A DNA stretch of 64,000 bases from Rhizophagus irregularis (taxonomy: Eukaryota). The translations under genes were made by a program, and so were the position numbers. Shown here one piece after another: positions 1 to 64,000 of this stretch (positions are counted from its first letter, which is position 1; each line of letters opens with the position of its first letter). The stretch is from positions 4,650,001-4,714,000 of the forward strand of contig NC_089433.1 in NCBI RefSeq assembly GCF_026210795.1. The letters are read 5' to 3'. Below the pieces are notes generated by a model, which saw nothing but the letters and a program-made list of their open reading frames with translations, ran no database searches and was not told the DNA's origin.

Positions 1-1481
1 ATTTTTACCAAAATTATCACAAAATTTACTTGAAATATTAAATGATGAAAAATATTATGATATTACTATTGAAGTTGGTAATGACCCTTATGTAAAGATT
101 TTTCGTGCGCACATGGTCATTTTACATTATCGTTCAACTTATTTGCAAAGAATTTTGTCAACTAGTAATATGGAAAATGATGGAACTTTAACACATATTA
201 AATTACCGAACATATCACCTGAAATATTTCAAATAATTTTAAGGTAAATAATTTTATAAAACAGATTATATTCATGATAATTCTTTTTATTCATAATATA
301 ATATTTTTTTATATTTTAGGTATATTTATGGTGGAAAACTTTCTTTAGAAGAATATGATACTCTGGATATAATTAAAATCTTGGTTTCTTCTAACGAACT
401 TAATCTTCAAGAATTAACCACGTATTTACAATTTTATTTGATTGAAAATAAAACAGATTGGATGGAAGAAAATTTTAGTTTAATATATCAAACAAGTTTT
501 GAAAATGATTCTTTCTTGGAACTTCGCAAATATTGTATTGATTTAATTTCTAAAGAACCAAATAAGATATTTAATTCCATAAATTTTTCTTCAATTTCAG
601 AAAATCTTTTGTTTACAATTATTCAAAGTGATAACCTTCAAATGAGTGAAATTCAAATTTGGGAAAATGTTCTTAGGTGGGGAATCGCTCAAAATCTGGA
701 TCTTCCTTCTGATTTTACAGACTATTCTCAAAATGATTTTAATAATTTAAAGAATACCTTACAACGGTTTATTCCATTTATTAAATTCTACAATTTAACT
801 TCTAAAGAATTTTTAGAAAAAGTATTCCCCTATGAAAAAATATTTCCAGAAGATTTATATAGAGATTTATTAAGAGTTTATTTAAGTCTTTCAGATCCTA
901 ATAGCAAACCAAGTAATAATACAAAACTTGGTATAACTAAAGAAAGTAAAAGAACAGTGGACTCAAAAATTATAACTTATCAACATGTTGAATTAATTTC
1001 AAAATGGATCGATAGATTAGAAATTACTGACAAGTTAATTTCTTCATATGAATTCAGATTATTGTATCGTGCATCTCGTGGTGGATATTCACATAAAAGA
1101 TTTCATGAAATTTGTGACAATCAACCTCGCACTGTAACACTTGTTAAAGTAAAGGATAGTAACGAAATTCTCGGAGGATATAATCCACTTGAATGGAAAT
1201 CGGATGAAGGTTTCAGCACTACTAAAGATAGTTTTATATTTTCCTTTAGCAATGAAGAAATTGAAAATTATATTTTAAGTCGTGTAATTATTGAAAAGAG
1301 TGCTATCTACAATAGTCCTAATACGGGACTATCATTTGGTGAAAGTGATCTTAAGTGGAAAATATGGCTTGGACTATGGCTTGGTAATTGTAAAAAATCT
1401 ACTTATGAAAACCCGATTAGAAAAATCGAGGGAAAATTTGCTGCAGAAGAATTTGAAGTATTTCAGATTGTACTTGATTGA
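1..1481 (+). CDS. BTB/POZ-BACK-TLDc domain protein, 5' end outside window; exons <1-243 and 320-1481
   Basis: Exon 1 reads YYDITIEVGNDPYVKIFRAHMVILHYRS...IKLPNISPEIFQIIL (BTB). GT-AG intron 244-319 joins in frame to RYIYGG. BACK region EIQIWENVLRWG; TLDc motifs LLYRASRGG, FHEICDN, ILGGYNPL, FGESDL, EFEVFQI. Confidence 0.93.
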
Positions 1482-2314
1482 TGATTTAATTAAAATTTTT
1501 AGTAATCTATTTCAAAATAAAGTATTTATACGTATACAGTAGTTTTTAATTAGTTTTAGGTAGTATTATATGATTACTTTCAACAATTTTACTATACTCA
1601 TTTTTTACGAAACTATTTGGGAATCTAAAGATTGAGAAAGGCAATAAAAAGTAAAGTTCGTCCAGTCTAGTAAAAAATGATTATTTTTAAAAACAAATTA
1701 TTAACATACTATCTCGGTAGAACGTATTGAAAATTTAATTTTTTACGCTCAAATTTCTGTAAACTGAAACAATCTTTTCATAACAAAAGATGGGTTTTCA
1801 ATACAAATTAATACTTCGAAATATATATATCGGGAGAAATTAAAATTTTTTACTAATAGCTCTATGCAGGGTTATTAATAAGGTCATTTAATTATATCTT
1901 TTTGACCAAAATAACTAACCTGTTTTTCATTTCCTAATGGCTTCAATATATTTTTTTCGACTGATACACTATTTTACATAATTATACTTTTTAAATTACT
2001 AGAACAAAATTTTATTTTCAAAATTTTTTTCATTAAATTGTTATGTTATAAAAAAAATTATTATATTTAATATACATAAATATCATTGATTGGTCAAATA
2101 ATATTTGAACGTTAAAACTTTCTTAGAAAATTAATGTGATAAACTAATTAATTTTTGAAAGCTTACTTTTATTGGTGGATTTTCATAATAGTTATCAGTA
2201 CCTTTATGTATAATGATTTTTTTTATAAAGAAATTATATTTAATTCGTTAACTGTTTTTATCGTACATTTATTCCGCTCTCTTATATTTACAAAAAAAAA
2301 AGAATTTAAACAAC

Positions 2315-2346
<32 letters not shown>

Positions 2347-2389
2347 ATTAATTACAAAATAAAAAATAAACTAATATAAAATTATTATA

Positions 2390-2824
2390 TTAATTTAATA
2401 AAAAGAATATTTTGCTCCTATTTAAATCCTTTTTAGGATTTGTTGCAGATAAAGGATGTGGAGAAGGTTCTTTCGGAAAGGGAATTTTTAATTTAAATTT
2501 AAATGTACAACTTCTCAGTAAGTAAATTTCATGAACGCGATCGGCTATCTCTTTATATACATTTTTTTCTTCAAGAGAAGCACTGTTCCATAATATACCG
2601 GCGGCCTTGCTTATCACACGCATATTATGATTTCCTTTACGATTCGATTCTTTATATACATTTCTTCTGCATATCATGAATGAATTAAAGGGCTTTTTTT
2701 TTGAATCAACAGGATGGACAAATGATTCTGGATTATTGAATAATGGTGGGAAAATATTTCTTCTATTCAATATGTTTATTAATGAAATGGCCAAATTTTC
2801 CATCGGAATTTTACCTTCTGACAT
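2390..2824 (-). CDS. MATA-type HMG-box protein (144 aa from ATG 2824)
   Basis: KKPFNSFMICRR...NMRVISKAAGILWNSASLEEKNVYKEIADR fits the MATA_HMG consensus. The longer ORF start lies in poly-A/T sequence. Confidence 0.88.
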   Translation of the reverse strand: MSEGKIPMENLAISLINILNRRNIFPPLFNNPESFVHPVDSKKKPFNSFMICRRNVYKESNRKGNHNMRVISKAAGILWNSASLEEKNVYKEIADRVHEIYLLRSCTFKFKLKIPFPKEPSPHPLSATNPKKDLNRSKIFFLLN

Positions 2825-5612
2825 GTTTATTAAAATTTTAATTAAAATTTTAAAAGGATTTTTTTTTTTTAAAAAAAAAGAGGAAATGTTTTTTTTTATA
2901 AAAAAAGGAGGAAATATTCTTTTTTTTTTGCAAAACAAGAAATAAATTTTAAGCGCTTATATATATATTTTTTAAATTAACCGCTTACGCATATTCTAGA
3001 TGAAAAATTGCATCATAATAAACTTTATACAGTAACCAAAAATGGTTATTCATTCCAAAAACAAAAAAATCTTTTGTTGTCGATCCAATGATGATGATCC
3101 TAAAGAAATATAGAAAATATTTTTAAAAGTTACAATCTTAGGTAGTTGTTGCTATTGCATAATGCATTTGTAAAAATGTCCTCATTTGTGAATATTGAAT
3201 CCTCTCATAAAATTACTTTATAACGTTAGATTAATGAGATACCTTTATACTTTTTCCTAACTGTTGATATACATTCAAATTTCAAAAACAATTGATAAGC
3301 TCTGCAGATCCTGCGTAACATGATCCTTAATTGGGACAATCACTTGACATTTCCTTTTAACAACCGATGGAAAAAAGGTTCCATACAATGAAATGCAGTG
3401 AAACAATATAACTATTGAGGGCGTATTTAATGTTATTATTTTTTTTTTGTTATTGTTGTTATTGTTTGTTATTGTTAAAAATATGTTATTAAATTAAATG
3501 AATAGATGTGTTACTTGATCTCTAAAAAAATTTTACAACGAATTTTAAGAGTAAGGTTTCATAACAAAGTCTTTAGTTAGATTAATATATTTTACTTGAT
3601 TTTAACAGGTTTCAAATAACGAAAAATAATGATTTATTAAAAAAATATTTCATTTTAATGCATGTTGACGTTTCAGAATTGGTTATTTGTTATCTTTTAT
3701 TTAAATAAAAAAGAATATTAAAATAAAATAAAAAAAAAGAGATATTTTATCAAAAGAAAATAAAAGGTCAATATTAACAAATTTAGATAGATTATTACTT
3801 TTATTTCCTTAAAAAAATTAAAATAAAAAAAATCCTTTTTTTTTAAAAAAAAATTAGAAAGTTGTGAAGTAGTATCACACAATTTTAAATTTTTTTTTTA
3901 CTTTATTATAGTTAAAATACTGTAAAAACTTCGAGCAGATCGTTAATGATAACGAAATCGGGCCGAAGTTATGGCGATTATAAAAAATATGATTTAAATA
4001 AAATTTATTACAATTATATCTCGTATGAAATTTGTATTTATTTTGTATTTTGAAAGTTATCAATTATACGATTTTTCTAATATACAGTATATATATAACT
4101 GCTAATCGTAATATCGTAATATAAATAATATGTGATCCATATAATCTATCAAATTACGGATTTTTGTATATCGAGTTCAAAAAATCAAAAAAATTTTTTT
4201 TTTTTTTGGGCATCATAAATTCATAATTCCAACCTTCTTTTTAAGACCTTTAAACAAATAGTTAGTAGATAATGGTCACGTGATAAGTATCGATGCTTTT
4301 CGCTTAAAAGACTATTTATTAAATGCTAATATGTGCATGTTTAAAAAATATCCAAAATTATTATTATACTTATTAATTTGTAATTATGAAATTAATTTAT
4401 ATTTAAATTTTTTCATAGCTAGAAAATCGATTTTTTTTATGTTATAGATTATTCATAATATATTGAAAGTTGAAACTTTATTTATTATAATCTTTAATCA
4501 CTAGTTGTTAATCATAATAAAAAAAATAATATACTGTAAAATTAGGAGTTATATTAATATATTAATCATGGGCAATTACAAAAATTAATCATCTTTTTCA
4601 TTACTATTTTCGTTAATTAATGTATTGTATAAATAAAAATAATAATTATGTTCACCGTTCACGTATAAAATTTTTCAAAATGTTATTTTCTTCATATTGC
4701 ATCATTTGATTCCTTTCTCTTTTTTTTTTAATTAAATTTATTAATATGGCATTTAAAATTAATTTTTATTTTTACGCTCACATTTTTTTATGAGTAATCA
4801 TAATTGATTGAAAAGGTTAACTAATCCCTTATACTATAGTTAAGATTAATGCATTAACCTATAACCAGGTTGTCCTATTAAAAATGAGCTTACGATCAGC
4901 GTGTTTTCAATACTTTTAAATTTTAGAGATGACGTTCAAAATTTTTGCTGCGTAGAAAATCACCACACTTAATTCTTTATGATATAAAATTCCAAAAATT
5001 TTGTGATATGATTCAAAAAAAAATTTGAAAAAAATATAAATAAATTTGTCTTATTGATTAATTTTTCTTTATAAGATACTTCATTTAGATAAGTCTTTTT
5101 ATTCTTAAAAAAGTGATTTATTTAAACAGATGACCAATTCCGAAACACCAACATGCGTCATAGTTTCCAGAAATACAACTTTTCTTTAAACTATATTAGT
5201 TTATTATTAGTTTAAATGTCCATTTGGAACCCTCTGGAATCAAGTAAAATGAATTATTAAAGGGTATGAAAGTTTCTATGATGTCTTTTGTGCTTAGTAA
5301 TTCTTTGTAAAATTTCATAAAAATCATGAAATACGTTTATTGGCTTGTTTCACATATATTTACGCCATTGAAGTTAATTATTTGATAATTTGATTTAAAA
5401 AAATTTACAGTAAATAAACAACATATTTTTATTATAAAGAAACAAAAATAGGCTATTGTTAATCCCATTTTACAGAATTTCATTACCCGTATAAACTAGC
5501 GATTTGATTATCCTATTGTTTCTTTGTATTCTTTGTGTAATCCCTTTAAGAGTCTGGAACAAATCTATCGAACCTCTTTACCATACCTTGTTCTAGAACG
5601 AAAGAAATCAAA

Positions 5613-5710
5613 TGTCACGGGTTTTGGCCAGAATTATGAAATTATGAAATTGTGTCACGGGTTTGGCCAGAATTATAAAAATTAATAAAATCATGTCATG
5701 GGTTTTAGCT
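5613..5710. repeat. Three ~40-bp tandem copies of TGTCACGGGTTT(T)GGCCAGAATTAT; probable DNA-transposon subterminal repeats
   Basis: Direct repeats visible, third copy degenerate. The GGCCRGAATTA core recurs near 28883, near 48440-48470 and, inverted, near 60945. Confidence 0.6.
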
Positions 5711-8700
5711 CAACCATTGTAATTATTAAGGATTTTATCTCCTCATACATTAACCGTTCGAATTTACGGGAGATAAATTTTCCATAATAAACAAAATCAT
5801 ATAACCACATCCTTTTCCTCTAATGATAATATGATTTATTTTATTATTTTGATTAATGTATATAAATATCAGACAATAAAGATAACAGATAAGAATAGTT
5901 AGTATAAATTTATTGAACTAATGTAACAAGAATTTAAGAATAAATGGATTCTAAAGAAAATATATAATTTAGAATTTGTGAAACATGCCAAGAAATGTAT
6001 CTAATTGATTTTACAAATTATTTTTACGTACTGTATATCTTATTTTGTTCCAGCAGGTTCTAAATGATAGTTATTAATAATTTTTAAATTTTTTTTTGTC
6101 TTTTGTTCTATAAAAAGTTAGTAGTAGTATTTTTATAACATGCTAAATTTTGCATGCAATAAAAATTTCTTTTATTATAGTAATTTGCAAAATTAATTTG
6201 TTGTGGATTTTAGAAATTAGTGATTCTTGCTGCACAAAGTCTCCTGCAATACATAGTCGTATTGTTGAACATTTTAATCTTGTAATAAGTGATAAAATAA
6301 AAATAAACCAATAATAATATAATCATTTTTATCATATATATCTTTGTATAATAAATATGTTAGTTAATAAATATTTTATATTTAGAAAGTTTCAATTTTA
6401 CTATTTTTAATTAAAAGATTTGTTTAATTTTATTATGAAGAAAAAAGAGGAAATAATAATGAAATTTAATTTTTGATTATTAACCATAAAATATTAATAA
6501 TATATTATATTATTATAGATTTCAAAAGTAGATATTATATAGCTTATTATAAGTTGTTGATCCTTATTGTATATTTAGATAGTAAAACAAAAGAAATTCA
6601 AAAATATAAAACTATTATAAGAAATTATTTATAAAATATTCTAGTATAATAGACTTTTATCAATTTTTTTTACTTAATATTATACAATGTAAATTTAAAA
6701 TATAAAATAAGTTTAAAATTGTTTCAATTATCAAACAAAACTTTCTTTTTTATTTTAGATTCTTCATATTAATAATTTATTTTGTGTTTTATTAAATTTC
6801 TTACCAAAATCAAAAATATCCATTCTCTATCAAAGCTTTGAAAATTAATAATCCCACTTCCGTCATTAAAGATAATTCAACAACAAACTATGGAGAGTTG
6901 AATAATATTTTGTGGAACTTTAGAAGTTTTCCAGAGTTCCATCCAACATGATTTATTACAAAAGAATTCCTCATAAATGATAATCAAGAATGGGCCAAAA
7001 ATATTTATTAACATACCCTATAATACAAACAAATTTGCAATTAATAACCATTAATTAGATAATGTATATTTCTTTGCTGAACAATTGTTAAAAAAGCTTT
7101 TGGTGGTATACAGTACATGATCAGTCACATTACAAAAAGAATTCTCAATACTTAAATCTAAAAAAATGTTACACATTATTATAATTAAATTACAACTTTT
7201 GGATATTTTATTATTTTTTTGACAATATAGTAAAATTATCACATATACTATGTATATATATTATAAAAATTACATTAATGAATAATAATCTGTTACATTG
7301 TATCTGGTAATATAATTAAAAAGATTACTCATGATTATGCTTATTTTGGGATTGTATTTAAATTAATGAGAAATAATAATGAAGGTATAGATGAGAACCT
7401 TAAATGCATTTCCAAAATATATAAAGTCAAACAACAGACCCACAATCATTACTTATGATAATATTATTAGTCAATAACATAGGAAAGATTTTAATGGAAA
7501 AAGTCATTCAGATGCAGATTTGTTTATGTTGTATCAATTTATAAAACATTAAATCTGAAACATGATACATTTTTAAGAGCATCTATAAATTAAAAATTTT
7601 TTATAGTTATATCACAGATAAGGCCCTTTGAGTAGGCAAAAATTTACATAATGCAAAAAGTACACATTTATTATTATGCAAAAATCATGTGTACATTAGA
7701 AAAATTATACAAAAAAAGAATTCAAATATATATTATTATTATATAATACATATTATAAACAAGCATAATTTATACATAATAATCAATAATAATTATAAAT
7801 ATACATAATATACTTATATATTTCACCAATATTCTATTTAACTTAAATTTATTACTGACAAGTCAAGATTTTAGAATGGGAAACAATAAGTTGAAAGCTC
7901 AATGAAAACTTAATTTGAATTCTATATTTAGCTTATTAGCAATTAAAAAAAAAATCATTTTAATTGTCTATATAATGGAACCAATAATAGAATATTTTAA
8001 TTCAGGAAAGAAGGTAATAGCAAAACATAGTTTTGTCTAGAAAAAAGCCAAAAGTAATATAAACAAATCAAGTAAATTATTTAAGAATAAATTAAAGTTA
8101 TTTTATCCAAACAGGTAAAACCAAAGTGATATAACACAGGAAGAATTTATATTAAAATTAACTTACAATTATAGACTATTATTTTAGTAGTTAACTATAA
8201 CTTAAATAATATATTTCAACTATTTTATATTACAAAAAACACAGATAATGAACTCATAATACTAGATGAGAAAAAAAAGAAACTTGAATTTATAATACTT
8301 TATACTGAGGCTTATATTATTTTTATTAAATGGAAAGATAGATCAGCGTACCTTGCGTCTATTTCGTCTTTAAATGGTCCAGGGAGCTTTTCCTAAAAAA
8401 AGTATTAAAGAACATTAGTAAAACATTCTTAACAAAAAAAATTGAATAAAATAAATATATTACCAGCGTATATTGCACCCCTTGCACCCATTTCGTCTTG
8501 AATGGTCCAAGATGCCTTATTATCATTGATTTTGCTTATTAATATATTCAAATTGTAAATTTATTTTTTATACCACACACAAAGAAATTATATTTAAAAA
8601 TATTATTTAAGTAGTAATGGCAGTTATGATTGTTAGGAGAAAATTCTTATAAAAGTTATTAAATGTAATGAAAATAAATAAACATCATTATGTCATCATC

Positions 8701-10949
8701 AAACAATTATATAAAATATTTTTAATTTATAAAAATTTCATAAGCTTAAATCTTACAATCGTATTATATAAAATTATATATAGTTGCAGAAATTCGTTTA
8801 TCAGAAATTTTAATTTATAATATAATATATTTTATTACAACATATATACCATAAATAAAAATAGTATTAGAATGAATTATTACTATAAATAAATATAAAT
8901 AAATAAATTATTATGCTTGTCATATAGTTGTATTTAAGACATTACATAGGCAAATATTTCCTATTGTAATTAAAATTAAATTCTAATATTATATTATTGG
9001 AATAAATTTCTAGTTTTAGTAAATTTAAAGAATCACTAAATCTATAACAATGAATAATCACTTCAGGCTAGACAAAGGTTGTAGAATTTCTTAGATGGCA
9101 TGATCAGATCCCAATGTTTTCTAGGAGTTTCTGGGGATCCTAGTGACCCAGGTGTTGATAAATGTGCACACTGATAGAAAAAAATTGATTAAAGAAGGCG
9201 TTTTCGCCCTAAACAAGCAGGCCAAACTTTTTTTTCAAAGATTACATATAAACTTAGTGATTATATGGAGAAAAGGATTTTCTAATATCAGAAAATATTA
9301 TTTAATTAGCTGTGCAAAGGATCAATTATGTCATACAGTCATATTATATCATATTATCACGAGGCTATTTTTATTACAACAGCATGTGAGAGAGTACAAG
9401 TACATTCATTTTATAAATTTGTAAACTCGTAGATTTATCAAAATTGATATTTACACTCACTACGCATTAGCTCAATAATATTTTTGATATTTCAATTTAT
9501 ACTATATTTAGTATACATTTAGAAAGTAAAAAAAATAATTACCATATCTATTCTTAATAAGTTATTTCTTATATATGAAGTTGGTTTAATATATGAAGTT
9601 ACTTTTTTTAAGTAAATTCTTTTTATCACATATAATATTCTTATACAAGCAACAATTGTAGCGGTTAGAGATAGGTTTTAGTATGCTAAATTTTATTAGA
9701 TCTAAATATAATTTGTACTACTCGTAGAATCATACATTGAGGAAAATTATTTTATTTAGTATTACTAAGTTTTATTCCACTTATTATTGGACACCTTATT
9801 TATCTTACCGTTAGAAATGGAGTCATCCATTGGTATATATAAAACACATTAAGATAGAGTTTGTAATAAATATAATATTTATGATTTAAACATCTTTATT
9901 TGTTTGCTAAATAATAAATATCAATGTCCAATTGCAGGGCCTGGTGAATGATTTATTAGAAAAGCTGATTGACAATTGTGAAGAAATAGGTTCGATTTAC
10001 TCCTCAGCACAATTCAAATTATATAAACACGTCGGAGTTTATAAGAAAATTAATCTACTTAATATATAAAAGTTTCTTTAAATATTTGTAGTATCATAAT
10101 TGAAAACTCATATAGTTACATTCATATTATTTATTATTTAAAATTCAATTTTACTGATTTTACTCAAAAAACATATACTTTAAAAATTAATTACTTATAG
10201 TGATAATTACTAAACAAAATATGAAATATTTTTCACAAAAAATTAAATTATACAATTTACTAATCTAAACTAAATATCATTAATTATTATTTGACCAAAT
10301 ACAATAATTTCAACACAAATGTATACAGTATATAATCAGTGATGCTGGCCATTATTATTATAATAAGTAATGTTACCCTGCATTATGTTAGAGAAAAAAC
10401 CAATCCGTCCATACTATAGATTTCTTTTAAGGGCCAGAAATTCTTTAAATTATTCTATTTAAATTTAAACTTCAAATTTTTACTAATATAATTAATTTTT
10501 TATAATAAAAATATTATTATAATTAAGTCTTTTGTAAAATTTTGTGTTTTGCAAACTTTCAATAAAATTAATGCCTTTGATGTATATTAACGAGTAGCTT
10601 AAAGTATTGAATATATATAATTAATTAAGCAGTTTTACATATATTGTCATCCTTTCCATCAAAGAAAAGGTTGTGTCATTCATCGAAGCAACCCTTACAA
10701 ATACATACTAATTTCTTCCAGTCGGTAATTTCTTTGTCATGCTGGAAGAGTAATCACGAGGCTTCAGTAAGAATGAGTTTACTTTCCACCATATCAAGCT
10801 TTAGCAAAGCCTGCACCATTTATAAGTATGCTTTTTAAAGATTGACTATTTAAGAATTTTTTTTTTCTATCATAAAATTGATATGGCATTAATTATTATA
10901 TTAATATATGAATATATACATATAATGAATAAATATTATAAATAACTAT

Positions 10950-13900
10950 ATCTAAATATTATTAATTGGAGACTTAGTTCCTCACTAGAACTGGCTTTCA
11001 GTTTGTAAGTCTAACATTTGCAGATGATCTGTTATCACCTTTGTTAAAGCCTAACCTTCTAATTCCAATGCTGATTAAATATTGTGGCTACTCCTGTTGG
11101 TGTGATCATGAGTCTTACCAAATTCTTCGTCAAAATAGGTTTTATTACCGATTTTGTAATCTGTATATGTGAATTCTGCAGGGTAAATAATATTTTGTAA
11201 ATGCTGATTGCGAATGCAATCTGAATATTTGATAAATGTTTTTTCCTTTTAGGAGTGTTTCCAGATCTAGAGCACTGTTATCACCAATGTGTGAAATCAT
11301 TCTCATATTTCCCTAATGAGATAAGATTTCCAGAAAAGGGAAAGGGACATGTTACTCATATTTCTTCATTTCAATATAGATATTAACTTTTTCTATAACT
11401 TCTTATCATTATATTAAAATCTGTCTCATATTAAAACTATATATTACTTTTTATAAAATCAATCAATTAATAAGGTTGAAATTTCTGCATATAGAAAATA
11501 TAAGTTTTAAAAACTTATTAATTCCTTATTATCATATTATCACAAATTTCTAATAATTTTGATGCAAATTCTTTGAATAAAATAAATAGAAATCAAGGGA
11601 TTATTACTTATATAAAGTGAATTTTCAGCTCTGTCAGTAAATATAATTCCTGTACCCAAAGGAAGTAACTATAATCAACTTATGAATAAAAACTAAAGAG
11701 AGGGTTGATGTAATTCCAAAATATATATAACTTTAATTTTCATGTCAACTATAGTAAAGTTTTGATTCTTGCTTTTTCATGAGTGATTGAAAAAAAGCTT
11801 GTCTGATATAATTATATTGTAGTATAGGTAAATAATAATAAATGGACTTGTAGACTTATTTGTTGTATATAAAGTCTTTTTGTATAGGAGATATCTGAAA
11901 GATAGAAATTATCCTGCTACATCCAAATTTTTGAAATATCCTTTTCTAAAGTAATGTTATAAATTTTGAGCAGTAGTAACTAATTCATTCTATTATAAAA
12001 ATAATTAACTAAGATATAAATAATATTGAAATATCGAATCTCCTTGATATAGATTCATATTGTTTACTATCCAAAGTAGATCTGAAATCCTTCTGTCCAT
12101 TTCAAAAAAAAGCAATGTAAAGACTAAATGGAAAAAATGGAATATTTATATTATCTTTCATCATTCTAAAAATTTATTACCATATATCATGCATGCATAG
12201 GTTATTAATTACTATATAAGATTACTTTATTAATATGATCTGCTTTTAAATTTTCCATAATCCAAATTATGATAATTCTTATTTTATATTTTAAGCAGAT
12301 GTGTTCTTCTTATTTAAGAAACTATAATAGGAAAATTTTTTTTGGGTTATCAAGTCTTCAGTTCCCATCGTATAATAATTGGGTTGGTGATAAACTCTAT
12401 GAAATGAGTCTTTGATTTCCTTTGAGATGTGGCTGAATGCTTGCAGAATGATTCAAGTCTTATTTGCATCATCATTCAATAATTCCCTACTTCTAGTGCA
12501 AAATAAGAAAATTTCAAAAAAAAGTCTATTTGGCCTTCTCACCAAATAAAGAAAATTAAAAAAATATTACTGGTAGGGGGAATTTAAAACCAAATATATA
12601 TATATATAAGCCACTTGGCTAGATATCAAATAAAAATTATATTCTAATAAAACTAAAAAAAAATTAGATATTTTTTAATATTAAAAAGTAAAGTTAAGGA
12701 TCATGTTTATTTTAATAGATTCCATTTGATTAGATGGTAAATGAATGTAATATGAATATCCATTCCAGCAATTTTTGAATCATATTTTTGAAAATTACTG
12801 TAGGTAATAATTATTTTAATATACAGCACCTGTGTTTGTAACATGTTTGGATGTAATAATCCACTCATAATCTTTCAAGCACTTTAGTGTATAATTACAT
12901 ATTGTTCCTTAATCAAAGTCTTTTTCATGCCTTGAGTAACTAGCTGAAGTTTTTTATAGTATCATGTATATTCTTCATATTCTTCAAGGAATTGAAAGTG
13001 TCATCTTTTAACCCATGAAATTTTAAGTCTTTAAGAATATGGTTTTTTGGAATGCAGATTTAACTGTAAACATATTCTCTAGTGTTCTAAATATGTCAGA
13101 AGTAGTTTTTGTTTGCTCCTGTGTAATATTAATTAATTGATTAATCATAGGGACTTTATTTATGTAAAAGGATTCAGTAACTTGGTGTATTTTAATTGCT
13201 TATATGGTATTTCAGCTTGAATAAACTATATGCATTATAGATTCTTTTGAAATTAATCTCTCTATTATGTGGTATTGCCATTTTCATATATTTTTAACTT
13301 AATTGGAGTGTATTAATGGTTAAATTGAAAATATATAATTGCTTAAGATTTATGTTTAATTTTTGATAATAATAATTTTCTTTTAATATTTTTCTATTGA
13401 TATTTGTGAAATATAGTTAATATACCTATTTAATTTTTTAGGCAAATTTTGAGTTCAGAATCCTGCATAGGTTGTATGTTTACTGTTTATAATTAAATGT
13501 AATAAAATTGTAATTCAAATAATCATAAACACAATCCTGTTCTGAACTCTTTGGTAATGCCGTTTGTTTAAACTTGATATAACACCTCTACAAGATTCTG
13601 AACAGTTTTCTGACAAAACGTGTTTCATACATCACTATCAGTAATAATCTTGCCAAATGTTCATCTTCCATTCCTCCAGATAGTTTGGTCATTAATAGTA
13701 TGGCTATATTGTCCACCACCTTGAGAACTGGTTGGTTATATTTTTTCCAGAAAGTAATTCTGATACTTTTAGCAAGATTTGAGTTTTATGTTTCCGAACT
13801 GGAGAAAGCCATTTTTTCATTTGAAAATTGACAATCCGATCAGCTTAGAAAAATTTTCTTCTGTGTGATTTGCTAATAAGTATTTAAAAATAGATTACAC

Positions 13901-14724
13901 CACTTTCATTTCTTAAACTTTCACTTTCCTCACATAAATTAAAGAGTGTTCTGTTAAAAAAGGCATCACTGAACAAATCCCTATACAAAGAAGTATCTCT
14001 GTTTCACCTGAAGATAAACCATAGCTCTTGAGAAATTCTAAAAACTTTACTATGTGCCACTTTTCATTTTGTAAAAGTACAATAGCTGTCTTTCCACTTG
14101 TTTTATCATTAATATCATGAATAAGAAAAGTAAAATTGATGTGCTTTTTTAAAACACCATAACTTAATTTATAAAGTAATGCATATTCATCACAATATTT
14201 GCTCCAGTATTTAATGTATTACAATAGATTGTTGAGAATCTTTCTTAGAAGTTCTCTGGCAATACTGATTTATTTAAGGTTTAATATTTAAACAATACCT
14301 GTAAGATGTTAGGAATGTGTCGTATAAATTTATTGAAATTTTGTTCATCTCTGAAAGGCTCTTCAAGTACATCCATAACTATGGTATTCTTATCTTTCTG
14401 AATTGTATTATATAATATAATTCGTGAAATTCCATAATTTTCTTCAATCTTTAAATCAAAAATTTTCGATAAATTTAATTTATGATCTAATATATCATCA
14501 AGAGATGATTTGGGATAATTCTGTGATTCATCATTAGACAATAATGATCTTATTTCATTATAAAGTAATAACTGATCAAGGAATTTTGCTTTATTGTGGT
14601 AAATATAATTCATGTGGTTAATATTATATTGGTTGATGAGAAAGATTTGGTTTTTGATATTGATTGATTTAAGTATATTTAATACTGAATTCTTCATCGT
14701 AATTTGTTTTCTTTTTCTGTACAT
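10950..14724 (-). pseudogene. Decayed long coding region of unknown identity
   Basis: The 147-aa ORF 14281-14724 is followed on the minus strand by protein-like stretches (ISIARELLRKILNNLL*YIKYWSKY; KWLSPVRKHKTQILLKVSELLSG; ELLNDDANKT*IILQAFSH; YSDCIRNQHLQNIIYPAEF) broken by stops and frameshifts. Confidence 0.55.
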
Positions 14725-14974
14725 CTTATTTGATATATGATATTATATCTTTAGTTGATCATGTATTTAAAATCTATTGACCAAGGTATTAATATTTTTC
14801 AAGTACTTTTGTAGTATCATTTTTATGTTTATCATTTGTTATCATATAAAATCTGAATTTTTTCCACTACCTTGTCGTTGGAAAATGTTTATGTAAATTA
14901 AACATTGTAAATAAATACTGTGTATTTCTAACATTCAGGTCCTACCAGTTTTTTTGAGTGATTAACCAAGTTTC

Positions 14975-15110
14975 TTCACTTTCTTTTGACTTGTTGCACC
15001 ATGTATCTAATATTAAATCTTTTCTGAATTCTTTGGGCTGCACCTTCCCAGAATTCAGTGCAATTTCTTTCGGGCATATTATGGAAATAATCATTCCTCC
15101 TTCTTTTATC
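14975..15110 (-). pseudogene. Myb/SANT-like (trihelix) domain remnant, PIF/Harbinger ORF1-like
   Basis: Minus-strand translation DKRRRNDYFHNMPERNCTEFWEGAAQRIQKRFNIRY..QVKRK*RNLV matches the FW...I...F...Q.K.KW.NL trihelix pattern; contains a frameshift and a stop. Confidence 0.55.
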
Positions 15111-15132
15111 AGAAAATAATGTAAGGACTAAG

Positions 15133-15200
15133 GAGCATCTTGAGCAGCCAGATTAATAATATGAGCAAAACAACGTACATGTTGATTTTCAGTATCAAAT
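15133..15200 (-). mobile_element. hAT transposase fragment
   Basis: Minus-strand FDTENQHVRCFAHIINLAAQDA matches the conserved hAT CxxH motif (RCxAHxxNL). Confidence 0.75.
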
Positions 15201-17798
15201 ATAATATTGCAAATTACAGTCTCAAATCTTGGATCTCTGATACTTGTATAGATTTCATATATATTTAGCTCAATTAAATTATTTCCCATGATTTATCTTT
15301 ATCTAATATTGCTTGGCCTCCTTCTTAAAAGCTGAATATTCTACTGTATTAGCAGTTTGAATATGTGGATTCAAAAGCATTAACTATTAGATGTATAATG
15401 TAATTACAAATTAACTATTTTTTTTAATTACAATTTTACTAATTTAATAAACTTGCTTTCTAGGTAATTTCAAATTTAATACAATTTCATCATCTGGAAA
15501 AGCCATTTCCCTTTTCAAATAAGATGATCCTTCAGGATCACTGGGTAAATCATATTTATATTTGACATATATAGATTTTGTGTCATTTACATTTACATCT
15601 ACACAGAGATCTTTAATAAATATTAATATAAATAAACTAATATTATTTTCCTAATTTTTGGTGTATTGTTTTCCTAATATATATTTGTCATATTATATTC
15701 TGGATTTTACTCTTGATCTTTAGTATATATTGATTCTTAAGCAATTATAATACAATGTCATCGAAAATTTTATAAATATATTCTTGTTAATCAATAGCAA
15801 TAAATTTCTTCTAAGTTGCGTGATAAATATATCATGTGATACTAGTTATAAAACAGATGATCATATTAATACTACCTATCATTTGCTTCAAAAATGTTAT
15901 AAGCTGGTTGTAATGATGGTTGTGATAGTAGTTGTTGTCAAATTGTGTTAGCTTTATTTTTCTTCTAAAGCTGCTTTTACAATTTTACCCCAAAGGTTTC
16001 CAATGCTTCATCATAAGCAAAAAAATGTCCAGGACTTGTTAAATTAGCAGATGGTGCGATTGATAATATAATATATTCATTATAATTTTTATAGCATAAT
16101 TGCCAAAATACCAGAACTTGAATGGTGGGATAATATTCCCTTCTTTGTCTACTGGAAGGAGACACTTGTTCATTTTGTTGTATATCTGCCAATGCATTTG
16201 TAACATTTTCTTGGTATTGCTGTGGCCTATCAATGTCACCCAAAATGATACATTTATAATCTCTGTCACTTGGACTTCCACATCTTTACTTTTGGGTATT
16301 CAAGATATGGCGTTCCAATTCTTCATCCTTAATTTCATTCTCTATTTATTTCAAATATATTCATAATAATATCTCACTAATTTGAATTTTCTATTATGTT
16401 GTCCAATATTATATTAGTAATAAAATTATTATAAAATTTTTTCATAATTCATTGTTATTAATCATTAATTTGTTAATATTCTCATAATCAGTATTGATAT
16501 AAGATAATTAATATTCAAGGTAAAAATACCAAGTTGGCTTGGTATTATGCTCGCATCATTCATCAGAACAATTAGATGCATGATAATACCAGAAACATGA
16601 ATCCTGATAATTCCAAATTGATTGCTGACTGGCCTGTATGCAATCATATTTATAAAGCTTGCTCCATCTAAAGTTTTCCTTTATCAACTTAGGAATGCAT
16701 TGATTAACTTTTAGGTCAGATATTAATCATTGCTATACAACACATTTTTAGACTATCAAAAAAATTACCAAAAGATTTTTATGAACACTATGTATTAAAA
16801 ATTTAATGTAATGATTTTAGGAGATGTTTGCACAGATTTTGGTATTAATTATAGTAATAATGGTATTTAATTAATGTTGTGTTGGATGGTTAACTATGAA
16901 TTCTAATGAGTTGTAGGAACAGGCCAAAGTTTCCCATAACAGCAATTCAAAATCCAGTCAGCATAATATAAGGCATCCATTATGAAGTACAGCAGCACCC
17001 TTGAAAGCTTAGACTGCACACTGCAATTAATTCATGAAATTTGGAGGTAACATGCCTAGTTCAAAGCAGCATGAGCTGAAATATTTTGTGATATTATTGA
17101 ATACTAAATTATAGCTGAAATTATTCAATTATAAATCTGCTTTATAGTCATAGTAGTATTCAATTAATGATTTATTAGTATTATAACAGAAATTATTAAA
17201 ATTGTAAAGTTAATTGGAAGTTGATAATATTACTTCAAATATTCATTTCCAAATACTAAAAGGGCTGGACTTTATATTATATTGTAGTGTTTTGTTTGAT
17301 TTGAAATATTTTTTAATAGCACATTAATGCATGGATGTTGACATTCAATTGTTGCCATTCTTGATGATATCCTTTTAAGTTTATGTCAAAAATTAAGACA
17401 ATTGAATAAAAATATGTTTAATATGTCATGTGGACTTTAATAAGTCGAATTAATCATATCAAACCATTTCCTGATATTAGATTTTTACTAAATTTCTTAT
17501 TTTATCAATGTTATTATTGATAATAATCGGGAATATTGATGAATAAAGAATAAATCATTCTATATTAATCTAATGGAATTGGTATGTTGATATATAAAGA
17601 ATAAATTGTTCTGTATTAATTTAATGGAATGAATTGCTGGTATATATGTAAATTAAAATCTTTATAAGTGTGGGAAACTTGATTAAATAGTAATTTTGTA
17701 ATGTGATATATAGAAGTGATAAAAATGGCCAAATTATTAATCTAAAGAAGGTCCTGTCAATATGGCTTGAGATACTTATAATAATATGAATATCGATT

Positions 17799-18167
17799 AA
17801 TCATATTCTAGTACTAGAAGTGGAAGAGTATTTGATAGGTATCTAAATTTTGTGATACCCTTACTTCTAGCCATTTTGTCATAGCGAAAAAAAAGGCAAT
17901 GATCCTTTCACTGGTATTGGTATTAATTTTTCTCGTCAATTTGAAGGTCCTCTTCTCTAATAATATGTACATCAATATGGTGAGATTGATCATATTCTAG
18001 TACTGGAAGTGGAAGAGTATTTGACAGGTATCTAAGTTTTGTGATACCCTGCTTTTAGCTATTTTGTCATGGCGAAAAAACTTTAATATTGATTCCTATT
18101 CTATGAAATAGTCCTTTTACTGGTATTAATATTGATATTTTTCGTCAATTTGAAAGTCCTCTTCTCT
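17799..18167. repeat. Two diverged ~160-180 bp direct repeats
   Basis: ATCATATTCTAGTACT(A/G)GAAGTGGAAGAGTATTTGA...CGTCAATTTGAA(G/A)GTCCTCTTCTCT occurs at ~17799-17958 and ~17989-18167. Confidence 0.85.
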
Positions 18168-19900
18168 GGCAAATATCACAGGTTTCTATATATTCCTTAA
18201 CATCATATCCCATTTGTGGCCAATAATAACAAACCAGATCATTTAGAGAATTGAGTTAGAGTTTAAACCAGATATGTTAATTGTAGTAATATTTAAATGT
18301 ATTCTCAGTTTCCATAATACTATATGTTGTTTATGATGGCATAATAATATTTTAGCATGCTATCATTATATATTAAATATAATAAAAATTTGATTTATTT
18401 AGATTTGGGTATACATTTCAAATTTGAATGATTTGTTACAATTTACTGTCAAATGTAAATTGATATTTCTGATATTTATAAAAAATATTTTTCTGCAAAG
18501 TATATTTATAATAAACTAAGTTGCACAACTAAAAATAACAACTAAAACATGTTTATTAAACAATTTCTTTGTTATTATGAGAATAATATGAATTTTTAAG
18601 ATAATTGTTGTTTAAACAATAAGCCCTAAGCCACAATTTCAAAGCCATTATTAGATTTTATTGATTTTATCACTTAAGCCATTTTCATCAGACTAAACTA
18701 AGCCATTCATATAAGCCTCTCATTATCTTGTAATTCACATGATTTCAATTTTGAATGATACGATTGATACGTTAAAAAGATAGTTATGTTTTATAAAGAA
18801 AGTATAAAAAAAAATGAATAGTGTCAATATATCAAAATTAATAAATTGTACTATGCTAGCTCAAATATTAAAATAAAAAAGCTTTTAATGATATAATATT
18901 ATATTGAAATACAAGTAAATCTTTTTTATGAGTGAAGAGTTCTGAATTCTGATTCAATTTGTGGAAATAATATAAATGTTCTAACTTGGAATGGATAGAT
19001 CTGCAATTTCATCATATTGGCGTTTTTAAAATTTATTTAATTGGAATTGAATATAAATCAATTACGTATAAAATGTATAATGAAGGACTATTAAAAGAAC
19101 GTAATAAAATTAATCCTATCAATAATATATAGTAAGTAAAATGGAAGAATTTATTTTTATTTACTTTATTTTTATTTAGCAGTATGGATTAATCGATATC
19201 AGCGTATACAAATAAACACATTTTAACGCTAAGTTAAGCTTAACACCAAAGATGCCATGGAATAATCAAATTTTTAAAAATATTCCAAGAAACTTTCCAT
19301 ATCAATTAATCACGTGCATTTTGACCCAATGATCGATCAAATTAATGCCGGAATGAAACCATCATCAAATCACATAATATTTATCGTTGACGATCACGAA
19401 TATTGACAGTTGAGAGCAATTTAAATATACAATTTATAATAATTATTACAAATATTGGACCATCAGCAAATTAAATGTACGGATAATTTAATACTTATAT
19501 TAAAATTCAATTACAATTTACTATTTCATTATTTATCATAATGAAATAACAAAATATGAAAATTAATTAAACACATTTTCTATAATATGATTTGTTCCTT
19601 CTATTTGATTTCACCTTATTTTCCTTGATTTCTGCATGTGTTGTTTAATCTCTTACTATGATAATTTGAAGTTCATGAGATATCCTTTCCTGAACGTGAT
19701 TTTAATTTAAACTTTTTTGTTGATTATACAACACTTCACATTGATAATCATGTGTTAATTTAACGTTAATGTTTACGTAAGAAAAGAAAGTTAATACAAA
19801 AATAGAAACACTATATTCGATTATTTAACTAAACCCCTAAGTATTTTTTTTTTTTTTGTTTCCAACTCATCTGATAAATTAAAAATTTTATTAAAAAAAA

Positions 19901-22111
19901 ATGATTAAACCTCAAACCCTCGCTTATAATTCTAAGAAAATATTATCAATTCTAAATAATATCTCCAAAATTGATGGAGGCTGCACTTCTCTTATAAAAT
20001 ATCCTGTGCTTATTGGTTCTCGTGCTGCAAAATGGCACGTGCCTTTCTTCCGTGAACCTAATGATTGGGATTTAGTTGCAACCCCTTCACAATCAACTTT
20101 ATTTATTAATAAAGCTAAAAGTTCTAATGTAACTTTTAAAAATATAAAATTAATTCATTATCCAGGGGGTGGATTAAAACTTGTTGGAGGGTGTATTGAC
20201 CCATTTACAAATGGAAAATCTATCAACTTTGATATTGAACTTGTCTCTGATAAAATGGATCTTAGAACTATGAAGTCAAATGTTATTCTGAATGAAGAAG
20301 AAAGTGATGAGAATGATAATAATAATGAAGATGACAACTATATTGAGGACAACATAAACTTAATTGAAAGTAAAATTGAATTTGAAATGTTTAATGATAT
20401 TCAACCAAAAATAAGTGCTCTGATGATTTGTGATTTGTGTCGCAATATTGAAGATAAAATGTTGTTTCCATTATTATCAAGTTTTCCATGTATTGTTGCT
20501 CCATTAAAAATTCTTGAAGCTTTGAAAACATCTCACATTTATTGGCCAGCTGATTTTCAAAAGAATATTGCAGACTTGCATTTGTTAAGAATTTTATTGG
20601 GATATAATAAAGTATCAATGACTCAACCATTATGCAGTCCACAACGTGATAAGCCAATTGAACTTATGTTAAAGACTCGTATCAAGGAAACTGAAATAAT
20701 ACGAGGTAAACCAGGCGCACACATCAAATTAAATATGACCAATGAAGAATTCTTGGATCACGAAGACATTCTATTTGTACAAAAGCATGTTCCCCATGAT
20801 TACTTACATGAACTCGTTAAATATGGTGATCAACCAATTTATAAAAGTTTAAAAGATGATCAGGTATAAAAATTTAATTATTATAAGTCATTATTTGTAT
20901 AAAACCTAAATACTAACATAAAAAAAAATGCAAAATAGTCTAAAGCATGGACAAAAAAATCTCTTTTTGAAAACCTTGACTATAAAACAAAACTTAATTG
21001 CGTTAAAGAAGAAGCAATGGTAATTGCACTTGAAAGATATCTTATTCCAAAGATTTCCAAAAATCAAGAAACTTCTTACAGTTTAGCACTTTCTAGGATT
21101 TGCACTACATTGACTAGAGGATGGTTTCGCCAATTTGCAATTGATAATTATTCTAGACTTTCAAATCTTGATAAAGATTTATTACCAATAGCTTATGACA
21201 TAATTCAAAAATTTCCTATTAAACAAAAAAAATCAGATGCATTAGTACATGACCCAGAAACTCAAGCTATTTTTGAATCTATTCGTCCCTATACTGAGCC
21301 AATTTCATCATTTGAGTGCTTTCGTAATATTTATAACATTAGTGTTAATAGAACTGGAATCAAGATTACTTCTCCAGTAAATAGTAACATATCCATTACA
21401 GCTATCATTACAACTATGTTTCTACCCCATTATGATTGTACCGTAAGTGCTATTTGGACAGCTTCTGTTGTAATCTTACCTAGTGAAGATCTGGAAATCA
21501 TAAAGTATATGTCAACTTTTCTGTATTTATTTATACTTATGTGTTTATTTATTAACATTATTTAATTTTAAGTAACGAAAAAAAAAATGGTCATGCCAAA
21601 AACATGTAAGTGTTTTAATGTGTCAAAATAATTATTTTTCATCATAAGAAATCTCAAATTTAACTTAAAAATTTATTTTAGAGATCCACTTGAACAATAT
21701 GATTATGGAGATCCATTGAATCTTCACCCTTATTATTATTATGATGATAGAACACTTTCAGAATTAACTTCTAAGCATGTTTTTGTATTTGGAGCTAGTG
21801 TAGATAATAATGACGACGGAAGTTGGCGTGTGAACAGTCCAATAGCAGATTTTTGGGCTCCAATATGTATTAAAGCCAAATCAGCTGATTATATTGCAAG
21901 TGTACTTAAAATCCCTGTTCTTACTGGTGATTTATTATTTAAATATGTGCTTGATTGTTTACAACCAACTATACAAAATAATGGAGAGACACCACTTAAA
22001 TATTGGATTAATGGATTAAAAAGTAAAGGAGATATTCCAATTGAACCAAAGCAACATCTTTGGTATCATGCTTGGAATCATGCATTAAATGATGGAAAAT
22101 TTATTTATTAA
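19901..22111 (+). CDS. 663-aa protein: Pol-beta-type nucleotidyltransferase-like N-terminus, phage-like (DUF7275-like) helical domain, unknown C-terminus; exons 19901-20863, 20939-21504, 21573-21605, 21682-22111
   Basis: Three GT-AG introns (TACTAAC branch point at 20911) join three track ORFs into one stop-free frame of 1992 nt. Motifs LIGSRA-x12-DWDLV, KTSHIYW, HDYLHELV..PIY, CVKEEAMVIALERYLIP, ALSRICTTLTRGWFRQFAIDNY. Confidence 0.85.
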
Positions 22112-25010
22112 TTACTATGAATTAGTGATTATCATATTTAAATTTTCTTACAAATAAATCAAATAAATAAAGCTAAACTAGCAAATTAAGTTTTTTCAGA
22201 TGGTTTTCTTAGCGAGGGATTTTGTCCCCAAGAATAGTATTTAATATTATTAGAATTATGATATTTATTGTTCTCCCTTAAAAATTTAAAGTTATTTTTC
22301 GACAATCATAATTTAAAAAACGAGAAAAATTCTTAAAAACTTAAATTAATTTAAAGCTTTTTTTTTAGTGTTTTCAATTTACCCTGGTCAACCCAAATTT
22401 TTTAAGAATATTTTTTTTTATTCAGTTACTAAAATATGTATCTTGTGAGGATTTCATGTACCAAGCACAATATTTTGTATTATATTTAAGAAATATGGCT
22501 AATAACATCAAATTTTACATTTAAAGGATCATATTCTTCAAGCATTGAATATTCTACAATGAAAGAAGGAAGCCTTTTTCTTAATATCCTGTTATTTACA
22601 ATAATTAATGAACTTTTTTTTTTTATCAAAAAAGTAAAAACAAAGCATTTTTTGAGAAAACATAAAAGAGAATAAAATATTTCATTTCGTTCGGTATACA
22701 CATTATTATAGCATGGTTAATTTAACTATTATTCAAGTTACGAGAACCCATTTTTAATTACGAGCTAAAATATTAGTAGTTAAATAAAATTTTTAATATT
22801 GTAGTTTGTCTAATATTCCTTCAGAGTTCAGATTCCTTCGTTACAACTTGAATTAACTAGTCAATAATTTGAGAATAATTGTAAATTGTATTAAATATTC
22901 ATACTATAATTAATATATGCTTTTTTATCACTTTGAGTTGTTATTACATAATCTCTTCTAAAAAGACAGCGTATATATATTAATTACTTCATTTTTTGTG
23001 TGATTCTCTAAAAATTACATGAACTTTTAGAAAATTCTGTAAAAAGTATTTAAGTACAATGTAACATTAAAAAATTTTGTTTTAACATATTTCATTTTTA
23101 AAATAGAAATTATAAACTTCATTTCTATTGAGTAATAATTAAATATTAAATATTTCGCAAAAATTAATGATTATATTTCAAAAATTATATTTTTATTAAT
23201 AATTAATAATTTTAATTATCATACTTTGCAAAATTTAATGATATTATTGGTTAGAAAAAATAAATTTAGTTTTTGGGATAATGAGTGTCAGGATTTTGAA
23301 TTTTTGGGATTATGATTTTTCACCCCAATTTTTTTTATGAAAACTTGAGATTTTGATTATTATTATTATTATTTCTAACTTTTTTTATTGAAACTATAAC
23401 CCAAAAATAATAATTTGTTCTTTAGTTAATATATTGTAAATAACCAATAGATGTCATACGGACTATTTCGTTGATTTTGATAATACTTTTTATTTAAAAT
23501 TAAAGCAAAATTTTTTTAATGTTATATTATATTTAAATACTTTCCATTAAAATCTTGATTTATTTGTAGATGCAATTCAACTCATTTACAGGTTAGATAT
23601 GAGGAATTAAAACATACATTAGACGAAGTGTATCGCAAAACTAAATAATATACATCAAGAAATGTTTTTCTGACCATACTAATGCTAAAAATATGGGCAT
23701 CATATTGAAGTTAATTTTTTTTTTTTGTACTTTCATATAGAGAATAATTACACCACTATTGATACTCTTATGAGTTATAACTTTATAATACTATTAATAT
23801 AAATTCTAATATAGTTTACGCGGTATGACTACAATTATAATTATACTCCTCACTAACCCTAATTTGACTAGTCTAACTATTGTCTTCCATTTAAGCCCTA
23901 TAAAAAATTCTATCCGTTATTTCTGTAAAAACTCCGTAAAAATGAGCCTTTCACGGATCCATTCACGGAAAATATAAATAATTCGATAAATTCCGTGATA
24001 TAAAGTTATTAATTCCGGAAATATGAGCCTTTTAAAGAAAAAAGATGGAATAAAAAAAAGGATTGACTTTTTTACAAGGTAAGTTGCACATATAACTATA
24101 AGGTCTTTATGTATCAAAATTTTAATATCAATTTAAAGAGAAGGTATGACTACTCGATGAGTTCAAATCATCACTAAAAATGAAAAAAGATATTTTAGGT
24201 AATAAGTAAAGTAGTACTGTACTTTGATGCAAGTATAGACGTACGCACTCATATTTTGATAGTACTTGCGTTTACAAAACATAATAAAAGTTATACTAAT
24301 ACGTACGAAAATTTATACAACTTTAAATTTCGTACAACTTGAATTTTATGGGCTGATTTACAGAACCGGATAGCGGTTAAGGAACTTTTCGAGTTAAGTA
24401 TGATAACGGAAAAATAATTACTGCCCAGGGAAATGAAAATAACTAAAAGACTTAGAAAAAAGGGAATCATCTCTTTTATTGAAAAATAATAGCTAAAAAA
24501 ATGATGACTGATTATTTTTTTATCGCCAAAATAAAGTGAGTAAAATTAAATCAAATAATACGTAATTGTAACATACATACTTGTTATTCCATGGGTATCA
24601 ATGAATGACTGAAATATTCATCGATGCCTTCGGTGTATATTTATATTTATATTTATTTTTATTTTTATTTTAAAAATGTAATATAACTGGGAATTATAAC
24701 AGTCCTTTGACTGATTAAGCGAACACTTGACCGACCGAACAGCCATTAAACTGACCACTTTTTAACAATTGCTCAATGATGATTGATGATTGTTCATAAA
24801 ATTTATTAATTCAAAAAAGTCAAAAATGAGACATAACTTATATCATAGAATTTGGTAACATTTTTAAATACTTTATTAATTTATATAATTAAAAAAAAAT
24901 CGAACATAAAAAATAAATATAATAAATATAATAAACTGAATAAAAATTACCAATCCCTATTTTCCCGACTATTTCCTGATGTCTGTTGCATGTAACAGGT
25001 TATTACACAT

Positions 25011-25043
25011 GGTCAGTTATGGTCGGGTTTATTGCCATCCCTA
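25011..25043 (-). mobile_element. hAT-like terminal inverted repeat remnant
   Basis: Minus strand reads TAGGGATGGCAATAAACCCGACCATAACTGACC, similar to Ac-type TIRs, with TGACC repeats also near 24729-24757. The partner TIR was not found. Confidence 0.4.
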
Positions 25044-25304
25044 AATATAACAAACAACAAACCTCGTTAATTATATGAATATCATAAAAGATAATTATTG
25101 GTTTATTACTTACTATTGCTATTATTAAATTTGCTAAGATCAATATTACTATAAATACTGATCAAACTCAGATTCTTTTGTTAAACGGTCTAAAAATCAA
25201 ATGATAAATTTTTATTAATTGCAATATTGACAAAATAGATCCTTTCATAATTAATCTATGGTTAGGAAAAAGATTCTATAATTAAAAAATGATATAATCC
25301 AAAA

Positions 25305-27122
25305 CTAATAAATACCAAATTCAAATTCTTCGTCTAAAAAATATTGCATAAATTAATTAAATACTGCATATATAGTACATTAAATCTTGAATAAAAATAT
25401 ATATATATATTTACCATCATCATCATCAATTTCGGTTAATTTAATTTTTTTATTTGTTCTTTCTGAATTTTTTTTTAAAAAAAAAAAATTAAAAAAATAT
25501 ATATATAATCAATGGCGCAATAGATTATAAAAACATCTGACATCACCTTCAATCAGATTAATATCAAGTTCTCTTTTATCTTTTTAAAAAATATGAAATA
25601 TTATCAGTAATAATACATAGACGCTAGACTCAGATAGTTAAGAAGCTAATAAAATAATATAATAATTACCATTAAAAAATTCATCACTACTTTGGTACGG
25701 GTCTAAATAAATAAATTTGTGAAATTATTTTACTTAAAAGAGGTAATAACTAATATAAAGATGTCTTGACCATTTACCAAGTTTTGTAAAAATTTCCGTA
25801 GATTCAACAGAATTGATCATTGTACTCAAAGATCTACTTTTATAAATAAAATCTGGATTATTTATCGTTATTGGTCCAATATCTGGTGACTTTATAATTT
25901 TAGTAGGATTATTGTCACGACAATTATCAGATTCCATTAACAAAATATTTCGAATTTTTGATTCTATATCAAAAGCTGTTGGTCTTTTCTTTGGATCATG
26001 ATGCCAACATTCTTGCATTAATTCAATATAGCCTTCAGGTGCATTTGTAACAATTGGAGGACGAAGTCCATCACATATTTGAATAATAAGTTCTGTATTA
26101 TGGTATCGATCCCAAAAAGGCCTTCTACCTGTCATCAATTCCCACATGATCATACCAAAACTATATACATCTGAAGCTTTAGTATATTTCTTTCCCTGAA
26201 TAATCTCTGGATCCATGTAAGGAATAATTCCATAAATCTCATTATAATCAGAATCTAATGATTCACTTACGATTTTTGCCTCCGCTAAATCACCTATAAT
26301 CGCAAAATTTCTTTCAAGTAAAATATTTCCACTATGAATATCCCCATGAACTATATTTGCATTATGCATATTTTTAAGTCCAAGTATAATGTAATTCAAT
26401 ATATTTAACTTATCTATCCAATTATGTTTTAAAAAATCATCGATTAAATAATGCGCTAGATCTCCTGATTCATAATATTTAATGACTATCGCAAAATTCT
26501 GAGTAGTAGGATCTAGAGTGATTCCATAATATTTATTAATATATGGATAATAACCGTCATTATCACATGGATCATAACTAGCCATTGAAAGTATGAATTT
26601 ATAAAACATCTTAATCTAAAGTTAATGTAAGTATTGTTATTATATTATATGATAAATTAAATTAATATTCAATAATCAAAAATACCGTACCTCATTTAAA
26701 CCTCCAGAATTGATGTATTTAGAACTACTAAGTTTCTTAAGTACAACGTTCATTTCACCATAACTATCATACTTCTGTTTTTTATGATTCCAATAAGAAA
26801 TTGGTCCATCAATCCAAGTGGCCTTATAAATTTTACTAAATCCTCCTACGGCAATAAATTCTATATCTTTAAATCTATCATAAGGAATAAATTCCATTTT
26901 ACCCGCTTTTTCATTACGATTGGTCAAAGTATATTTTATAAAATCATCAACAACTCTATTTCCGCTTGGTATAAATGCTGTCATCGGTTTGTAACATGAT
27001 TTACAAATTTGAAATTCATTTAAATATTTTCTTTTTCGATCGCATCCATTACATTTCTTAAATTCATCAAGTACGTTGTGCATTGATTTAATTTTTGGTC
27101 TATTTTTTGTTGTACGCTCCAT
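25305..27122 (-). CDS. Tyrosine-kinase-like (TKL) protein kinase, copy 1; main exons 27122-26691 and 26615-25778, then several small 3' exons (tentative, stop at 25305)
   Basis: CxxC..CxxC N-terminus, SGNRVVDDFI, IAVGGFSKIYKATW, VVLKKL, HGDIHSGNILL, GDLA, PYMDPE, DVYSFGMIMWE, CWHHDPKKRP. In-frame GT-AG intron 26690-26616. Confidence 0.92.
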
Positions 27123-27509
27123 GATAATTATACCGTATATTATTAAATTCTTGAAAAAAAATATTTGCAAAATGAAGGAAAGATTGAAAAAAAAAAAATC
27201 TTAATTACGCCACATTTATTTTCGGTGATTACAAAAATTTAAAAATAAGTGATCGTCACAACGCATACTTTTGAATTCCACGAATAATATTCATTTAAAA
27301 ATTTATTTAAATAAAAAATTTGCCTTTATAATTCCTCGAATAAACGATGAAAAATATATTTTAGTCTGAAGATCGTGCATTTAATGTATTGTACATAGAA
27401 AGTTTATTTTTATACTATGAGTGATATAATTATTATTTTTTTTTATAAACTTTATTAGTATTGAAATAATAATTACCAATGTAATCATTCCCGATTTAGA
27501 CGTAAAAAA

Positions 27510-27790
27510 ATACGGTATCCGATCAAAATCTCGACAGTCATTTGCACGACTAACATAAGATCGATAACAAAATTTCGACAATCCAAAATCCTGAAAAGTC
27601 ATTATATCGACAATTTTAAATCTAATGATGAGTGTTCTAATAAAATAATTTGTTACAACATGTAATATTTAGTTTAAATGTGGTAAATTTCATAATTTTG
27701 TTCCTAAAATTGTCAGAATAATCAACTTGTCGGTATAATGATTTGTCCGGATTTTGACTTGTCATTTGTTGTCGGTCTTGAAGTGCCGAC
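27510..27790. mobile_element. Foldback/MITE-like element with inverted CGACA/TGTCG-rich arms
   Basis: CGACAATCCAAAATCCTGAAAAGTCATTATATCGACAA (~27576-27613) is inverted-complementary to TTGTCGGTATAATGATTTGTCCGGATTTTGACTTGTC (~27727-27763). Exact ends unresolved. Confidence 0.55.
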
Positions 27791-28594
27791 TCACTGCCGA
27801 GTAACTGTTGTATTTGCAATAAGCAATATGATTGGTGGAATTTACTGAGCGCAACTCACTGATCATATTGTATTTTATTGCAAGGCACAATGGTGCCGCA
27901 GTTATGAGGTCACGTGTGCCGAGTAACTTTTTTTATCAGGCTTACAAAGTATTTTTTTTTATACAGCTTAGTAGGTTGTACTAACATCACCAATTAGTAA
28001 ATGTCTGAATGTCTGATAATGTTCTATACTATACTACAAACAAACCTAAATATATTGTGATTAAGTTCATTAAAGTATATTAAAAAAATTACTCTATTGA
28101 AAGATATTATTCATTTACTCGCTATCATTGTCCTCCCTACTTCCCTGAATTCGTTTATTGTTTTCATTCAATTTGTCATTATCCGTTTCGATTTCTTTAC
28201 CTTTACTTTTTGATCCTTCTACATTACCCTTATCCTATTACTAAATTCCGAATTTAATTTGTTAAATCTTCGACCAAATCATTATTGGGAACCTTCGAAC
28301 CCGCTAGACTATCTGTTGCTTCGAAAATTATTCGTAATCCGATAGAGAATTAGCGTTATTGATTGGCGTCTTTCGAGTTCTCCGTTTCCTAAACGAACCA
28401 TCTTTACATATGAGTTCATAACTTGTAATCCTAATCCTAAATCATCTTGCATCGCGGAATCATATATTGCTTTCATGGAGTGGTATAATTATATTTATTA
28501 GCGGTAATTGAAAATATATTTTTTGTTAGACTCTTTGTCAAAAATTATTTTTTATTACGACTATTTATTGCAGTTTTAAGATCTCTGTATACGT

Positions 28595-28710
28595 TGTGAT
28601 CATTGGGTGATTATAATTACAGGACGATTACCGGACAAATTGTCCGGTTTTTTCCAGTAATCATAATCATCCTGTAATCTATAATTATATTTATTAAGTA
28701 ATTTGCATGG
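28595..28710. repeat. Dispersed repeat; second copy at ~47595-47680
   Basis: GGTGATTATAATTACAGGA.GATTAC.GG...TGTAAT...TAATTTGCATGG is shared by both loci. Confidence 0.7.
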
Positions 28711-29183
28711 CGTTTAATCCGGTCCGTAAATAAATGGATTATCCGGATGACCATCCGAATGAATTTCATATAAAAATTCGGATGACCGATCCGTAAATAA
28801 CGGATGATCCGGATAACTAGGACCCCGAAATATATATGTAGAGGTCAGGTCCAGTAGTGGTCCAAAATACGCATTCTTTCAGGGCCGGAATTACGATAAT
28901 TTCAGCCATTATCTAAATTAGGAAATATTATTTTGGCTGGGATTATCCATAAAAGGAATGATCTACATGATTTTTTTGACTCATTATACGCAAAACCCTT
29001 TTATGTATATTTCGGGGTCCTGGATAACCATCCGAATGGATCCGTTTAATACTATAAACCAAACGGATAGATCCGGATTTATATACAGAAATAGCAGATG
29101 ACACCTTCATCTGGATCCAGATGGTTTCGAATCGGATAAATCCACGGATTCGCGGATTGACGGATTGACGGATCGCAACACTA
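28711..29183. mobile_element. hAT-like non-autonomous element end rich in ATCCG/CGGAT subterminal repeats, interrupted by a nested MITE
   Basis: Many ATCCG/CGGAT motifs; terminus GGATCGCAACACTA (reverse complement TAGTGTTGCGATCC) at 29183. Confidence 0.6.
28818..29022. mobile_element. 205-bp MITE with 20-bp TIRs and 6-bp target-site duplication GATAAC
   Basis: Left TAGGACCCCGAAATATATAT vs reverse complement of right CAGGACCCCGAAATATACAT (18/20). GATAAC at 28812-28817 and 29023-29028. Removing it restores ATCCGGATAACCATCCGAAT, a near-copy of the host motif at 28741. Confidence 0.85.
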
Positions 29184-30013
29184 CAGTGAAAACAGCGATA
29201 ATTTGTCTTTTCAGTATAAAGTTAAGAATACTATTACTATTCCTTATTGTCTAATTGTATATATTTCACTGCAATGAGTTCCAAACTTAGCTGATTGTAG
29301 TTACATTAAAAATATTTAAAATTCTCTTTTTACATTTTCGGGAATTCTGAAAATTATTTTGGAATATTGCTGATGAACTAAATTGTTGGAATGCACTTTA
29401 TTGACACATGTGATAGATCAATGTATCATTGAGTTATTTCGATACTAATAAAGAAATCTATTATAAATTGTTGGAATATTCAATATAAAACTTTTAATAT
29501 TTTCTTATTACATTCGTAATATTTCATAAAAAAGTTTTTTTTCGATTCGTATTTGGTCAAAATATACGTTGTGGGTTTATATTAGAATAAATGATTTATT
29601 ATCATGCTGTAATTCCGTTCTGTAATTACGACCGACGCTATAAATTTTTATATCTGAAAACTATTAAGAATTAGAACTATTAATACCTATATTTTACACT
29701 AGTAAGTTGGCGTGGCCTATTCAAGTAAATCATTCATTATCAAGTAGTTAATTGCATGCGTTCACAATTAATTTAATAATTAAAAAAATGAGAAATAAAT
29801 ATCTATTTATTACAACAAAATTTGAAAACATTTTATAAATAAGTCTATTTAATAAAAACTAAACGCTTATACATAAACAATTTCTTTGATAGTATAATCT
29901 ATGATGAAAGTGTGTTCGTTAGATCTTAAAAGATTGAATTTAAATACATACGTCTAAAAAAGAACGTAAATTTCGTTTAAATCTAAAATATTTTATATAG
30001 TATGATATTATAT

Positions 30014-31728
30014 TTAAGCAATGCCATCATCATCATTTTCAGACAATCTAATTTTTTTCGTATCTTCATCTAAATAAATAATTAAAGATTAATAATATAG
30101 ATCATAGGTTAATCAATAATAAAATTGATTATAAGAAGAATCACCTTCAATCAAATTATTATCAAGTCTCCTTTTATCTTCTAAAGGAAAGATAAAAAAA
30201 TAATAAATAAAATATAAGATAAAAATTATTAGTAATGATAGGAAATAAATCAACACATTAAATAATAAATAAAAAACTACCATTAAAAGATCCTTCATCA
30301 CTTTGGTATGAGTCTAATAAAATATTTAAAATATTTCTTTAAAAAAAGATATTAATCATTTAAAATGAATATAAATGTAAAATATTTACCAATTTCTGTT
30401 AAGCTTCTTGTAGATTCTGTAGACATTATTAAACTCAAAGAATTGCTTTCATATATACCACTTGGATTATTTATTGTTACAGGTCCAATATCTGATGATT
30501 TTATAATTTTAGTTGGATTGCTTTCATGATAATTATCAGATTCTATAAGCAAAATATTTTTAATTTTGGATTCTATTTCAGTAATTGTTGGTCTTTTCGT
30601 TGGATCGTGATGCCAACACATTTGCATTAAATCAATATAACCTTCTGGTGCATTTGTGACAATTGGTGGTCGTAAGCCATCACATATTTCATGAATAAGT
30701 TCTATATCATGGTCTCTATCCCATAAAGGCCTTCTACCTGTCATTAATTCCCACATGATCATACCAAATCCATATATATCTGAAGCTTTAGTATATATCG
30801 GCTTTACAAAATTTTCTGGAGCAAAAAATGGAATAACCCCATAAATTTCATTACTATCATCATGTACTAATGCTGATTTGCTTAATCCTAAATCACCTAT
30901 TATTGCAACGTTATTTTCAAGAAAGACATTTCCATCACGAATATCTCCATGGATTATATTTGCATTATGCAAATTTTTAAGTCCAAGTACAATATAGTTC
31001 AATATATTTAACTTATCTAACCAACTATGATTAAAAAAATCGTTGAGTAAATAATGTGTTAAATCTCCTGATTCATAATATTTAATAATTATCGCAAAAT
31101 CTTTAGTAATAGGGTCTTGAGTAATACCATAACATTTATTAACGTATGGATAATAACCATCATTATCATACGGGTCATAACTAGTCATTGATTGTGTAAA
31201 ATTATAAAATATCTTAAGCTAAAATTAAAATTAGAAATGTTATTCATAATATTATAGTAAGTAATATTTAAACCTCATAATCGAGAAATACCGTACCTCA
31301 TTTAAACCTCTGGAATTTATGTTTTTAGTATTATGAAGTTTCTTGAGTACAACCTTCATCTCACCATAACTATCATATTTTAGTTTTTTATGATTCCAAT
31401 AAGAAATTGGTCCATCAATCCAAGTGGCCTTGTAAACTTTACTAAATCCTCCTTCAGCGATAAATTCTATATCTTTAAATCTATCATAAGGAACAAATTC
31501 CATTTTCCCAGCCATTTCATTACGATTGGTTAGAGTGTGTTTAATAAAATCATCAACTACTTTATTTCCACTTGGTATAAACGCTGTCATCGGTTTGTAA
31601 CATGATTTACAAATTTGAAATTCATTTAAATATTTTCTTTTTCGATTACATCCATTACATTTCTTAAATTCATTAAGCACGTTGTGTATTGACGTAATTT
31701 TTGGCTTTTTGCTAGTTAATTGTTCCAT
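30014..31728 (-). CDS. TKL protein kinase, copy 2 (tandem paralog); main exons 31728-31297 and 31218-30390, small 3' exons tentative
   Basis: Same intron positions as copy 1; IAEGGFSKVYKATW, HGDIRDGNVFL, GDLG, PFFAPE, DIYGFGMIMWE, CWHHDPTKRP. Confidence 0.92.
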
Positions 31729-34229
31729 GCTATTTATAAGTATATAATATTAATTTTTTTTTAAAAAAAAAAAAGTTTTCAGGTGTTGGAAGGATTTTTA
31801 AATAAAATAAATAAAAGAATAATAAATAAATAAAAAAGAGAGTAATTACGCCAAATTTCCAAAACTGTTAATTTATATTTATTTTCGGGTAAAAAAAAAA
31901 GTGATTGACATATTGCATACTCTGGAATTCCACGAAAGAAGGATATTCTAATAAGTATGTTCTTTTTTTTTGACATTTTCACAATAAAAAGCTATTTTTC
32001 ATTAAAAGATTGTGCGGCTAATAACAAATTTGGTAAATCATATTTAATGGCAAAAATATCAAACCTATATGCACATTGTCAATCTGAATGAATAAAGGAT
32101 ATTATGTTATTTATGTAATAGGGAATTTTTAAAAAAGCAAATGCAAATGGGTGATTAAGTGATGTCAACTCAACCAATGTAGCAACAATATTGCAAAATT
32201 CGAAATGATCGGCATGCTGCGGAAAATTTGGTGACGTTACTAAAGGTTCCGGAAACCGTTGAGAGTCCGGAGCTCGATTAGTATGGTTACGCCTATAGAT
32301 ACTAAAAATATTTGACAATAATAAATATATACGTATAGTGAATGTATTATAATTGAAATAAGCGATTTGCAAGATAATTGAAGTAAATCGATGTTCTTAT
32401 TACGTTAATATATCATCAATCAATAAACAACTTCTTAAACTCGGGAAATAATATTTAGACTCCTAAAAAAGGCGAGAGAAACAGGAAACGTAAATTTAGA
32501 ATTTGTTTTACTATCACGCAGTTACTAATCACTTACTATAGTGTCACGTGAGCAAGAGGCATAAGCTTGGCCACATGGTGGATTTAGTGGATTGTTATAA
32601 ATACTCTCAAAAACATTTGCAACGTTTTTTGAGGTAATCACAAATGCGTCTTTACAATAAAACGCAATGTCTATAATGGTCAAACACTACATATTTTTCC
32701 GCTTATTTTGTCGTAGGATAATTTGAGCAAATCACACTGAAGAGCAAGAGATGTCCAGAATATTTTGCTAAATGACACCGGGTACTTTCTTCGCGGAGAG
32801 CGATATATTTAATGTTCGCCTGATTTTTAATCATTTTGAATAACATGTAATGAAATGTTATATCGATCGCGTTTTCTGTAGTTTTTTAGCGTTTTTCGGG
32901 CCTGCCGCATAAAAATATCGGCCATATTCTTATTATTTCTCTGGTGTCTTGGCATGTCTAGTAATGAATGGGTAATACTAGTCATAATATACGGTAAATT
33001 TCTTGGGATATACCTATTATCTCAATTTTCATAGGTGGAGATGGATTAAAATCTAGAATTCATCCTTAATACACAAATTTCAAAAGGGTAGAAACGAATG
33101 AAAAATACACAGAATATTTTGGAAGGAATATGGTCGATCGCCAGAAAGAAGTTGCTGATTTAAAAAGACAAAATAGTGAGTTTCGAAAAAAAAATCTAAA
33201 CTAATATGTATCCAATTAGCTAGTGCTTGAAAGATTTTCTGTTGATGATTGGACTCATTGAAGAAAATGATGTCCAAAAGGAGCTTGAAAGTATGTCATA
33301 AAATGTTACGTTCAAGGTCTATAAATGACGCTTTACCGCAACATTGTCTGGATAAATCAGACATACGAACTCATGCAGAAAGAATGCATGACATAATATT
33401 TTTCCACATAGTTCGCAACTAACTCGCAACGAGACACAATGTGATGTAGACCGAATCCACCATACATTATGGTTGATGACATGAGATCAGATTAGTAGAA
33501 TGGGATAGATTTCGGATGGAAAAGAAGACTTTTATAGTTAGAAAAAGGTGAGGTTTTACTAGTAATTTCAACACAGGCTACTATAATAATCATACCAACA
33601 TTTTGGTTGGTAATCTCATATACTTACAAGGCAAGCAAAAGGCACAAGTGACCACTGGATACTTTCAACCTACAAAAATTAAACCGATAAAAACCGATAA
33701 ATTTTAATATATCGGGCGAACAAGGAAGTGTGTTACCGTTTTCAGAACCAAAACGTTTAATTAGATTATATAGTACAACAGCAGCTTGTCCAATTTTCAT
33801 GAATTAGTAAACTAGAATCTAAATACTAAATTTGTGATAAAGCTATTAAGACAAACGAAATAATGAAAGTTTAATTATCAAGTTCAATAATTTGCGTATT
33901 ACTAGAAATCGCTCAAAATGGCCATACAAATCTCACCGCGCCAGCATTAGCAAATATTAATGGGCAGAGTTTCATGACATTTTTAATTCTGCCCAAAATT
34001 CTACTCTAATTCTGGTAAGGTGACAATCACAAGCAGTGATATTTAGCAATACTCAAAAAATAATATCCATAAAAAGAGGTTAATTCGTAACACACGATGA
34101 GACTATCGTCCATCTTTATCATTTATAAATTACTGGCGACATAATTTTAATGAAGATGAAGAAGATTACTGCAGCTCTGGTGATTCTGACAATTGCGACA
34201 ATTTTCTAAAAAAAAAGAAGTTACTAATT

Positions 34230-34520
34230 GATAAAGACAATGACGTGGCTGTGGTTCAAATAATTCATGGTGTTCCTTGTCCTCATAAGCATCAAGAACT
34301 TTTAGCAATGATTTTATAGAGTCCCCATCTAATATTCTTAGTTCGGATCCTTATAAACATCCAAATATTTACTCTCCGCAACATGACTTAATTATTGAAA
34401 TTCGAGGTATTCAACAAGAACGTTATGTATGGAAATTTATCAAACAAGAACAAGAAGAACTCTGTGAAGATAATTGGATCCTTTTGGTAGAAGAATGGTA
34501 CTATGAAGTCTAACCCCTAT
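34230..34520 (+). pseudogene. Decayed zinc-ribbon/Vsr-like (PD-(D/E)XK) endonuclease gene fragment
   Basis: HPNIYSPQHDLIIEIRGIQQERYVWKFIKQ..EELCEDNWILLVEEWYYE resembles the D.Y.P....AIE.QG.QH...K.ELC...I.L..VWY pattern; frameshifts and stops present. Confidence 0.5.
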
Positions 34521-37500
34521 TTGTAAGTACCATATAATTGTTTTATTAATTTTTTTCGTTTATATATAAACTAAAATTTCTCTCTTTTATAATCGCGTCG
34601 AACACTACTAATAATTTCGGCTAGTGAATATAAAATGTATTACAATTCACTAATAACAAACATTACGAAATCCTTCATCCGAATAAAAACAATTTCACTA
34701 TCCGGATATTCGGTGAAATCCTCCTTCAGGAGGACCATTTTCAATGGTATTGAGTGATCAAACTGAACATGATATTAATGAATTTTTTCCTATTGCAACA
34801 AAAATTACTATTAAGATCAGATTTATTAGTATTATGAATATTATTTTGTGGTCTCTTTTTTTAGTGGTGTTTATTATAACGGCAACAGTCTTTTTATCTT
34901 AAATATAGTTAGCACATAATTTTTAAACAAAGTTCTCATAGTTTTCTTATTATACTCTTTAGATTTTACTAGACGAATTAGGAAAAAACTTGGTTATTTT
35001 TTTCATTAAGAGCAATGATTTAGATTTAGATTTAAAGTTATACTGTAAATCAATAATAATAACCATAATGGCATAATCCTAATCATAATTAATCAAATTA
35101 TAGATAAATATACAAATTTATTACAAATAACACGATCGCATTAATCATGTAAAAACAGATATCTGATATTGGCGCCTTTTATAATTTTTATAATTACAGT
35201 TAGATCTCGATATATATTAAAACTGAGAACACATATAAATATTAACACATCACTCTTTTAATTTTTGCATGATTTTTTATTTTGCTGATTAATTTTTTCA
35301 ATTATATGCCTTATTTTCTTTACTGAAAATAAACCAAATAAGCTAATTTTTATTTTATTTTTTAATCAAATGTTTAAGAAAAAGTTTTCCCTTCTAATAA
35401 CAGTTCATATCACCCTTTCTATAGAAAATTTTTATATAGTGAATAACTTGCTATAATGAAGAAAAGTTCAGATACAGATTTGTTTTATATGATAATAATA
35501 TGACCCTCAGTATAGTGAATTTCTCACTATAATAAATTTTAATCTCCGGCCAATGGGATTCACTGTATGGACTATTTTAAGAAGAACTGACCTAAAAATT
35601 GGAAATATATAAGTTATTACAAATAACAATTAATATTTGAAGAAGAGTTTAAGATATCTTTTGGTAAAGAATCAGAATGTCTTAAAGAATGTTTAAATAC
35701 TTTCAAGCAAAGACAATAATGAAGAAATTCAACTTCATACAGAAATTCAGAAGTTACAAAAATTTTTACAAAAAATGTTATTCTTTTATATATACCTTAT
35801 GGTTCCAGGCACAGCTTTTCTGTTACACTATGAAAGTTTTTTGAACACCTATTGAAAGATCTGTCATTTCTGGAGACTATGTACCTTTCTTACAATAGTC
35901 AAAGAAGTTTTGTAGTATTTAATGGAGAGCTTCGTAGCATTAGATTCCATTTACTACTAGGGGATCTATCATGGTATGAAATAAAAGTTGCTAGTAGAAA
36001 AGTACCTTCTACTGGCCTTTTATGATCTGAAGTAATGAAGAGAAAATCTCTTCATACATATTTAAAGAAATCTATTCTGGAACTAAAATTAATTTTTCTA
36101 TAATTTTATGAAAACTTACCATTGCTTTATTGTGATGAAAATCTGCTTCTTTAGGTTTTACAGATTCTTTATTCAATTGCCTATCAATTGGGGGAACATT
36201 TATTTTAATGTTCAATAGCACAATACTTGACCTTCATGTATTTATATTAATGATCAAAATCATCACAAAATATAAATTATTAATGTTTATTCTCAAAAAA
36301 ATTAATTTTCTCCATAAAAATCGCTATTTTTTAATTTGAAGAAAATATATTAAAGATTTTTCTGCCTCTATAATTCGGTTAGTTCGGAGATAAACATGAA
36401 TTCTCAGATGTAATGGAGGATTAATTTCGTGTGTGATATTTTATTGTTGCATCTATATTAAAAGTAAAAGAAAATAATCAAAGAAATATTAGTATTGTTA
36501 CTTTAACAAATATTCGAAAATAGGGATTTTTTTTTACATTTCAAAAAACGTCATAACATCGTTCGTATAAGAAGTCCGGCTAAATAAATATCCCAAAAAA
36601 ATTTTTCTGGCATAAGTCAAATAATTATTGATACAATATATAATCTTTGGTTGAATTCCTTTTTAATTAAAAATATATAATACTTGATTTTGCTTTAAGA
36701 TATAGTAGACGTATAGGTTAGTTTATAATTTCACCGAAAAAATGATCAATGAATTGATAAACACAGGATTACATTTAAAAAATAATATATTACGGTTATA
36801 TGAAACGCCTAAAACACTTCCTCAACCATATTTCTATTGCCTCCTCGGTCCTTTCATCATACCGAGTACTCGAAGGTAAACAAAAGATCCAATGGATTAT
36901 AGCTAAATCTTTAAGCTTCTCAAATAGGTTGTCATATTTTTTCCATCTTGTCCGTCGAATTTCATCCACAACTAATGATGATTATGATGACGTAACAAAA
37001 ATAATTTCTTAAGGCTCCATGTTCGAGCAGCGTCTTGTGAAATTGTGTTACAAATGTTTTAAAGAGTCGAATTATGGTGAAAAAGTGTCTAGGACAAAAT
37101 TAAATCGCGGTATCATCCTAATTTTCATGAATCCTATTGTTTCTGGAGACCCTTCAACCCATTTCATTATTCATAATCGTTAGAACGTGACAGACCATGG
37201 TGGTCCAACATAATACAGAGAAAAAATACTATAGATCATGCCGAAAGCTATGCTCTTCATCATGTAAGATAATACCAATAGTCATAAACTGAAGGGCAGT
37301 GTTCCAGTTCGGTGATATTGTACTGATCTATTTTCGTTATTGGATTTATAGATTAAGAAATACTGTGGAAGAGAATCAAAGTAATTAATTAGTATTTCTC
37401 ATATTACTCACATTCTCGCATCCCAATATGCGAAAGATTTGCCAGAAATATAGAAATTCTTGAAGGAGTGCTTTATTGTTATAATAATAGAAATATATCG

Positions 37501-37808
37501 TAAAAAGCAATTACAAAGTTGCAAGAAAATAAATACGATTTTTCTATCCTACTAACACTTTATCAAATTTTTTTAAATGAACTAAGTTTTATCGATTCTT
37601 TGCCAGCGATCCTTAAAAGCAGTCTGAGGCATAATAACTCAATCGATCAAGCATAGCAACGGTATCGCTGGTGTCAATAGGAATCTGAAAATCGTTACTA
37701 ATAGGGCCTTCATTTACACCTACAGCATAATAGTATGAAGCAATCTCAGATATAGTAATATTTAAACTATATCACAGCTATTTGTGATTGCAATTGATTA
37801 TTTCTTTT

Positions 37809-38072
37809 TTATTTTTTCTTACCGTTCACTTTTTTGCTTGGATATCTAATTTTCTTACATTCTTCAACATCGTTGCAACAGATAGCATTCGTTCTATGCA
37901 TAAAATCCGGGAGAATTACACATAAATTTATAGCACAACCAAAAAAACCCGGTCCACTACAAGTCATATCTCCACATGGCGTGAAAAAACATGATTGTTT
38001 CATGGGCACGGGTTCAACATTGTTTATTGAGATTAAACCTAATAAAGGTATGATTAATTTAGTTACTTTCAT
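37809..38072 (-). CDS. Small secreted cysteine-rich protein (87 aa, 8 Cys), candidate effector
   Basis: MKVTKLIIPLLGLIS signal-like N-terminus; C-x4-C-x4-C-x7-C-x4-C-x13-CC-x5-C; basic tail; A-rich start context. Confidence 0.65.
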   Translation of the reverse strand: MKVTKLIIPLLGLISINNVEPVPMKQSCFFTPCGDMTCSGPGFFGCAINLCVILPDFMHRTNAICCNDVEECKKIRYPSKKVNGKKK

Positions 38073-40822
38073 GTTTAATTTTTATTAAACTTATAAACAA
38101 TTAGAGGGAGGGTAAATTTCGACAAAATACTTTTCTCAAAAATTTCATTATTTAGAAATCTGTAAAAAAATACCAAGAAATATATGTATAATACATGGGA
38201 CCATTTTCGTGAAGATATGGTTAGGTTAATGCAGCATGTATATCGTACCTTAATAGCACAATTGACCCGTTTAGAACTTTTCTCCTGGAATATTTCACGT
38301 TCATACTGTTCATACCTTCCATTTCATTACACACTTCTTTTAACCATTTAGGATATATGTTCATTTTTTTCCGAAAAAAGGCTGCTTTACCTCATAAATT
38401 AGGATAAATAATAAATCACATAGGAAACAATCGTTACGCCAACGTCAATGATTTTTTCAAGCTTACTTTTGCCGCACATGAATATATGTATTGACCATTC
38501 ATTTCATTTCTGTAATCCAACTATAATAATTATTTCGGACTAACTACTGTGAACTATGCCAGATGTGAAAATAAATCAAACGAAGCCTAGTTTATTAAAT
38601 TTAAAATTGAATTCTTACATGATGATGACTGCACAATCAAAAATTGTACGAGATACATATTCGTTACATGATGTATCCACACATTATCTATACTGTATAC
38701 CCTTGGAGATATTGTTAGGTCAGTTCTTTAACGCTTAAAAGTATTAAGCAATTATGTAAGCAGAAGGTTTATATATAATAAACGGTATACAGTATAATTA
38801 CACAGTATATCGAAAAATATCCAATCAGACGTGTAGTATAGCGCATTTGTGGACCTTTCATTCCTTTATTATTAAAATTTATGTACTGTATAAAAAACAA
38901 ATACATTGGATTTTCAATAATAACTAAAGCAGGTATAATGATATTCACGCCCCTGAATATTTATAGCCTGAATTGCAAAATTATAATGTATTGTAAGTAT
39001 GAATCATACGCCAAAAAGAAATAAAATCATGGTAAAATATTCTTTTAAAAAATCTTGGCGCAATAATTGATAATCTAAATAAAGATCAAGGTTTATTAAT
39101 TAACATATAAAGTCAATGATTAAGATCTCAAATCTCAACACATTCTCGAGATTTGTATCTCAGATGCATTTTACAATTGGAAGATTCAACATAAATAACA
39201 TGTGAAACTAACATATTTTTCATTCAAAAGCTTCCCAAAAAGTGCATATTTCAGTTATTGCAACAAGAAACTAATACTTTCACTAGAGATAACTGTTTCC
39301 TATCTAGATATTTAGATACATTTTTTTCAGTTGGAGAAAATCCCTCTTTTCTTAACAAAACCCATTCTCTTTCTTTAAAAAGAGCCCCTTTTCTCTCTCT
39401 TTTTTTGTAACACTTTTTCTTTCTTTTTCTTCCCACAAAACTAATAAAAAATCACAAAGAATAGTCCTTCAGGACATATTTAGAGTGAAAAAATAACACG
39501 TTTCCTTATAAATATGTATTCAACTTATTTAGTCGTGTTTTCCAAATAATACTTTCGCCAAAACTTAGAAAAAAAACTCGCACAAAGAACACATCAAATC
39601 ACGTATACCCTTTGGAAATAAGATTTGCAATACGTTTTCACTGCATGGTTATCAGATATAACAAGTACTGAATTGAGGAGGTAGCGAAACGAAAAGTATC
39701 TTCATCTACGTTTAAGGCGGGGAAAAACATTCTACCAGCACACATGTCCAAGCGGGAGAAAAACCAAAAGTTGTGAAGCGCAAAAAACTTTTGACACGAA
39801 GTTCAGGCACAATAAGTAGTGGTTCCATCAGTAAGATGTTATAAGTGGGAAGTGTCGTCAGTAAAGAATCGGACTAGAACCCTACTAATACCCTAGTTAT
39901 TGATTAGGTAGTTACGAAAAGAAGATCTATTATTATGACCATTGTTTAGATGTCAACATTTCTTTCATACACTTCAATTTCATATTCCATAATAATCGTT
40001 TGTACAAAATAATCTGCCACTTTTTTTTTAAGATGAGTAAAAAACACCCTTCCGAGTTTAACGCCAAACATATCAAATAAATTTTATTTGATAAATTTAT
40101 TTGTGGATAAATCAGTTTCTTTTTCAAGAAATTGTTTCAATTTATTTAATACTTCGGTATATTTTTTTTCTTTAATCATAAAAAGAAAACATCCCGTTAT
40201 TTTGGCTGATTATATTTGATTTTGTTAAATCATATAAATGATATGACGACGCTACGACCTGCTGCAACCTACTCAGATCAAACTTCTTTTGTGCCGATGA
40301 CAAATTACGAATTTTTAGAAAAATATTAGTGGAATAAGAGGATATCGGTTCTCAATTCAAGAATAAGCCCTTTTCTCAGATTCTCAGATTCTAGGATCAT
40401 GATCTGTCGTGTTGATTTTGACAAAATTGACGAGTCAATCAATTATCTTTGTTATTTCTTTCTGGTCTGAGCAATCTGATCTAAGCTATCTCTCGTTACA
40501 ATTGGTCATTCGTTAGATTTTATGAGAATTTTCGCTAGTACTTTTTTTATTACTGATATAGTGGGATATTAAAATTGATGCGTGTTAAATTTCTTTTAAT
40601 CATTGATCATTTAAATCATCAGTCCTCCACATAACATTCTTTTAGTTAACTAAAGAATAAAGTTGAACATAGATTAACGAGACAAATTCTTCAAGAAACT
40701 TCACTTTTTTATTGAATTATATAGATAACGTGCGCGTGAAATCCCTTACAAATATGCAATAAAAAAAATGTAATAAATATTATATTTCCTTCTCGATCAT
40801 TTTTTCTCAAATCCATCTTCTT

Positions 40823-42486
40823 TTAAAAAGTGAACTTAATTCTTTGATGTTTACTTAAATTATCTTGCATAGCTACACTTACTCCATAACAATTCTTTGC
40901 AATAACCTCCTTCAAATTTTCTAGTCGATCACATAAATCTTGTAAAACCCTATCATCCATATCATAAACTAAACTAATATCTAAATATTCCAAATTTTTA
41001 CACCAATAAGAAATTTGTTTCAAATTTTTATCTGAAATTTCACAATTATCTAATACCAATTTTCTAATCTTAGAACAAGATCTTTCCTCGTTAGAAGAAG
41101 GAGGAAGTAAATCAATTGATGATGATACTTCCAAAATTTTACTACTAGTAAATGAAGCGTATTCTATTTGACTCGATTTGATTATAGAAAGAAAACTTTT
41201 TCCCGATATCTGTAATAAATAATTAAGATAAATAATTTTTAATCGAGGACAATAACTTAAGAAATCAGAAATTTCATCATCAATCAAATAACATCCACTT
41301 AAGTCAATAAACAAGAGTTTCCTGCATCCTCGCCCGATAGTCCTTAAACCTAACCTTGTAATTAAACTAAATGATAAAGAAAGATAAACAAGATTTGGAC
41401 AATGTCGTGAAATTATATTTGTAGCTTCATCGGTAAGCTTTGGATTACTGATTCCCAAATCCAATTTACGCAAACTTGGAATCTGTGAAATAATATTTTT
41501 GACAATTAAATCGGATGTAAAGCTGGAATGCATATATAATTTTCGTAATCCTTGAAGGTTTTTTACCATGGGGATTAAAGAAATTGCTCGAGTATTTAAA
41601 CAATGTGATATTGTGAGCGACGTGAGTTCCTTGCATCTATTTACCAAGCTTTGTAACGCATTTGGAGTGATGATAACGCAAAAACTAGGAAAAAGAAAAA
41701 AAAATCAGAAATCGGAAAAAAATAATAAAAAAAAATTTTTTTTTAATAAATTTCATTAAATATTACTCACCCTATATTTAACGTGGTAAGTTTAGAACAT
41801 CTCATTTCAATCCAATACAATGATCGATTCGTGAGACTTGTACATCCGAATAATTTTAATTTCTTTAAGTGATGACATGATTTCGTTAATTTTTCAATTA
41901 CCCTATCAGTAACTGTATAACAATTATAAAAATTAACGTTCTCAAGATTTGGTATGTTTGGAAAAAGGTCGCGAAGCATTTCCTCAGTGATAAGATTTTT
42001 TCTGTGAATTCTCGATAAATCAAGTTTTTTAACAAAATATCCATAAAATTTTGTTGAATAAAAATAAGTCGGTTTTGTAAAAGAAATTTGGGCCCCTACA
42101 TCTTTTTCTTCTTCTTCTTCGTATTCTTCTTCTGAAGTTCTTGAAATGGGAGACTTTATTACGTTCAAATATGCTTTTACAAATCTACTCCAATTATCTA
42201 ACGCTCGATTTCTTCTCGTCTTCGTTATTAGCTGTAATATTTCATGAAATCTTGAAAACGTTTCGAACTTATTAAATTTTACTGTACGCCATATGTAAAA
42301 TGATGTAATTATATGGTGCCATGTTTGATTAACTTGTGCGCATAATAATAAATCTTTAACGGAATCTGAAAAAAAACTAAATATGTTTACGAGAATCTCT
42401 GGCGGTAATAACGACAATGCACCTCCATTTATATCTGCTGCGGTCGTACAGGAACTTATATCTCTCTCATTGTTTGTTACTTCCAT
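40823..42486 (-). CDS. F-box/leucine-rich-repeat protein (~525 aa); exons 42486-41771 and 41684-40823
   Basis: F-box LPPEILVNIFSF...CAQVNQTW and cysteine-containing LRRs (LKKLKLFGCTSLTN, LLFIDLSGCYLIDD). A phase-2 GTGAGT..TAG intron joins the two ORFs in frame. Confidence 0.92.
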
Positions 42487-43016
42487 TAATTTTATAGATA
42501 AAATAAGAAAAAAAGGAACTGAAAAAAAAAAAATTTCCAAAACTGAAATAAAAAAAAAAATTTACAAAAATTTAATTAAATAATTTATCAGCTGATTGAC
42601 GTATTAGTGATACAAATACAAAAACAAGTTGTACATCCCGGAGTAAACCATATATGGCTTGTCTGCTGGTTGTCGTACTTCGTACTTCACTTCATTATGC
42701 CGATTTTATTTTTTTTAATCCTGTAAAGGAATTTTTTTTTTGGAATTTTAAAAATTTTTTTCATACATATTCAAACAAGGAATTAAAGAAATTTTTGTTT
42801 TTTTCGAATATCCTTACTTTTTTATTAAATTACCATACAATTATTTCTTAATTTCTAAATTAAAAAAAATTACTTACCGTAATTGTTATTGTACGTATTA
42901 TTATTAAACAAAATTGGTTTAATTTTTTTTCGTATATTTGTAAATAATAAATAGGAACTTGTTCTATCACCTCTTTTTTGTTTAACAAATTTCCTATATT
43001 TGACCGTAAGGTAATC

Positions 43017-44871
43017 ATGCAGAACGTTAAAAAACTTATAAAAAAAAAGTCCTTTTTGCCTTCAAGAGGTATGTCGGACATATCTATCAATGAGTCAAGA
43101 GATGATTTTATCTTAACGAGTTCCATCAGTGCATCCTCGAAAGCCGAAATTCATAAATATGATGATATTCAAGATCTTATAGTCACCGCTGTAACTGCGC
43201 AAGGACTTTTGTCTCAATGTATGTTTTTAATTTCGAATTTTCATTCATATGTTGATATTATTATTATTTTATTATTTTAATTATTTAACATATATATTTT
43301 TTTAGATGAGCCTATCACTTTTATGGAAGATTTCATAAGCGTTGCATCTTTTATCGTGAAAAACAAAACATATGAATATTTTGCGGTTTATGATGGTCAT
43401 GGAGGTAGAGATTCTAAAACCGGAATAAAAAAAGGAGGTAAATATAAACAATGAACCTTTATTTGCTTTCTCTTATTCATATTAAACAATTAATGATTAT
43501 TTTCTTAAAGGACATGAAGTTGCGGAGGAGTGTGTTAAATATATACCGGAAATAATTAAAAATGCCTTAAAAAATAATGATGATGACATTAAAGATTTAT
43601 TGATTAAAAGCTTCGAAAAGGCTGATAAAGGTAATATTAATTGTAATTAATTAATTTACAAATTTGCTAATTGATATCTTTTCCTTTTTTTAGAGCATTT
43701 TTTAAAAGATAAAAAAAGATTTCCGGAAAATGTTGGTTCCACAGCAATTATCATGTTAAGGGAAAATAAGAACATTTATATTGTATGTATAGAATTAATT
43801 GATTAAATGTTCTTTCTGTATTTAAAACATTTATCTAATAATTTATTAATCAGGCTAATCTTGGTGACTCTCGTGCTGTAATTTGTAAAGATGGAAAAGT
43901 ATTTTTTGAAACAGATGATTTTGATTGGACTAGCCCTGCAGGTATTTTAAATTTATGAATAATTTACTTCAAACTTTCTGATTCTTTTTTTTATTATTAT
44001 TATTATAACAATTACAGAACTAGAACGAATAGGAATAAATAAAAATAATAAAACTTATGCTATAAAAACTAATTTTGGAATTAAGAAATTTATATTGAAT
44101 GGAAGATTTTTAAATGGTAAAATTAAAATCTTAATTTTTATTTTTTAACTTTATTAATATATTAATGTTATAATTATTTTAGGTGAAAAGTGGAATATAG
44201 CAGCTTCACGTAGTTTTGGGGATTATCATTTTAAATTAGGTTCAAATAAACCTCCTGTTACAGGTAAAATTTATTAATTTATTAATTAAACTATTAATTG
44301 CATTAAAAATATGTGTGTGTAATTAAATTTTTAATAATTTAGCCAAGCCCGAAGTGAGTAGTCTCGTAATTGATGAGGATATGAAATTGATTCTTATTGC
44401 TTCAGATGGTTAGTAAAATAATTTAGAATTTATCATTATGAAAAATAATAATTAAGCAATGAACTAAAAAAAATTATTCTTTAATTATTAGGAATTTGGG
44501 AAAATGAGAAAGGATTGAAATCTGAGCATTATGTTTCAAAATTTATACAAATTGCCAAAAAACAAGATTCACCAAATGCAGATGAATGTTTAAAAGAAAC
44601 TTGCAAAGAATTTGTTAGATGGTGTATGATTGCTCAATTAAAATTTGAATATAGAAATTATGGAGATAACATTGCTTTAATTGCTATTGGAATACTTAAT
44701 GGAAAAAGTAAAGCAGAATGGTTTAGAGATATTAAAAATTGGAAAGGAATATATGAAGATAATAATTTAATTTCAAAAGATATAGATGATGCAATTCAAG
44801 AAGAAGATAGTGAAGAAATTGACTATGGATCAGATAGCGAGAGTTGTAAAATTGATTTTACCCAACTATAA
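43017..44871 (+). CDS. PP2C/PPM protein phosphatase, 9 exons (43017 or 43071-43218, 43306-43437, 43511-43630, 43694-43782, 43854-43941, 44018-44116, 44183-44263, 44343-44408, 44492-44871)
   Basis: Spliced frame gives MED, AVYDGHGG, GSTA, ANLGDSRAV, SRSFGD, LIASDGIW and GDNI: the canonical PP2C motifs in order. Confidence 0.9.
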
Positions 44872-45720
44872 AAATTCTGTGAATAATAATAAAGTGGAAT
44901 TATATAAATAATTTACTGTGATAGATTTTATTTTTTTTTTATCCATTTCTCTCTCTATCACTCTTTTTAGTTAGATTATATATTATATAAAATATTTTAT
45001 ATTCATTTTTTTTTTGTTGTTGTATTCAAAATAAAATATATTGTTGTTTTTAAATATAAATAAAATAAAGTTATTTTAAATTGTTATATTATTATATTAG
45101 TCGTATTTGAGAACATTATTAAAAGAAATAAGACTTATTACAAAAATTATAATTAAATACTATCATATAACTCAATTTTCGAAAAATATTGGTCATTAAA
45201 TTTCTTGTAAAATCTTGACCATATTCAATTGAAATAAAGTACTGTATATAATGAATATGAAGGCGGCTGTTTTATGAAAAATTTGAGAAAATCAGAGATA
45301 TATATAATTAGGTATAATCAAAGAAAATTAGGTAAAAGTATTATCTATTTAAATATAAATTTAAATTATTAATTATCACTTACCATTATCGTTTAGGTTC
45401 GAATTCTTGTCATATGATTTGATCGACACTAAAATCGGTAATGATTACGTAAGATAATTTTGTTTGACTTACGCAATTGTCATGTTTTTGTTTTTTCCCA
45501 GGATCGGCTCAATATCATGCATGTTCGCCATTTTTACATAAACTTTTTTAGCCACTGTGCTTTCCATGTATTTATGTCATCAATGATCATGCGTTAAGTT
45601 TCTTTATCGGGTAAATTGTCTCCATTACCGGAAAAAAAGACATATTGTAGAATGGACTTTTTACTTTTGATTGTGATGACCGCGCATATCCGTACATATA
45701 GCCATTAAGCATTGAAATTT

Positions 45721-46682
45721 CATATGGGCCGATTTGTCTCACTTCAATTATGTCACCTGTGGGTTGTCGATCATTGTCACATTTATCACCATAGCTAAAG
45801 TCCGTTTATTGGTCAAATTTCACGTGCGTGGTGATCAATAAATACGAACTTTAAAAAAATTTCGTTAAAAGAATTCAAAGAGAAAAAATTTTATAATTTT
45901 AATCACACAAATTTCATAATAAATAGAATTATTTTATAAACCACTTGAAAACAACCATTATATCTATTTTTATAAAGTAAAATTGTTCAAAATGAATAAC
46001 AGGAGACCGAGAAATCACGAAAACTATAAATAAATGTTATAATATGCTCAAAAATTATTATCCAAGCTTCCTATAATCCAATTTAAATAATTTTTAATAT
46101 TCTAAGAGGACAAACAAGACTCTTTCTTATAATACTAAAATTATCTAAACTCAGCATGTTTATCTATAGCTATAACTCTTTAAAGATATGGTACATAATC
46201 TCATCGAGGTAGTAAATAAAATAACACAGAACGTCCAAAAAAAACCTGTAATAAAATAAATAAGAATTAAAATTACAATAATAAAAAGATTTTTTTTAAA
46301 AGCTTTAATGTTTCTAATAAATATATGGGAACGTATTATTTTTGTTTTTTTCTAACGTAATAAGAGTTATTTTTGCCATTTTACCAAATAACCTTTCTAT
46401 TAAATAATTTTACAATACCACTTACCATTTCCAAAAAAAATAAATTCCTTCCAAAAAAAACCAATTCCAAACCAATTCCCGACAGGTTTTGACATTGAGA
46501 AATCAAGTTTTGCAAGCGTGCGAAGTCTTTGACAATTGGCTTAAAAGCAAAATCAAAATATACGTCATCATGCATTATTTGATATTATCACTATTTTCAC
46601 TATTTTTGTATATTGACATGTCGATCAAATTCACATTTATCACTTTTATTTATTAGTGATGTGAGCCAAATCGGCCCATATG
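45721..46682. mobile_element. ~960-bp segment bounded by 22-bp inverted repeats; putative non-autonomous DNA transposon
   Basis: CATATGGGCCGATTTGTCTCAC at 45721 vs GTGAGCCAAATCGGCCCATATG ending 46682 (21/22). A further ATCGGCCCATATG lies near 50397. Confidence 0.55.
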
Positions 46683-47743
46683 TTGTATCGAATTTGGCGT
46701 AAAAATTACAAATGTAAAAATTAATGATGTTATTAATGGTTAAAATATATTCCGGCTAAAATATCTTCGGATTATTATTTTTTTTTTTTACTGCTTCGGA
46801 TAATTTGTTTCTTTAAAAGGACGGAAATTTCTTTTTTTCCAAATAAAAACCTTTGTTTTTAATTTTGTACGTGTATCAAGTATATAGTTTGTACCGTAAT
46901 GTACAGTGTACCTAATTAATTTCTTTGTCGTTTAAAACGAAAAACTATAAGTAAATAATATATACAACCGGGAAAGAATAATCTTTAATAAAAATTGATT
47001 AATATTCTTTATATGTTAAAAAGTAAAAAAAAAAAAGTTGCTCCAAAATAGATGGAGAACGGGATTTGTTTTTATGATAGGCTCAAACGATCTCCGAGAA
47101 AAAAATCTCGGATTGATTCAATATGTCAAAAAATTATGTCAGTATTTAACAAATGTACTAAAAGTACTGTGATGAATTATTTAATTATCTCGCAATAATT
47201 TATGATTATTTTCTGATATTCTTACGGATGGTATACTAAAAGTTTTATGGCCGAAACTGTGATATAAATAGTCATCGTGAGAATGAATATCACAATTTTT
47301 CACGGAGCAGCCGTGAAAACCAAATTCTCCGTGAAATAATTATCACACATATTTTCCAAATATTTAATAAAAAAAATTCAGATATATTGAGTTTTGAGAG
47401 TAGAAATATTTTTTACCTCCAATTGTTAAAAATGCATATGAAAAATGAAAAGTAGTACAGTATATCTATTCTAATAGTACTGATGAGTGTACCAGATAAC
47501 CAGTAATTTTTAATTATAACGTTATTTATAATCGGAATAAATATTTATAATCGGAATAATAATTATTGCAGTTTTCAAAATTTTGTGTACATTGTGATTA
47601 CTGGTGATTATAATTACAGGAAGATTACAGGCCCGGTAATCGTCTTGTAATTTGGTAATTTTATTTATTAATTTGCATGGGTAGCACAATTACGAAACAG
47701 CGTTAAATCAATGACATTTTTTATTGTTATGACGAAGTGGAAA

Positions 47744-47904
47744 TGTTGTGCCCCAAATCTCAATATGCCCCAAATTGACGATAATCATCGATGATTACTA
47801 TATGTGAAAGGTAATGCTTTGAAAATTCTTAAGGCATTATAAAGATGGGCCGATAATTTAGGCCGATCGTTGATTTGGGGCAATCGTCAACTTGGGGCAC
47901 AACA
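47744..47904. mobile_element. 161-bp MITE with TGT...ACA termini, 13-bp perfect TIRs and 4-bp TSD GAAA (Ginger-like)
   Basis: TGTTGTGCCCCAA...TTGGGGCACAACA; internal second TGCCCCAAAT/ATTTGGGGCA pair; GAAA at 47740-47743 and 47905-47908. Confidence 0.8.
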
Positions 47905-48338
47905 GAAATAAGGCAATTAGAAGAAAAAAAATTAGAAGGTCAAAAAATTCGTTAAAATATTGCAAATTGCAAATTTAGAATTTGTAGAAATCAAATTCTA
48001 AGATTCATAATTATTATTTTAAATTGTAAAAATAAAAATAATTTTAAACTTACTTATTTTTAAATATCAAAGCAAATTTCCTAGTCGGTATAATTAAAAA
48101 TTCTCGTGTATAAAATATTAAAATTCTGTTTTTTATTATTTACAATTGTTATCAATTAATTTATATAACTAATTATTAATTTGTTTTTTCTATATTTATT
48201 AAAAATAAAATTATATTTATCTTATAAAAAAAAAAAATTAGAAATTTAGCACAGTCTAGTGTCTTAATGACCTTCAGAGAAGGGAAAAGGAAGTAAAAAG
48301 GATGAGAGAGGGAGAAAATAGAGAGAAAAAGCGAGGGT

Positions 48339-48548
48339 TAGAGGTCTGTATTGACAACCCAGACCGGACCGGACTCTATTATTGTATATTCTCAAAAACA
48401 AAAAAAATTGGCCAACTTAATTTTGGCTAGTATAATTTCGGCCAGAATTAAGACGATTTTGGCCAGAATTACAAAAATCCGGGTTTAACGAAAAGTCATG
48501 TGCCGGCTCGGACCCGGGCCGGGTTCCGGTCCCGTTTGCATGCCTCCA
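48339..48548. mobile_element. Old hAT-like MITE (~210 bp)
   Basis: Degenerate TIRs TAGAGGTCTGTA vs TGGAGGCATGCA; 8-bp flanks GCGAGGGT / ACAAGGGT (6/8); internal CCGG and GGCCAGAATTA repeats. Confidence 0.45.
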
Positions 48549-50419
48549 ACAAGGGTGTACATTAAAATCATTTTTTTTCATTGTATAGTACTTTTCCGTT
48601 AAAAATAATTACATTTGTCATCGAGATTAGGCCACTGATGCTAGACGAAAGTGTAGAGCGATTTCTCACCGGTATTTCTCTATATTTCTGCAATAACTTT
48701 AGATTTTTTTGCAGAAATTGGGAGTGTTTAAGCTCTAATGACATTATCTTATCAGATATTTAAATATAGTTGTACAACATTGAATTTATTGAATAAAGAA
48801 TTTGGTAATAGCAGTAGTAGAGAAGAGCTTTAAAAAATGCAGGGGTTAAAGTTGTTATTGTTAAAAGTTATACCTATTATAATGGAAATCAGATATTCTA
48901 TTTTGGTTTTGAAAAACCTCTTTTGCCTAAAGATGACGCACACATTTTATTGGTCAAAAGTAAATATTAGTTTCATATTTAATATCTGATATCGTAATAT
49001 TGCTACATAAAATCTACATGGAAAAATATAACATTTGATAGATAACATGTACAGTATATGCGTAATAAATAAACCATTGGTCTTTATTTATTTTATAATA
49101 TTCTGTTTTAAAGTAAAAGAAAATATATAATTGATAATATTAAATATGAAAGTGATTTATCAAAAACTATTTCTTTGGTAGTATATTTATATAAATAAAA
49201 TTTATTAGTTTATTAGCAAACGTTATTACAGTAAATGTAAAAGTATCAATATCAAATTCAAATTTTCTTGTCAAATCAGGTAAAATTTAGTTAAATTATT
49301 AAATTATGATATAAAATTATTTTTGTTTATTTTGATTTTTTTTTAATAATTTTATCTAAAATAATTTTTATTATAAAAAAAAATTATTATAAAAGATATT
49401 AACCAATTTATTTACAATATCTTATTAAATTTTTTTTACCATTATCATTATTATTTTCAGTATCTTCAATAAAATTACCATCATACTTTCCTTTATATTA
49501 TACAAGACTATTAGTATTTAATAATCATCCATTAATTAATAATTTATAATTTAAAAACTATCAAAATGATTGGATGGGCGATACTATCACGTGCATAAAG
49601 ATATTATAAACGTATGTGAAATTTCAAAAAATTTATGTATTTTACCATTCTATTATTAAATCATGCAAAATTATGCTCAACTAAAAGCTCTATTTTGAGT
49701 GTAATTTAATGATAATATTTTTACAAAAAACGGATTTAAATTAGCTAAATTATTTATTTTTGTAGTATAATATTTATTTTTCCCAAAAAAATTATATCTT
49801 TGTAACTTATGTTTAAAATTAGGTGAAATTATAACAAAATAAGGGTTTAACTAAGGTGATTCTAACAATACTAAAATAGAAATATTTATTAACAAGGGGT
49901 TAGGAAAGTCACAAAAAGTTCCCCCACTCTCTCTCTGATTTTTGAATAATAAAATTTGCCTAATTTTGAAATAAATAAAAATTTTTTGTTATTACTTAGA
50001 TTCTTTAATAAAATATGATATAAACAAACAAGAAATAAAATCACAACAAGTTTTGTCTAAAGTCCCAAACTTTTACAACTTCTTACAACTCTACTGAATG
50101 CCGAGAACTTTTAGAAAACAAAAAAAAAATAGTTACCAACTATATTTAATATGCAAATAACGTGAAATTATCACCTATACCAAAAACCCATTGGAAACTT
50201 AAAAACCCATTAGATTTCGCGCTGTTTATTTGTATCTATGGAAAATATTTTTATTTCAAAGTAACAAAAAAAATTTTTTTTTTAACCGGTCGGCATATAG
50301 ATGATCATGTAACACAATTGAAATAGGGGGTTGTGGAATAAATGTCACGTTTTTTTAATAAATTTTATAAATCCTTAATTTCAGCCGATTCTGTAGATCG
50401 GCCCATATGATGACATTTT

Positions 50420-50800
50420 TTATATGTCCAATATCTGATGACGCTATAATTTTAGCTGCATCAGCACATACTTCTTTTTTGTAGATAACCTTGATTTTCT
50501 CTTTTAATCAGTAGTTGTTGGTCTCTTGTTTGGATCAGAGTGCCAACATTCATTTGTAACAATTGGGGGACATATATCAATAATAAGTTCTTCATCATGA
50601 TTTTTATCCTAAAAAGGTCTTCTACCTGTCATTAATTCTCATATAATCATACCAAACTATATATATCTGATGTTTTAGTATATTTTGACCTTGAAGAACC
50701 TCTGGCGCAACATAAGGGATAATTCCATATATCTCATTTTCATCATCAAATGATTCAATTTCAGATTTACTACTTAATCTTAAATCACCTGTTATCGTAG
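50420..50800 (-). pseudogene. TKL kinase pseudogene fragment (C-lobe)
   Basis: ITGDLRLSSK...IYGIIPYVAPEVLQG, DIYSFGMII*ELMTGRRPF*DKNHDEELIIDIC, ECWHSDPNKRPT, with stops, frameshifts and deletions. Confidence 0.85.
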
Positions 50801-51482
50801 TTAAATTATGTAATTTTTGGCAATAGGATTTTGGGTAATTCCATAATTATATTTACAAGTTTCATTATACTATTTTAATTTTGTGTTATAGATAATGATA
50901 ATAAAATTGAAAATTTGAACGTGCTTTTTTGTAATTTATATCTGAATGATAGTTTTCGTTGATGATACGGAAAAGTTCGTTTTATAAAATTATAATTTTA
51001 TTATTATTATTTCTTTTAAAAAAAATTAAAAATACTTTCTCGAAGAACAAATGCTAAAGATGCACAAGTTCAACTAGTAGAAGTGTTTTTTAAGTATTGG
51101 GCATAATTATTATTTCATCATAGAAGATAATGAATGAAACACAAATTAAATAATTTGAAAAATAATGAGTATTCCCACAAATAATCGTCAGTATAGCAAA
51201 AAATATATATATATATACAATATATTGTTACTTGTGTACCTTTGGATACTGTAAGAGAGTTTTATATTAAAGAAAGTAAAATAATTATGTACTAGAATGG
51301 AAGCACTCTAATTTACTATTTTAATTTATTTATTTGATTCATTTATTAAACAGACATTTAATTAATAGCACACAATTATTTTAAATAAGCTTTAATAACA
51401 AATTTACTAAGATCGTTAAATCATGTCTCATTAAAGGAGTGAGATTACATACCTGAAGGAAGTGAAGGGTACTCATGGGTAC

Positions 51483-51611
51483 CCTATAAAAATGAAATAT
51501 TAAATTCGTTTTATATTTGTGTTCATGAATAAAAAAGCATCATTTTGTAGATATTTATTATCATACACATGAGCACAAATATAAAACAGTTTCGCATTTC
51601 GTTTTTATAGG
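51483..51611. mobile_element. ~130-bp palindromic MITE-like element
   Basis: CCTATAAAAATGAAAT...GTTTTATATTTGTGTTCATG is inverted-complementary to CATGAGCACAAATATAAAAC...ATTTCGTTTTTATAGG. Confidence 0.65.
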
Positions 51612-52050
51612 TGGTATACTCATTATTTCACGGTGTAGTTACCTCACGTGAATTATTATTGAAAGATGTCTTAACATTTTTTTGTTTCATATTATCAATG
51701 AGATACGAATCTATTTTAAGCAACCCCGGTTTGTTATAACCAAAAGCAGGATGTTGATCTTCGATCATCTTAATCATAATGATCAGTTATTAAATTAATG
51801 TTACGTGGTAAATACAAAACATTTTATTTTTCGTCGTTTAAATAATGCTCCTATTGCTGGATATATAAATTTTTTCTTTATTTTTGTAAAAAAATTTTTT
51901 TTCAATTGGTAAAATGGTGCAATTCAGATAAAGTTTAGAACAAAAAAGAAAAATTATTTCTGAATAAAGGGAAAAAAAAATCTTTTTTTTTGTTGTACGA
52001 AGATAAAATGAAATGCGAGTTTGATCAACATGATCATCTACCATTTCTTC

Positions 52051-52184
52051 TTTCATCAACATTTGCTCCGTCATCAACATTTATTGCTCCGTCATCAACA
52101 TTTATTGCTCCGTCATCAACGTTTCCTTGCTCTGTCGTCAACGTTTCCTTCAACATTTCCTTGCTCCGTTATCAACATTTGCTC
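52051..52184. repeat. 21-bp minisatellite (TTGCTCCGTCATCAACATTTA), about 6 degenerate units
   Basis: Units directly visible; they create the APSSTFI-repeat ORF in the track. Confidence 0.85.
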
Positions 52185-52953
52185 ATATGTCATCACTTGA
52201 TTTATATCCGGGGTATTTTAGACAGTGTTCTACAGTATTTCTACATTATTACCATTTGCACCATCATCGTTCGTTATATTAATAAAAAAAGCTAGTGTAA
52301 ATTTTTTTTAATTAGCTATTTCATTTTAAATTTATGGATTTTCTAGCATGGTTATCGTATAATATGAGATGTGTAATGTATTGCTTTAAATTTTACGGAG
52401 ATACTGCATATCTAATTTATATACTCATGAATAATTAGTATTACGTTGAAAGCGAAGCTACTAAACACCAATTATAAGTTAACATATTACCTGCATATTA
52501 CGCGAATAGATGGACACAAAAAAATAAATTTCAATAATTTACACGAGGGATAATGCTGTTGCACATCGGACACGGCACGGAGGAGATTTGTTACAATGTA
52601 ATATAAAGGTCCCGATTAAAACTTATTTTTGGCTAAACCCATAATTTTCTTTCTGAGTTTCATTTATAATCAACAACAATTCAAATGAACTGCGTCACAG
52701 TAACACAATGATCTTTCTGCATTGTATGAGAGTATTAAAAAAGGCAGTAAAAAATGATCAACTTTAATTTCGGTATTTGATGATCATTTAAATTTTAAAA
52801 GAAAAAAAGTCCTTAGAAATCAGTGGTTTAGAATGTCTTGGAATACAATATATATAAATGTGTGACTGAGTAAGCTAGAGACCTTTTTTTTTTGATATAG
52901 TCACTCGTCTAAAATATCTTAACTTCTGTTCTCAATACTAACCTTAATTTATC

Positions 52954-54152
52954 ATGAAAACTTTATACGTATTTATTCTTGCAATAGCAGTTTTACTATA
53001 TGTTGATGCGTTACCTTACATACCATCTAAAGTAGTAACAATTCCGCTAAAGGAGAAACGAATCACTCGTCGCAAGCCACGTAAATTTGATCGACGAGAC
53101 ACCACAAATGTGGAAGTTGATCAACAACATCCAGACATAGCATATTTTGGAGAACTATTTTTCGGTGATTCGAAATTTGATATACAATTTGATACAGGTT
53201 CAGCCGATTTATGGGTTATAGATGATGCCTGTCTTTCACCTGCATGTGACGATAAAAATCGATATGATCCTGAAACGGATGAAGACTTCCAAGATCTCCA
53301 TGAAAATTTTAATGCCGAATATGATAAAGGAACGGTAACTGGGACGCAAGGAACGACCATTGTTCAAATTGGGGATCTTTCAATAAGGCAAAAGTTCGGA
53401 TTGGCCGTCACGCTTACCAATGATTTTCAACGTGATGAATTTGACGGAATGATGGGGATGGCATTTAACGTAGCAAGTCAAAATGACCAAATCACACTAA
53501 TCTCCAACCTTTTTAATGATAATAACAATCATTTCGATGCACAACAGTTCTCTTTTAAACTTGGGAGAGATGCAGATGGTACGGAAGGCGAATTAACAAT
53601 TGGTGGAATTAATTCAGAAAGTTTTACTGGTGAGCTTACCTGGACAGGTCTATCGGAAAATAATGGTGGTCTGTGGATTATCCCTCTCGACGACTGCCTT
53701 GTCAATGGCGCAGCATTAAATTTAGCAGGTCGTATTGCAAACCTTGATACCGGAACCACATTAATAGTTGTACCACATGCTGATGCTCAGCAAGTTTACG
53801 CAAACATTCAACATGAAGAGAAAAATGGACATTTTTACATATCTTGCGATGTCCAAGTCACAATTAGTATGAGAATCAATGGTGCAACTTGGAATATTGA
53901 TCAAAGAGATTTTATAATTGAAGACGGTGATGAATGTTATGGGGCGATAGACGGAACCGATGATGGTATTGTTATTTGATTGACGTACTTATAGTCTAAA
54001 TTTTTAATGAAAATTGATTTTTAAAATATACTTTTTTTCACTCTCTTTTAGGGCCGGCCAACGAATGGATTCTTGGTGCCGCCTTTTTGAAGAATGTATA
54101 CAGTGTTTTTGATCTAGGTGGAATACAGATCGGATTAGGTCAATTAGCCTAA
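52954..54152 (+). CDS. Secreted pepsin-family (A1) aspartic protease, 370 aa; exons 52954-53965 and 54052-54152
   Basis: Signal peptide, basic propeptide, catalytic FDTGS and LDTGT, DGMMGMAF; exon 2 supplies WILGAAFLKNVYSVFD. Confidence 0.95.
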
Positions 54153-55267
54153 TCAAAATAACAGACGAATGTTCTTAAGCTTTATAACACTACATCATCT
54201 AATATAATTTTCAAACTTAAAAAAAAATATATATATATTAATTTAATACACTCATATACTGTATACAGTATAATTAATCTAGGTTACTCCAGTAGTATTC
54301 CGTGTCCAAATGGCCAAACTTTATTAATTATTTAAACAATAAATTCTTTTTAATTATATAATAAATATTAAACTCTTTTTTTTTATTTATAAATAAAATA
54401 AATCAGTGATTAATATAAATTTTTTTATTGTAAGCCACCATCGTATAATCTCTTATAAATTAAATAAAAAACTTTTTTTTTAAAAAAAAAATCAAAAATG
54501 CCTTCATCAGCTACTATTTTTGTGCCAAATTAAATCAAAAGGAATATAAATATTGTTTATTAACTAGAGTAATTGAAACGATGTGTTTCTATGTGACAAT
54601 TGTTTTACCAATTGATTATCGTACCATCAGTTAATACATGTTACATTGTTATATATTATATTTTATCCCACGGTTCTTAGTTAAAAATTTGGGTAAAAAG
54701 TCCATCAATATTGGAATAAAAAATCAATCATTATTAGTTAAAATAAATATATTAAAGGGCTTCATGGTACGGATACCGTGAGATAAAACAGTTATTTCAC
54801 GGAGTCACATGATTTTCACGGCCGCGCTGAAATAACTATTACATATATTACTTATATGTACATTATATCATATACTGTTTCTTTAATTAAATAATTAAAT
54901 AATATTTAATCGTAATATGTAATATAAAAGTTATTATTACTCATATTACTCATATTACATAGTTCCGATCTTTTTTTTCATCGGGTGCAAATTTTTGTGT
55001 GTGATAATTTTTTCTCACGAGTTAATTCATTTTGAGCCATGAGTCATCCTTTGAGTCATCCTATACATGTATAAAAAAAATTATATATATATACCCATAA
55101 ATACATACATGAATTTTAAAAATACGCAAAAAAAAATTTTTCTTTTTTCTTTACCAATACCGTTACTCTCAAATATACAACCTCGCACTTCTTATTTTTT
55201 TTGTTACTCTTTACTCTACATTTCTTCCAATATATATTTCCAAATTTTTTTTAAATATCAACACAAA

Positions 55268-56137
55268 ATGCAGTCAACTTCAGATTTTCAACAACAACAA
55301 CAAGAAAAAATTTCTCAAATACGTCGTCCTGGAATTTTCGCAAACTTTGTATATAAAATTGTAGAACTTGCTACCTATACTTCCGCTTTTGCCACTGATG
55401 CTATTAATATATTAAGTGAAAATACATTAAATACTGGAGGTCATTCAACAAGACGAAATTATAGTTATGATGATATCGATGATGATGATAAAAATGTCCA
55501 TGATCATAAGGAAAAAGATGTTTCTACTTGGGGTGAAAATGTAGAAACTGTTGAAGATGAAGAACTTCCTCCACCTTACGCAACAACATTTGCAACTACC
55601 AATACAACCACAACCGAAACTAAACTTTCACTTACTATTGATTATCCAACTATTCAAACTTCTCCAAAAATTTCAACACCAACACACTCACCAACGAATT
55701 CAACTTCACGAAGAAGAAAATTCCGTGTTCGTCATGGCCGTAGAATTATACGTCGCAAATCATCTTCCATTGATATGAATATTATTAAAAATACGGATAC
55801 TCATACTGATAATAATGTCGATCATGATGTTGATAGTTTTAATACGGATAGTCATATTGATAATAATTTCGATGATGATGTTGATACTGATAATAATGTC
55901 GATGATGATGTAGATATTATCTATGAAAGACTTAATTCCAAAATATCTGATATGATAGCTGAAGGTGAAGCTGCTTTAATCAGTAAGGTTGAAATTACAG
56001 AAGTTGACATGATACTTGCTGAGGAAAAAGAATATGAAGAACGAATTATGAAAGAATTTGGAATTCAAACTCCACTTCGTAGGCGAGCTCGTACAAATTT
56101 TAATGTCCACAATTACAATTACAATTACAATTTTTAA
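55268..56137 (+). CDS. Hypothetical low-complexity protein (289 aa from ATG 55268)
   Basis: Long ORF with coding-like composition: PPPY motif, S/T-rich, R-rich and D-rich segments, and a C-terminal helix RLNSKISDMIAEGEAALISKVE. Confidence 0.75.
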   Translation: MQSTSDFQQQQQEKISQIRRPGIFANFVYKIVELATYTSAFATDAINILSENTLNTGGHSTRRNYSYDDIDDDDKNVHDHKEKDVSTWGENVETVEDEELPPPYATTFATTNTTTTETKLSLTIDYPTIQTSPKISTPTHSPTNSTSRRRKFRVRHGRRIIRRKSSSIDMNIIKNTDTHTDNNVDHDVDSFNTDSHIDNNFDDDVDTDNNVDDDVDIIYERLNSKISDMIAEGEAALISKVEITEVDMILAEEKEYEERIMKEFGIQTPLRRRARTNFNVHNYNYNYNF

Positions 56138-56342
56138 TTGGATAATTTATATTCTCCTTTTTTCTTATTCATTTCTTTACAAAATTATCCATTTAGTAAA
56201 TACTATTCTACTTTCTTATTTTTTCTCAATTCATATATTTTATATATTTTTCAAAATTATCTTATATTATGTAGCTAGGTCCATTGCTTACCAAATATAG
56301 CATGGAGACATAATCTTTACCCTTTGGTCAACTTGGGATTAC

Positions 56343-56560
56343 TTGACCATTCTTTAGATAGATAATTTTTACAAGGGGATCGTTTGCATCGCCCTTAATT
56401 GGTGTCAGAGAGATCCTTTGTCTTGTAAAAATTTACCCTTTCTTGATCATTTGACCATTCTTAGATAGATAAATTTTACAAGGGGATCGTTTGCATCGCC
56501 CTTAATTGGTGTCAGAGAGATCCTTTGTCTTGTAAAATTTACCTTTCTTGATCATTTGAT
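56343..56560. repeat. Two near-identical ~108-bp tandem units, each folding into a long hairpin
   Basis: TTGACCATTCTT(T)AGATAGATAA..TTTACAAGGGGATCG...GATCCTTTGTCTTGTAAAA..CTTGATCAT is present twice. Confidence 0.9.
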
Positions 56561-59156
56561 CTATCTCATGTGATTTTCTTCTTCACATGTGATATCCTTT
56601 ATTTCATTCCTTTGTTGAGTTTCTTTCCTTAATAACTTATCAACTCAACAAAAATCCATCACCGTTGGTTCCACAATTTCTGTGTCCAAGTTCAATTCTT
56701 GGAGGTGATTTTCTTTATCTTCTTTTTTCAATTTTCTTTCTTCTTTTATAGGAGTTCCAGACGAAATTATAAACTAGACTTTAGGTAGAAAATATTTTAT
56801 TATTTGTTTTTTTTAGTAGTATTTTTAATATTACTTATTTTTCTTTTTCTTTTAGGGATTGCTGAGACGAACTGGACTCCTGTGTTATAAAACAAATGAT
56901 CACACAGCAAAGTTTGTGCGTCTATATAGTACATTCAGTATTCTTTGCACAAAGAGTAATAAAATTTTTATCACGTTGTTCTTAGTGGCGATTATGACGT
57001 TCATTTGAAGAATCTCTCACTCCAAGACAGGTGATAAAACAGAGAATCTAACAATGATGGTATTTTCAGTTTTTTCGTGTGTCATTTACAAATTACAAAT
57101 TACAAATTATATATTATAGATTATAAAATTATAGATTCGTTTTATATATTATTTATTATGAATTTTATATAAACAAATAGTTAAAGCCTTTTACGTGAAA
57201 CTTTGTCTATACACGCCTTACATAAAGCATATTTATTACAGGTATTTGCTTTTTAATTAAGAACTTCTTTATATACTGTTAGTTGATGCTTTCCCATTTT
57301 CAGTTAAAAGTATGCAGACATACAATGATATAAACAGTACAGACTACACGAACTGATACTTAAAATTTTATTTAAAATTTGTTTAATTTAATTGGCCAAA
57401 ATTTGTACAACTCAGTCCAATTCCAATTGACAAAAGTCCATTTGACTGGACCGTCCAGTCCAGTGACCAACACTGTACATAGTATATAAATAGAATCTAA
57501 CGCATTAAACGCTGTTAATGTGAAATAAAATTATTATAATTATGGAATCAGAAATCTTAGCTAGCCTACCAATAAATGATAATAATATAAAATAGAAAAT
57601 AGCAACATATTAAAATATTGCAGTCAAATTACGTGATGCATAATTTTGAGAGATTATTGTTGACACGCTTTTCGTATTAATAATCTTAAGTAGTTAAGTT
57701 TCGTTTTATGAGTAAAATAAAAAATGCGATTTTATTGAATTTGAAAATTATAATGTTTGCCACATTTAAAATCATCATTATTTTTTATATCAATCAAAAG
57801 ATTTAAGAGAATTTAGATTTTTTATGATTTTATATTTTCTTGAAGAATTTTTAGAAATTGGTACAATTCAACATACACATCTGAAAAAGAGATGAGAAGA
57901 TAACCACTTGAGAGGATGGCTGTTAGCATTATCTCATTATCATCTGACCAAACCGAAATTGGATTAGCCACAAAAATCTCATTCAGCCATTGGTACGCAC
58001 ACATAACCACGATAGTATTTTTAATCATAATAAATACAGGAAAGATCGGGCGCAAATCATCCATATTACACAATTCTAAATTTTTGAATCCAAATCAAAA
58101 TATTTATATATAATAACTAACGGTGTGAAAAAATAAAATGGGGATGAACTGTTTTTTAGTTTTTCATGCATATTACTAATATTCAAATGACTTTTTTTAA
58201 TTTAATTATATTCAATATATAAAATAAAAATTATGTTATTACTTTTGAAATCAATGAAAAAGAAAAAAATATCTTGATTCTTTTGTATTAAACACATTTT
58301 TTTAGTAGCATCATTTTTATTCTGAGTAAAAAATTTTGCTCACAAAAGTTTAGATATTAAATTAATTGTGTATTTAAATACCAAACAAAAAAAAAAAAAT
58401 GGTTAAATTAACTTTTTTTAAAAAAAAGAATCTTTTCTTTATGTAAGAAAATTTCTTTAAGAGGTTTTTTAAAAGTTGATCTCGCCTCTAAAATAAAAAG
58501 TTCAAATTTTTATTAAATTTTTTTTTTTTTTTTTGATGACATTCTTTTTTTTTTCAAAAACTATTTGAATAAAATCGGCAAATTTAGCAAGTTAGAAAAA
58601 TAAATATTTCTATTTTGCATAAACTATTTGTAATACGTATTCAAAAAAATCATTGTATCTGATTCGTTCATTTATGCATATATGGAAATTTGAGCAACTA
58701 AAAAAAAGTTGTGAAACAAATAAAAAGAGTTTTTTTGCGTAACAAATTGTTGCGTAAACTATATATAAACCATTCGTTAAGGGAGAATAGGCGTTATGTT
58801 CTTGGATTGACACGTTATTTTTATTCCTATATCTACAATCTAAGATATTAAATTTGTAGGCAAAGCTCAACAAAGAATATACTTTGCAAGTGTTTTGATG
58901 AGGGTAATTTTATTCAAATATACATATATATATGTATAAATTTGTACCACTATATTTGAGAAAGTACCAGATAGGGGAAATTAGTATCTGTTTTTAATGT
59001 ACGATAAATCGAAAAAAAATCAATTATCAAACATATTTAGCTAATTTTGTAATTACTGGAAGTCGCATTAGTGATTTTGGTTATTTGAAGTTATATTTAA
59101 ACAACCTTTATTCGTTGAGGTAGATACCACTCATCATACTAATAAAGTTCTTTAGT

Positions 59157-60344
59157 ATGGGCAACATTTCTAGTAGCAATCCAAAGTACACTTCAGCAAG
59201 CAACAGTCCAAACAATAGTACAAACGAAAACGACAGTACAAACGATGGTCCAAGCGACAGTTCAAACGAAAGTTCGAGTGATAGTACAACTAGCAGCAGT
59301 TCAAGAGATATTATTTTGTATAATGAAATCAAAAATAAATTAAAAGATGAGGAACTTTGTAAGTCACTTGAGGAGAGGGAACTCAATGAATTGATACTTA
59401 ATCTTGGGGATGAAACAAGATTTCTAAATCAATATCTCCAGCTTGGTGATAATCATTTGAACCAAATCACTAACGATCTGCGAACATTAGTTCAAAATAA
59501 TAATTTTTCCATTATTTCCTTAGGCGAGTACTATGTGAGGAACCTGCTAAGGAAACACAGAAGGAAATCCGACAAATTCAACATTTATTTGTTTATTAGC
59601 AAGCTTCGAGATGATCGTTCTGACAGTCCATTTCTTCGATTTTTTGCAAAATCTCTGCTTAGAAATAAATACGGAATGTTCCACGTTGGATTGGAAATAG
59701 ATGGAATTATTCTAGAATGGGGCACTGGTGATGCTGGTCCTCATCTTATTTATCCAAGGGTCAATACAAAACGATTATGTGAGAAGCTTGCACACATACG
59801 CGTCAATTACGGTCAAGAATTTAACCTTATAACTACTTTCTCGGAGACTTGGTATCACAAACTATATAATTACATCTTAAACAAAATGAGAAAGTTTCTA
59901 TCTTTTGTTCCGAAAATTGGCTCTATTTCTTCTGATAAATTACAAATCATTGCCCGAAAATGCGTTTATTGGAATAAGAATTTTAATTACAATCCATTAA
60001 GACGTAATTGTCAACATTTTATTGAAGAAATACTCGAAGCACTTGGTCTAACATTCAATCCTGAAGGCGAGTTCAAAAAGTTCCTGGATAGAATTGTTAA
60101 TTATGCGGATGATAGTTTCTTATTCCAAGAGGAAGAGTTTCTTTCGAGACAAGATCTCGATCAATTTGCTGATAAGAATTGGGATAAGATCTCAAATGTT
60201 TGGGACAAAAGATTACTTCTATGTTATTCGGATATGATGAATAATATGTATGAGTATAAACATGACAAAAAATGGGAAAAATGGGGTCCTATGAATAGCA
60301 AAGAAAAATGGGTAGAAAGAGAAAACGAACTAAGGACGGATTAA
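59157..60344 (+). CDS. Permuted papain-fold (PPPDE/DeSI/LRAT-like) thiol peptidase-like protein, 395 aa, intronless
   Basis: Catalytic His in GMFHVGLEIDGIILEWG precedes Cys in YNPLRRNCQHFIEEIL. N-terminal MGNISS myristoylation-like motif and a Ser-rich linker. Confidence 0.75.
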   Translation: MGNISSSNPKYTSASNSPNNSTNENDSTNDGPSDSSNESSSDSTTSSSSRDIILYNEIKNKLKDEELCKSLEERELNELILNLGDETRFLNQYLQLGDNHLNQITNDLRTLVQNNNFSIISLGEYYVRNLLRKHRRKSDKFNIYLFISKLRDDRSDSPFLRFFAKSLLRNKYGMFHVGLEIDGIILEWGTGDAGPHLIYPRVNTKRLCEKLAHIRVNYGQEFNLITTFSETWYHKLYNYILNKMRKFLSFVPKIGSISSDKLQIIARKCVYWNKNFNYNPLRRNCQHFIEEILEALGLTFNPEGEFKKFLDRIVNYADDSFLFQEEEFLSRQDLDQFADKNWDKISNVWDKRLLLCYSDMMNNMYEYKHDKKWEKWGPMNSKEKWVERENELRTD

Positions 60345-63300
60345 AAATTACTGCACCATATAGAACTGACTGAAAATTGATTCATAAGAGTTATTTTATT
60401 TTTTTATTACCGTTATGTATTGATATTTTATTTCATGTTTAAAAAACAAATTATCAAGAAAGTAAATAGGAAAAAAGTAAATAAATTTATGCGACAGACT
60501 GTGGCATATAATATTAATAATCATTTTTTATAGTATGATCCCGAATTTCATTCTAAAGCTCTTTATAATGAACTAAATAAAATAAATTTTTATTCAATAT
60601 TTAATCTAAACATAAAAAGTGGTTTATTGAATAATAATAAGTTACTACTTTTTCCATTCTTATTGTGGTTTTCAAATATTTTTAACATCGTGCAACAATT
60701 ATTCTAAATAATTTATAAAATTATGTAAGATAATTTTCACCCAAAAGTGCATCAGAAACAAATATTTGTACGTTCGTATGTATAAAAAATAGAGTTTATT
60801 AATTATGCGTAACATCACATTATTTTCTTATACAGTTTAACAAAAGATTAAGTCGATAAAATTATTACGCACTGACTAGGTATCCCATTATAATATACAT
60901 GAGTATGATATGTGGCTAAAATTTTAATTCTGGTAGAATTAGGCTAATTCCGGCCAATTTTTCCATGTTCCGTATAATTCAATTTTAAATAGGGTAAATT
61001 GATTTATGCTCGGGGTATTTTAGTCGGTGCTATACGACAATCTATATATATTGTAAATGTTAACTTTTGAACAACATGTATCACGAAAATCATTATTATG
61101 CCACAATGGTAAGTAAAGAATTAAAATTTGCTCTTTAACCAAGGTTGAATTATACATTCGGAAGAAATCAGATAAAAATCTGAACATAAGGAAATTTGCG
61201 GGTTCGAGGAAATTGATGAAATTAAAGTCGTTAAGGGAGATTACTTTCTAAATTAATTGAAGTTGTTCAGCAAGGTCGAAACTACTTATATATTAATTTT
61301 TATGGGGATGATCTGTTGACAACATAATGAACTCTGACCACAGTTTCATGATGTAGTTATTCATGATAACATAGCTACTAAAACTAATCGTTATAATTTT
61401 AAAACAAGAATTATTACCCAGGTTTTAACTAAATATGAACAATTTAGTAATATTCAGGAAATTATTATTGGGAAGATTGAAAAGTATATCATGTAAGCTA
61501 GAAAAATCCTCTTGAAACATTGAAATGTTTTCCATGTAAAGAAAAACTAAATTTTTCAATCCACTATAACTGAGTAATCGGACTAATATACATATATACA
61601 AAAAAATAAATTACAACTACTTAGAAAACAAATGAGGGAAAAGCAAGATCGCTAAAAAAAAACCCTAAATGAATTCTATCAAAGTTAATTATCTAACTAA
61701 AGACAGATTAATCCCCTCCGTACTATACCCCAGTAAACCAAGGTAAAACCTTCCTTCGGCGAAATCTGCGGTCTCTAGTTAGTTTTCTCGCATGCGAGTA
61801 CCGCCCGCCACCAAAATTACGTCAACGGCGTTAAATTCTTTAATTATAATTTTATACATTCAAAAATTTTAAATGTTTTCAATGTTTTCACATTTTAATA
61901 AATAAACAATGTTCATTATAAGTAAATATAAAAAATATTCATTGGATAGTAAAAAAATATTTAATACATAAATGCGCATCATCTATTGCGGCTAAAATTA
62001 CGTGTAACGCAAGTTGATATGCAATGTCTGGATGTCCGTTCGGTAAAAGTGTCATTCTAAATAAAATAAAATAAATATGTTCATCAAGAATCATACTATG
62101 AACATGTCGAGAATGATATTTCGTGACATTGTGCAACAAAAAAAACGTTAAATGGCATTCGGACTATACCGGTTTCCGTTTCCTAGTTATTAGTTGTATT
62201 ATTAATCATTTTTCTTCGCATATGCGATAAATAATAAATCTCTTTTTTTACAAATATATATATACTCTCAACTATCCTACTCCCAACTTTCCTCTAAAAA
62301 AAATACTACAGTATCTAAAAAAAGAATACTTTCTCTAAAAAAATTACTATCTCTAAGAAAAACCTCTCTGTATATAGAAATATAGAGTTTATTGGACGTC
62401 GATAGAAGGGAAAGAGCAACATAAAAAATTATTTTTAAATAAATAATGAATAATAAAATATCATTTTTTTTAATCATTTATTTTTGTTGCACCGTGCGAG
62501 GTATTTTTTTATTTTTTCATGCACAAGAGTAATGGGTATCAATACTGTATCGGTAAGAAAAAATTCATTATCATATCAGATATTATGTTCATGAGTTAAG
62601 ATAGTATTTATCTCTTTTTTTATTTACTTATTTGACATTAGAACGTTACTGGTTTTCTAGATGAGATAGTAACAGGTAAATTTTTAAATCAATATTTATT
62701 GTGTCTTAAAATAAAATGATACTTCATTAGAAAAAATAGTTAAAAAGAAAGTTTTTCTTTTGTTATGATATTTGAAGGGGTAGCGTATGATAGTAATAAA
62801 GGACATTTCTATTTTTATGAAACTATATTCCGATAATTTTTTTCATGTACACAATATCCACGATCAACATATAATCGGCAAATGCAGTTAACTAAATAAA
62901 TACATAATGTATAGCCATATTCATCTAAACGATACGCATACTGAAACTTCTAAAAATTCTGTTTATAATATTAATAACCTGACTTTTTAGTTCAAAATTC
63001 TTGAATTATAAGAAATTTTAAACCTAATTCCAACATAAACGACGACGTACTGAGTCCTCTTCATTATTTTTATTTCGAAAATTCAAATTACGTCGATCAT
63101 TTATTATTCACAATTATACTAACCTCAGCGAAGCATAATATGAATTCAATAACTTTCTATAAAAGGTTAATCACATTTCTTTCAATAATCGGACATTACT
63201 CTTTTTTTAGTTAGTATATTCCTCATTAAAAATATAATGAATTTCTTTTTTTGTAAATAAAGAATAACTTGTTTCACTTAAAAAGCAATAATATATTCCT

Positions 63301-63626
63301 TTATTTGTTATTGACATAGAAATACGATAATTCCCTATAAAAGGCTAACCAAATTATTTCAATGACCGGATATTATTCTTCTTTTGGTTATCATATACCT
63401 ATTTTGAAATCACAATCCATATTATGCCCCCGTTCGTTATTAGATTAAGATAACCTTTTTTACTTACAAACAAGTAAAAATATTCCTTTAGTAGATTCAA
63501 TACAGTTGCGATAATTCTTCTATAAAAATCTCTATACTTTTTCATTTTTTTGAAAATTCGTTTCGTTATTAGAAAAAATAAACTTTTATTTATAAACTGA
63601 TAAATATTCCTTTAATTGCTTTCAAT

Positions 63627-64000
63627 ATGGAAGAAATTAAGATCGATGATGATGTTTTCAACCAATTAAAAGAACTTCACGGTCAATTAACTGAAGAACA
63701 AAATTTGTTAATAGACAAATTAATATTAAATGATGAATTAAAAGAACGTTTTAAAGCGTTTCATTTATGTGATGAATGTAAACAACCTAACACCGGTAAT
63801 GATTGGTGTCAATCATGTAATGCTAATCGTTTTAAACTAAATTTCAAAAATTGGTCTAGCGGAAACGATATCATTGATGAGTTTATTCAAAAAGCGCAAC
63901 TTGAGGCTAAACATTATCGTGGAGTATTAGAATGGATTGATTATGATAGATTTGAAGACGTTAAATATTTGACCAAGGGAGGATTCGGTATTACTTATAA
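63627..64000 (+). CDS. TKL protein kinase, N-terminal part, truncated by the window end
   Basis: MEEIKIDDD...LCDECKQPNTGNDWCQSCN...NWSSGNDIIDEFIQ...LEWIDYDRFEDVKYLTKGGFG, open to the end of the window. Confidence 0.88.
   Translation, partial: MEEIKIDDDVFNQLKELHGQLTEEQNLLIDKLILNDELKERFKAFHLCDECKQPNTGNDWCQSCNANRFKLNFKNWSSGNDIIDEFIQKAQLEAKHYRGVLEWIDYDRFEDVKYLTKGGFGITY

Follow-up and report, generated by a model that had tools for sequence, protein, structure and literature searches.

A spliced gene of Rhizophagus irregularis predicted to encode a nucleotidyltransferase of probable viral origin

Introduction

Several nucleotidyltransferases (NTases) that act, or are proposed to act, on RNA ends have been described. 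The MenT toxins are known to add nucleotides at tRNA 3' ends, as stated in passages of PMC7450476 and PMC11541572. The AbiEii proteins (DUF1814) carry an Arg, R63, four residues before the first catalytic-motif Asp, D67 (PMC3985639, the passages of which also supplied the Pol-beta and DUF1814 motif definitions used here). Jumbo phages carry RNA-repair NTases such as RlaP and the CCA enzymes, likewise Pol-beta NTases of large phages, for which a role in restoring RNA ends has been proposed (PMC7824862); the family treated below is not described in the passages of that source. Large DNA viruses have also donated DNA to arbuscular mycorrhizal (AM) fungi, as is seen in the 1.5-Mb asfarvirus-like region of R. 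irregularis (PMC10640383), and genes of viral origin have been reported in Glomeromycotina (passages of PMC10234402).

The gene analysed here is already annotated in R. irregularis as uncharacterised, and its domains are already in Pfam with no function assigned. Combined literature searches, with supplements and subscription journals outside their scope, found no paper on DUF7275, DUF7276, DUF7277, PF23940 or phrog 2141, nor on this NTase family. The word 'nucleotidyl' is absent from passages of PMC10234402 and PMC11291939, the supplements of which, like those of PMC10640383, might list the gene. Unlike the asfarvirus-like region, this gene lies outside any viral island, carries introns and is found in two subphyla.

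Gene structure and transcripts

The gene lies on the plus strand of the window, a 64,000-nucleotide stretch of contig NC_089433.1 that was analysed as a whole. Three long plus-strand frames occupy positions 19895-22111, and a preliminary description of the DNA had proposed that they are joined, together with a 33-nt microexon, into one intact frame. The exons at 19901-20863, 20939-21504, 21573-21605 and 21682-22111 do give a single frame of 663 aa with one terminal stop. As many as 60 GT-AG combinations stay in frame, however, and skipping the microexon leaves a product of 652 aa, so that evidence from outside the window was needed for the gene model. The spliced product shows no difference from the R. 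irregularis protein OCT59_025535 (XP_065992159.1; P0265 in our set) and differs by one residue from a second protein, P0001. Assembled contigs from four sequencing runs, each from a different study, were also compared: in three of them (X1, X4 and X10) exactly 75, 68 and 76 nt are skipped at GT..AG boundaries and the 33-nt exon is kept, whereas the contig of run X3 passes unspliced through the introns. None of the runs listed as containing the gene is recorded as RNA, so that an RNA source had been a guess; the spliced joins themselves speak for it. The proposed gene model is confirmed: this is a real, spliced fungal gene.

Exon 1 (19901..20863, +; codons 1-321) encodes the predicted NTase catalytic domain (DUF7277), an acidic low-complexity insert and the first half of DUF7275. 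It is followed by intron 1 (20864..20938, +; 75 nt, phase 0, GT-AG) and by exon 2 (20939..21504, +), which holds the second half of DUF7275, with the EE..V.ALER and CTT..GWFR motifs, and the start of DUF7276. Intron 2 (21505..21572, +; 68 nt, phase 2, GT-AG) and intron 3 (21606..21681, +; 76 nt, phase 2, GT-AG) flank the microexon (21573..21605, +), which is contained in the X1 and X4 contigs, is seen at the joints in X10 and corresponds to a variable loop predicted with low confidence (pLDDT below 50 at residues 512-524). Exon 4 (21682..22111, +) supplies the remainder of the DUF7276 C-terminal domain and the stop.

The window consists of eukaryotic DNA rich in AT, the neighbours of the gene there are of the BTB-TLD, kinase, F-box/LRR and aspartyl protease types, and no viral gene cluster was seen around the locus, the 44 other window ORFs of at least 75 aa belonging to eukaryotic families or having no match. 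Outside the gene, a block at 6001..18000 (no strand assigned) has no recognisable ORFs and is depleted in CpG, with an observed/expected ratio of 0.30 against 1.11 at 22.2-64 kb; no ORF of at least 75 aa in the block matched Pfam. CpG depletion of this kind would in this fungus reflect methylation of repeats. The gene itself has a CpG ratio of 0.43, nearer to that of the depleted block than are the seven other window ORFs measured (0.60-1.13).

Domain composition and motifs

The protein matches DUF7277 (PF23942) at residues 35-180, DUF7275 (PF23940) at 204-410 and DUF7276 (PF23941) at 424-658; scores of 260, 108 and 336 bits, listed for DUF7275, DUF7277 and DUF7276, all exceed the gathering cut-offs of 27. 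The DUF7275 label, which the preliminary description had given together with a likeness to a tailed-phage family, was thus borne out (E 1.5e-77 for the full protein), as was the phage connection, discussed below. PHROG families 2141 and 6944 match the protein as well (E 9e-27 and 2e-12). Among the proteins scanned, DUF7276 is matched by fungal proteins only. NCBIfam gave nothing above cut-off for the protein, PADLOC no match for the seven proteins tested, and an Atlas search returned only DUF or unnamed clusters, both for the gene and for a small gene that accompanies its phage relatives.

The residues expected of a Pol-beta-type active site are in place. Motifs I and II (20009..20071, +) are formed by LIGS (20009-20020) and DWD (20063-20071), both precisely where they had been reported, and the other motifs quoted at the time are likewise present in the translation. 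The pattern hG[G/S]x9-15DhD with a third carboxylate is represented by I38-G39-S40, a spacer of 14 residues, D55-W-D57 and D111 or E113. Among 157 aligned homologues, G39 and S40 are each conserved in 154, D55 in 155 and D57 in all; R51, four residues before D55, is R or K in 135. The candidate third catalytic carboxylate strand, D111-I-E113 (20231..20239, +), is acidic at position 111 in 148 of the 157 and E or D at position 113 in 135. Further downstream, K209-x-S-H212 and K221-xxx-D225 (20525..20575, +) are retained in 157 and 155 (K209, H212) and in 151 and 136 (K221, D225) of the sequences. This stretch resembles motifs III and IV of MenT and AbiEii in order and in spacing, a correspondence mapped by spacing and not by superposition. 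H299-D300-x-x-H303 (20795..20809, +) is a near-invariant element specific to the family (155, 155 and 154 of 157), and may be a metal site. Besides D57 and K209, the residues E345 and E346 are invariant across the alignment, and R260, E353 and R354 are found, like the other near-invariant positions, in at least 154 sequences. The R. irregularis copy in the window retains all 20 marker residues, and three phage proteins of 270-334 aa display the same GS, DxD, K.SH, HD..H, EE, ER and GWFR motifs.

With MenT1, MenT3, MenT4 and AbiEii the family shares hG[G/S]-x14-DhD, an Arg placed four positions ahead of the first Asp, a single invariant Lys and, further on, +xxxD; the MenT4 spacing K171-D186 (passages of PMC7450476) is close to that of fungal K209-D225. 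There are also differences. Motif III, KLxAaxxR, lacks its Arg: with K209 invariant and equivalence set by spacing only, the +7 position is P in 62, K in 59 and R in 14 of the 157 sequences. In motif IV, +DxxD, K221 and D225 are retained, and T, H or N stands in place of the first D. The family has extra HDxxH, EE and GWFR motifs, is viral and fungal and not bacterial, adjoins no known antitoxin family, and has no sequence-level match to MenT or AbiEii. Searches of PDB sequences gave no match at E<=10, and AbiEii was absent among the 25 Pfam families listed, of 31, for 124 homologues. With motifs I and II, the Lys and +xxxD present, but neither the motif III Arg nor the leading Asp of motif IV, the protein plausibly works in a MenT-like manner, and we do not file it as DUF1814.

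Predicted fold

The model of the fungal protein (pLDDT 76.6) had no Foldseek match in the PDB at E<=0.001, and the first 12 Foldseek rows were all MenT3 or MenT1; VIA comparison placed MenT3 first (Z 8.2, rmsd 4.9, 183 aligned, residues 27-392), followed by MenT1 (7.6) and MenT4 (7.2), over a span of 27-394. The model of a phage homologue (P0123, the gene on IMG/VR locus L053; 124 sequences) was of higher confidence (pLDDT 95.6) and matched MenT1 both in Foldseek (E 7.6e-6) and in VIA (Z 9.3, rmsd 3.7, 159 aligned), with MenT3 at 8.5 and MenT4 at 7.1. NTases or NTase-like proteins make up the top nine VIA rows of the phage model and all seven of its Foldseek matches at E<=0.001. An NTase fold, which the preliminary description had read from the Pol-beta signature, is predicted with near certainty from these models. 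Likeness to the two-lobed MenT fold is moderate, with Z of 7.1-9.3, rmsd of 3.7-4.9 and 159-183 residues aligned, given that Z values of 7-9 lie near the level this tool returns for models that have no clear match; on these comparisons the tRNA-modifying MenT1, MenT3 and MenT4 are, at moderate strength, the nearest solved folds. For the C-terminal domain no fold was identified, VIA rows within the full model staying at Z<=4.5.

The same comparisons bear on the acceptor. An active NTase that modifies a protein or a small molecule, by NMPylation or as a nucleotide signal, and not RNA, has about one chance in four in our estimate. The small-molecule NTase ANT(2'') reaches Z 7.1 against the phage model, level with MenT4, and LnuA follows closely at 6.1; moreover the family has invariant residues of its own (H212, HDxxH, EE, ER and GWFR) that are undescribed for MenT. 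Against this, only the MenT-type matches span both lobes (residues 1-280 of the phage model), those to ANT(2''), LnuA and poly(A) polymerase covering residues 1-150 only. CCA enzymes reach no more than Z 4.2-4.8 against the phage model, and RlaP was not one of the 25 Pfam families listed (of 31).

Neighbourhoods of the phage homologues

Some family members lie near tRNA genes, near Thg1 or near a CCA enzyme, a setting reminiscent of the jumbo-phage repair NTases. When 50 phage and metagenome loci were grouped into 17 sequence clusters, a tRNA or tmRNA gene was found within 10 kb, inside the locus, in eight of them, in six of these within 2.5 kb; nine clusters had no tRNA gene. Random placement of one gene would put a quarter within 2.5 kb, a comparison made with no control gene set. 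At one locus, Thg1 and seven tRNAs directly follow the family gene, and in Bacillus phage G a tRNA nucleotidyltransferase lies 2.7 kb upstream of it. Among the neighbours scanned (108 of 160 listed, from 19 phage loci), an RNA-repair enzyme was seen in one neighbourhood of the 19, and no RNA ligase in any.

In 16 of 34 sequence clusters, a small acidic gene (PHROG 8206) is found no more than 700 bp from the NTase. As a possible substrate or regulator it would suit the protein-acceptor alternative, and as a small neighbour of unassigned role it touches the question of an antitoxin, for which no fungal partner gene was seen. It occurs, however, in only part of the phage tree, with no match to it detected in fungal or long-form proteins, and this, with the tRNA genes close by in six clusters, weighs against a protein or small-molecule acceptor. 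RNA as the acceptor of NMP transfer is slightly better than an even proposition in our judgement.

Distribution and origin

By tblastn, 719 of 50,697 phage records match the protein, over the core only (residues about 160-450; best E 2e-28), and a profile search retrieved 1,954 clusters at 50% identity with E<=0.001, the best 150 of which were listed. Certain homologues in Acinetobacter phages bear the label 'putative nucleotidyltransferase'. The bacterial sequences searched yielded next to nothing: of 401 Bacteroidota genomes one matched, namely the seed, where a stop interrupts the match; 14 control genomes gave no match, 72,556 plasmids gave three, and a strict-pattern scan of GTDB gave a single locus. 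Giant viruses do carry it. In BFVD the best match was Sylvanvirus (E 4.7e-20), with Satyrvirus at rank 8, both of them soil NCLDV (passages of PMC6243002), and a 575-aa form (L051) is encoded on a contig of 530 kb that also carries NCLDV capsid, VLTF3, PolB and capping genes. A 714-aa long form (P0197, G001) is found on a 439-kb IMG/VR contig where the NCLDV markers are only weak or partial: the capsid is below cut-off, PolB and Rpb2 are fragments, and VLTF3, A32, capping, Rpb1 and Capsid_N gave no match. Neither the fungal protein alone nor two sub-alignments of long forms of no known source, used as queries, retrieved an IMG/VR locus or a long-form locus, respectively. The distribution supports a family that is mostly viral and has viral rather than bacterial affinity, with most of its diversity in the short, phage-type form.

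The named eukaryotic members belong to Rhizophagus (three species), Glomus, Acaulospora, Entrophospora, Mucor (three species), Parasitella and Backusella. The earlier picture of a gene domesticated in a mycorrhizal fungus was too narrow, since Mucor, Parasitella and Backusella have it too; no named eukaryote outside Mucoromycota was met among the named hits, in word-based searches and among the best 150 of the 1,954 clusters.

Core trees were computed on 81 rows (quick) and, with more care, on 37 rows from which the mis-extracted or partial ORFs L077, L127 and L052 had been removed. The fungal proteins fall within a long-form clade together with 16 non-fungal, intronless environmental proteins (support 100/97 in the 37-row tree, 97 in the quick tree), 15 of which have no known source; L051, from the clear NCLDV contig, branches outside this clade. 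Glomeromycotina and Mucorales are each recovered at 99-100, and are joined at 90/72 in the 37-row tree and at 94 and 96 in others, the 81-row quick tree leaving the grouping open, so that support for fungal monophyly is moderate. The trees being unrooted, the direction of transfer is a matter of interpretation.

The preliminary description had regarded the C-terminal region of about 240 aa as an addition made in the fungus, and this part of it did not hold. Long-form tails from non-fungal proteins match the fungal tail with an HH probability of 97% (E 1.2e-10), and an HMM built from 17 non-fungal tails recovers, at E<=1.1e-4, 11 of the 12 fungal tails, the best of 319 decoys reaching 0.26; the reverse search is weaker, with 7 of 17 found at E<=0.003 and one reversed decoy at 0.007. 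As the region is common to non-fungal long forms, the extra domain predates the fungal gene. Fusion with the small phage partner gene was considered as its source and rejected, the HH probability being 0.06-0.16% and the scores lying within the shuffled range.

That a phage or endobacterium passed the gene straight to the fungus, the C-terminal domain being gained afterwards, is largely disfavoured and in our view highly improbable. It can draw on the 719 matching phage records, and Mucoromycota do host endobacteria. A topology placing the fungi with seven phage-type proteins on one side was nevertheless rejected (AU p=0.005, for a grouping set after the trees had been inspected), the tail is common to the non-fungal long forms, and hardly any of the bacterial genomes searched contains the family. 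Somewhat less improbable, with perhaps one chance in eight, is an ancient presence of the long form in microbial eukaryotes, with vertical descent, frequent loss and uptake from hosts by giant viruses, the source-less long forms being protist genes. The 15 source-less proteins among the 16 would fit, and the branching of Mucorales and Glomeromycotina is compatible with vertical descent, but no named eukaryote beyond Mucoromycota came up in the name searches described and the diversity of the family is mostly short and phage-type. Of the former proposal that the gene is virus- or bacterium-derived, the viral half stands and the direct phage or bacterial donor does not: judged from these sequence relationships, a viral origin of the fungal gene is very probable and a giant-virus-like donor most likely. 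The viral relatives being single ORFs, the introns would have been gained in the fungal lineage, as had been proposed.

Copies, decay and selection

On present sequences the gene is one member of an expanded birth-and-death family rather than a single AM-fungal gene. In a set of 49 Glomeraceae proteins, some of them strain variants and some possibly wrong gene models, all 20 marker residues are present in 17, a substitution occurs in 29, and five lack an aspartate of DxD; at 11 near-invariant sites substitutions occur in 23 of the 49, against 2 of 127 short viral-type proteins. Copy pairs more than 90% identical exist within one strain. Median identity among paralogues is 73% in the catalytic part, 76% in the helical part and 55% in the tail.

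The preliminary description had taken the intactness of this copy, right beside a heavily decayed block, as a sign of purifying selection. The conclusion drawn from intactness was not upheld. Nonsynonymous to synonymous counts among the differences listed are 18:5 for X10 contigs and 6:3 for X3, where the neutral expectation is 3.7:1, so that pN/pS among close copies is about 1, from small counts in which alleles and paralogues may be mixed, and these two comparisons give no sign of selection. Because close copies are near neutral and many paralogues have decayed, intactness of one copy does not imply purifying selection.

These data give some room, about one chance in five, to the view that the gene is a tolerated viral relic that duplicates beside repeats and then decays, the intact copy being young and of no function to the host, a view compatible with any chemistry. 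The near-neutral counts, the substitutions at near-invariant sites, the nearly identical copies and the low CpG ratio of the gene all speak for it. On the other side stand the splicing seen in three studies, the survival of intact-looking members in Glomerales, Entrophosporales and Mucorales, and a catalytic and a helical part more conserved than the tail, with a full set of markers in 17 of 49 proteins; the pN/pS counts, too, are small and, coming from the listed differences, at least those given.

Proposed mechanism and significance

The reading that we prefer to a protein or small-molecule acceptor and to a tolerated relic is that of a virus-derived, MenT-like, Mg-dependent and template-free RNA 3'-end NTase, probably acting on tRNA and kept in a conflict-related use; taken as a whole chain it falls a little short of an even chance. 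What we infer of the substrate, the donor and the benefit to the host may be put as follows. D55 and D57, with D111 or E113, would bind Mg2+, the NTP would be held by G39-S40 and K209, and the helical lobe would position the RNA 3'-OH for template-free NMP transfer. A short phage form would have given rise to the long form when the C-terminal domain was added in viruses of eukaryotes; one transfer, or two from related viruses, would have brought it into early Mucoromycota, and intron gain and repeated duplication in Glomeraceae would have followed, with many copies decaying. The role would be the marking or repair of RNA ends in virus-host conflict and not housekeeping. An unlikely but more far-reaching extension is that a MenT-like tRNA/RNA-end NTase family moved from tailed phages to giant viruses, where it gained the new C-terminal domain, and from there to the Mucoromycota ancestor, and that AM fungi amplified active and dead copies as an antiviral or translational shut-down arsenal, that is, as an immune or dormancy effector taken from viruses.

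Should the copies be neutral relics, the gene would serve as a case study of horizontal gene transfer. These data offer a testable identity for three Pfam DUFs and for a PHROG family present in at least 719 phage records, and a likely route from phage to giant virus to fungus for an enzyme whose gene is today spliced and present in many copies in the main model AM fungus. If this history is true, giant viruses would have infected these fungi well ahead of the recent insertion known from the literature, and if tRNA ends are what the enzyme modifies, it would be a eukaryotic counterpart of the MenT and AbiEii toxins, with control of viruses or of dormancy in Mucoromycota as a candidate role.

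Gene neighbourhood of the phage nucleotidyltransferases

Directly 3' of the phage nucleotidyltransferase (NTase) gene lies a gene coding for a small acidic protein (PHROG 8206/18295; representative at L103:10621-10950, coordinates being those within each fetched homologue locus), homologues of which are present in 74 of the 141 fetched loci, and which occurs at many loci as two to three copies in tandem. Members of this family share the motifs GGE.QG..YW and GWY.SY.G, and the protein matched neither a Pfam family nor a known fold. Phage-encoded permuted tmRNA genes are located about 1.1 kb 3' of the NTase gene in L053 (11974-12365), L054 (11769-12278) and L056 (11803-12306), the last two of which additionally carry a tRNA called as SeC (tca). 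At another locus (L117:10795-11598 and 13081-15635), a gene for Thg1, the tRNA-His guanylyltransferase, comes directly after the NTase gene, together with seven tRNA genes.

An IMG/VR contig and a GTDB contig

The 439-kb IMG/VR contig G001 (L141, L143, L145) encodes two short, stand-alone fragments, one of PolB (175 aa) and one of RNA polymerase subunit 2 (135 aa), along with an ORF that resembles a divergent capsid protein; the contig may represent a giant-virus accessory arm. The sole NTase match in a strict-pattern GTDB scan (L128 / L149, G003:C346) lies on a Flavobacterium MAG contig and contains a TGA inside the matched stretch; the gene may be decayed or recoded, or the contig may come from a phage and have been binned wrongly.

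The fungal locus and its paralogues

In the Rhizophagus irregularis window, CpG is strongly depleted across a 12-kb block at 6001-18000 (o/e of 0.30 overall, 0.16-0.59 per 2-kb step), where a Pfam scan of ORFs of at least 75 aa gave zero matches; this block is likely a decayed repeat region that was formerly methylated. Two tyrosine-kinase-like genes on the minus strand (25401-27161 and 30005-31770) are tandem duplicates with 78% identity across 1.8 kb, and a frameshifted kinase remnant is found at about 50489-50798.

The structural neighbours of the predicted NTase models include a fungal protein, the nucleotidyltransferase-like PDB entry 5uvd from Paracoccidioides (Z 5.4-6.5). In the Rhizophagus paralogues P0034, P0035, P0036, P0040 and P0047, one or both of the catalytic aspartates are replaced by asparagine; these proteins are otherwise full length and are candidate pseudo-enzymes.
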